Source: Octopus vulgaris (lineage: Eukaryota). Taken from it: 64,000 nucleotides of DNA. A program made the translations under genes and the position numbers. The stretch lies in the NCBI GenBank assembly GCA_951406725.2, contig OX597814.1, positions 65,410,001-65,474,000 of the forward strand, in the 5' to 3' direction. The notes under the pieces were generated by a model, which had not been told where the DNA came from, ran no database searches, and was given only the letters and a program-made list of their open reading frames with translations. Positions 1 to 64,000 of this stretch are shown one piece after another. How positions within the stretch are numbered: the first letter of the stretch is position 1; each line of letters starts with the position of its first letter.

Positions 1-431
1 CTAAATGCAACAGTAACACCCCCACCACCCTGCCCTGTCCCTAGCCATATTCAGATGGCTTTAGTCCCTTATGATATCGAGCAGTTACTGTCTATATCTC
101 TTTTAGAGAATTATTATTGCTTTCGAACAGATTTTCGAAATCAGCAAATGTATTTTGCTTGAAAATCTATATATGAATATCCTGCAGAGTGAGAGTTCGT
201 CGAGGAAGCGGAAGCCTACCACACGCCGACGATAGGCAATACACCTTGAAACCATGGTCCGTGTGTGGTTTCCGCTTCATCGGGGAATTACCTCCCTTTG
301 CAGGATAAGGACACCGTGACGGTGTCGAGCCTTTCTGGTGACGTCGATGTTCGCCTGGGGCTAAATGCAACAGTAACACCCCCACCACCCTGCCCTGTCC
401 CTAGCCATATTCAGATGGCTTTAGTCCCTTA

Positions 432-437
<6 letters not shown>
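1..437 (+). repeat. 360-bp tandem repeat unit (one full unit plus 77 bp; probably continues left of the window), retrozyme-like
   Basis: Bases 1-77 are identical to 361-437, giving a period of 360 bp. The repeat ends abruptly in (TA)n and the unit contains a hammerhead ribozyme fold. Confidence 0.85.
196..288 (+). ncRNA. Type I hammerhead ribozyme (variant core)
   Basis: Stem I CACACG(220-225)/CGTGTG(260-265); core CCGACGA(226-232); stem II AGG/CCT around loop CAATACA; GAAA(248-251); palindromic stem III ACCATGGT(251-258); GTC cleavage triplet(257-259). Distal stem I GAAGCGGAAGCC(205-216)/GGTTTCCGCTTC(267-278). It deviates from consensus at U4->C and a U-U at the base of stem II. Confidence 0.75.
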
Positions 438-468
<31 letters not shown>

Positions 469-1497
469 AAAGCATATATATACATACATACATGTATGTG
501 TATATCAGGCTATTTATACATGTGTGTGTATTTATATACATATATAAACGTATTTATACAAACAGAGACATATACACCCGCGCGGACGCAGAAGCGTACA
601 CATATATATATATATGAGTATGAACGCATGTGCGTGTTTGTTTGCCTGAGTATGCGTGTTGTGTGTGTGTATTTGCTGTGTGTGTGTGTCTGCGTGCGTA
701 CAAACATATTCGGCACACTTAGTACTATCAGTGTTAGGAAGGAACAAAAGGCGAAGACAAATTAATTATATTCAGCTAAACGACTACACGTGTTTTACAT
801 AATATGAATCAATGTAAGCGTGTTTCGTAGCAATAGTACAATGTGCAAGAAACATGTCCCTATTTCTTCCACATGTGCAGCGTGTAAATATATAAATAAC
901 AATGTATTTTCGTAGGTGAATACACATACCTACAAATATGATAAAAACATATATAACACAATCGGCATTGAAATATTCTCATAACACACGAGCGCACACC
1001 CACACTCACACACGCACACGTATATATGCGTGTGTGTGTTTGTGTGTGTGAGTATGTATCTGTGTGTGTGTACGACATCTATATATGTAACTATTTTGAA
1101 ATACAAATATATATATATATATATATAATTACATCCACATAAACACATACATATATATAAATTTTGTTTTTGTAAGACACACACCAATAAATTTAAGCAT
1201 ATACCCACACAATCTCCCTCTCCCTCTCTCTCTCACTCGCCCTCTCCCTCTCTCTCTCACTCCCCTTGCCCTCTCTCTCTCTCACTCCCCCTGTCCCTCT
1301 CTCTCTCTCTTACTCCCCCTATCCCTCCCTCTCTCTCTCCCTCTCTCTCTTACATAGACACACACATACAAACACTGACGAACTTATTAGTTCTACCATA
1401 ACTATCTATATATCTATCTTCTGTCTGTCTGTCTATCTAGCTCTGTCCGTCTATATCTCTATCCCTTCGTCTATCTGTCTGCTGTCTGTCTGTGCGT

Positions 1498-1654
<157 letters not shown>

Positions 1655-1762
1655 GCAGCCAGTTGCCTGCCTTCACTGAGGCACACATATTTATATTACT
1701 TCACATCCATAAATCGTGCTTGTACATGTAAATATATGTGTTCATGAATGTACGTGATGTTA

Positions 1763-2800
1763 ATTAGAACCTCGTATTACGAGAGCACCATTGTACGAGC
1801 AATTTGCTGCACGAGCTTCGGCTCGTGCAAATTTTTGTCTCGCAATACGAGAGGAAATCCGCAGTATGAGCGAGTTTCATACAAGCGACTGCTAGTCGGC
1901 ACTGAACTCGCACATGCTCTCCCAACAAGCGCAGTCTCCGCTCACTCAGTTCATGTATTTATCTCGTTGTGGGAGCGTCCCTGTTGTATTTTTCCCAGAG
2001 TATTCCTGTTGTTTTTTTCCCAGTGTTTTTGTTTAGTTTTGTGCATATTTTGCTATTATTTTATAATGATTAGTTGTGTTAGTCATGAGTCCTAAGAATG
2101 TTAGTGAAAAGAAGGAAGAGCTGATTACGATAGAATTGATGAAGGAAATCATTGATAAACATGAGAGAGGAGTGCATGTAGTGGATATAGCACGTCAATA
2201 CTACCAAAGCAACATCGTGAAGAAAAAGACGAGATCAAGGCCGTTACAACAGCAGAGGATGTATCCAAGCTCTTTAAACACCACACATCTGTCCACAAAA
2301 GAATGGAAAAATTGTTCCACCTGTGAGTCAACGAGAGTTAGCGCTCAGGGTATACGATTACGGAGACCATCATCTTCGAGAAAGCACGAGCATTGTATGG
2401 GGATCTTCTGAAGCAGAACCCTGGAACATCGACGGTAGAGACACCAGCTGATGCATTTAAGGTCAGTCGCGGCTGGTTTGATAATTTTAAGAAGTGGATT
2501 AGTGGGTGTTCATATCGTCGTCAGGTATGGAGAAGCAGCGAACTCTGACACGAAGGCAGCTGAAGATTTCGTGCGTACATTCCGTCAGCTCATCGTAGCC
2601 GAGGAGTACATTACACAATTGGATTGAACTCTGATGAAACTGGCCTTTTTTGGAAATAACTGCTAAGGAGAAGAACATACCAAGCTACAAGTCTATGAAC
2701 GATAGGTTAACTCTCGCCCTTTATGTCAATGGGAATGGGGACTTGAAAGTTACGCCACTTCTTGCCTACCATTCCGAAAAACCACGAGCCTTCTAGTACT
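1763..2800 (+). mobile_element. Decayed Tigger/pogo DNA transposon (CENP-B-like transposase pseudogene, 3' truncated)
   Basis: Translations across frameshifts: MSPKNVSEKK..ITIELMKEIIDKHERG..DIARQY, FKVSRGWFDNFKK, GEAANSD, DETGLFW, DRLTLALYVNGNGDLKVTPLLAYHSEKPRAF. A TIR-like start TAGAACCTCG lies near 1765. Confidence 0.88.
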
Positions 2801-3384
2801 TTATTGGGGCTTTGACCCCTATTTCTAAACAGGTTAGACGCCCAGTGTGTCCTTACACTTACTGTTAATTTTAATTTTATATCTATTTGATGTTATTTGA
2901 TACCTGTAACCACCTGTATTGTTGCAGTTATTATTATCAATATCTTATATTCAGATAATATATATGCAGATAATATTAACAATAATAATATTTCTATGAG
3001 TGTTCACATCTGAATATTCACTCCGGTGCATAAGATATTTGAGAACAGATTTATGTTTATAAAATAAAAAGAGATATATAGTAACAGATAGATACTTTAT
3101 CAGAAATTGTTATGAATATAAAAGAAAACCTTTTCTATAACATTATTCAATAAATCAACCTTCAACTTCAACAACTGCTTCTAAATGTCGGGAAATTGGT
3201 CAATACCAAACCATTATTTAAATTGCAATACATTTTGACCGATTTGAACACTGCTTGACATTGTTGCTTGAATTTCTTAAAATATAGACAAAACAAAACA
3301 GTGTACCTTTATTTCGAAATGAAGCATAAAAATGCGCTATTCACTAAATTAATGATGTGGTGACTAAATCGCCACCTACTCCTG

Positions 3385-3454
3385 GCCATCGTCGTGGTGT
3401 CGTTTTTCGTCGTCGTCATCGTCATCATCGTCGTCGTCGTCGTCGTCGTCGTCG

Positions 3455-3496
<42 letters not shown>

Positions 3497-3531
3497 ACAG
3501 CATCATCATTAACATCATCATCATCACCATG
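3385..3531. repeat. Compound (CGT)n/(CAT)n trinucleotide microsatellite
   Basis: Visible directly; it explains the poly-Met/Thr and poly-Val/Ile ORFs. Confidence 0.95.
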
Positions 3532-3999
3532 ATACATACACTCCCACCGATAATTATTAAATGTTACTTACAACCGAGGTGAGATTGGCGCAACATGAAC
3601 CATTATTTTTTGTACTAACCCAAACATTTAGAGAATATTATGTCTTCACTCAATGTTGAATTCAAATATCAATGAATTAATCATAACCTTTCATCATTGA
3701 GAGGTCGCTAACCTTAGTGGTGTTCATATACTGTTGTTAGTATAATTGCATACACTCCTTTCACATAAAATACATCAGAGCAAAATCAAAATATTTTCAA
3801 TAAGAAACCGTCAAACACCCGCATAGAGAAACATACGCAGTACACTGGCACAGGGAAGCATATACACATAACTATACTCTTACATAATAACACACTATAT
3901 TTGTATATAAATATATTTGTGTTTGCATCTAGTTATTCTTTATTTACCAATGTTTCTATAATGTATCCGTCTATTTTACACGCTACAATACATTCTCTA

Positions 4000-4171
<172 letters not shown>

Positions 4172-4469
4172 GTCTGTCTGTCTATCCAGCTAGCTAGCTA
4201 TCTGCCTATCTATCCATCTATCTACCTGCATGATTACCATCTGTCTATCCATCCACCCATCCAGCCAGCCAGCCACACGAACATACTCACCCTCACACAT
4301 ACCTACATACATACCTAGCTATCTACCTTCCTACATACCTGCCTATCTGTCTATCTCTCTAAATATGTATGTATGTATATGTATATATTAAGTATGTATG
4401 TATGTATGTATGTATGTATGTATGTATGTATGTATGTATGTATGTATGTATCTATCTAGCTAGCTAGCT

Positions 4470-4629
4470 AGATAGTGTAGCTAGAGGTGGCAGGGCGGTC
4501 CGCTCCGGGTGACACTTTTAAAGGGTCCCCCCTTTTGGATCTGCTGTAAGCAATATGTGTTTTTTGTGGGGTTCGGGACGGCAAACGGAAGGGCCGCCCC
4601 GAGTGGCACACACTCTAGCTACGCTACTG
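4470..4629. mobile_element. Small GC-rich MITE
   Basis: TIR-like TAGTGTAGCTAGAG(4473-4486) and CTCTAGCTACGCTA-CTG(4613-4629). The GC-rich body sits inside tetranucleotide microsatellites. Confidence 0.6.
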
Positions 4630-5359
4630 TATCTATCTATCCATCTCTCTATCAACCCGATTCTCTATTTCAGTTATTTCCAGTGTCCCTCTGGTGGTCT
4701 AATTGGATGGTAGAATACCACTTCACACCTCCATTTACATATCTGTACAATTTTACATGCAACAATCGATATATTTATCAGATCAACTGTCCATTGTATA
4801 CAACTGCGTGCACACACACACGTGTATTTGTATGACTTTGTGTATGTGTGCATGTATATATGTATGCTGGTTTTCACGCATGCATGTATTAATGTATGTA
4901 TATCAATTATTGAATCTCGGAAACGAGATACCCATTGCCTTTTAGAAAACCGTAAGTTCTACAGCAGCGTTTTACAAACTGCAACCCACAGCAGGAACCA
5001 CAATTTGCATTGCGACCTATGTCTAATAAATAATTACTGACGTGTAATAAATCTAAGAGAAACTCTATTCCCCAGGCTCATCTATTTAGCATCGACAATT
5101 TATATGTATCTTTCTTATATTCATAAAACCATGTTGCAAGTATTCCTCACTATAAAGTCTTGTTACTTTCATCTTCTTATTTGGTGTCTCAAAATGTCTC
5201 AAAAGAAGTCAACATTTGCTTGTTTAACATTATCATGTTTAACAATGTTCGTGGAAGATACATTTCCAGATGTATCTGTTAATGTTAATGATCCTCCTGT
5301 GCTTTCATCGTTCTTCTTTTTCCGAATGATATAAAGATCCATCATTGGGGGTGTTTCAG

Positions 5360-5407
<48 letters not shown>

Positions 5408-5485
5408 CAAAGTGCAGTTGAAAGGTACCGCACGAGGGGAAATATATATGAAAGAAGGTTTGGAAATGCAATTTTAAAGATGTTC

Positions 5486-5581
<96 letters not shown>

Positions 5582-6524
5582 TATATACACATACATATAC
5601 ATATATCCACATATGTATATATATATATATACATATACATATTATACATAAAGTTAGTGAAGCATCGTATCCATTTGTTGAGAGTTTATATTTCAGGACA
5701 GGGATCTTTCATAAAATATAAAAAGGATGAGTACAAAACCTTATTAAATATGACTTAATATAGAAAAAAATAGCCGACATCCACATTACTCCTAATTTCC
5801 GAATTTTGATTATATTATCCCTATTTAGACTTAATATATCAAAATTTTTTATAAATGACTGATAGATACAAAATTCGAAAGCGTATCTAATAGAAGCACT
5901 CGTGAGGACATATCTACGCCGACCTGGTACGGATCGTGATCTCTTGACAAACAAGACAGATAAACTCAGTGAGAAAAGATAAAATATAATGCGAGTTTAC
6001 CTTAATGTCTAAAAGTGCGGAGAGTAAGTCTGAGTGAAATGAAATAAATTGTAAAGACTGAGGAGAAATAGAAAAGTTACGCTATGTAAAATTAATAAAA
6101 ACTTATAAAAAATATAATAATTATGTTATGTAAAAAAACTGTTGACAACTAGCCATTCAAGACGAGGCAGTGTGTGTTTGTCGATTGCCAGTGTTGTTGA
6201 TGACAACTAGGTATGAAGATTTAATCTAAACTTGTTTGATATTTAAGGATTCAAGGTAAAAAGAGAGGCAGTGGGAGAGAGTGAATGACTGTCGATTGCC
6301 TTGGACAAAACTTTGAAGATATTTTAACTGCGATAACATCCTTTTTGTATATGTATAATAAATTCATAATATTATGAACTATTATGTTTTGAGTGGTAAA
6401 GCCTGCTTTGTCATGAGAGAAATCGGTAAAACTAGCGATGATTTACCAGTGCTGTGCAACATTTAGAGTTGTTTATATTCTGCACTTTACACACACCCAC
6501 TTGCGTTTTTCTTCCTTTCCTTTG

Positions 6525-6593
6525 TTGTCGCGACCCATTTTATTTATCTCGCGACCCGCTGAAAGGCCGAGACCCACAGTTTGAAAAACGCTG
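6525..6593. mobile_element. hAT (Charlie-like) MITE terminal fragment
   Basis: Repeated subterminal TCGCGACCC motifs ending in CAGTTTGAAAAACGCTG, typical of hAT ends. A similar end, TTTGAGAAACACTG, lies near 41078-41091. Confidence 0.55.
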
Positions 6594-6830
6594 CTCTACA
6601 GCATTCTTTCAGTGCCACTTTTTGATTCGTTGGACATAATTCAGAATTTTATTATGTGTGTGTTTGTGTGTGGGTGTGTCTATGTATATATGTATGTTGT
6701 TATATATACATATAATTATATATACATATATATATATATATGAATATATATAATTATACATACATACATGTACATATTCACAATTATACATTCGTATATG
6801 TATATATGTATGTGTGCGTGTGTGTATGTT

Positions 6831-6867
<37 letters not shown>

Positions 6868-7910
6868 ATGTATATATACATGTATGTGTATGTTTATATA
6901 TATATACACACACAAACGCGCGCTCACGCACAAATACACGCACGCACACACATATATACATATATATATGTACTCATACACTTACCCCCACTCGTGCACG
7001 CATACACATATACACACATGCATATATACATATATGTGTGTGTTTATGCCTTTTGTTTCTCTTATTCTGTCTTCTATTTTCCATCTACCTAATTGGCTAT
7101 CTATGCATCTTTCTTTCTGTCTTTCTATCCTTCTTTGATACTTTCCTTTTTTATTTCTCTCTTTAACCAGCTGATGCAATTAGATTACTAACGTAAGTAT
7201 GTGAAAATCAGTGTATGGTTTGATCCCACCTAGACCCGTGTGATTCTGACCGTATGACATTAAAATACGGAGCAAGTCAGCATTCGAGGCGTTCTATTAA
7301 TTTCCTCATTTATTTATTTATTTTTATTGTTTTTGCTCGTATTTTATATTTTGCTTTACTTTTCTTTGTTTTGCTGCTTTAACCTCTAACCTAGACACAC
7401 AGATCACAGAATGACAACTCACATAAGAATACAAACACGAATGCACGCCGAGAAACATAAATAAAAATAAAAGATAACGTCATTTCGCACAACTATCAAC
7501 TTCGCAATCCATTAGCGACTAAGATAATTTAGCGGCAAACAGGATAAGATTAAAGACCGGTGGTTCAGGCAGTATGTGATTAAGGTCGTAATGAAAGATT
7601 AGCCATATGTTGCAGATCTAATGATGAAAAGTAAATCCGACCATCGCGAAGATAATAAAAATAATAACAAAAATCAATTTAAAGAAAATGAAAAGTAATT
7701 TAAACATCATTAACAAAAAATGTATTGAATTTATAAAATTGAAAATACATTCTAGATTACTAATTATTTATTACATACACACACACACATTTAAATCTAT
7801 ATCTATTTCTGTCTCTCTTTGTATATATGTGTGTGTGTGTGTGTAATATAAATAATATATATGCACATATATATAATAATAATATATGCATATATAAATG
7901 TAAATATACA

Positions 7911-7934
<24 letters not shown>

Positions 7935-7941
<7 letters not shown>

Positions 7942-8110
7942 GCATATATGGGTGAAGGACGTCACTGACAGTGAACAAGATGAAATGCGAAAACAAATGT
8001 GTTCAATACGCAAACAACGAGAGACACAAATGGAAAATAGGACAAGTGATATAAAGAACGGACCCTCATCAGTTGTCGGCTGTCTGTCTACTCCTCATTT
8101 CGGCCAATGA
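7935..8110 (-). mobile_element. Penelope-like element terminal fragment (family also at 18965-19105 minus and 47785-47955 plus)
   Basis: Shared motif GAGTAGA..AACTGAWGA(A)GGG followed by a T-rich tail in three copies, each beside a microsatellite. The Penelope assignment is inferred. Confidence 0.45.
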
Positions 8111-8677
8111 ATGGCAATATGATTCTTCAAAGACAGTTGCTCCCATAAGTGCCAAAATAAAATTTGGGATTTATGGGGGGACAAAGTTGGCAGAAAGCAG
8201 GGCAGTGGAGACATACAACGAAAACAAGCGAAAACAAACAAGGAAGGTCGTTAGACTAGAACGAGGGTAAAATAGCGAACGCTGGAGAGATATTTTCTTT
8301 GACAAGAGAAAAGATAGAAGAGTGAAATAGGATACGTCCAGTATTTTGGACTACCCTGAAAGAAAAGAAAGATGATGGCGTGAGGAAAAGAAAGATTGAC
8401 GATAGTCACGTGTGAGCAATGAGAGAGAGTAAAGAAGAACGAGGAAGGAAGAGACAGATAGAAAATGGCGAAAGGGAGAAAAAAAGGAAATTAGAGAAAG
8501 GATGAGAGTGAGAGGGAGTATGTGATAAATACCTTTAATACTAACAAGAGCATAGTATGATGGAGATTGGGGGTGTTATTTCTAGCAAATTGAACAACCA
8601 CACTATGTTGTTCAATTGGCTCATTTGTTGATATGTACAAGTAAACAAAAACTAAAAGACACGCACACAATCCCACC

Positions 8678-8748
<71 letters not shown>

Positions 8749-9159
8749 TCTATATGTATGTGAGCGATAAGTATCGTGTGGTGGAAATAAACGCAACTTT
8801 CTCATTCTATATTTTTTGTTAAGTTAGAATTTGTCTGTTTTGGTCAGGATTTTTTCAATTTCTGTTTTCTTGTGTCGACCAATTGACGAAAGAATTTTTA
8901 AAAAATTAAATTCATTGAGCCGAACAAAGTCAAAATTATATTAATTCTATTTTTTCCCTTTACTTTTTACTTTTCTACAATATAGTTAATTACCACACCC
9001 TATATACTGAGATGGGAGCGATGACCTCCCCTCCAAAACACTAATAGGACACAGAATGTGTGTCATTATCTAGCTGGAGGAGATGTCTTCCTGGGGCTAT
9101 AAACGACAGTAGCACTGTCCTGTATAGAACGCCACACATGATTAGCAACATATGTTACG

Positions 9160-9225
<66 letters not shown>

Positions 9226-9239
9226 GTATATTTGTTTAT

Positions 9240-9450
9240 ATACAGTAAATCCCAAAAAGAACAAATACAAATAATCAACAACGCGAGGACGTGCTACGTG
9301 TAATTTATCAGCAGACGCTCAGGAAAAGAAAGAAAGATGCTTTAACGTTTGGAGCAGACGCTCTTCTTTGGAGACAGGGGAAAGTTCCCAAGAAGGGAAG
9401 ACGGAGGAAGAAAATCGCCAGCGATTCACATGTAGTTACATTTTGTATTG
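9240..9450 (-). mobile_element. Penelope-like terminal fragment with degenerate minimal hammerhead motif
   Basis: The minus strand reads AGAAGAGCGTCTGCTCCAAACGTTAAAG, homologous to motifs at 11783-11815 and 31931-31963. It abuts (TA)n. Confidence 0.5.
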
Positions 9451-9469
9451 ACCAGAAGGGAATGGGTGA

Positions 9470-9605
9470 AGAATATTTTAGTCGAATGGAACGATCTCAA
9501 TACATTTTTTTTAGCCTATCACTTAATCTTTTCTTTTTACCGAACCGCTAAGTTCTGGGGACGTAAACACACCAACACCACTTGTCAGGCGGTAGTAGGG
9601 GACAA
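9470..9605 (-). mobile_element. SINE family A, 3' half
   Basis: CCGAACCGCTAAGTT..GGGGACGTAAACACACCA is shared with 23810-23870, 31280-31330 and, on the plus strand, 12030-12100 and 14960-15030. Confidence 0.75.
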
Positions 9606-9731
9606 ATGTGTGTCTGTTCTACATGTTTAGATATGCTTATTATTATATAGAAATATATAATACCATATATATATTTTCCAAGCCTTCTCTGACTAAATCA
9701 GCTTATTACTGCAGTTGTCACAATCATAATA

Positions 9732-9765
<34 letters not shown>

Positions 9766-10509
9766 GTACTACTATCACTACCTACAACCATTCCACCACC
9801 TCCACCACAATGAAACCTCACCTGTCACCACCATTATCACCAATACGATATGTTTTTCTTACCTTCATCTCCACTATATTTCTCCAGCAGTCTTAATTAG
9901 AGAATACGCCGTCCCCTAATATGGGGTGTGTATGTGTGTGTAAGTGTGTGCACTGTATATGTTTCTATGTGTGCAGTGGTATGTTTTGTGTTGTGTTGTT
10001 TAATTCGCGTTCGTGTGTGGTGTGTGTTGACTAAACCGATAGCTTTAATTAATTTACACAACAACAGAATGTACACGCAGACACATGTGATTTTGTCTCT
10101 TTTTTCAGTAGCGCATTAATTATACGATTTCTCCAACTGTAAAAATGCATAACCATGCTCATTGAATTACATATAATTCGCTCATCAGATATGCATTTTT
10201 AAAAGCATCGATATACATTTTCTTGTATGTTTTTATGTATCTATCTGTCTATACACCCAAACACACACACACACATATGCACGGATATATGCACACATAT
10301 AGAAATACATATTAATATATATACATATGTCTCAATACGAAAATAGTAATGTTACATGTATGTGTGTATGAATATGCATGTATATGTATATGCATATATC
10401 GATCGATACCCACACACATGTATGTATATATACTTACACACACACACATACATATATACATATATATATATGTAGATATATTTGCTTATATACATACATA
10501 CATATACAT

Positions 10510-10590
<81 letters not shown>

Positions 10591-10864
10591 CAGAGATTTA
10601 TTTATGTATATATCTAATTATATACGCATGTCTATATATATATATATTTGTGGGCATATATACACGTATATCAGCGTTGACATACACGCATATTGTTCTA
10701 GAAATATTATATTATTTAATATATGATAGTATGGCGACCACGACAGTGATAGTGATGACGATGCCTACAAGAGCTGTGATAAAATGGCTCAGTGTATAAA
10801 AAGTGTTGAAGAGGTTCTATTCTTTATGCAGCCAACTTAGTATATCTCTAAGTTTTAAAATAAA

Positions 10865-10913
10865 GCTGCTACCACTACTACTATTAATACTAATATACCA
10901 CCACCACTACCAT

Positions 10914-10991
<78 letters not shown>

Positions 10992-11085
10992 GATGATCAC
11001 CACCATCACTATTACAACTACTAGTTGTAGTAGTGGTTGTAGTAATATTAGTAGTAGTAGTAGCAGTAGTATTAGTAGTAGTAAT

Positions 11086-11160
<75 letters not shown>

Positions 11161-11195
11161 TGTTGTTGTTGTTGTTGTTGTAGTAGCAGTAGTCA
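10865..11195. repeat. (TAC)n/(CAC)n followed by (TAG)n/(CAG)n/(TTG)n compound microsatellite
   Basis: Visible directly; the two halves are largely reverse complements. Confidence 0.93.
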
Positions 11196-11493
11196 AAGTT
11201 ATTAGTGAAAAATAAATCGATGAAAATTTAAGAATAACAAAACTAAAATATTTCAATAAAAAATGCTTAACATCAAAATAAAGGAAAGAAATAAGCCAAG
11301 AAAGAAGAAAAACCATGTAGGATACTTCACGTACCCTACACCCACCCCGGATTACATTGCCACAAGAAATACAAGTGCCATTTGCCAATTCCTATTGACC
11401 ACAAAGGAAAAGACGATACATTCAGTCACAGAAATGTTGTTACTTCTACCAACAATCTTGGAGGGCATACGAACAACACTTTCCCCATGTATA

Positions 11494-11900
11494 GACGCAG
11501 GCGTGGCTGTGTCGTGAGAAGCTTGCTTCCCAACCACATGGTTTCGGGTTCAGTCCCATTGAATGGCACCTTGGGTAAGTGCCTTCAACTATAGCCTCGG
11601 GTCGACCAAATCCACGTGAGTGGGTTCGGTAGACGGAAAGTGAAAGAAGTTTGAAGTATATTCGGCAGACTGTGCTCTCCGCCACTCCGCTGCGTTGCCG
11701 TGCATGGCCTGCATTTCGCCGAGAACGCTAGCCACTGTACCTTTTTTCTATCTTCTCTACCTGTTTATTTCTGTGTTCTTTTCTGTCGAAGAGCGTAGGC
11801 TCGAAACGTAAAAGACTTTCTCACTTCGCGATGGTTAAATTAATACATCTGTTTGTTACTAACACACCCGTTTTCGTCTTTTGTTTTTTGTAAATTCTCA

Positions 11901-11938
<38 letters not shown>

Positions 11939-12150
11939 GGGGGGGGGGGTTGTGTGTGTGTATGTATATATATGTATGCATGTATGCATGCATGTGTATC
12001 TGTGTGGGGGGGGTCATCCTTTTCCCACCGCTTGACAACTGGTATTGGCGTGTTTACGTCCCCGTAACTTAGCAGTTCGGCTAGAGAAACCGATAGAATA
12101 AGTACTGGCATCGATTAATTCGACTATAAATTCTTCTAGACGGTACACCA
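11494..12150 (+). mobile_element. SINE family A (tRNA-like head, internal microsatellite, 3' half) interrupted by a Penelope-like tail fragment (~11660-11905)
   Basis: The head has an A-box-like GTGGCTGTGTCGT, a B-box-like GGGTTCAGTCCC, and GGTAGACGGAAA-TGAAAGAAG. The 3' half starts CGCTTGACAAC near 12028. The same two-part layout occurs at 23700-24107 and 33556-34300. Confidence 0.8.
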
Positions 12151-13080
12151 AGTTCGAACTGGAGAAGAAGCTGTTCACTGAGTTTTGTGCCTCAAGCATA
12201 TTCGGACTGATAATAACGTTAGTAATATAAAGGATATACACACATGCATTTACACACGATATAAATTTGCGCAATCCCGTTGTCATGGGCCCAAACAAAA
12301 CAACAGCAGCCCAGATGTATCCGCTCAACAAGGAAATTTAATGGTCGATGAAACTACTAAAAATGGGTATTAGAGAGTCTAACAAATTAAAAAACAAAAG
12401 TAAACAATGGCTAAAACAGTGTCTCCTAATAACTAGAAATATAATAAGTGATGTTCACAACTGGGATATTATATGTCCGCTCTATCAGAGTCGATCTTTC
12501 AACAATACCACTGACAAGCGGAATTCATTGATGATTACACACCCCATTACATTCATCCTTATCCTGAACTGAATGCTCAACATGCTGATCCAAGATGTTA
12601 CAAAGAAATAGATACAAAGCCCTTCATAGTCCTAAATGCATTATCATAGACTCATGAACATGTGTACACACAAGTAATGAGGAGATTATTCTATAATCGG
12701 CACGTGATGTCCTCATTAAATATAGATCTAGACACCTCACTTTTTTTTATTTTAATTCTTATTACATTTTCATTGTCGAGATTAGACCCGTACTCGAACT
12801 TACTTTAACATCTGTTCCTCTGACCTTTCTTCAATATATTTATGTTCTTTATTAAATTTTATCTATTTATGCTCATCTGATGACACGCTTCACAGCTTAG
12901 CTTATAAATCAGCCATGTAAAATACACAAAGAAAACATACTGGCCTGTATTTATTTGTGTACAAGTGTCTCTCTCTCTCTCTCTTTCTCTCTCTCATTTT
13001 TTCTGTCTCTCTTTTCGCTCTTTCACCATACACACACATATATATGTGTAAATAAATATATATATATATTTAAAATATAT

Positions 13081-13143
<63 letters not shown>

Positions 13144-14128
13144 GGTAGGTAGGTAGGTAGGTATGTATACACATACACACACATGCGTACATATAACTAC
13201 ACCTGACAGATACTCGCACGTGGACGTAACAATACAATTTTAGCTTATTTAAGCAATATATTTATTTACTGAGTGTGCTCAACGGCTCAGCAAGTTGTCG
13301 TTGCTATACTTTATGTGAATTAAACTACACAATACACAGTAAACAACTAATACTGAATATTTTCCACATGTTCAGTCTAGAACATCATCTAGATGCTTCG
13401 TTTGTTAATCACCTCGTAAGCTGCTGTTGAACTAACAACAGTTACATACAATATACATACACATGATACATGTGCAACTCAACCAACACGCGCAAGAGGA
13501 ACGAGCAGTTATCTACGTAGGTCACGCGAAAATTAATAACTGTAAAACGGATTGCATTAGAGTCCATTAAGTCGAGACACGGAGATAGATACAAAGAATT
13601 ATATTGCACACATACATGCATGAACATGGTTACCGCAAGCGCAATATTTAATCCGAAGCGTTCACAATGGTTCATCTCTTTGTCGATGATATAATTTGAT
13701 GACAACGTGAAAAACAGATTGCTTTGAATTATTTACCACAACACACACACACACACAAGCATACACACACAAGCACACACATACACACACACGCACAAAC
13801 GTCTCACAAGTTCGTTTATGTAACTCCCAATTAACATCCAAACCCAACAAATCCTCTAGGCCGTAGAATTTCTGTTAGTCCAGCGATAATAACAAAATGA
13901 ATCAATTATATTGATTCAATAACATATTAGAGCAACATAATTCTTAACATTAAAAGAAGATACTGTAAAACAATTAAATTAGACAATAGAACAATTGAAA
14001 ACAACTGCGGGTAATATTAGGTACAAAATTGATGACCAGAAGAGCACAATATATCCAGCCCACGCACCTTGCCATATTACCATACTTTGGTGCCTAGGAG
14101 AGGTTCAGAATATTCTAGGTTAGCACTA

Positions 14129-14212
<84 letters not shown>

Positions 14213-14793
14213 CCCTCTCTCTCTCTCTATATATATATATATATGTGTGTGTATGTGTGTGTGTGTGTGTGTGTGTATGTGTTAGGGAACATAGTTATTT
14301 AAATTAAATATTAATTTGATATTAATCAAATTTGATATTTACCAAATTTCAATTTTTCACCCTTGTTATTTAAATTTAAATAATCATGTTCTCTAACCGG
14401 CAAAATTCACAGCGGAGAATTATTTTCTGCAGAATTATTTCCGGATTTTTTGGCGCGCCAAAACGAAAACTTTTGAAATATAACCCCAAATGTAAATAGT
14501 AGAACTATATGCATGTTCAATCTCATGCGGACGTTTCGCGTATAGTTCTGCAAATTAGATTTTGCTATGATGATCACACTGATGAATTGTGGACATTTAC
14601 GGAAGTATTACTTAAGTGGTAGCAATAAAATCGGGTTTGTGATTAATCTTTATATTTTGTATCTTTTTATTTGCCTTGCTCGCTTACGTTCTGGTGTTTG
14701 CTGAATTTTCTTGAGAACAATCTTTTCTTAGTGGTCAGGCCATGTGGGGTCTACCTCTAACATAATGGATATCCACTGAGTGGTCATCCCTGT

Positions 14794-14841
<48 letters not shown>

Positions 14842-14844
<3 letters not shown>

Positions 14845-15120
14845 TATAGCCGCAGGTCGACTAAAGCATTGTCAGCAGATTTCGTCCACGGAAAAGGAAA
14901 GAAGACTGTCGTATATATGTGTATATTTGTGTGTTTGTGTTTGTATCCCCACCATCAGTTGACAACCCATGTTGCTGTGTTTATGTTCCTGTAACTTAGC
15001 GTTGCGGCAAAAGATACGGATAGGATTAGCACCAGCCTTACATAGAATAAACTGATTCGACTAAAGCCCGTGCTCCAGCATCGCTCAGTCATATGACTGA
15101 AATAAGTAGAACAATAAAAA
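14842..15120 (+). mobile_element. SINE family A, 5'-truncated
   Basis: TACTATAGCC..GTCGACTAAAGC, a short TG tract, then TTGACAAC..GTAACTTAGCG..GTGCTCCAGCAT..TGACTGAAATAAGTA. Confidence 0.75.
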
Positions 15121-15457
15121 CTATACCATTTTAATCCCGATCAACGCCGCGTATCTCAGCTAGTTTGTAATAAATGATAAAGTATAACTTAGAAATAAGT
15201 GGCTGAAAATCAGGGGGTGCACCATTGAATGGTGAGGGGCCAGTAGCATCGAGTGTATCCCCTTAGTGACGGGCATGCAACAGACAAAATGAGGATATAT
15301 AGAGATCACGACAAAAACAAGCTAATTTAGAAAGTTGGTCTACTGTAAATATATACTTGCATGTTTATGTGTGTCAAATGTAACGGTATACACACACATA
15401 CACACCCGCACACACACACATCTATATATATGTGTGTGTGTGTATATATATATATAT

Positions 15458-15720
15458 GGAGGAATATGGCCTAGCGGTTAGAGCAGTGATCGAGGGATCG
15501 CGGGCTCGAATCTGAGGCCGGGCGATGTGTGTGGGTCCGGCAGAAGGTAATGGCGAACTTCTGATACTTTCGCCACAACTTTCTCTCACTCTTTCCTCCT
15601 GCATGTAGCAGCTCACCTGCGACGGGCCGGTGTCCCGACCAGGTGGAAAACCTATACGCCAATGAAACCGGGAAACCTGCCCTTATAAGTAAGGCTTGGC
15701 ACAAGAAGGAACACCCCCCC
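15458..15720 (+). mobile_element. tRNA-derived SINE (diverged)
   Basis: A-box TGGCCTAGCGGTTAG and B-box-like GGCTCGAATC followed by a non-tRNA body. Confidence 0.55.
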
Positions 15721-15769
15721 CACACACATATGGAGGTACACGCATAGTTATGTGGAGGAACTGGTGTGG

Positions 15770-15975
15770 GTGCGCGGATAACAAGTAAGCGTTGCAAACA
15801 ACGTGGTTTCGATATAATCCAACTCTTCTATAGCCCCGGGTCAACCAATGACAGTGTGATTGAATTTGGTGAATAGAAGTTATGTAGAAGCCCGTCGTAC
15901 ATGTGTACGTGTGTTTACGTTTGCCTCTCTCGACTTGACAACCAGTGTTGGTTATTTTAATTTCCCATTGCATAG
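15770..15975 (+). mobile_element. SINE family A, degenerate
   Basis: TCTTCTATAGCCCCGGGTCAACCAA..AGAAGCCCGTCGTA..CGACTTGACAACC matches other copies. Confidence 0.6.
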
Positions 15976-16172
15976 TGGTTCACCAAAGAATATGTATGTG
16001 TGTGTTCGTGCATACGCTTGTGTGTGTGAGCATGCGTTTGTGTGTGTATGTATGTGCGTGAGTGTGCGTGTGTGTGTGTGCGTGTGTGAATGTATATATT
16101 TTTATAATATACATATATATATATGTATATATACACATGCATATATGTGTGTATGTATACACATATACATAG

Positions 16173-16273
<101 letters not shown>

Positions 16274-16930
16274 GTATATAAGCCTTTTATTAAACCACCG
16301 AGTTGGGTATAATGTGATAATTTTCTTTCTTAACACCCTCGTGACCTGCACACATCTTATTATCAGCGACTGTGATAAGAACAAAAGCGCGGATTTCGCA
16401 TTTGGGTATCCATTTGTATGTATTAATGTGTGAACAAGCAGTCTTGAGTGTCTGCGTTCTGTGCCCGTGTATAGGTGTTTATCTGTAAGGTTTTTGTATG
16501 TGATTTAGTGTATGTGTGTATGTGTATATATATATATATAATACAGCATTTATATACATCATACGCATATTCATACGTATAGATGTATGCACATATACAA
16601 ATGTATAAATATATGTACATCCTATGTACTAACACACATACACAAACGCATATACTTACCTATCTACACATAAACACCTCTCAATTTTGCGTAGTTGCCT
16701 TAAGCTATCGCTAAATATGGCTCACGCCCATAAAAACTTTTAACCCTGTAGTGGAAAGATAGCCTGTCGCTTTGAAAGGAATCAGCTTGCAAAGGTCTAT
16801 AGTTACGTTCCCCAATAGCGTCAAACTGATAATTGAAAAGGGTTAAATACGTTCAAACTGGTACTCAAGGCTAAAAGATCGTTCTTTTAAAACATCAACA
16901 CACCCTACACGAAATTTGTAACACGTTCCG

Positions 16931-17020
<90 letters not shown>

Positions 17021-17399
17021 ACACACACATACGCACTTGCTTAAATATACACTTTTATATGTGTGCAAGAATGTAGGTGATTGAATGTATATACATATAT
17101 ATATAGATGTAATAGTGCATTCATGTACATTATACGCATATTCATACGTATACATGTATGCACATGTTCATATATATAAACATATATACTAACAAACATA
17201 CACATGCGTAAATACCTATCTACACATAAGCACTCCTCAATTTTGCATAGTTGCCTTCAACTATCGCTAACTATGTAGGTGTATGTGTATATATATGTGT
17301 GTGAGTGGTGCTGATATATGTATGCATATAAAATTGGATAGGTAAGTAATGATATAGAGATAGATAGTGAAATTCACAAAGAAATATACAGGTCTCCAA

Positions 17400-17830
17400 T
17401 GAATCTGATCGCCAGACACATTGACAAGCACATCGATGAACAAGGAGTAAAATACACATATTAGAACAAACAGCCAGTTGGGCGAACGATACGAAGAGAA
17501 GTATATTTACAAATATGAACTTGGAAAGAATGGAAAATATTAAAGAATTTTAAGTGTTGAGGTTGTTACAATTTAATGTCATTTGGACCCAGTTTTTGTA
17601 GCTGTATGATAAAAAATACTTCAGCCATGACGTCAACTTATATTTTCTAGTAAAGATATACTAAAAACTACATTATCCAATGGTAATGGGATTTTAGAGG
17701 GGATTTGGCTGTAGGTCCAGCTAACAAGTAGAGATTCTAATGCGGCTGAAAGTGGAATAAAAAACTCAGTTGAAGGGGTGGTATTAAGGAAGAAGTAAAA
17801 ATAAACAGAGCTGATAGAGAATGGTTACTG
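17400..17830 (-). mobile_element. Penelope-like GIY-YIG C-terminal remnant
   Basis: The minus strand encodes E-x-F..IIQLQKLGPNDIK, resembling the I..L.TL.P.GLN end of PLE endonucleases. It is heavily decayed. Confidence 0.35.
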
Positions 17831-18027
17831 ACAGTGTCAAGTAACTGAGGTATATAAAAGATTACAAATATGTATAAATATATATATCAGAAGGGAAATG
17901 AATCGAGCAAAATAAATAATCAAGTTTAGGAATGTATATATATATATATATGTGTGAGTGTGGGGGTGGGGGTTTGTGTGTGTGCGTGCGTGTGTGCTAT
18001 GTGTGCGTGTCACTAGTGTGTGTACGC

Positions 18028-18064
<37 letters not shown>

Positions 18065-18195
18065 GAGAGAGAGAGAGAGAGAGATGTATGTGTATATGTA
18101 TACATGCATACATATATATGTATGTATGTATGTATATATATGATATAATATAATATAAATAATATATATATACATACACATATATATATGTACGC

Positions 18196-18243
<48 letters not shown>

Positions 18244-18245
<2 letters not shown>

Positions 18246-18868
18246 GATCTTGGCATAGTTGGAAAATTGGGAGAATGGCTTCATGACTTTCTGAAGGATA
18301 GAAGTCAGGTGGTAGTAGCCAATGGGGCCACTTCCATTAACACGCAAATAGTGAGCGGTGTTCCGCAAGGCACTGTTTAGGGACCACTAGTGTTCATAAT
18401 GGCCCTCTCAGACATGCCCTCAGCCACACAGAGAGCCACGATCACAAGTTATGCAGATGATACAAAAGTTTCACAGGCAATACAGAACCCTGAAGACACT
18501 AAGCACCTGCAATGTGAACTGGACAAAATATACAAGATGTAGGACAAGATACTGTGATAGCCTGGGCTTCAGAGGCCCACAGCTCTTCAATATCCTCCCG
18601 AAGAACCTGAGAGACCTGTATGGGGGTGGATGCAGATGTCTTTAAAATAAAACTGGATCTCTTCCTGTCAGGTGTCCCAGATGAACCAACTTCACGGCAG
18701 GAGGTGCAGATGAGGGCAGCTACATCGAACTCTCTCATGCACCAAATGGCAATTGCTAAAAAGCATTCGTGAAGTAAAATCATGTAGCAACACCAAATGG
18801 CAGTGCCCCAGCATGGCCACAGCTCGTGAGCTGAAACTAGATAAAATGAAATAAAATAAAATAAAAAT

Positions 18869-18872
<4 letters not shown>
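18244..18872 (+). mobile_element. CR1/L2-group LINE fragment (RT core joined to 3' end)
   Basis: [43 protein letters not shown], then GPQLFNILPKNLRDL..FKIKLDLFLSGVPDEP, a 3' UTR and an (AAAAT)n tail. Confidence 0.88.
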
Positions 18873-18936
<64 letters not shown>

Positions 18937-19884
18937 TGTATGTATACATGCATATATGTATGCACTACGTCACCAACAGTAAACAACAGGAAATACGAAA
19001 ACAAATTAGTTAAATACGCAAATAACGAAAGAGAGAAAAGGACAAGTAATACAAAGAATGACCCTTCATCAGTTGTCGGCTGCCTATCTACTCCTCATTT
19101 CGAGCAATCAGTATATATAGATATTATTGTGTCTGCGGGGAGTCATTCTCTTTTCGTGCCTTGTTATTTAAGACACTCACCGGCTCGTTTACCATTCATT
19201 TAGTATTATTTTTTTCTAAAATTTTCGCTGCGTCTTACAAAGTTTTCAATAGTTGTTGACTCTGCCCGTTATCAGAGCTGCGTTCTTTTTGTTTGTTTGT
19301 TTGCTTCTGTGCATGTGTGTGCGTTGGTGTGCATGTGTATACACAATTGTATGTACGTACGTATGTATGTATGTATGTATGTATGTATGTATGTATGTAT
19401 GTATGTATGTATGTATATATGCATGCATGTATGCATGTATGTGTGTGTATGCATATTCATGTATTTGTGTGTTCATGTTTCTGTCTATATGTGTGTGTTC
19501 GTATATGTGTGCACGTGTGTATTTGCCTGTGTACCTCTATTTCCTTGTGTGTGCATGTTTGGGTGTGTCTAGATGAATGGGATTGTGTGACTGTGTACTT
19601 GCGTCAGTTATGTTTGGATGCGTGTTATGTATGGATATGTGTCCTCGTGTGTGTGGGTGTAAAGTTTGCGTGTGTGTATATGGTCATATATTTCAGTCAT
19701 CATTTGTGTATGTATGTGTGTATGCCTATGTGCGTGCCTGTCTGTCCGTATTACCTATGTACCTATCTATCTATTTATCTCTCTGTTTACTTATATAGCC
19801 GTTTACTTACACGCATACACACACACATACAGACGTCTACATATAGAGCCTACTAACAATTCTACATGTGTATAAATAAACTGT

Positions 19885-20095
19885 GGGTATTAGGGTATAA
19901 CTACCTTGTACGTATATTTCCTATTTAGTACTGGGGATGTTTCATTTATGAGGAGGTACTCCTGTATTTCTCTGAGTGTTGGGTCCTTCGGGGACTTGGA
20001 TAAAATGCAGATGTCAAGTTGTCCCAGTTTGCCTCCATGTTGGTCCTTGGATTGTTGGTAGAGTATGGAGGACTGTTTTTTGCATACACATGCTG
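19885..20095 (-). mobile_element. Penelope-like GIY-YIG C-terminal remnant
   Basis: LREIQEYLLINETSPVLNRK matches the R.I.E..LI...P.LN end of PLE GIY-YIG domains. Confidence 0.5.
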
Positions 20096-20107
20096 ATATA
20101 TATGTAG

Positions 20108-20225
20108 AGATAAATAAAAATATACATATATAAATAAATAAAAATATACATATATAAATAAAAATATACATATATAAATAAATAAAAATATACATATATA
20201 TAAATAAAAATATACATATATATAC
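20108..20225. repeat. AT-rich minisatellite, ~20-24 bp unit (AAATAAATAAAAATATACATATAT)
   Basis: About five tandem copies are visible. Confidence 0.85.
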
Positions 20226-20599
20226 ACACACATTTATATATGTGCATATATATATTTGTGGGTGTGTATGTCTGTGTGTGTATATGTGTGTGTTACAGTA
20301 TGATATACTATAGGTTAGAAGATTTTCTTTCAGTTTACCTCTATGAGAAATCCACGAATAACAGAAGAGCATTTAGATGTTTAGCTTTCGCACCTTCAAG
20401 AAGCTTGCGTCAGGTTAAGATGTGCCCTGTAATTGATCGTCCTCTTCGGAAGGAATTTTGATTTTCCCTCAATACCTTTTCCATTTCTGAACTTACGCGC
20501 TTAACCAGCAGGTTTATTTCCTTGTAGACTCTTGCCACGCCAAGATTTCTATTTTAGGGAAAAGCGAGGATACTGCGCTTTGTCCATGTTTCTAAACAT

Positions 20600-20790
20600 G
20601 GACTAATGAATGTATTGGTAAAGCTTGGGGTGCCGTTGACAAGTTATATCTTGTGTGGAAATCAAGACTTCCATACAATTCCAAAAAGGAGTCTCTTTGA
20701 GGCAACTTTCACTTCTGTTATATTGTATGGCAGTCCAGTATGAACTTCAACCCAAACGGAGATATCGATGCTCATTATGCATGTGTTTGT
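20600..20790 (+). mobile_element. RTE-group LINE remnant (post-RT region)
   Basis: KAWGAVDKLYLVWKSRLP..FEATFTSVILYGS resembles the KAW..KL..IWKS.L..SVLLYG motif. Confidence 0.55.
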
Positions 20791-20839
20791 CTATTTAATT
20801 GCTACTTCGAAAATATACATATCTGCTATGATGATAAAC

Positions 20840-20965
20840 GCAGACGTAGCTATGTCGTCAGTTTGCTTCCTCTTCACATGGTTTCAGGATCAATCCCACT
20901 GCTTTATTTCAACTATAGCCCCGGGCCGACGAAACACATGTGATTTCGTGGTCGGAAACTGCAAT
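20840..20965 (+). mobile_element. SINE family A head, degenerate
   Basis: CACATGGTTTCAGGATCAATCCCACTG..AACTATAGCCCCGGGCCGAC..CGGAAACTG. Confidence 0.6.
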
Positions 20966-20973
20966 AAGATCAT

Positions 20974-21001
<28 letters not shown>

Positions 21002-21014
<13 letters not shown>

Positions 21015-21200
21015 TTCGAGACAAAACCACTATTTTGCAAATCAAACAAGGAAAGACTTAATCAATACATAACAAATTTTAATATTTATTTATTTATTTA
21101 TTTATTTATTTACTTTATATTAAAATTTTTTATGTATTGATTAAGTCTTTCCTTGTTTGATTTGCAAAATAGCGGTTTTGTCTCGAATTAATATTATATA
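21002..21200. repeat. Near-perfect inverted repeat, ~84-bp arms
   Basis: 21002-21085 is the reverse complement of 21117-21200 with 2 mismatches. The spacer is (TTTA)n. Confidence 0.93.
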
Positions 21201-21278
21201 ATATTTTACTATAAAATTGAATTTAATCCTATATCTGATTTTTTCCCTGTAAATTTGGATTTATTCCCTAATATTTAT

Positions 21279-21328
<50 letters not shown>

Positions 21329-21427
21329 GTGTATGTGTATGTGCACTACCATCGCTTTAGAACTGGTTTTGGTGTGTTTTTGTTCCCGTAACATAGCAGT
21401 TCAGAAGATGACCATATATGTACAAAC

Positions 21428-21481
<54 letters not shown>

Positions 21482-21580
21482 GACAATAGATAACCTTTGC
21501 CTCTTTTCATAGAGACAAAAGGGTTTATAAGACAGAAAAAACGAACTGCTCAAAAATTGATTGGGACAGAGATAAAAAAA

Positions 21581-21943
21581 ATTGATCAGAGAACAAACAT
21601 CTAATTCGAGTCAACGACTTTATACAGGATACTACGACTCCAAACATTTGATCATATATAAATATTACCATGGCATTTCAACATATAAAGAGTACAATTA
21701 TAAAAGACACAGGTAAAAAATATATATGCAAATAAAAATACAGATTTATAGAACAGCCTATCAAGAAGGTATATACAATCGACTAAAAATTCTAAAGCGT
21801 ATCATGCGACTAAAAATCTAAATAAATTAAGATAATATTTGACTTACTCGCCTCAAACAAAAAAATATATGACAAAATATTTGGAGGCGTGGTGTTATGT
21901 ATAATGTTGTTGACTCGAATTTGATGTTTGTTCTTTGATCAAT
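21581..21943. repeat. Diverged inverted repeat, ~80-bp arms
   Basis: ATTGATCAGAGAACAAACATCTAATTCGAGTCAAC.. (21581-21660) versus its reverse complement at ~21865-21943. Confidence 0.85.
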
Positions 21944-22004
<61 letters not shown>

Positions 22005-22153
22005 GCATATATATGTATGTATGCATATATATATTTGTATATATATATATATATATATATATACAAATATATGTATACACACACATATATACATATATAT
22101 AGACATATATACACACATACGTATAACATATATATATATATATAGACATATAC

Positions 22154-22184
<31 letters not shown>

Positions 22185-22185
22185 C

Positions 22186-22244
<59 letters not shown>

Positions 22245-23443
22245 CCAGAGCAAGCCAATAAATGTGATACAAGGTTGGAAAAATAGTAATCGAATACCGG
22301 AGGTAGAGTAAATATGCGTAATTAATAAAGCTTCAATGAAAGGACAAATGAAAGCTAGATACACTTTCAAATGTGTATCTAGCAAAGTAATTGTATAATT
22401 ACTCATATAACCATAACTTGTTCCGTTGAAAACGAAAACTTTCCGACGAACGAGAACGTGTGATTATGAATCAGTTTTGCGATGTCTTTGCAGCTTTATT
22501 AATAAAGTATATGCTTTAAATATATATGTGTGTGTGTGTGTGTGCTCAACTCCCCCCCCACACACACACACACGCATAATGAATAAATAGTTAGTTGAAT
22601 GAGTAATTAATATTTTGATACAAAATACTGCATAAGTATCTCTAAAACGGAAGCTTCAGTTCGCAAGTTTCTCTGATGTTGTGGTATCATGGCCCCTACT
22701 ACCTATGACAGACGTGTGTGACTGTCCACTTTTTCTGAGTAAGGGACTTTTACACTAAATATTAGAGCTATTATTTATAGCTACACTTGAATTTGGGTAC
22801 TCTTCTAATAGAAAGAGACAGACAGTCACTCACACAGACGTACACTCACTTATACATATTTATATTTACGCATATACACGTGTTTATCTATACACACTTA
22901 TGCGCACACATACATAAAGACTCAGCTATATGAGTCTCTAAGAGTCCGTGTGCTAAACAATCTTCATCCAGTAAATCGTTAACATATGTAAAATGTCTAA
23001 CAGTCGAAAGAAATCTATCATCGTATAAATACATGTGTTTGGAAGAGCCTTATCAGTGAATGCTTATGGTGTGTGTTTGTTTATGTGTGTACAGAAATCT
23101 ATGCGAGCGTGCTGCTTTCTGTAGGGTTATAAACATCTACGTCTAACATACAAATTTGCGTTATGCGTAAATTGTTTCGTGCGTGTTTTCTTATACAAAC
23201 GCTGAAACACACAGATACATACATTTGTATGTATCTAAAATACAACAGATTTTCTTGAGATATTTGTATTTGTTTGTTTGCTTTTGCGCACGGGCACTTG
23301 GGTGTCTGTGTGTAAGTGTGTGTGTGCGTTTGTGTTTGTGCACGCATGGCTGTGCGCGTTTGTGTGTATGTGGTGTATGAGAAAACGAATGATCGCCATA
23401 TGAAGCTTATATATTCTAACGAATGAACGACCATACATGTTAA

Positions 23444-23488
<45 letters not shown>

Positions 23489-23699
23489 AAAACTTGCTTT
23501 TTTAAGTTATTTTGTTTGTATGCTCATGACAGAAGCGTTAGTTAATGTCTGTGCATATATAATTTTGGTTTTTTCTTTTTCTTCTTCAATTTATATGCAC
23601 GTTAGTGTTGTGAATATTTACATCGATATTACAGAGCGCTATCATAGCTTCTGCTATAAGAGCACTAACCAACACAGCCATGATTTTTATATATTATCT

Positions 23700-23879
23700 T
23701 ATTATTTTACTTGTTTCCCTCATTTGACTGCGGCCATGCTGGAGTACCACCTTCATTCAGCAAATCGACCCCAGGACTTATTCTTTGTAAGTACTTATTC
23801 TATCAGTCTCTTTTGCCGAACCGCTAAGTTATGGGGACGTAAACACACCAGCATCTGTTGTCAAGCGATGCTGGAGAGA

Positions 23880-23935
<56 letters not shown>

Positions 23936-24107
23936 CACGTCTATGACGGGCTTCTTTCAGTTTCCATCTACCAAATCTACTCAAAAGGCTTTGGTCGACC
24001 CGAGGCTATAGCAGAAGACAATTGCCCAAGGTGCCATGCAATGCGACTAAACCCGGAACCATGTGGTAGGTAAGCAAGCTACTTACCACACAGCCACTCC
24101 TGCGCCT
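23700..24107 (-). mobile_element. SINE family A, full length with internal (TA)n(TG)n
   Basis: The minus strand starts AGGCGCAGGAGTGGCTGTGTGGTAAG with B-box-like GGGTTTAGTC. The internal microsatellite is at 23883-23937 and the 3' half ends CAGTCAAATGAGGGAAACAAGTAAAA. Confidence 0.85.
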
Positions 24108-24589
24108 ATGATTACAAAAGAGTGAAGTTCTGTGAGTAAGTTTTCTTGTGTGCTCCTGCACGTAATATTTATGAATAACATATAACATGCACATTGGCTG
24201 AAGTCTTATAGATTAGGAGAAAATAAAATACGGTCGTGTTTGTCGTTCCCGCTGCGTATGTACAGTGTTCAAATATAAGAGAGTCAGTGCAATGTGGTGG
24301 TTTAGACAAATCGTGTCAGATGAAATGCATTGCACTATTTGCTTTGCTCTTTAAAATTTGAGTATTTGGGCGGCATATGTAATTCGTCAGTTTCTTTAGC
24401 ATCATCACTTGATCCTTAGGTGTGATTATCAAAGTTCACTCTATTGTAATTATGCAGGCCAGTACTGTGGTTTGCGGATACCTTACTTCATTCATCTCGC
24501 CAGTTTCAGGAGCACTGACATTCGTCAAAATATATAATCGCTGCCCTTCTCTGTATGACTAAACTGTGAATATACGTTTCACTTCAATT

Positions 24590-25810
24590 AGATTTTTACA
24601 AAAGATCATAGCCGCCAGGCTATCAAAACATTTTGACGACCAACAGCCGTGAGAAGAAGCAGGTTTCCGTAAGAACTATAGTACGATATATAACATATTC
24701 ACTCAAACACAGCTTATAGAACGAACGAGCAAATACAAGCTTCCTCTAGGTATCGTTTTTGCTGATTATAAAAAGACCTTCAATGGTGTTGAGACGAATG
24801 CAGTATTGGAATCTCTGGAAATGTAAAGTGTTGAAATGTAAACTGCTCAGTGATGCAAACTCTGGATGCCCAACAGATATAACTCTGATGTCATCATCAT
24901 TAAATATCTCAATTGAGAACGGTATCAAGCAAGGAGATACCATCTCTCCAAAGCTCTCTACTGCATCTCTAGAAATATTCATCAAGAACATCGAATGGAC
25001 AGGTAGCATGAATTTTGAATATTGAGCAACAATCACACTTCCGATTTGCAGGTGACATTGTACTCATCGCTATAACCATAGACCACTGACGAACCATACT
25101 GACTAAGCAGAAGACTCAGAAATTAGTAGCTGGTCTTAAAATGAACCACACAAAAACAAAATAGACGTGGTCGAAAGACGTAGAACAAAGCCGAATAGAC
25201 GCAGGATCTATGCAAACGAGTGGCTTAAGAAATATGTCTACTCAGGGCATAGAGTGAATATGCACTGAGATATAGATGCTGAGAAATCAAAGGGAACAGG
25301 GTCAGGATGAAAGGCATTTAACTCAATAAAGGATGTGATCCAAACAAAGCTAGACAATGCCATACGTGCCAGAATCATCAGTAGTACCGTCCTACCTACG
25401 CTCGTATAAGCAAGTGAGACGTGATCTACTTCGAAGTAGAAAGAACATCAATTGGCTACGAACGCAAAGGGCAATGGAAAACTCATGCTAGAAATATTAC
25501 TAAGAGAACACATTCGAAATGAAATTGTTGGAGAACGGAGCGTAGTAAACGATGCAATCGCAGAGTACCGAAGGCACAAGTTCCGCTGGGCTTGACGTGT
25601 CGCAGCGTTCAGAGACAACAGGTGGACCCGTGCAGTTCAGTTGCCGAGTGGTATTCAAAAGGTTAGCAGAGGTCACTTGGAAGGCTTCCACGGCGACAGG
25701 AAAATGACTTAGTCAAGCAATTTTGGTCAAGGTAGAAAAGAATGGGTCAATCAAAACAAAATTGGAAATGCATTGTGACAAGCGATGTAAGACAGCATCT
25801 GATGATCTGG
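24590..25810 (+). mobile_element. RTE LINE, decayed RT and 3' region
   Basis: QQP.EEAGFRKNYST, IVFADYKKTF, GIKQGDTISPKL, LRFAGDIVL, with many stops and frameshifts. Confidence 0.85.
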
Positions 25811-25868
25811 TTGATTCTGTGATATCTATAGAGTTATAGATATAGATAGACAGATATGCACACACATA

Positions 25869-26653
25869 CGAGGTGGTCTCAAACGGTTTCTGGACTAGTT
25901 ATATTTTTTTTAAATAACTAAGTTTTAACATCATCTTCTTCAAAATAGTCACCTAGTACAGCAATACACCAGCCCCAGTATTCATGCCACTTTGGGAATC
26001 CGGCCTGGAAGTTGCTTTCTGTAAGCGAGTCGAGGACCTTCTGCGATTCGCTCTGGATTTCGATAACGGTCTTAAAACGGTGACTTTTGAGCTGCAATTT
26101 TAATCTCGGGGAAGAGGAGAAAGTCCGCAGGTGCTAAATTCAGTGCATATGGCGCGAGTGGTAGTAATAAATGTTTTTCGCAAGATACTCACGAATATAG
26201 AGAGCTCGATGATGAATCCATTTCTTCACACTCCACAGATCCAGTCACCTTCGTCGAATGTCCTCCGTCAAAAGCTTCAAAACTTCGCAATAGAACTCTC
26301 CATTGGTGGTCTGGCTTTGGGGGTCGAATTCTCGATGCGCTATACTACATCTCCGGGAGTAACGCACGTGGCATATCTTCTAGATCGCTTATCCTCTCCA
26401 CTTTTGATGCACCCGTGACGCTTGAAACCTTACGTACCACCCTTTGCCTCGTTGCCGTAAGCTTGCCGAAGAAGGCTCAATGTCTCTTTAGCAGACTTCC
26501 AAAATTGAATGCAAAATTTCAGGTTTGCTTTTTGTTCCTGTCCGTAACAAAATCGCAGACTACAGCATACACGTGATCACAAAATGCCACTCGTGTACTG
26601 CCACCTATTGGCGTGCTACTGAACAAGTTCCGGAACATTTTGATACCACCTCG
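25869..26653 (-). mobile_element. Non-autonomous mariner element with both TIRs
   Basis: TIRs CGAGGTGGTCTCAAACGGTTTCTGGA and TCCGGAACATTTTGATACCACCTCG, flanked by TA and TG. The minus strand encodes a mariner C-terminus, LKSHRFKTVIEIQ..WCIAVLGDYFEEDD. Confidence 0.82.
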
Positions 26654-26681
26654 TGCATATAACATAACTGTGTGTATATTT

Positions 26682-26730
<49 letters not shown>

Positions 26731-26741
26731 TGCATATATAA

Positions 26742-26780
<39 letters not shown>

Positions 26781-26932
26781 TATAGATATAGATTATGGTG
26801 ACATAACACTCCAACACTGGCTGTCAAACAGTGATGAGATTCGCTCGCGCAGCACACACGCATGGACACTCATAGACACACACGCACACATACACACATT
26901 TCAAACACACACACACATATGTATATATGTAC

Positions 26933-27081
26933 AACGGGCTCCTTTTAGTTTCCGTCTACCAAATCCAGTCGCAAGCCTTTGGTCTGCCCGGGGCTGTAAG
27001 TAGAAGACACTCGTCACATAATGAAACTCAACTCACAGTCATGCAATTGGGGAGCAAACTTCTCACCACACGGTCACGCCT
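26933..27081 (-). mobile_element. SINE family A head, degenerate
   Basis: AGTTTCCGTCTACCAAATCCA..CCCGGGGCTGT..AGAAGACAC..ACCACACGGTCACGCCTG. Confidence 0.65.
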
Positions 27082-27087
27082 GATCCT

Positions 27088-27163
<76 letters not shown>

Positions 27164-27789
27164 GAGAGAGAGAGAGAAAGAGCGAGAGAGAGAGAGAGAG
27201 ATACATAAAATACGTACCCACATGTATCGGTAATTAGAAATTGATGCTTTATTCTGTCTCTGTTCAGACTATTTCGGTACGCATGATGATTCAGGCTGGT
27301 ATCTCATCAAATTAAGATGACCATGTCTTAAACAATAACAGCCCGCTCACCATTCATTACTCTATGCCACCACCATTACCAGTAGACCTGCTACTCAATA
27401 TAAAAATAGAATAATTGGAATATTCAAATGTAGCGCTTCTTTATTACTTTTTCCCCCCAAGTATGCACTTTCATTTATCATTTTATCGCCTAAAAAATGG
27501 TACATATCCGGAAAATTGGTGAGATAGTGAATCGTACCACATATATCTGGTACAATTCTCAACATTTTTCCACACTCTTATGATGTGTGTGTGTGTGTGT
27601 GCGTGTGTGTCTGTGTGTGTGTGTGTGTGTGTGTGCGTGCCTGCGTGTGTGAGTGTGTATATGCATGTGTATGTATGTTTGTCTGTATCTATCATCAAAA
27701 CATAGACGTTATTACCTGTAGTCCTAGGGCTCATAGAGTCGTTCCCATGGCGAATAAGTGACCCCAGAACAGGACGCCTGTCAGTTGTT

Positions 27790-28812
27790 GGGTTACTCAT
27801 TTTCAATGGATTGGAACAACGTTAGGTGACGTCGCGATTTCGGTTCTCGGACGGTACGCATTGTTCTTGACTGCCTCCACACGCCGGAATTCATCCAACA
27901 ACTTCAGGGCAAAGTGAATTCCCACAAGGGAATTCAGGCTTTTGTGAGAGAGATAAGTGCTGAAGTCGCCACTATGAAGCTGGCTCTGAATGAGGACCTT
28001 CGCTACCATTGGTACAAGTGATGCACGGGACGAATTCTGACAGCCAAATCCAAAGAGCACAGCTTGACGATGATAAAGGAACTCCTGAATAGGCTGTGGC
28101 ATCCTGTTGAGCCGAAAATGTTATGATTCTTAGATGAATAGAATTCCTGCTAGGACCAGTTGCTCAACGTCCACAGGACAAATAGCTTGCCTAAAATCCA
28201 TGTGATGCCCGACATATCATGAAAACAAAGTTCCCGCAAACTGTAATAGTTTCTGTGTTCGTCTTCAGTGAAAGTGACGTCTCGTTGCCCAACAATTTTG
28301 AAAAAGGTCTTAGACTCTACTGAATCGGCTCTGTGGAGCTATCGGAGACTGTGGTTAATCCCTAGTTAGGGGGTTGTTGTTGGAAGGCTATATCTGTGGC
28401 AGCAGTTTTAAGCTCCTTGCCATTCCTTCGGAAAGTGTCAGAAGTGCTTGCAGGAGAATTTCTACCACGTCGACAACCCCAGTTTCTGACCTCCTAATTG
28501 CCCCTAGTGGAATCTCATGGATTATTATGTATCAGGGGCATTTCAGAAAGGCATAACTGTTCCGCTTCCCACACCAAAGCAGAACTGGTGGTTAAGTTGA
28601 AGGAGGTTTTCAAAGATCTTCCCCGAGGCACAGTGAGCAACGCATGCGCAAGGTTCTTGTGCAATCTTGAGCAATAGTGGAAGCACAATTATTTTGAGTA
28701 AATTATAATCGCATAATTTAGTTGATGTTTGCAAATTTTTTTAAGTACTTTTATTTTTCGATAGAATAATGTTTCCCTTTCCTTTTATGCAAACTGAAAT
28801 TTAGCGTTACCC
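27790..28812 (+). mobile_element. maT/DD37D-type Tc1-mariner transposase pseudogene
   Basis: EDLRY..LLNRLWHPVEP, TKFPQTV, PPN.P..N.MDYYV, TVSNACARF..LE resemble DD37D/maT transposase motifs. There are multiple stops. Confidence 0.7.
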
Positions 28813-29306
28813 ATTTCTTCAGTGGGGGAGATCGACATTCACTCAGAGTCACTTTCAGTGATGACTACAGGGACCAAGACCTAAAAAATTGCATTATCAT
28901 TGATTAATCCACCTGCATAACGCTTTAGATCTCTTTCCAACTAAGTTCCCTTCTTTTTTTCTTTCTTTTTGTCTCCATACATGTCAGTGGCTATTATTTG
29001 CCTCAACAATACAAAGACAAAATAGCCAAAAGGGTCGTCTCGATATTTACGAAATGCATGCCAAACAGAAGTCATGTAATGCGCATATCATGGGTGGGGT
29101 ATTTCAATTTACTTGGTGTTAATTTTATCGAAGATGATGTGCTATTGCTTACCGGCCAAAAGATATGTATACACATTATGGTTTGAAATACGTTCAAAGT
29201 TTAATCCTTTTCTACAGGCAATGTCGAGCCTCCATTCTTGCTAAATTATTTCTAACTGTTTGTGCGTACATACTTACGTATGCATGTACGTATATATGTA
29301 TGTATG

Positions 29307-29614
29307 TAAACCTGAACTTGTAATCTGGATAGTGAAATTGCAGGTTTCTCAATAGTTCGCTGATCTTCAGCTTCATACTAACATCCGTTGGGCAACTGAT
29401 TTCCACAACTGTACACAATTTCTCTTCATCCCAATCCATCATACCAGGTCTATTGTGCTTACATTGTATTGGGGTTTTCACTGAGACATTCTACCAGTAT
29501 TCCTTTTTATTATGAGTAGCTATGGTTTCTTATGATGTGAGTGATATCTTCGGTGTTAACTCCACAAAGTCTGCATCGGTTGTTACATTTTGCTGCTTTT
29601 GCTGCATCCCAATA
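29307..29614 (-). mobile_element. R4/Dong-like LINE fragment (zinc knuckle plus REL endonuclease)
   Basis: KCNNRCRLCGVNTEDITHII, KHNRPG, VVEISCP, LRNLQ..YPDYKFRF. It is homologous to 53310-53760. Confidence 0.82.
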
Positions 29615-29615
29615 C

Positions 29616-29935
29616 GTATGTATGTATGTATGTATGTATGTATGTATGTATGTATGTATGTATGTATGTATGTATGTATGTATGTATGTATGTATGTATG
29701 TATGCATGCATGCATGCATGTATGTATGTATGTATGTATGTATGTATGTATGCATGTATGCATGTATGCATGCATGCATGCATGCATGTATGCATGTATG
29801 CATGTATGCATGTATGCATGTATGCATGTATGCATGTATGCATGTATGCATGTATGCATGTATGCATGTATGTATGTATGTATGTATGTATGTATGTATG
29901 TATGTATGTATGTATGTATGTATGTATGTATGTAT
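29616..29935. repeat. (TATG)n/(TGCA)n compound microsatellite
   Basis: Visible directly. Confidence 0.96.
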
Positions 29936-29980
29936 TTATTTATGTATGTATGTGTAAGTGTATATACAGGAATATGTATA

Positions 29981-30037
29981 TACTCCTCAAATAAAGCATA
30001 TAACCATATGTGTGTTATATGCTTTATTTGAGGAGTA
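29981..30037. repeat. Perfect 24-bp inverted repeat (57-nt hairpin)
   Basis: TACTCCTCAAATAAAGCATATAAC and GTTATATGCTTTATTTGAGGAGTA with a 9-nt loop. Confidence 0.95.
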
Positions 30038-31145
30038 ACAGTGCTGCCTATGGTTTCTTGTGGAATAAATCCACAATTACTGAAGCGGTCCTCTTTGGGA
30101 CGTTTGTTGGTAATCACCACCATTTTGGATGGATGTGATTGCACACAGACACACACGCACACACACACACTTTCATATATATATATACATATATACACTC
30201 ACGTGCAGGTATTTGTGCATGGGTGTACGTGTCTGTATCTCCCTGTCTGTGTTTATATTAGCCAGTGTGAAAACCAGCGTGTTAAAAAAAAAATCTTAGG
30301 CATTCGCTGAATACAGGTCAAAAAGTACACCCTTGTGAAATAATTTACTATTTTCCATATCATCTAATAAAATCCCTGTACTTAGATCATCTAAGTGTAT
30401 GTTTTCGTTTGTGTGTGTACATGTATCCGATTGTGGGTGTATATGTATTCGTTTGTGCTGATTTATATATTCCTTGAATGCTCATACAAAGTTTCTGTTT
30501 TGTTACAGTGGTCTTTCAGTAACCGACATACTGCTTAACGAACAATAATTTCTTTCTTTTTTGTTTACTTAATTTCGTAAACGGCATAGTTACTCTTGTT
30601 GTTTTGCTTTAGCTTCTCCCGAATATATTTTATTTGTCATTCAAGAAATCTTGTCTACCACTGTATCGTATAGCATATATAACTATATATCTATCAATAT
30701 GAACATTTGTCTTACTATCCAACTACATTGCCTAAGATAAGATCCCTTGTTTTTACTGCTTTCTTTCTGTTTCAGTTTATTTCTCACACTCCCTCTTCAT
30801 CTCCTTCTTTATATTCACATACGCACGTGCTCACATACGGATACATATATGTATGTATATTAGTGGGGATTTTGTTTGTTTTCTCTTTCAGTTTATTTTT
30901 GTTGGAAAAGAAATGGTTAAAGAGCTTGCTATAAAACTTGATGGAATAAGAGAGAAGGACAGAGATAGGGAGGGTGAAGGATAGAGAACTTGTATACAAG
31001 TATGTCTTTAATTGTGTGTATGTGTGCGAGTACAGCGTGCGTATCTGCGTGTGTGTGTGGAATATATTGAAAGCTGTTGAAAGAAATAGAACCAGTAAGT
31101 GTTTAACGGAATATGCTCTATTTGATATGTTTGCCCCTACAAATG

Positions 31146-31181
<36 letters not shown>

Positions 31182-31184
<3 letters not shown>

Positions 31185-31350
31185 TTTTACTTTTTTCTGT
31201 CATTTGACCGCGGCCAAGCTGGAGCACCGGCTTTAGTCGAACAAATCAACCCTATAACATCTTATCGGTCACTATTATCTAACCGCCAGGTTACGGGAAC
31301 GTAAACACACGAACATCGGTTGTCATGCGATGGTAGTGGGACAAACACGT
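31182..31350 (-). mobile_element. SINE family A, 3' half
   Basis: CATTTGACCGCGGCCA..GCTGGAGCACCG..GTTACGGGAACGTAAACAC, followed by a long (CA)n. Confidence 0.75.
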
Positions 31351-31408
31351 CTGTGTTTGTCCCAAAAATACACACACACACAGACACAGACACACACACA
31401 CACACACA

Positions 31409-31493
<85 letters not shown>

Positions 31494-31616
31494 GAGAAAT
31501 GGTTGATATCTGTATCATTCTTTACTTTAGGGGGTTCCAAAGGTCGATTTCTAGTAAAGATTCTTCATATTACTTTGGTAGCTTACTATTGCAAGTATTT
31601 TTCGAATATGTTACAA

Positions 31617-31749
31617 GTATAAAGTGCGTTATGAGCATTTATAGAACACGTATCCTATAGACACTCAACAAAATTTTTTTTAAAAACTTATAACACCTCT
31701 TCTCCATCTTAGGATACGTGTTTTATAAATGCTCATAACATACTTTATA

Positions 31750-31750
<1 letters not shown>
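31617..31750. repeat. Inverted repeat, 41-bp arms
   Basis: 31617-31657 versus 31710-31750, with 3 mismatches. Confidence 0.9.
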
Positions 31751-31822
<72 letters not shown>

Positions 31823-31859
31823 GATAGATCGGTAGCCACTACATGATAGATCGCCATAA

Positions 31860-32055
31860 TAGATCGGGAGCCACTACACAAATTTTTCTCTCTCCTTTTT
31901 TTATCTCCTTGATTCTTTCTGTGTTCATTTCTGCGGAAGAGCGTGGGCTCGAAACGTTAAAGACTTTTCAAATTCCCGAGCGTTATACTAATAGATCTGT
32001 TTGTTTTCTACACCACATGTCTTCGTCATTTGCTTTTATGTGAATTCTCCCTATT
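31860..32055 (+). mobile_element. Penelope-like terminal fragment with minimal hammerhead-like motif
   Basis: CTGCGGAAGAGCGTGGGCTCGAAACGTTAAAGA. It is clearly homologous to 11740-11905 and ends at (TA)n. Confidence 0.55.
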
Positions 32056-32129
32056 TATATATATATATATATAGTTCCGGACAAAAGACCCCTAGGACAA
32101 GAGCCCCTTGTCGAAAAAGTCTCCGGAAG

Positions 32130-33030
32130 AAAACCGAAACATTCATATAAGGACTCTTACGCGAATTGTTAAAAAGGATCACAAAAGTACAGCCCCCAAA
32201 TTTACTGCAGAGCTTAATGACCACCTCGAGAAACCAGTTTCTACAAAAACTGTTCGCCAGGAGCTGCACAAAGCCGGATTTCACGGGAGGGTTGCAATCA
32301 GAAAACCACTACATTCAAAAACAAACCTTGCAAAGAGTTTAGAGTGGAGTAAAAACCTACAGAATTGGTCCCTAGAGCAGGGGAAAATGGTATTTTCCCG
32401 GACGAGTCATCCTTTACCTTAATTCCGACCACAGGCCAAGTGTACGTGTGGAGACAGACAAAAGAAGCATTTGAGCCAGACTGCATTTTTTCCAACTGTT
32501 AAACATGGAGAAGGATCAGTGATGATTGGGGGGAGGGGCTATATCATGGAAACCCGCCGGCCCCTTCATGGCAGAATTAATATTCAAGACTATTTAAGCA
32601 TTTTATCTGATCAAATTCATCCTATGGTTGCGAAGTTGTTTCTTGAAGGAAACGCAATCTTTCAAGGTTATAATGCACCAATTCACACAGCTAAAATTGT
32701 TACTAAATGGCACAAGAAACATTCTTGTGAGATTGACCATCTTATCTGGCCACCAGAGTCCCCAGATCTCAATATTTTCGAACATTTATGGTGCATTCTA
32801 GAAAAAACAAGTAAGGAGTCGATATCCACCACATATATCATCACTACAAGAACTGCAGACTGTTGTAACTGAAGAATGGACAAAACTTCCTTTGGAAACA
32901 ATTAAAACTTTGTACGAGTCCATACCTCGTAGAATTGAAGCTGTAATTACTGCCAAAGGCGGTCCTACCCCATATTAAAATAAATTTGTTTGAAATTTTA
33001 AGGCGTTTCCCTTATTTTGTCCAGCCCCTG
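32130..33030 (+). mobile_element. Tc1-like transposon, 5'-truncated, frameshifted transposase
   Basis: RTLTRIVKKD..VSTKTVRQELHKAGFHGRVAIRKPL, DES, PTVKHGEGSVMI, FQGYNAPIHTAK, WPPESPDLNIFEHLW, KGGPTPY*. The 3' TIR-like end is TTTTGTCCAGCCCCTG. Confidence 0.92.
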
Positions 33031-33555
33031 TTTGTATGTATATGTGTGTGCGTGAGTAAGTGTGTGCGTACGCGAGTATGTGTGTATTTATGTATGTTTG
33101 TATGTATGAAGGCATGTATGTATAAATATGAATGCATGCTTATTTATCGATGTGAGCATTTCATGTGGAGTATATAAACCATCAAAAAGTCAGGAGATAT
33201 GAGAGGAGATTATATTTATTTGTCAATTTTAGGGTAACTTGTGTTTCGCAGCGTTCATAGCGTGATCATAATTTCAATGTATAATGAATTATGTTGACGT
33301 GTCTGTATTAATATGCATGTTGAGCATTAAGCAGTACAATCATAAATCTACAAATCAGTGGAGATAAAGAGAACTGGGTCATCAGATCACCAGAGCAACA
33401 TGATTACACCAATGTGTCAATTCTGTCGTCTGCAAGCCAAGTCCGCAAGAGGACCTTTCTCTGATAGTCACATGATCCAGTGAAACCATATATTACAGTA
33501 CAAATTTATATACGCACATATATATGTGCATATATACGTACAGATTTATATAAAG

Positions 33556-34300
<745 letters not shown>

Positions 34301-34654
34301 ACAAATGAATATTATACTCTATATGAGATGTAAGCATGCATTATATGCCAATGTATAATCGTAGTGTAGCAGAAATAGACCATGCAAATAGATTTAACTA
34401 CGTATGTCTGTCTATATAATGTCAGGAAAGTGTGACTAAAATCATTGTAACGTGAGGATAAATTCAGAAAAACTTTCTGGCAATAAAAATGTAAACAACT
34501 ACAACCAGAAGAAGTACACTAACAACAGCAATAACAGCAGCTGCAACCAACCGCAGCGCCAACCACCTCAACAACCACAACAGCGTTTTAAACGAAATGA
34601 AAGAAACATCACTTGAAGTTGTTGTTGGAAGAAATGAGTAAAACCTCGGAAAAT

Positions 34655-34697
<43 letters not shown>

Positions 34698-35429
34698 AAC
34701 TTAATTACATACATATACACATAGGCACTGCTACGAAATTACGTATGTGCACAGATCCAAATACACATCACACGAAATGAATTATTGGTGATGAAATTAG
34801 ACAGCAAAAGAGGATGAGAAGAAACAGGCAAATAAAATATCGAGTTAAAACAAAACATCAAATAAAGAGAGAAACGAAGAGAGAGTGAGAAAAGTGTGAG
34901 AAATAAAAGACAAAGAGATAAAGGAAGACTGCGTAAGTCAAGTGAAAGAAAAGCAAAAGCAAAAGAAACGGATTATATGGATATATGTGGAATGACGCAT
35001 TTGGACATGGGAGGTGCTGAACGAGGTTAAATCTTAAGAGATTAGCGGTTTGTTAGTTGTCGGAAATAATTGGGATAAGGAACTTATTAGATTTTACCAC
35101 CGGTAAGGCTTTCGGTTGAGCACAAATTATGAGCACATCAAAGCCGAATGTAAAAACTGTTGTTTTGTTGATCAGGCAAGAACGTTGAAGGAGATGGTGT
35201 CAATTAACGAATGACAAATGATGCTAAAAACTGGAATGCGAAAGTTAAGTCCAACCCTTTTATGACAAGTGTTAAGGTCTCGACGGTGATTTGTTTGCAA
35301 ACTACCGACAAAATCAAAAATCACTATTAATTTAGCAGTAGTAAAATATAGCCAATCTAACTAACACCAGCTCTTGCCTGACATTGCTGCATGCTGTGCA
35401 ACCACGATGATATTTTACTCTGTGTGTGT

Positions 35430-35487
<58 letters not shown>

Positions 35488-35762
35488 AAGAAACTGTAAG
35501 GGAGAAAGTGTTGAAAGAAAGGAGAGGAGAGAAAGCAGGATATTATTGAGAGAAGAAAGAAATAGAGTAGGGAGAGTAAGGAGAATAAAGAGGGAAATAG
35601 ACATGGAAAGTATACACACGCAAACACACACACACACATATATATAATTCTGGATACATACACACGCAAATGAAAAAGATAAAGGCATTAAGAGGTTAAC
35701 AGAAGAGACGGAGAAGAGAGACGGAGTGGGAGTGGGTTAAAGAGGGTAAGAAGAGGGAAATA

Positions 35763-35838
<76 letters not shown>

Positions 35839-35938
35839 ACACTCCCTCTCCCTCCCTCTCACATTATATATGTGCGTGTGTGCATGCGTGCATATATGTG
35901 TGTATATATATATGTGTGTGTGTGTATGTATGTATACG

Positions 35939-35971
<33 letters not shown>

Positions 35972-36661
35972 CGCTATATATATATATACATGTGTGTGTG
36001 TGTGTACTTATTCATGTGTGTGTGTGTATGAGAGAGAGAGAGAGGTGAGAGAGAATGAGAGTGAGTGAGTGTGGGTGATAGCAAGCGGAATATCCCCAGA
36101 GGAAGGGGTGAAGCAAATTTCATGAAGCAAATTTGTTCGAGCAATGTAACAGCAAATTAAGAAAGAAAGGAAAGAAAAAAAGAATGGGAAGGCGATTGTT
36201 TGGTGTCGGTGAACTGAGCGATCAGTAAATGATTGGGAAATCGAAGCTTTATATTATAGACGAAACGTTGACAACTGTAAGAGGAGAAGATAAATGGGTT
36301 ACGGAAAAGCATGGGTAGGAAATAGGAGGAAGTCTCAGAAATAAATAAATGAAACTGTTATAAACTTCTTGTTCTCGGTATAATGCCTATGATTTTCCTT
36401 TCATTTCGATGATATATGTGTGAGATTCTGCTTCGTATATAGCGTTACAGTGTGCACATCCAAGCTTAAATTTTGCAAGCGTTAGCAGCCAGTTTGCGTT
36501 CCTCAAAGCTAACAAAGTTGAAGTTATTTCGCTTTGTCAGGCTGCATGAGAAAATAATTTACTCAAAGAGTTCCAAACATGACCATTCCGATATTTTTAT
36601 AAATCGCAGGCGTGTGTATATATATAAATAAATATATATATATATATATAGATATATATAC

Positions 36662-36708
<47 letters not shown>

Positions 36709-36727
36709 CATATATATATATATACAT

Positions 36728-36773
<46 letters not shown>

Positions 36774-36798
36774 TTACATAGGTATACATATATATCTC

Positions 36799-37180
36799 TC
36801 TATATATAAACGGCAGTTTGTCTGTGTGTGTTTCTGTGTGTCTGTTTGGTTGTACCCTCACCCTGACCACTGCTTTCGACCGATTCTGATGAAACTTGAC
36901 ACACACATAGCCCAATGTCATAATTCAAAACTAACGCAGCGAAAATTTTGAAAAGTTCCCCCAGTTCTGAAAAAAATCGATAAATTCGACATGGGGTCGA
37001 GAATCAGAAACACAAACCACAGACTGTCTAGGGGACGCAACTCGACCTTTTTTAACTCTCAAAAAATAATTTACCATTATTTTTTTTCCATTTTTTTGCT
37101 ATTTTTTGGCTATAACTCTCTAAAAATGCTTTATAGTTATTTCCCTTACAAACCTGAGCAACGCCGGGCGATACTGCTAG
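36799..37180 (+). mobile_element. Non-autonomous Helitron
   Basis: 5' TCTATATATAAA..GTCTGTGTG, an internal CCGATTCTGATGAAACTTG, a subterminal CCTG..CGGG hairpin and a CTAG end at 37177-37180. Confidence 0.75.
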
Positions 37181-37546
37181 TATATATATAAACGGCAAAA
37201 TGTCTGTGTGTGTGTGCGTGTCCTTTATACAAATCCACAATTTTTCAGTTAGGGGGCTCGCACTTTCTATGGTCATTCAAAATCGTCCAAGGGTGGTCGT
37301 GCACATCTTTACATTTCCCCAGTCCCCCCGCAAAGCCATTAAAAAATCAATAGAAATGACGTTTTTGTAAATTTTCTATCCAAAACCCAATCAAAATGCC
37401 CGAAACTTGATACGCCAAATGAATGCCAGCTAGCTGTTTTTGATTAGTCGGAGATTTGGACAGTACTCACGTGTATGTGCGCACGCATGCAGCTGTATAT
37501 GCATGCACTAGCACTATGACCCTGCATCACCGGGTCATAGTGCTAG
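37181..37546 (+). mobile_element. Second non-autonomous Helitron in tandem
   Basis: Starts TATATATATAAACGGCA like the first copy. It ends in a GACCC..GGGTC hairpin and CTAG (37543-37546). Confidence 0.7.
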
Positions 37547-37559
37547 TATATATATATAT

Positions 37560-40500
37560 ATATCACAATATTAAAAATCAATTAAACCCAAACTACATTA
37601 GCCACAGACGATATAACAATCCTCAGTACAACCATAATCGAGTACACTACACAACCACTCCACCACAAACATACTACCATAGACACAATTTACATCCACC
37701 TTTCTCTCGTCAAACCAAACAAAATACAGACCTTCCACGACAATCCATGTACTACAACCATTTTTAGACGCAAACCAGAGAAACAGAGATGTGAAATGGA
37801 AACAAATAAACAAGTCCAACCGAACATAATCAACCTGTCAAAGAAAATCCTGAGTTCTACACAAATCAAAATCCTAGCAAGAGGTCTAAAATTTACCCCT
37901 ACCCCACGCAGACCGAACCCAAATGAAATTAAGGACAATACTTTGGACTTCTGCCATAAATTACGCCTCACAGAAGCTCTTTACAACTTTACCAGTGAAG
38001 ATGACTCAATAGTGAAAAACAAAAGTGAGTACCATCCTACAAATGGTAGAAATAAAGCACTTGATGTTTTCTGTGATCACATAACTTGCTTTCCTTACAA
38101 TACCATTCCAAAGCAACATATCAAATCCAACCTTAATTTAAACGAATGGAAAGACCTTGTCGAGCTAAACAATGACATAAACCTCACTATTAAAGAAGCC
38201 GACAAAGGAAGTGCGGTAGTATTGATGGATACAGAGTACTACAAAAATGTAATACTTTCCATGTTACTTACTATGAAAAACTAACATATTACAACCCACA
38301 GAAAACACTGAAAAATTTATCCCCCCTACTCCAAACTCATGGAAAGGGTCTTACAACACATGAAATTGACTATCTATCTAATTTCAAATACAGTCCTAGT
38401 CAATTCTACGGATTACCCAAGATACATAAAAATCCACTCATTTGTGAAGCCTGGAAAGTCTCTACAAGCCTATGCATTAATGTCCCTCCACCTACTGACC
38501 TCAAACTCAGACCCATCATAGCTGGCCCTTCCTGCGAAACCCACCGTTTGAGTAACTTTCTTGACATATTACTCAAACCTCTTTTAAAATATGTGAAAAG
38601 CTATATCAGGGATGACCTAGACATGCTGAACCACCTCCCGAAGACAGTAAAGGACGGAACTCTACTGGTGTCTTTCGATGTGGTGAATCTATACATTAAT
38701 ATCCCACACGACTATGGTATAGAAGCAATCACATTTTGGCTAGAAAAGCACCCAGAAGAGATCCCAGGTCGAATTAACCACAATTTTATAATTGAAGCAC
38801 TGAAATTCGTCCTGTTGAACAGTCATCTCTTGTTCGATACTACTTACTATCGACAGGAATGCGGAATTGCAATGGGGACCAGAGCTGCTCCAGTGATTGC
38901 AAACCTCGTAATGGGTTACCACGAACTTAAGTTATACCAATCATCACTTGAAAAATATGGCGCCTCTTTCAATTACTACTTAAAGGAGAACTGGAAGAAA
39001 TATTTAGATGATTGCTTCATTCTTTGGCCAGATAGCATGGATCAACTCCTTGATTTTAAAAGAATGCTCAACAACATACACAGCAATATACAATTCACTA
39101 TGGAACATAACAGTAAGCAACTACCTTTTCTAGACATCTTAATTAGAATAGTTAACAACCACATAGAAAAAGACATCTTTTATAAACCCACAGACTCCAA
39201 ACAATACCTATTATTTAACCCCTGCCACCCCAAACATATAAAAATCAACATACCTTTTAACCTAGCAAAAACAATCTGCACCATAGTTTCCGATACATAC
39301 ACTCGGGAACATAGACTCCTTGAACTTAGATCTACACAAAAACGAAAAGACACTACCCAATCTCATAAGTAAATGAAGGCATCAAAAGAGCTAAGGGAAT
39401 AGATATACAAAGATTAAGGAAAACTAGCCGAAATACTAAACAAGACTTAAAAATACTCCCGTACATCTCCACACATAACCCCAGAAACAACGAAGCTTTC
39501 AACATCATCACCCAAAACCTCCCCATCCTCACAGCAGGCAAAACAATGAACGAAATTTTAAGCTCATATAAAATTATAAAAAGCAAAAAGCAACCGAAGT
39601 CACTGAAAAGAATACTAACCAACGCTAGACTTTACCCACCAACTACTGAGCAAAAAGTGACAAAATGTGGACGTTCTAACTGTGGAACATGCCCCCACCT
39701 TCTGGAGGGTTCAGAATTCCAATTCAAACAAGGAGAAATATTTAAGATCAAATCAAATTTCACCTGCGCCTCAGCAAATGTAATGACATGCACAGGATGT
39801 GGTAAACTCTATATTGGACAAACAGGAATTTCGCTCCGTCAAAGAATCACCATTCACAAAGAGCAAATCCGTCACCCACAATACAGACAGTTCAAGGTGA
39901 GTGAACACATAGAAAGATGTGCCAGGAATCTTAATCCCAATTTCCAAATATTTCCCTTTTACCAATGCTCACAGAACACCACAATGCAACAAAGGTTGAA
40001 TAAAGAGTCATTTTTCATCAACAAATTTCTCCCCCAATTAAATATGAACACACAACTCAATACAGAACACCACTAACTCTTCAATTTAAACCACTAAACC
40101 CTATACACTTTCTACATCACTCACATCTCTAATTCCACAACTACTTACCTCCCTTACATATAATCCCTTACAAATAATCTCTTTTCTCAGGAACTATTAG
40201 ACCTGACACCGTTTATTAACCGGTGTTGTTCAAACGATGAATAGCCCACGCGCAAGCCAATTGGTTCGTTTCAGTCTCTTACTTTATTATTATTATTATT
40301 AACTTCTTATAATCATCTCAGAACAATGACCTTTATGACTCGTATTACTACCTCAATCAATCTAAATGTATATATTTGTCACTACCTGTCATATATAGCC
40401 TTTTTCTATCTGCAATATGCATTTTCATTGATTTTTCATATTTTACCCTTACATTTCCACGTGTATTTTATATTTTCTTTTCGTAACATATTTCTACAAT
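37560..40500 (+). mobile_element. Penelope-like retroelement (Neptune-type architecture), near full length
   Basis: An A/C-rich element bounded by (TA)n tracts on both sides, carrying the disrupted RT-GIY-YIG ORF below. Confidence 0.9.
37796..40076 (+). pseudogene. Penelope-like RT plus GIY-YIG endonuclease ORF broken by several frameshifts (segments 37796-38284, 38548-39372, 39546-40076)
   Basis: IINLSKK.L..L.RGLKFTP, IKEADKGSAVV, FYGLPKIHK (intermediate frame), SFDVVNLY, GIAMGTRAAP, YLDDCF, IQFTME, LPFLD, YKPTD..HP. A Cys linker KCGRSNCGTC is followed by TC..NV..CTGCGKLYIGQTG..R..H. Confidence 0.93.
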
Positions 40501-40540
40501 ATATATATATACATAAATATATATATATTTTGTTTTGTAA

Positions 40541-40871
40541 AGGCGCATGACTCAGTGGTTAGAGCCTCGAGCTTACGATCGTGTGGTTGTGAGTTCGAAT
40601 TCCGGACCGGGCTGCGTATTGTGTTCTTGAGCAACACACTTTATATCACGTTGCTCCAGTTCACTGCGCTATAGAAATGAGTTGCGACGTCACAGGCGCC
40701 AAGCTGCATCGGTCTTTGCCTTTCCCTTGGATAACACAGGTGCCGCGGAGAGGAGAGGCCGGTATGCATGGGCGACTGCTGGTCTTCCATAAACAACCTT
40801 CCACGGATTTGAGCCTGGGAGAGTAACTCTCTAGGTGTAATCCCATCGTCATTCTTGACCGAAGGGGGTCT
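40541..40871 (+). mobile_element. tRNA-derived SINE family C, full length
   Basis: A-box TGACTCAGTGG, B-box GTTCGAATTCC and central TGTGTTCTTGAGCAA..CACTTTAT. The body is shared with 56652-56897. Confidence 0.85.
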
Positions 40872-41519
40872 CAGCAACTAAATCTATTCTTTTAATTGTT
40901 TCAATCATTTGAGTAGATTGAAAAGTAGAGTAGAAAAGAATATATGTACATTCAGTGAAAAATTCATATATATACATACGAGCAAAACGGCCCCCGTCCA
41001 ATGGACAGTGCTGAGTTGTCAAACATTTAAACCAAATTTTCTCAAAACAACTTGTCTGACCGTCCCATAGGCTCCCCTTTGAGAAACACTGATTTAACCT
41101 AAATTTGAGACACGAGCAAAAGAAGAAATAACGATAGACTTTATTTATTTATTCATACAAATATGCAACCGAAGAGTTTAAAGTACCAGTAATGATAAGG
41201 CTGTTGACTGGATAACACAAACAAGGTTTAAACAGTAAGCTTGGCCAGAAAGAAATGTGCCTCTAAGCAGTACAAACGCAACAAAAAATGGAAGGTGCAG
41301 TTATGTACAGGTTGACGGAAGAAAAGCAGGACAAAAACGATGCATGCAAATGGGTTAGCTGGAGGTATATCTAAATGGAAAAGCATAATGAATTTATGAG
41401 AACGTTCCTGGGACAATAAGTTTATCCGATAAAATATGTAGGAAATCAACTTGGGGCGATTTTTGATGAAAAGCAACAACCTAGGGAACTAAGTAACTAA
41501 TTTTAAGCTAACTTAGCAT

Positions 41520-41790
41520 GGGAAAGCTAGTGGAGCGCAGCCTTGTAAACCACATTCCTTGTTACTCCGTCTGGAGCGTAGTAGAAAATGCACGTTCCCA
41601 CGGCTTTATCGATCGCATTCTCACCTGGAATCGATTTTTGTTATTTTTTTGACACTTATACACGCCCTGATACCATCGGTATCTACATATCAAATTTGAC
41701 CGCAATCGGATGGAGGATGCCCGACCGAGATCCTAGAAGACACACACACAGACAGACAAAACGGATCTTAAATTTTATATATATATTATT
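41520..41790 (-). mobile_element. Helitron-like non-autonomous fragment
   Basis: The minus strand starts ATATATAAAA..TTTGTCTGTCTGTGTG and contains CCGATTGCGGTCAAATTTG, like 36799-37180. Confidence 0.5.
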
Positions 41791-41864
41791 ATATATTATT
41801 ATTATTATATATATATACATACATATATACATACATATATACCACATACACACATACTCATATA

Positions 41865-41901
<37 letters not shown>

Positions 41902-42045
41902 ATCTGTGTGTGTGTGTGTGTGTGCATATCGTCGTATGCACTACCAACAGCGTAATCACTACCAACAGCGTAATCAATGTTGTACTAGTGAATGCCCCAA
42001 AAAAAACATACGAAAATTGTTTGTTTTAAAACTTGAGATTACATA

Positions 42046-42680
42046 GAAAGTATTTTGTGTAGGATATGAGCAGTTCCCATAGGCACTATCTTTTGAATTT
42101 CTGCCATTTTTGGGTTTCCTGGTACCTGAGGTGATAGCAATCAATCCCTTTTGCTATCATTCCCAGGGCACCTATGACAACAGGTATTGTTTTAGTCTTC
42201 AGGTTCCACATTTTGCTGATTTCTATTGCCAGATCTTTGTAGTTGCTCAGTTTCTGGTAGGTCTTGACAGATACGTTTATATCGATTGGGAGAGTCATAA
42301 CAATGAGGCGGCATGTTTTTTGTCTGAAGTCTTTCAATATGATGTCTGGCCTATTCGCGTCTATATTTCTGTCAGTTTGAATGGTGAAGTTCCAGAGAAG
42401 TGAGATGCGGTCATTTTCAAGTACTGGAGGTGGTTTGTGTTCCCACCAGTTTTTATCATGGGGCAAGTCCAGGCTTTTTCAGTGAATATATTGTGCAGGT
42501 CTATCATGCCTGTTGAGATACTCTGTAGGTGCAAGAAGACTGCACTTGGAGACAACATGAACAATGGTTTCATTTTGTTGTTGACATACTCAACATTTTG
42601 GCCTAGTAGTTCCTTGTAGGTAGGCATTGATCTTGAGCTGCTATGATAAACCCTTCTGTTTCAGATTTTAATCCAGAGGC

Positions 42681-42683
<3 letters not shown>
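42046..42683 (-). mobile_element. Dong/R4-like LINE 3' fragment abutting (AAT)n
   Basis: GLKSETEGFIIAAQDQCLPTRNY, YLHRHDR, LWNFTIQTDRNIDANRPDII, KLSNYKDLAIEISKMW..IPVVIGALG. Confidence 0.9.
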
Positions 42684-42732
<49 letters not shown>

Positions 42733-42863
42733 GTTGTTGTTGTTGTTATTAATAATAATAATAATAATAATAATGATAATAATATTAACAATATTAGTAA
42801 CAACTAAATATTATATATGTACTCATGGACATGGATGTATATGTTGCGCTCCAGGATGTGTGA

Positions 42864-42923
<60 letters not shown>

Positions 42924-43038
42924 GTCTATATGCTTATACGCATGTTTAATTATGTCTATATATATGTTTATGTACATGTATAGGTGTACATAATTGCTTA
43001 TGTATATATGTATATATATATATATATGTATATGTAAA

Positions 43039-43102
<64 letters not shown>

Positions 43103-43438
43103 ATTTGTACGTGCATCTTGTTTCATGTATATATTTATGTTTTGAATGTGCCTTATAATCTCTGACGTGGCCTATGGAAATATATAAATACCTCAATTTT
43201 AACTGCCTACAACCTCAATAAATTGACATGTATGAGCACAATGAAATTACTTTCTCCAAAGGCTGAAATTGATTTTAATGATTTCAATAATCTATTGTAT
43301 TCTTATCTTATATGTATTGAATTTTAATGTATATATGTATGTTGTTATGGTTCTCGTTTTGTTAAATAAATAAGTCAACATTCTAATATCCTAGAGCTGA
43401 TAAACCAACGAAATTGTTTCTCCATTTTCTCATTTGTA

Positions 43439-43549
<111 letters not shown>

Positions 43550-43654
43550 TGTATGTATGTATGTTTGTGTCCGAAAGACTTGTTCATGTTCCACGTACCT
43601 CGTGCTTCATATATTTTACTGTACATGTTTTGTGACGTCCTGTGTCCAGATATG

Positions 43655-43737
<83 letters not shown>

Positions 43738-45045
43738 TTATATTTATATTTATATAATGAGGGTGAAAAAATGAATATTAATTTGATTAATATCAATTTA
43801 AAACCAGTCGCCTAGCATATTGAAAAATCTGAAGATTCAGAAAAAGTGTATTGCATATATATAAGAGTGATGACCACTATGCAGACATCCATTATACTAG
43901 ATGTAGACCGCATATGGTCTGACCGCTAAGAAAAGTTTGGTCTCAAGAAAATTCCACAAACGCCAGAACGTAAGCGAGTAAGACAAATGAAAAAATACAA
44001 AATATGCAGATTAATCACAAATCCCGTTTCATTATTATCACTAACGTAATATTTACGTAAATATCTGCAATTCATCAGTGTGATCAGAGTTCTTTCATAA
44101 CAAATTGTGTGATCTCCTTCGCGGCTCTCTGTATATTCTACTGTTTCAACACACGACTTCACATCAAGAATCTTGCAAAACAAATACGTAAACGCATATC
44201 TATACGAGTGTGTGCGTTTGTGTGTGTGTGCATGTTTGTGTGTCTGTGCGTTTGTGTGTCTGTGCGTTTGTGTGCGTGTGTGCATTTGTGTGTGTGTGCA
44301 TTTATATGTTTGTGTGTTTGCGTGTGTGTATACATAAATGTATATATATATTTACAATGCATATATTAAAACCTGAATATCTTGAAACACAGGTGTCCAT
44401 TTCTTTTCAAATGATAAAGAGAAAACAATGAAATAACCACCATATATTGGCAAAAGGGATCTAGGTCGATATAGATTGCTTAGTTTATTAGTATTTATGT
44501 TTATGAAATAATATCTGCCAGTTTAGTCTTTGGAGTAATTAAATAATTAAGCACCAAAGCATCACCGGTTTTAGCAGAATTGAATTATTAATTAAATCAT
44601 TAAGCATCAAAACATTATCAATTTTAGCTGAAGACTCATTTGAAAGTGATATAAGGGAAGTGACTTAATGTGTTATCAAAAGAGCCTTAGCGGTAGTGTG
44701 CATGTAGGTGTACAATAAAAAATTTAACGTAATTGAGAAGACTGCAAGTGAAAACTTATTGGATATCAATGAAAAAGACATGCCAGTTGAATTAGCTTGA
44801 AGAATATAGAAATGAATTTGTTGCAATGTACTAATACTACAGATTTTTGGCTAGCAATGATAAAAATATTGGCGGAAATATATTTAGAAGCAAAATTCAT
44901 GGAAAATATTTTGGTATGGTATATAGGAAATAATGTACATACGTGTGTGTGTGTGTGTATGTGTTCAAGAGTATTCGTAAGTATGCATATAGTTATTAAC
45001 AAAGAAATATAAAAGTTAATGCACAAACACACACGCACACACGCA

Positions 45046-45125
<80 letters not shown>

Positions 45126-45889
45126 CAAACACGCACACACGCTTTCAGCAGCCTTAATGCCATCTTTGCTACGTGGCTATAGTCTACTCGGAATATGTCG
45201 GCTGTCCGCCTGCGTCCCGCAGTAATTCGCACTATTACATACAATTTTTGCGATACAAGTCCCCAGTTACACTTAGTTGACAAAAAAAGATGCCGACTAT
45301 CCTCAGACAGCCATTTCGACAACCGATATTGCTGTTAATGATACCAAACTTACTCCTAAAAAATGTATTACCTGTCAAAAGCCTTACAAACGTATATGAG
45401 ATTAATATATAATAGGTCATTTTTGTAATGGCGCTGTTTGATGTCTAACAAGTTTATACCCAATTATATACTTTTATTTTAAGAGAAAATTGTGAATGAT
45501 TCATCATCTATTTATTGCTATTTCGATAATATTAAGTATATACAGGCACAAAAATTGAGAAAATATTCCATAACGAAGTAGATTTAGTTGCTTATTGAAG
45601 AATATATAATGTGTAATATACAAAATATTTAATGTAAAGTATGCATTTAATGATATAGTAAATTGGTATGTATACTTTTCTTACAACGTAATAATGTATA
45701 ACTTAGATAATAACTGGTATCATTATATTGGTATTGGAATTAAATTTTTCTGGCCAAAGAAATACTAAATAATAAAATATATTAATGCAAAGATTTGATA
45801 TAATGAAACATTTTTCATTAATTTAATGTAATATTTAGAAATATAATATGAAAATTATTTTAAAGGCTAATATTAATATATAATATTGA

Positions 45890-46074
45890 TTTCAAATTTT
45901 GACACAAGGCCAACAATTTTGGGGGAGATGTCAACTTGTTACATTGACCCCAGTACTATTTTATCGGCCTCTGAAAGATGAAAGGTTAAAATTTTAACTC
46001 AGAACACAAAGAGGGACGAAATGCTTGGAAGCATTTTGTCTGGCGTGCTAACATCTTTACCAGCTCGTCGCCTT
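45890..46074 (-). mobile_element. SINE family B
   Basis: The minus strand starts AAGGCGACGAGCTGGTAAAGATGTTAGCACGCC with B-box-like TGAGTTAAAATT. It is homologous to 58160-58344. Confidence 0.75.
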
Positions 46075-46085
46075 AATATGAGGTA

Positions 46086-46924
46086 CGTGGTTTGATCAAT
46101 AAGTCTCCGGACAGCTGCCATAGTAACGAAACTAAAACACGCAGAGTAAACCTGCTTGGCACATATTGACCTTATACATTGCCGTGCATGCGCACTAAAT
46201 GTTAACGTTCTACCTCACTTCTGCTGTTTACAACAGTGCATGGAAGGAAGCGAAATGATCGTCACATTGACCATGACAGTGAAAGTTGAGCAGAGAATCT
46301 GCACTAAATTTTGCCAAAAGCTTGGCCTTATCTGCTGAGAGGCGTACGCCAAGTTTTCAAAAAGTTTTCATCGTTCTCCACACAATCAAGGAGATCTGGT
46401 GCAAATGAAACCCGAGTGTCCTTTTAGATGAAAGTAATTTTGGCACAAATTTGGCAGACTCGCGTCTCATACCCAAATCTTCAGTGATTATGGACTGATC
46501 TGAACTGTAATTAAACTGCACATCCTTTGATGAGACGCAGATGGTGATTCAACGATTTCCCCTCACGGCTGCACGCACATCAGCGATGTTTTTCTCAGTC
46601 CTGCTGGTTGCGGGTCTCCGAGAACGTACGTGAATATCGACATATTTTCGGCCATCTTGGAAACGTCTGAAACATTCGTAAACCTGTGTGAGGCTCATAC
46701 ACTCCTCATCATACACTTTCTGTAACTTTGCGTAGGCCCCTTGGCAGGTATCGCAATGAGAACTTACCCTGTCATGGTTAATGCGACAATCACACTCTAC
46801 ACACGTTTATTCCAAGCACAGCTGTAAATAGCGGAAGTGAGCTACAATGTTAAAACTTAGCGCTTTCACTCTGCTTGCTTTAGCTTCGTTACTATAGCAA
46901 CAGTCCGGATACTTATTGATCAGA
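46086..46924. mobile_element. Mariner derivative made of two inverted 5' ends
   Basis: Long TIRs TGATCAATAAGTCTCCGGAC.. and ..GTCCGGATACTTATTGATCA. The plus strand encodes MTVKVEQRICTKFCQKLG; the minus strand encodes AYAKLQKVYDEECMSLTQVYECFRRFQDGR..RSRRPATS. Confidence 0.8.
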
Positions 46925-48034
46925 TAATATTGAAATAGTTTTGATATTTTTACAGTATTAGTTTTAGTTTTTCCTATCAAAGTATTTGAGGGCTACTTTG
47001 ATTTTTATGTGCCCATCGCAAGAAGTTAGCAAATCTGGATAAATATGTCATTTGGTATGTAATTTCGTGGTAGGTTTCGATTTTAAAATGGTTCCGGAAG
47101 TGGGAATTCTTTCGGAAGTTTCAGGATTTTAAGGCGTATGGAACTACCTTTTAGACTGTATCTTTCTCAAGTCTACTCTGAACCGAAGTAGCAGTTTCTG
47201 TCTGGATCCCAGCAGTTGGTTAAATAACATGTAACAAGACAAGACAGGGTTCTGCCAGGCAGAACGACAAACTTTGACCACCAGAAAAATAAGACGTCAT
47301 CAGTACTTTTAACGAATCAAAAATCAGATCCGTTCACGGGAAAAAATTATAAATACACTGCATTAAAAAAAAAACACTGTTACAAGCGAAAATACCTGCA
47401 CACGACGGAAAAAGATTTACTGAAACTGTAACAAAAACCTCTTTTTTACTATCTTCATTTCTCCTTTGTTTTCTTTCCTCTTAACTCAGTTTGGTGATCC
47501 ACATCATTTATCAATCACTTCTGACACATTTTGTGCATTTAAACAAGATGATCTACATTTTTCTATTATTGAATGTAGTGAACATTTAAATCATATTTGA
47601 TAATATTGAATTTTGTAAGCATTGAATCTTTTAAACATTATTTTTCTACTTCGAAATTTTGAAATTTTACGATTGATAAACAAAAAAATGTTGAAACTAG
47701 TTTGGTATGTATATAAATAAATTTATTTAAAATCAATTACATTTTTTTCAAATTCAGGTGTATTTTCAACAACATATTTTTAAATATAACGCTGAGTAGA
47801 AGAAACAGGGAAAACTGAAGAAGGGGAATATTCCTTGTGTTGTATGTCTTGTATTCTGGTTTCTTCGTTGTTTAAAAAAAAGTTCGTTTCTGGTTTTGTT
47901 TTATATTTTCGTTTCTCATTGTGTTCAACGTTATTCTGATGTCCTGTACCCATATATGCATGTATATATACATATATATGTAGGTGTGTAAATACATGTA
48001 TGTATATATGCATATATTTATATATTATTTCTAT

Positions 48035-48159
<125 letters not shown>

Positions 48160-48701
48160 GTATGTATATACACGTGTATAAATGACGAATACACACATAT
48201 ATATCCATGTATGTGTTATATCTATGATATGCTTATAATTTTCACTATATCAAGTTTCACCCACAGAAACATTGCTTACTATTTTTTTTATACAGGTAGA
48301 AATGTATATTTCAGACATGGGGTCTGAGAAATAGCTTTATATTTCAGAACTTCAATGAAAACATACTTTTATATTGTTCAAAGCAGTGAAGCAAGTGATT
48401 TTTCAAAGGTCAATAATGGTGTAAATGTCAACAAGCTGATTATGCTGATAGGACAGAGTTCGTGCGGTAATTAGATATAGACAATAAAATAGGGTTTTCC
48501 TCAAAGAAAAATCGTGAACAATAGATTAATAGCCTGAAGTGTTGCGCAAATGGATTGGCTTTTAAAGTGTTTTATATTAAACAGTTAGTGTCATAAAGAT
48601 TTCAGGTGAAGAAAATGTTTCATTTCTTAATTAACTGTACGTGTTTGAGTTTACGTGTGTGAGTGTGTGAGTGTGTGGGTGTGCATGTGTGCGTGTGTGC
48701 G

Positions 48702-48734
<33 letters not shown>

Positions 48735-48865
48735 GTATGTATGTATGTATGCATGTATGTATGTGTGTATGTGGAGAGGAAGCCTACTTCGCACATTGTT
48801 ATGTTTATGTATCTGGTGATGTGTCTATAGAAGGCTAAGATTAACATATATAATAAAAAAAATGT

Positions 48866-48898
<33 letters not shown>

Positions 48899-50273
48899 AT
48901 ATGTATATATATATGGACCAAAACAGTTCGATTCAACTTTATGGCTACCCTTGAGTTTCGAATATCATGCTAGTCGTCAGCAATTTTGAATTTTGAATTT
49001 GAGTGACAGATGTTGATTATTATTACCGTAAGGTGGGCTGCGATTGTTCGAGGGAGGTCACGTGTTGTTGTAGTTTGCTGTTGGTATGTGGGTAACAGTT
49101 AGTTTTAAAGTACCGCATGGCGAACACAAAATTGTTCATGTGCAGGACAGGAAATAGATCACCTAGCGATTAGAAACCGGTCAGGTTGTTGGAGCGAAGT
49201 AGGAAGGGGCGGCATGTGCAAGTGTATAGTTCTATATGTGAGTGTCTAGACGCGCTCATGTAGCTTTGCGTGCATGTGTGTATTAATTCGGGTGTACACA
49301 TCTGTACATGGGCGAGCACGCGGACCTCTGTACCCACCCACACACACACACGCTTGCTCTTGGACGAACATGCACGCACGCAAACGCACACACGCGCATA
49401 TATACGCATGCACACGCATACACGCATACATGCGTATTCATTCAAATGCACATATATATATTCGCATGCAAGTACGCATGCATACCAGTGTGCGCGCCCA
49501 CACGCATGCGCATGCACATATGCATTCGCACGCACGCGTGCACAAGAATACACATGCAAAACAAGCGTTAGGCAATAGTCAGTGTTGAGAATTGGTAAAC
49601 ATTGGGTATTGGTAAGCGTTGGGGGCTGGTAAACACTTGGGATTGGTATATGGTGGTTCTGTTCATGAGGTTGGTTAGTAGCGGTGACCATGTTGCAGGC
49701 GGTGGTATATCCGGGCTGTCGGCAGAATATATATATATATATATACTATTCAGTGCAATTTCCTGGCGCTTTATTCATAGTCGGACAGAATTAGACGAGA
49801 AATGCATATTCAGTCAATTTACAAGTTTGTTTTATTGCTTTATGATATATTTCGTACGATTGTTGGGTAGCGAAGAGTACACATTTTATCTTTTAACTTC
49901 TACATGTTTCAATCAGTAGATTGTGGACATGCTGGAATATCCTTAAATAGTTTTCGGTCTAATGAATCAACCCCTTAGTAGATCTTAGTTCACATCCGAC
50001 CGTATGTGTGCATGTATATTGTGTATGTATATAACTGGGTACTTGCTTTTTTAATGAACTATTAATCAGAAGTAACAGTATTACAATTAAAGGAAATCAA
50101 ATATTACACAGCGCACCTCCATTTTACTGTTCAAATTTGCTAAATCTTATCACTGTCTGTTCCTAACTTATATATCGCTTGCTTAAGTTTCAGATATATG
50201 GCCATATATATAATATTATATTATATTTACATAATATCGAGGTCTCTTTCATTCTTTTGTTATCATACCATAT

Positions 50274-50324
<51 letters not shown>

Positions 50325-50354
50325 TGTATGTATATATGTATGTCTCTATGTCTC

Positions 50355-52865
50355 TTCTGTTTTTTAATTATTAACAATCTTCCACTGAAAAGGGAACCGG
50401 TTTCCAGCAAAGATACAAGGCTCCATCTTTGTGATGTTGTTAACACAGACAAATTCACATTTGGAACTTGAAAGAAGATCTTGCATATTTTTTACTGTTC
50501 CCCTCACAAACTGCACTTCTAATGCACGAATTAGCCGGTCGATTTCTCTTTGCTGAAAATCCCAGTTTATCCAGATTCTCCTTTAAAAACCTAGTGCTCC
50601 AATTATTATTGGTATGAATAGGAATTCATAGTCTGGATATAGAAGCTGGATGTTTCGAAACAGTCGTCCATAGATATTATCTTTTTCTTTGATTTTCAAA
50701 GAGATATTTACATCTGCAGGGTAGCTGACCTCTATGATGGTTCATACCGTTGCCCCTCTGTCCCAAACAGCAATACCCGACCTGTTATGTTTATATTTCA
50801 CAGACGTTTTGATGGGAATATTCCACCAGTATTTCTTGAGTTGATGTTTATGAATGTATTTCATAGCAGAAGTTTATTTCAAGACAGTCTTTTTGCGGAT
50901 AGCATTGTAAACTGCTTTAGCAACAACATCGCGCCGTATAGGGAGGTAGTACTGTAACAACATTTTAGGATAGCTGCTAGTCAAATGCGTGATGTTTTCC
51001 ACAGAAACATGATATAGCCTACACATTCAGTTGTATCTTGGGATTACAAGAGCGTCGCTGTCTCTCTTCTTCGCCAGGTACTTTGTGGCAATATCCTTTG
51101 CCTGGATTGCAAACACAGACTTCAGAATGTTATGTAATGTAGTGCTCTTGTGTCCAAGAGAGGCTGCGCTTCATGTCAATTCTACTGTCTTTTTCAAGGT
51201 TCCGAGCAACATAACCATGCATAGTTTTTTTTTTGTATGCTGAGTACTTTCCACCCAGGTCTTCTTTGATGTAAGAGAGCCCAGATGTTTTAGGGCTGTA
51301 TAGGAGATCATCAGGTGAGTGTACTTCTTGGGGAGCTCACTGCCAACTCGTAAAATGTGGCTCACTTCTCTTTTCAGCACTGCATTTATATATTTATTTT
51401 TGCTGACGTTGTTTAGCAGGTGCTGCCTGAGTGATATACGGCATTCGAAGGTCGACTGCACTGATCTCATACCTCTACTACTTCAGTTCTTCTTAGGTAG
51501 AGCCTGTCAACATCACTGTTTCTGTAGAAGCTCCCAGTTGTTGTCAGGATTTTGCGGGTTTTAATATCTATGGAGTGGATCTCCTCTACTAACCAATCAA
51601 GTATCACACATTTTGGGACCAGCACTATTACTGCCAATGCATTGTGGGATATTGTTTTGTTGTAAGAGGAGAGTTCCGACTGCCATATTTTCCTAAGACT
51701 GGTGTAATATTCTCGGGTCACTCTATATTTACAGTGCCTTTATATGATACATTTTCGTCTATGCCTAGATACTTGTAACATTCTTTGTGGGGAATGGGGG
51801 AGATAGAGAGACCGTTGATGTTCAGGTTTTGGGTTGGGGGGACTGAATTCCCTCGTTCTATAACCAAATACGAACATTTCTTTTGGCCAAATTCTCTGCC
51901 TACATCAGCTGAAAAGGTTATTAATTCCATTTGTGTTTTGGCATTGTTAACACTTTAAGCATAAATCTTCAGGTCATCCACAAAGAAATTTTGAGTTACA
52001 TTGATATTTCTAGCAGTTGAAGATCCTAGCATGTAACCATTTGTTAATGGATTCAGTGCCAAAATCAAAAGAAGTACGGAAATACTAACTCCCTGGAATA
52101 TTCCGTTTGAAATGCCTATACTATCAGAAACAATTATTTTGTTCTCAGTTGTAAGGGTAAGAGTTGTTGCCCATGTCTTTGAGAGTCTCCCTATAGCAGC
52201 AATTAAGGTAGTAGGCACTTTTGCCAGATATAGGCACTTCAAATGCTATGAATGAGGGATAGAGTCGAATGCCTTTTTATACTCAAGCCATGTGTCAAAA
52301 GGTTTCTACGTTGTTTTCTTATTTCAGGCGGTACAGCTTTGTTTATTAAAAGTTGTTCGGCATATCCCCACACACCTTCTTTCCACCAGCCTGTTCATCA
52401 ATCGCAATATTGTTCGACTCACAATGGTCCTGAAGGAATCGGTTGAGGCAACTTGTGTGCGGTTTAGGCAAATGATGGACTTGTAGTTTCTTGCCATCTC
52501 GGTGTTTTCATTTTTGGCAATAAGATTTGATCTTGCTGTACCAGACCACTTTGGTATATCAATCTGACCTTCCATAATCCTTTTAAACATACATACATAC
52601 ATATCAGTTGGTTTCTATAAAATGTCAGCCTCTCATGTCAATATCCAACTGTTAGGTATCATCCAGGTGCCTTCCCATTCTGCAATTTGCTACTGCTCTA
52701 TCGAATGTTTCCGCATCAATTGTGTATGTTTTACTGTTAGTGTAGGTACAGTATTCTCCCTCAATTGCACTTAACCACGATGCAATTGGTTCCAAATTTT
52801 TGACCGGAATCTTCTTGGGAGGGAACGTTCTTAATGGTAATGTTTTCCTTCCTCATCTCTGTGTA
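50355..52865 (-). mobile_element. R4/Dong-like LINE, decayed RT-zinc knuckle-REL
   Basis: WLEYKKAFDSIPH, GIFQGVSISVLL..LALNPL, FFVDDLKIYA, YKYLGI, VDRLYL, FAIQAKDIATKY, RRDVV, HNR, followed by a 3' UTR. Confidence 0.9.
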
Positions 52866-52967
52866 TAATGTATGTATGTATGTATGTATGTATGTATGTA
52901 TGTATGTATGTATGTATGTATATATGTATGTTTGTATGTATGTTTGTTTGTACGTATGTATGTATGT

Positions 52968-54412
52968 CATTGTTTAGTTTCATTTCAAGATTACTTGCCT
53001 ATAGAGAAAGAGTCACTTTATAACCTAGATCCAAGGCTCCTTCATTGGAATTTCAACATCAACAGCAGGAATTTTTGTATGTATGTATGTATATGTGCAG
53101 ATTTGTATGTTTTGCTTTTGTATGTATTCTCATGCATATAGTTGCATATCTAGGCAAGCTCATATATATTTAATGCTAAACTTCTGGAAAGTTTTACAGA
53201 TTTTTACAGTTCTAGTGATGTATTGGATCTGTCGTCTTCGAATTAGCTTTCACTTTTCTGGTTGTTATTTAGGCAGTGTGTTACATATCCCAGGGCCCCA
53301 ATAATTACAGGTATAAACCTGAACTTGTAATCTAGCTAAAGTAACTGCAGATTTCTCAATATTTCAGCGTAAGTATTCTATTTTTCACTGGTCTTCAGCT
53401 TTATGTTAACATACGTTGGGCAGCTAATTTCCATAACTGTACACAATTTCTCTTCTTTATCCTAAATCATTATATCAGGTCTGTTGTGCTTATATTTTAT
53501 TGATTTTTCACTGGGATATTCCACCAGTACTCCTTTTCATTATGAGTGGCTATGGCTTCTACCATACTGTGGGTTCTTTGTCCTCGGTGTAATCCTTCCG
53601 ATGGATTTGATTGTGCAATGTCCTAGCTACATCATGTCTCATCAGTAGATAATTCCGTGCTAACATTTTCGGACAATTGCTTATAATGTGAGTGATAACT
53701 TCAGTGTTAACTCCGCAAAGTCAGCATCGGTTCTCACATTTTACTGCATTTCCTGCATCTCTGTCCCTTTTGGGCATCAGGTATTTGGTTGATATTTCCT
53801 GTTTCTGGACTGCAAGACGCATACCCTTCAACGTGGGAGTTAGTAATCCGGCTATTGATCCATGATAGACTATTTTCTTGAACAGTGTTATCATCCTAAC
53901 ATATGTTAGCTTTCTACCATGCATAGTATTCTGCTCATGTAGGCTCATCCTTTCGTCTCATGATACGTTGCGGTAGAGTCGTGCGACTTCTTTGGTCATT
54001 TAATCTAGGTTATCAGACAAAGAAAGTTGCTCAAGGAGCTGTCTTTCGAGACTGATGATGTTATCAGCCTCATGTATGCAAACTTGGTCAAGTGATGGGC
54101 TTCGACACTTAGTGGTTAAAAGAAGTTGCCGAAGGAATATGATGCGACATTCAATGGCATTTTGGATCAATGTTAAACCTCTGCCGCCTTGTTTCTGTTT
54201 TAGATAGAGACGGCCTACGTCACTGTTTATGTGGAAATTAGATGTGCTTATTAATATTTTTCAGGTTTTCACATCAATGGCTCGGATCTCAGCAAGCGTC
54301 CAGTCAAGTAGCCCAAATGTTGGTATGGGTAGTGGCACTGCAAACACATTGTAGGTCACAGTTTTATTGAATGCAAACAGTTCTGATGTCCAAATTTCTT
54401 ATTTTTTACTTT
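52968..54412 (-). mobile_element. R4/Dong-like LINE 3' part, second subfamily
   Basis: RLYLKQKQGGRGL, AVQKQEISTKY, KCENRC, RHDV, KHNRPDI, EISCP, TVKICKTFQKF. The 3' UTR resembles that at 50370-50430. Confidence 0.88.
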
Positions 54413-54459
54413 TTCATTCGGTTGTAATATGCATGTATGCTTGTATATATCTATATCTA

Positions 54460-54621
<162 letters not shown>

Positions 54622-56099
54622 ATTGTTATTATTATTATTGTTATTATTATTTGTATTAATTTTTGTATTTATATTCGTGTAACATCGTCTGCTTTCTGTC
54701 CTTGTTTCGTATATATTCGATCCTTTTCCAAGAAATTTAATGCTCGCAGCTTAGCTTTTCCTTGGGGTTGGCCAGATCGGAGCAATCTTAAGATGAATCA
54801 GCCGAACTTGCGAGGATGATCCGGTTCTTGTCTGAAGATTAGAATGACCCGTCCGTAATTTTTGATCGTCTATGTAAATGTTTTGCGTTCTTGTTCCAAT
54901 TTGTATTATATATATATATACATATATATATACATACATACATGCATACATACATACAAGCATACATACATACATACATACATACATACATACATGCATA
55001 CATACATACATACATACATACATGCATACATACATACAAGCATACATACATACATACATACATACATACATACATACATACACACATTATGTATATATAT
55101 ATATATATATATGAATCACTATATATATTTATTTATATATGTTTATATGTATGTATACATGCACACACGTTATACACGAATGCAAATGCACACATAGATA
55201 CACACAAATGTGTTTACACATGTATCATACCCTACATAAATATATATGCATATTTATATAATACAGTGGTATATACACATATTGGTGTGTACATACGTGT
55301 GTGCTCATGCGTATGTACATAGAAACGCCCATATTTTGCTTTTATGTTAACATCTTAAAACAGAAAATATTTTTGTATGTTTATTTCGCTTTTCATTTAA
55401 TTATTTTCGTTTTCTGACATTCTAATGATTGTATCTGTTTATGCCGTTTTGTTGTTGTTGATGTTGCTGCAGTTGATTGAAACATGTGTTTGTTGTAACA
55501 TCAAGACAATTTGAAGTAACGCTGAAAATAAATTGTAAATTTTATGGAAAGTTAAAAATACACACGATGTCATTTACGCATTTGAAAACTTTTATAGGAA
55601 TAGTTTTTGTGGGGGCACTACTTATATATGTATATATATAAACATATGCACACATGCACACACGCAAATATTCACACACATGCACACACACACACATTTT
55701 ATAGAAATACACATACACTCAGAAAATACAGTTGTTTCACATCATTCAGTTTAATTTCTTATCGAATATGAGAGTCGTGATCTGCATTCCAATTTATAAA
55801 AACATTGACGCACTTCTAAAAGACATATGGATCATTCATATGTATGCATAAAATACACACATAGATGCATACTAATATATGTGTGTTTGTGTATATATAT
55901 ATATATATATATACGCGTATCTGTCACTTACTGTGTAGATGAATACCAACCGCAAACTCTAGCTCGAAGTTACTGTTTATTACAGATATGGTGAAACACT
56001 TTTCAATCTACGAGGACTTAAAGTGAACAACAACTCATCCGTGATAGGTGAGCTACAACATACTGGTCACTATACCGTTCCATCATTAAACGATGTCTA

Positions 56100-57930
56100 T
56101 GGACCACATACGCTACATTTGCTTGTATTCGCATTAGGTTTGGAATCAATGAAAGCTCAGTGTAGACAAAACATCTTCCTACATATCTATTTGAAGCAGG
56201 AAAAACCCTTTCCACATTACTATTCCTGTTAAACTGGTCAAAGAATTTTCCCCTTTCACATGTTTCAGGAACATTTCGTAAAATATCGCAGGTATTTAAC
56301 CGTATTGTTGCTGGAATACCAGAAGGCTTTTGATAGTGTACCACAAGGGTGGATCATCAAGTATTTATAGTTAACCAACGTTAGAAAACCATTAATGAGT
56401 ACTATTGAGCGCCTGACCTAGACATGGTACACCACTTTGCCCCTAAAGAGTGACAAGGAGCAAATTGAGTAGTATAGGATTCACTTTTAAAAAGGCATAT
56501 TTCCAGGTGACATCCTGTCAGCTCTTTGTCATCTCATTAAATCCATTATCATACCTGCTCACAAAACATAATGGCCACAGAGATGGATCCAAAAGTATCT
56601 CCCATCTTTTCTTTGTCGACAACCTGAAACTGTATCAGCCAAATAAAATATAGACCCCCTTCAGTTATGAATGCCCATGGGATTGCACATAGAAAGTTCC
56701 CCTCCGATGTACAAGTCCGGGCAAGGTGGTTTATGGAAGACCAAAAGTTGCCCGTGCATACTCGCCTCCCCTCTCCACACCACTGGTGTTATCCAAGGGA
56801 AAATCAAAGGCCGATACAGCTTGGCATCAGTGACGTCACAACTCATTTCTACAGTTGAATGAACTGAAATAAAGTGCCTTGCTCAAGAACACAACAATCG
56901 GCCAAATATCGACCACATAAAAAACCCCATTTTTCTACAGACATTGGAATGAAATTTGGTAAGTCCTAATGTTCATTTTTAATAATCAAACGTGAAAAAT
57001 TTGTACCTGAAAACCTAGCAATGATCGACTTGACACAGATCTCTCCACAGAGCTCTCCTCGAAGAGCATTGGTAAAATCTGTTTTTCAGAATAACAATAC
57101 AAAAATGGACCAGTTCACATGGGCACTTGACACGTGAAACGAAACAGAATGTATTGATCATGTCAAAAGCCTGGTATGGAGGGTCGACATGTTTATGACA
57201 TCCCTCTTCGATGGCTACATCCATGCAACCCAAGAGCAAGACATCCTTACCAAGGAGATAAGAGGTAGAAAAAAAATTTTACAGACAACATACGTAGGTT
57301 CTGTGAGACCAACGCTGAAGATATGAACTACATTGTTACCAACTGCGAGTGAATGTCTTCCAGATATTATCTTCATATGAGGCATGATGTAGTGGCCAGA
57401 ACAGTCTAGAACAAGATAACAAATCTGAAAACGCCTACAGAATTTGACTGCATTGAGACCAATGGATTATACGAATATTGGTACAACTTAAGAATTAAAA
57501 AAAGTTAAAGCAAAACTGTCCAGATTATGTTGTGCGGGACCACAAGCAAAAGATATGTTCTATAGTGGAAATCAGCTGCCCCCTAAACACCAATGTGGTT
57601 AGAAAAATACAAGAAAAAGACGACATCTATGAGCCATTGTTATGGAGTTTGCAAATCCAGTACCCAGGATATACATTTGGCTTCTTTCCTATTATTGTTG
57701 CAGCAATATTAAAGATACCAACACGTCTGGTATCTTACTGAACTTGGAATCTTGGGGAGATAACACAAAACCTTAATTCATACGCTATGATCACGATATC
57801 TACGACTATAAAAATTTGCAAGACCAGCTGAAGACTTTAAGAATCATGGTTAGAACAAGATGCTATCAAAGCCTTGCTACCAAGTAGGTGCCCTGTCAAA
57901 ATTTACTCTATATTAAAAAGAGAAAGAAAA
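56100..57930 (+). mobile_element. R4/Dong-like LINE, decayed, with SINE insertion
   Basis: EYQKAFDSVPQGW, GIFPGD, LNPLSYLL, HLFFVDNLKLY, RHDVV, VEISCP, YEPLLWSLQIQYPGY. Confidence 0.85.
56652..56897 (-). mobile_element. SINE family C, 5'-truncated, inserted in the Dong-like LINE
   Basis: Reverse complement of the 40618-40871 body; it lacks the tRNA-like head. Confidence 0.85.
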
Positions 57931-58159
57931 CAAACCCCTACACACACACACACGCACACACATACATTTATACATACATACATACATACATACATACATA
58001 CATACATACATACATACATACATACATACATACATACATACATACTGTTATTCAACAGATGCATACCTTTGTTTGCTTTGCATAATCAACTATTCACTTG
58101 TTTAAGTAACTCATGCGTTGTTACCATCACATAAATACAGATTTTAACTGTTTATTTAC

Positions 58160-58344
58160 AAATAAGGCCTGAAATGTATTGGTGGGGTTGTGACAAGTCG
58201 ATTACATCGACTCCAGTGCTCGATTGGTACTTAATTTTTCGACCCCGAAAGAGTGAAAAGCAAAGTTGATTTTGGCGGAATTTGAACTCAGAATGTAAAG
58301 ACGGACGAAATGCCTCTAAGCATTTTGTCCGGCGTGATAACAGT
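58160..58344 (-). mobile_element. SINE family B
   Basis: Minus strand AAGGCAGTGAGCTGGCAGAAC..TGAGTTCAAATTCCGCC..TTTCGGGGTCGA..AAGTACCA..GGAGTCGATGTAATCGACTT. Confidence 0.8.
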
Positions 58345-58402
58345 TCTGCCAGCTCACTGCCTTTCTTTATTTACAATTAATAATTTCAATAATAATTGCA
58401 AA

Positions 58403-60268
58403 CTAGCTTAAGGTGACCCGCTCTACGCGCGAGTAAGGTTGTGGTTGTTACTTTCTGTTGCTTCCTTTCTGTCGCCACATTCTCACTCTTTATTTCTCTA
58501 TCCTTTCTTATTTTCCCACTCTCTTACTCTTCCTTTCTCCCGGACTTTCCCTCGCTTTCTCTTACTCTTTATCTTTCTCTATCTATCTCTCTGCCATTTA
58601 TAAAAAATTAGAATTCCGCGTTTAAATTACAAATCCGCTTCCACTTTACCATGTTGAAAATTTGATAGAGATCGGGCAAAAGGTGTCCGATCTAGATCAC
58701 CAAGTGTCCTCCAAAATCAATAAAATCCCAGTTTTCACACCAAAGCAACCACTGTAGGGCCACAAAACGTGTCCCTATCAATTTCCCCCCTCAAGTTACC
58801 CCCTCCTGTAAATTTGAAACCCCTTCCAGCCCCATTCAGACCCCTTTTTACATAAAAAACAATTTGTGTCCACGTTCGCCGTCTTCATTTTATAGATAGG
58901 ATTAGATGCCAATCGCCACAATCTGGAAGGGCTTAGAGCCCCCTTGAATGTTCTCACCTAAGCAACCGCATCTTTTCAGATGGTGGGTTTTAACCAACTC
59001 AACTCTCTGCCTCATCACGCCTTCTATGTCTGTGTCAATTTTCAGCTCGATCTGACCACTAGTGTGGCCGCCAACCTCTGACGTAGCAAAACGTGCACAT
59101 AATATTGACCCAAAGCCTCATTTATATATATAGATAGCAGAGAAACCCGGTCTTGCTCGGGATTAAAATAGTTTATCATTGTTTTATTTGTTTCGGTATT
59201 ATAACTCGATTTCATTCGGGTCTGCGCGGGCCACACTTTAAAGATGAGGAATTTTGCCCTAGAGGCCACACCTTTCAATTGAGCAAACTCAAAGTTGCCA
59301 TGCAAACTCGCCAGAACGTTTAACATAGGTGTGCAATTTTCAACTGAATCCTACCATATTTACTAACGCTTTTGCCAGTATAACTGCTTGTGAGACAACA
59401 TCTGCCCTTATCACAAATATGTAGTAGACCTACAGAGATACCCGACCATACTTGGGATTAAAACGGCATAGTTTTTCATTGTTTTACTAAGCCGATTTCA
59501 TTCGGGTGTAATCGGGCCACATTTTAAAAGATGAGGAATGTTGTCCTAGAGGTTACGCCTTTCATTTGAGGAAAAAAATAGTTGCCATGCAAACTCGCTA
59601 GCACTTTTAACATAGGTGTGCATATTTTCAGCTCAACCGACCACATAATGCACACATAATATATATATATACGCATTAAATATATATATATATATATATA
59701 TATACGCATTAAATATATATATATATGTACATATATACGCATTATATATGTGTGTGTGTGTATACAAATTATATATATATATATGTGTATATATATATAC
59801 ACTTTGTATATATACATTATATACATATTTATATATAGATACAGGCACACACACATACACATATATAAATTAACCCAATATATATCTGATTCATAATATT
59901 TGTTCTCATGATTGTGTGGTGGTGGTGGTGGCGATAATAAAACTATCTATGAATACGGAGAGTGAGAGAGAGAGGGGGAGGCGGTGAGGGAAAAGAGTGA
60001 CAGCGCTGGCGAAGGCGGCGGAGAAAGATAGACAGAGGAAGACATGCAGATAAGAGAATGAGAGGAGACTTGTCAAAGTGTGCGTTTTTTGCCCTAGTAA
60101 CCACACCTTTTAAAATAGGGATTTCTAACCTAGCCCACTAACATCCTTACCTCATATTACATGTCCCTGTAAACTTTGGAGTCAATCCGTCGCGATCTAG
60201 TGGCCTTTAACCCGGTCCAATGCCAAAACCAGACAAACAAACTTTTCGCATTTCAGATTTATAGATAT
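58403..60268 (-). mobile_element. Chain of non-autonomous Helitron-like elements
   Basis: Minus-strand 3' end with a CTCGC..GCGGG hairpin and CTAG at 58403. Further CCCG..GGG hairpin ends lie at ~59145 and ~59440, and TCTAT(A)TAAA-type 5' ends at ~58895, ~59133 and ~60266. Segments 59135-59350 and 59430-59650 are related copies. Confidence 0.6.
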
Positions 60269-61699
60269 TGATTGAAGTTGAGGACGTCAGTTCTAAGGCA
60301 TACTATGTTTCGTACAGGTTCCCAGTAAAAGGAATTAGAAGTCATTTTCAACAAAATGAAGATTAAAATATCATTGCATTAATAGAACATAATTTATGGT
60401 AAAAAGTTAATAGGAGGAGACTGCTGAAAATCAAAACCTACTTACGGAAAACTACCCTAGTGCAAAAGGCCCAATCGACTTACCCCACCCGAAATTGCAG
60501 GCCTTGTATCAAAACATTCTATTTCAATTTATCTCACATTTCTTTCCCTATGTTTTCTTAACTTACTCGTCTACTTTTCCCCACAGTTCCTCAACTATAC
60601 ATTTTATTGTGTCTTTCAATCGTATTCTCTCGTTTCACAGGTTAATATTCTTTCCTTCCTTATAGTTATATGTACAAGATTTCGTTCTTTCAAATCTTTA
60701 AATTTTTCCAGTTTTCTCATTTCATGTTTCTGTTTTACCTTTTTCTAAATTTCTTTATGTACTTCATTCATATTTTCATCCTTTACCTTCACTTAAGTTT
60801 CCTTTACACACATTGCTTATATCATTTCCTTTTCCTTCTTTTCTTCTTAGCATGAAATTCGTCGACATTTTTCATTCATTTAGAAAAAAACATTTCCGTC
60901 ATTTGGCAACATGTTTTCATCTTTCCACGTTTCTCCCAGAAATATTACATTCGTTATTCTAATTCATTGCTTCAGACAGTAAAACATTTTTTAAACATAA
61001 CTATGTGTACATTCTGTCATTTCGCTGGATCATGTGTTCAAAATGATGTTACTATATTGTTCTTGTTCACCTTTCAGTTCTTTATTCTGTCTTTCATTCA
61101 TGCTTAATAACCTTCAATATGTATGCATTCGTGTTTTCACACTTTCCTCGCTTCAGTCGAGTGTATACTTTAGTTCTTTTCTCCTGCCCCAAATTAACTT
61201 CCGGTTCATCGAAAAACTCGTGTTTTAATTAAATGCAATTTATGTTGCTCGAACGAATTTATGGTCATTAAAATTTTGGCAAACAAAATCCATATATACA
61301 TGTACATACATGCATGCATACATACATACATACATACATTCATACATACAGATCTAGATACATACATGCATGCATATATATGAATATATGTATGTATGTA
61401 TGTATACATATATATATATATATGTACATACATATATACATATACATATATGAATCTATGTACAATTTACTTATGATTTGTGTAGGTATATATTCCTATA
61501 TGTAAGCATGTATGTATGTGTATATATATGTGTGTGTGTGTATTTATTTATATATGTATATATATATTGGTATGCGTGTGCATGTATATATGTGTATGTG
61601 TGTGTATATGTATATAGGAGGATGAGGTGTCGGGGTTGTGGGTTGTACGTTTCGTGCATGCTTCCATCTGTACATGTGTATAATAAATATATCCGTACT

Positions 61700-62045
61700 C
61701 TTTAGCTAGCACGAAAGCAAGAACCAGCACTACTGTGAGATAGAGGGTGAACAATGCTGGGGCAAGTACGCATCCTTGTTTAACTCCATTTATCAGGGCA
61801 AGTTCGCTTGCCCTGATGCTATCTTGTTCTAGAATGCCTGCATTCCTATGTGCAAGAAACTGACCAAGTTGATAACCTTCGAGGATATTAATGTTTCTTA
61901 AGAACCACCCTAAGTCCATCATGATGACAGTGCGCTGGTTTTCTACAGCCCCGATGATATTCAGAAACTGGTAAATAATTTGGTAGAGTTGTAAAACAGT
62001 TCAGCTATAGAGTTAGCATGAGAAAAACCAAATTCCTTTATAATT
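61700..62045. mobile_element. RTE-type RT fragments in opposite orientations
   Basis: Minus strand NGVKQGCVLAPALFTLY (61720-61790); plus strand DDSALV..DIQKLVNNL..VSMRKTK (61921-62035). Confidence 0.65.
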
Positions 62046-62054
62046 GTGTGTTAA

Positions 62055-62157
<103 letters not shown>

Positions 62158-62574
62158 GGGTGTGTGTATGTATGTATGCATGTATATGTGTATGTATGTA
62201 TGTATGTATGTATATATATATATGTAACCTATATAGTAGATATATAAACAGGGCAAATGCACTATTTCTCCATAGATTGTAAAAATGATGAACACTCTTA
62301 ATGGATTTTCAAAACTTGTGTTCTCACCAGAGATGTCTACATCAATTTGACCACTCCAGGGAAACAAGCAGCCAATCTGTTCATATACTCATCGAATCCA
62401 ATAGCTACAGACATGGCTGTATTTGAGAATAAAATTATTTCTTTCTGTATCATTCAAAGCATCTCAACGCTTTGAAAGCAAACTTTGTTTGTTGACTCTC
62501 AATGTAAGTTGTATTTAGCGCACGATAGCGTCTTATAAAGCTACTTATATATCCTAAAATTACAGAAGAATTTG

Positions 62575-62660
62575 TCGCTGAGCAGTTTAGCTTAATGTTA
62601 AAGCACTTGACGCGTAATCACAGGGATGTGAGTTCGAGTCTCATGGCTGGCCGCCGACAG
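62575..62660 (+). mobile_element. tRNA-like SINE head remnant
   Basis: A-box-like TAGCTTAATG and B-box GAGTTCGAGTC; no intact acceptor stem. Confidence 0.45.
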
Positions 62661-62775
62661 ATTTTCTGCAAAATATGGATAGTTTATCCTGTTACGGCTA
62701 TATTATTAGCATTATCCTGCGTTTGAAATAAAATTATTTCCTTATATAAAATATTTCCTTATATATATATATGCA

Positions 62776-62837
<62 letters not shown>

Positions 62838-62874
62838 TGTGTGTGTGTGAAAGTAAAAGTAAAAGAAGAAAATA

Positions 62875-63560
62875 AAGGACTTTAAGATGGAAAAAAAGAA
62901 ATATGTACCGGTTTCTGTCGTTTAAAGTGATATCTTCATTCCGAAAAATATTGAAAGGTATTAAATTAAAGTTTCACAATAATCTGTTCTGGGAGTTCAA
63001 ATATATGTCTTGGTGCCCTGCTGATTGCGAGCTGGTAACGGGTAACGGGTAGGTTTAATGCTAATGGGAGGAGGGACATTAGTAGTGACAATAACAGTTA
63101 CTGGCTGGTATCATTATGTGACAGTGGTAACAGTAATAAATAAGTCTGTTGATAGTAGGAAGAGGGATGACAGCAGCTACAACAATAAATAAACTTCCCT
63201 TTGACTTATAACAGTAAACAAGTTAATACTAGAGTCGGTCTGTAGCAATGTCTCTAACTCTAACCTAACAGTAGTCGTAGAGATGACGCTACGGCGGCTG
63301 TATCGTAGGTGTTGGCTGTTCTTGTTTCTCTTTCTTTACCATAAATATTTAGACAGGTTGGTATCTGATAGTAAAGGATGGTTTTTGTTAGGTCTACTCC
63401 TTCCAGAACTGATTATTATGATAGTTTAATTTAAATTCTTTCAATATTTCAATTTATATTCCGGTGTGAAGACGTAATCTTAAACAACCGAAATCGTTAG
63501 AGATTATCTTCCTGCTTTCCATAAGGTCCTCCAAATATGTTCTTCTTTTCCTTAATTTTT
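62875..63560. mobile_element. Two inverted Penelope-like tails
   Basis: 62875-62997 (minus) is homologous to 63395-63535 (plus). Both carry TGAAGA..GAAA(C/T)C remnants. Confidence 0.55.
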
Positions 63561-64000
63561 CAATATATATTTATTCGTGGGTGTCCTTTTAACGCTTTAA
63601 ACACGGTATATATGTGAGAATGTATGTGTGTGTATATATATATGCATGTATGTATGAATGTATGTATGTATGTATGTATGTATAGATAAATAGATTGATA
63701 GATAGATAGATAGATTAACACTTGATTCTTACTCTATCTCTTTCCACGTCTACTCTTACTCTACCACTTTTCCACACTTTCTCTTTCCACCCATGTTTTC
63801 TTCCCTTGTACCTTTCTCTTCTCTCTCTTTCACTGTGTTTCTCCACTCTCTCTGTTCCTTCATCCCCTCTCTCTGTATCCCAGTCTTTTCCCCTCTATAG
63901 GCTTCCTCTGACCTACCACATGACCGGTGTCCAGTGAAGGCGGTATCGTTCTTTTTCGCCCTGATTTGTCCGGACTGGTCGTGCTAGTCTATGCTCCTGC

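Follow-up and report, generated by a model that had tools for sequence, protein, structure and literature searches.

A young, probable 360-bp hammerhead retrozyme of Octopus vulgaris with the insertion footprint of Penelope-like elements

The stretch of Octopus vulgaris DNA analyzed here (64 kb of contig OX597814.1, termed the window) opens with 437 nucleotides in which an initial annotation saw a candidate retrozyme, i.e., a non-coding tandem unit of 360 nt expected to give rise to a small circular RNA. The locus raises the question of how such a unit enters the genome, and which form of its RNA is then copied into DNA. Retrozymes as a kind of element, the rolling-circle model and a link to Penelope-like elements (PLEs) are already published (PMC7229834 and PMC7761336, in their accessible parts; 10.64898/2026.07.22.740005). 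The mechanism of mobilization is still called unresolved (10.64898/2026.07.22.740005), and the accessible part of a 2020 review states that animal retrozyme repeats have no conserved motif pointing to a helper element (PMC7761336). New here is the insertion footprint, which provides unusually direct evidence on this open mechanistic question; searches of the open-access literature listed no paper on this family, nor any in which inserted retrozymes have inverted arms and PLE tails. In the reading that we prefer, and to which we assign a probability of roughly 60%, the element is a young 360-bp hammerhead retrozyme, the circularized unit RNA of which is copied round and round by a PLE reverse transcriptase.

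The insertion and its ribozyme

Parsed unit by unit, positions 1-437 of the window (plus strand) turned out to belong to a retrozyme insertion with a single arm, of which they form the right half. The exact 77-bp recurrence at period 360 noted earlier was located at 1-77 and 361-437. Leftward extension, which had been proposed as a way of counting units, gave a whole insertion of 853 bp with 2.4 units in one arm (G000:C1:65409585-65410437). Its left end, at unit position 305, precedes the window by 416 bp; its right end, at unit position 77, is the short end. The insertion is immediately flanked by (TA)n on either side, and the short 3' end (433-437, plus strand) merges into the (TA)n target at 433-466, with the last ~4 bases of the 77-bp repeat blending with the target. 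Two complete type I hammerheads are present, 360 nt apart (G000:C1:65409888 and 65410248), which is enough for release of one monomer. Both internal unit junctions carry an A at unit position 74; an exact genome-wide search with the stretch containing this variant (62-84, plus strand) gave two matches in the 2.8-Gb assembly, both in the 853-bp insertion. The family's 3' ends are fixed at 77 and 121, and the 44-nt "tail" between them (78-121, plus strand) is internal here and terminal in tailed arms.

No credible open reading frame had been seen in the unit, and this agrees with the doubled unit, in which the longest stop-free stretch is 90 codons and the longest Met-started one 50. Reverse transcriptase (RT) and GIY-YIG reading frames were absent from the 853-bp insertion, which is thus not an autonomous PLE.

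The type I hammerhead lies at 220-265 on the plus strand, as supported by the sequence, a descriptor match and covariation. Helix I is formed by 220-225/260-265, the core at 226-232 has a C3-G8 pair and a C at position 4, helix II (234-236/244-246) has a U.U at its base, and helix III (251-252/257-258) is closed by a palindromic loop; the predicted cut is after C259. In line with the one hammerhead per unit claimed initially, 220-265 was the sole descriptor match in the 64-kb window. Rfam is blind to it, reporting no hammerhead for the unit at the gathering score or at E<=10. Our initial descriptor was blind to U3-A8 cores, and a relaxed version detects a hammerhead in PLE family 2. The descriptor scan gave no hammerhead on the minus strand, so that ribozymes are not found in both polarities. 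The hammerhead is atypical in having both the C at core position 4 and the U.U under helix II. A C at this core position is tolerated in some natural hammerheads.

The linear unit folds better than shuffled sequences (z -6.1; 0/100 shuffles as good), and the proposed comparison of the circular 360-mer with shuffled controls likewise gave z -6.1 (40 shuffles). The long rod into which the ribozyme was said to extend was recovered by folding at 178-307 (plus strand), with the hammerhead at its tip; region 170-315 had z -8.9, and none of 200 shuffles was as good. Most of the fold signal comes from this rod, the remainder of the unit alone having z -2.7 with a cruder shuffle. The ribozyme core is masked in the best fold of the circular monomer, and the active fold is 8.8 kcal/mol costlier. 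Circular plus-strand folds of four families had z values from -4.2 to -6.1, and the minus-strand fold was weaker in three of the four.

All stems named in the initial annotation were found at their coordinates, with TTTCGAA/TTCGAAA missing from the minimum-energy folds. The GGGCTAA/TTAGTCC stem is in place in the unit, but its 3' side is not conserved in sister families, where a helix of 11-17 with 84-90 is conserved instead. This helix was paired in 111/112 cells (16 units, four families) and is mostly invariant; it closes around the short start site (73-77), a hairpin at 43-60 and a stretch rich in AC, and together with these it makes up a region (11-90, plus strand, defined by covariation) that may serve as an enzyme-recognition element. 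At its foot the rod has a hairpin (310-326, plus strand) that is conserved and is, by arm ends and covariation, the first-pass hot spot of 5' arm ends.

The element at 1-437 fits a non-LTR retrozyme by every DNA-level feature examined, including a period within the ~150-450 bp of such units. The retrozyme reading of the initial annotation thus holds for the tandem multi-copy units, the hammerhead, the lack of coding capacity and the strong self-pairing, and its cleavage and circle part is a prediction.

A dispersed family with a PLE-type footprint

The exact hammerhead motif had 1,391 matches genome-wide and the exact 3' motif 2,354, with 0 for each reversed control. A single-copy unit, which would have spoken against a retrozyme, is hereby contradicted. 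As the first 100 matches of the 3' motif corresponded to 33 loci, the copy number extrapolates to ~800 insertions. In the 138 parsed loci 1.8% of aligned bases deviate from the column majority. The family is young and dispersed, with hundreds of near-identical insertions, and its low divergence means that it is young enough for the footprint to survive.

We identified three sister families of 352-361 bp, two of which had 490 and 147 exact matches; unit lengths across families keep no reading frame. Eight helices had 99.3% of cells paired (16 units, four families). The core pair 3-8 was CG in six of the 16 units, UG in five and UA in five, and U3-A8 is a described PLE hammerhead variant (PMC4209133, accessible part). 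All four families have a palindromic helix III in their typical unit, with the palindrome broken in 2/5 family C units; the accessible part of the same source links a palindromic helix III to dimer-dependent cleavage (PMC4209133). The commonest change within the core was at the free position 7. Since related sequences can beat a shuffle control without structure, the 3-8 swap and the changing palindromes outweigh the pairing score, and from these compensatory changes the ribozyme appears to be under selection.

Two apparent leads were set aside during the survey. A longer element suggested by a 1.38-kb period at C1:94.32 Mb was a duplication with flank included, and a minimal hammerhead next to a relative in L030 probably belongs to a repeat of its own. 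A degenerate short sister-retrozyme copy, resembling the 3' half of family D, lies at 9010-9160 of the window (plus strand) and ends in (TA)n. At L100:2090-3277 a family D retrozyme adjoins a truncated family 2 PLE in a common (TA)n target. Two of the longest insertions (L296 and L297) lie 20 kb apart at G000:C2:57.27 Mb and 57.29 Mb and differ in haplotype.

In the 33 loci sampled by the 3' motif, 54/56 arm ends were located at 65-77 or 117-122, 44 of them exactly at 77 or 121, and TA follows 50 of the 54, showing an AT-rich microsatellite target. The family thus has variable 5' ends and two fixed 3' ends, which are separated by 44 nt and lie at a distance from the ribozyme cut. Exact junctions of tail and TA numbered 444 genome-wide (control 0); of the 100 tail sites listed, 14 were left out of the parsed loci. 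Two diverging arms were present in 23/33 loci, and in the 138 loci all 89 complete two-arm insertions were inverted pairs in which one end was short and the other tailed; 50 of these 89 had been chosen without regard to a tail. The arms of a pair are mostly joined without a gap or with an overlap of a few bases.

For PLEs the tail has been traced in vitro to two internal start sites (PMC11167929), and the inverted-arm, tailed layout is described in the accessible part of 10.1101/2021.04.23.441226. Coding PLEs in the present genome were found to have the same short/tailed inverted layout. This suggests that the layout is the signature of PLE reverse transcription, and very probably the element is a retrozyme mobilized by PLE machinery. 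The footprint points to PLEs as the helper class and gives the target, the two start sites and the conserved RNA helix surrounding these sites.

Complex junctions were seen at L033:3513-3608, L151, L218, L230 and L240, one of them a palindrome with the haplotype of another subfamily, which suggests that templates were switched when the ends were joined. Two adjacent two-arm insertions are present in L240.

The template of reverse transcription

The arms of one insertion share their haplotype: only 22/1,649 comparisons at common polymorphic sites were mismatches, compared to 24% after shuffling. Arm lengths of pairs correlate (rho 0.70, n=66), with no correlation in 23 length-selected top matches, and in 18/66 pairs the template positions at which the two arms stop are no more than 25 nt apart (6.4 when permuted). 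The median arm is 385 nt and the longest 14.7 units or 5,304 nt; altogether, 179 arms pass the cut site 278 times. A 23-unit insertion had a single haplotype throughout, and at sites covered by at least three units a common variant was present in all units in 194/240 cases. Units nevertheless retain 123 private single changes, which shows that the assembly has not simply smoothed them.

Rare variants filling a whole array also bear on the template. Variant 203C had 13 matches genome-wide, all within one insertion and on both of its arms, and 332C and 234G each occurred in one other insertion only, which was shorter. For none of the four such variants searched (these three and the 74A of the 853-bp insertion) does the assembly contain a parent array of the same or greater length, which points to circles of unit length as the template in most cases. 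That parent arrays may be missing from this one assembly is the main loophole of the circle reading. We consider it probable that a circle is the usual template of long arms.

The arms stop at a nearly constant rate of ~1.4 per kb (counts exclude odd-ended arms and loci L197 and L240), and outside hot spots this rate was not higher after the first pass (59/40,758 versus 81/59,882). A barrier at 306-326 was strong in the first pass (24 stops versus 4.6 expected) and weak later (8 versus 5.3; P=0.001), the pattern to be expected of one and the same RNA that the first pass had unfolded; alternatively, the first-pass hot spot could reflect 5' ends of short linear RNAs. Around the cut, at 258-263, first-pass stops were at expectation (1 versus 1.0), whereas later-pass stops were enriched (5 versus 1.4 expected, P=0.013), suggesting that in some cases the template was a linear RNA, its 5' end made by the ribozyme. 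Indels were not in excess at the cut (9/2,898 versus 328/136,261).

The later-pass stops favor the alternative that PLEs copy linear, uncleaved or partly cleaved multimers, with long uniform arms stemming from uniform parents or from later DNA amplification or gene conversion, and with circles as dead ends. Unprocessed RNA was the main substrate of an anole PLE in vitro (PMC11167929), and in L224 and in L216 the two arms have the same ordered mosaic (5/86 same-offset comparisons), which means that these insertions were copied from a multimer. Mosaics are also seen in L032 and L297, and the arms of L020 are unlike in haplotype. As a general account, however, linear multimers are at odds with the parentless array-wide variants, with variants common to inverted arms and with a stop rate that stays flat after the first pass despite the short median arm. 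In addition, of 103 junctions only two matched another sampled locus, one being mis-parsed and the other self-complementary. We therefore regard linear multimers as an unlikely general template. The templates are rather taken to be mostly circles with a minority of linear multimers, and these multimers lend weak and indirect support to cleavage in vivo.

An enzyme that copies ribozyme-cut linear monomers, jumping precisely from one 5' end to the next 3' end, would also yield head-to-tail units of one haplotype from a single source locus, and the few stops at 258-263 fit. It is very improbable, since the first-pass run-off at 260 is not seen, the junction has no excess of indels, and a one-off RNA-level variant would not fill 13/13 units.

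Equally hard to uphold is a viroid-like replicon that multiplies from RNA to RNA and is only occasionally reverse-transcribed into the genome. Its size and rod-like fold are suitable, and variants unique in the genome imply changes at the RNA stage, but transcription errors or editing explain these as well, and the minus strand has no hammerhead and in most families the weaker fold. The term viroid-like, used initially, is better taken to mean a non-autonomous element mobilized by PLEs, as the insertions have a PLE footprint and nothing indicated RNA-to-RNA replication. That the hammerhead is dead or due to chance, and the unit simply a satellite or a terminal repeat belonging to a coding Penelope element nearby, agrees with the lack of an Rfam match and is already contradicted by dispersed young insertions with fixed ends, by (TA)n abutting both sides of the 853-bp copy and by the compensatory core changes, leaving it next to no credence.

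Among the rare array-wide variants 10/24 were A>G, compared to 8/145 among single-unit variants (Fisher P=1e-5), in a mutation spectrum that leaves out six messy loci. Array-wide A>G exceeded T>C by 10 to 4 (P=0.05), some events being non-independent. According to the accessible part of PMC5625713, ADAR targets mainly double-stranded RNA derived from repeats. The A>G excess is no more than suggestive of RNA editing written into DNA.

Rolling-circle copying by a PLE, the reading that we prefer, would proceed as follows. Read-through transcription of a copy with two hammerheads would give an RNA that is cut after C259, probably as a double hammerhead via the palindromic helix III, and host ligation would then produce a 360-nt circle with its core masked in the best fold; for both events we rely on the covariation and on published retrozymes. 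A PLE protein, presumably, would nick both (TA)n strands, with cDNA starting at unit positions 77 and 121 as seen in the footprint. Both cDNAs would be copied from one template haplotype and run past the cut site at ~1.4 stops per kb, as the arms do. Their ends would be joined bluntly or by microhomology to give the observed inverted pair, or one arm would be lost, as may have happened at the 853-bp insertion. A minority of insertions would come from linear multimers.

We are evenly divided on the full version of this model, in which the insertions record rolling-circle, twin-primed reverse transcription by a pair of PLE proteins on a single 360-nt ribozyme-made circle, for up to ~15 rounds onto both ends of a cut (TA)n, with RNA-stage changes (probably including A-to-I edits) in every unit. 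If true, a natural circular RNA would be a directly evidenced transposition intermediate in an animal germ line, and tandem arrays would arise at full length in one step. Small circular RNAs would then have a natural path into tandem arrays of DNA, and edits made in RNA might likewise become heritable changes in DNA. Whether the circle is the template can be asked directly in the in vitro assay already published for PLEs.

A search of sequencing runs found the stretch in 20 of the 24 rows listed, under six organism labels, none of them recorded as RNA. Contigs from four runs guessed to be RNA span the unit, and two show a joint of position 360 to position 1; a tandem array yields the same joint, and the flank of one such contig matches the genomic insertion L167, so that the joint was not counted as evidence of a circle. 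Contigs ending at 260 were likewise not taken as ribozyme ends, since a common variant at 230 explains them (31-mer bubble). The same four runs also span PLE family 3 from end to end.

Candidate helpers and related systems

About nine GIY-YIG PLE families were seen in the genome, and those with ends read finish in (TA)n. Most of them have the Neptune-type CxxC linker, a motif that the Naiad paper also describes. No homology of the unit to a coding PLE or its pLTR was found in the broken PLE of the window, a second family and 50 GIY-YIG loci (~nine families); the matches obtained were separate retrozyme insertions. The two protein searches scored 150 of 20,969 and 150 of 6,136 candidates, and the partner PLE may therefore be unseen.

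PLE family 3 has 15 copies at 98.9% identity with an intact frame of 781 codons, inverted arms, a 38-nt tail and a small hairpin loosely resembling that of the unit. This very young family is probably active, judging by its sequence, and by age it is the best helper candidate, a tentative choice more apt to be wrong than right. In PLE family 4 the hammerhead shares C4 and U.U with that of the unit, and the 3' region is different. The family 3 copies (L281-L295, e.g., G000:C16:20833001-20841500) have a terminal repeat of ~1 kb with repeated TGACGTC, CCAAT-like boxes and a TATA-like box.

In the accessible parts of PMC7229834, the metazoan non-LTR retrozymes of coral, mussel and axolotl resemble the present unit in being tandem, non-coding and a few hundred bp long (350-390 bp in mussel), in having one type I hammerhead per unit and G+C near or under 50%, and in their strong self-pairing. 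The axolotl Amex2 ribozyme shares a 2-bp helix III with a tetraloop and the U.U at the helix II base. This likeness is by description and not by sequence, and the same parts say nothing of internal ends at fixed positions, of a tail, of arms in inverted orientation or of insertion into (TA)n. They report core masking only for some mussel circles, whereas here the core is masked in the best circular fold, and they document circles by northern blot, whereas the present family is known from DNA alone.

Retrozymes have been interpreted as non-autonomous PLE derivatives (10.64898/2026.07.22.740005), and the octopus family is alike in co-occurring with Neptune-like PLEs and in ranging from monomers to multimers. 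That study drew the PLE link from co-distribution and pLTR homology and offered local tandem amplification for array growth. In contrast, no homologous pLTR was found here, and each array is itself a PLE-type insertion product.

Poseidon from Anolis, an EN+ PLE, is similar in its two adjacent internal start sites giving a tail and in its AT-rich targets (PMC11167929). According to that study and the accessible part of 10.1101/2021.04.23.441226, EN+ PLEs also extend both strands, leave an inverted 5'-truncated arm, and have a hammerhead upstream of the start sites and an AC-rich stem-loop near the start. Unlike these elements, the unit has no open reading frame, is 360 bp rather than kilobases long, has a tail of 44 nt rather than 30-40, and reaches 14.7 units per arm. 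With hammerhead viroids and plant LTR retrozymes, as described in the accessible part of PMC7761336, it shares a small structured RNA and a hammerhead masked in the monomer. It differs in a hammerhead of type I rather than type III, in one polarity, in having no apparent LTR/PBS/PPT layout and in its PLE-type integration route.

Hammerheads of PLE type elsewhere (L081, L256/L262, L261, L305/L318 and L245) often had U3-A8 or C4 and a minimal palindromic helix III. The window itself contains a broken Neptune-like PLE at 37560-40500 (plus strand), with RT and GIY-YIG in three frames, sitting in (TA)n. It belongs to an older family with many relatives and has no homology to the retrozyme unit. Two decayed DNA-transposon remnants lie at 2050-2790 and 32423-32872 of the window, which by their motifs we take to be Tigger/pogo-like and Tc1-like, respectively.
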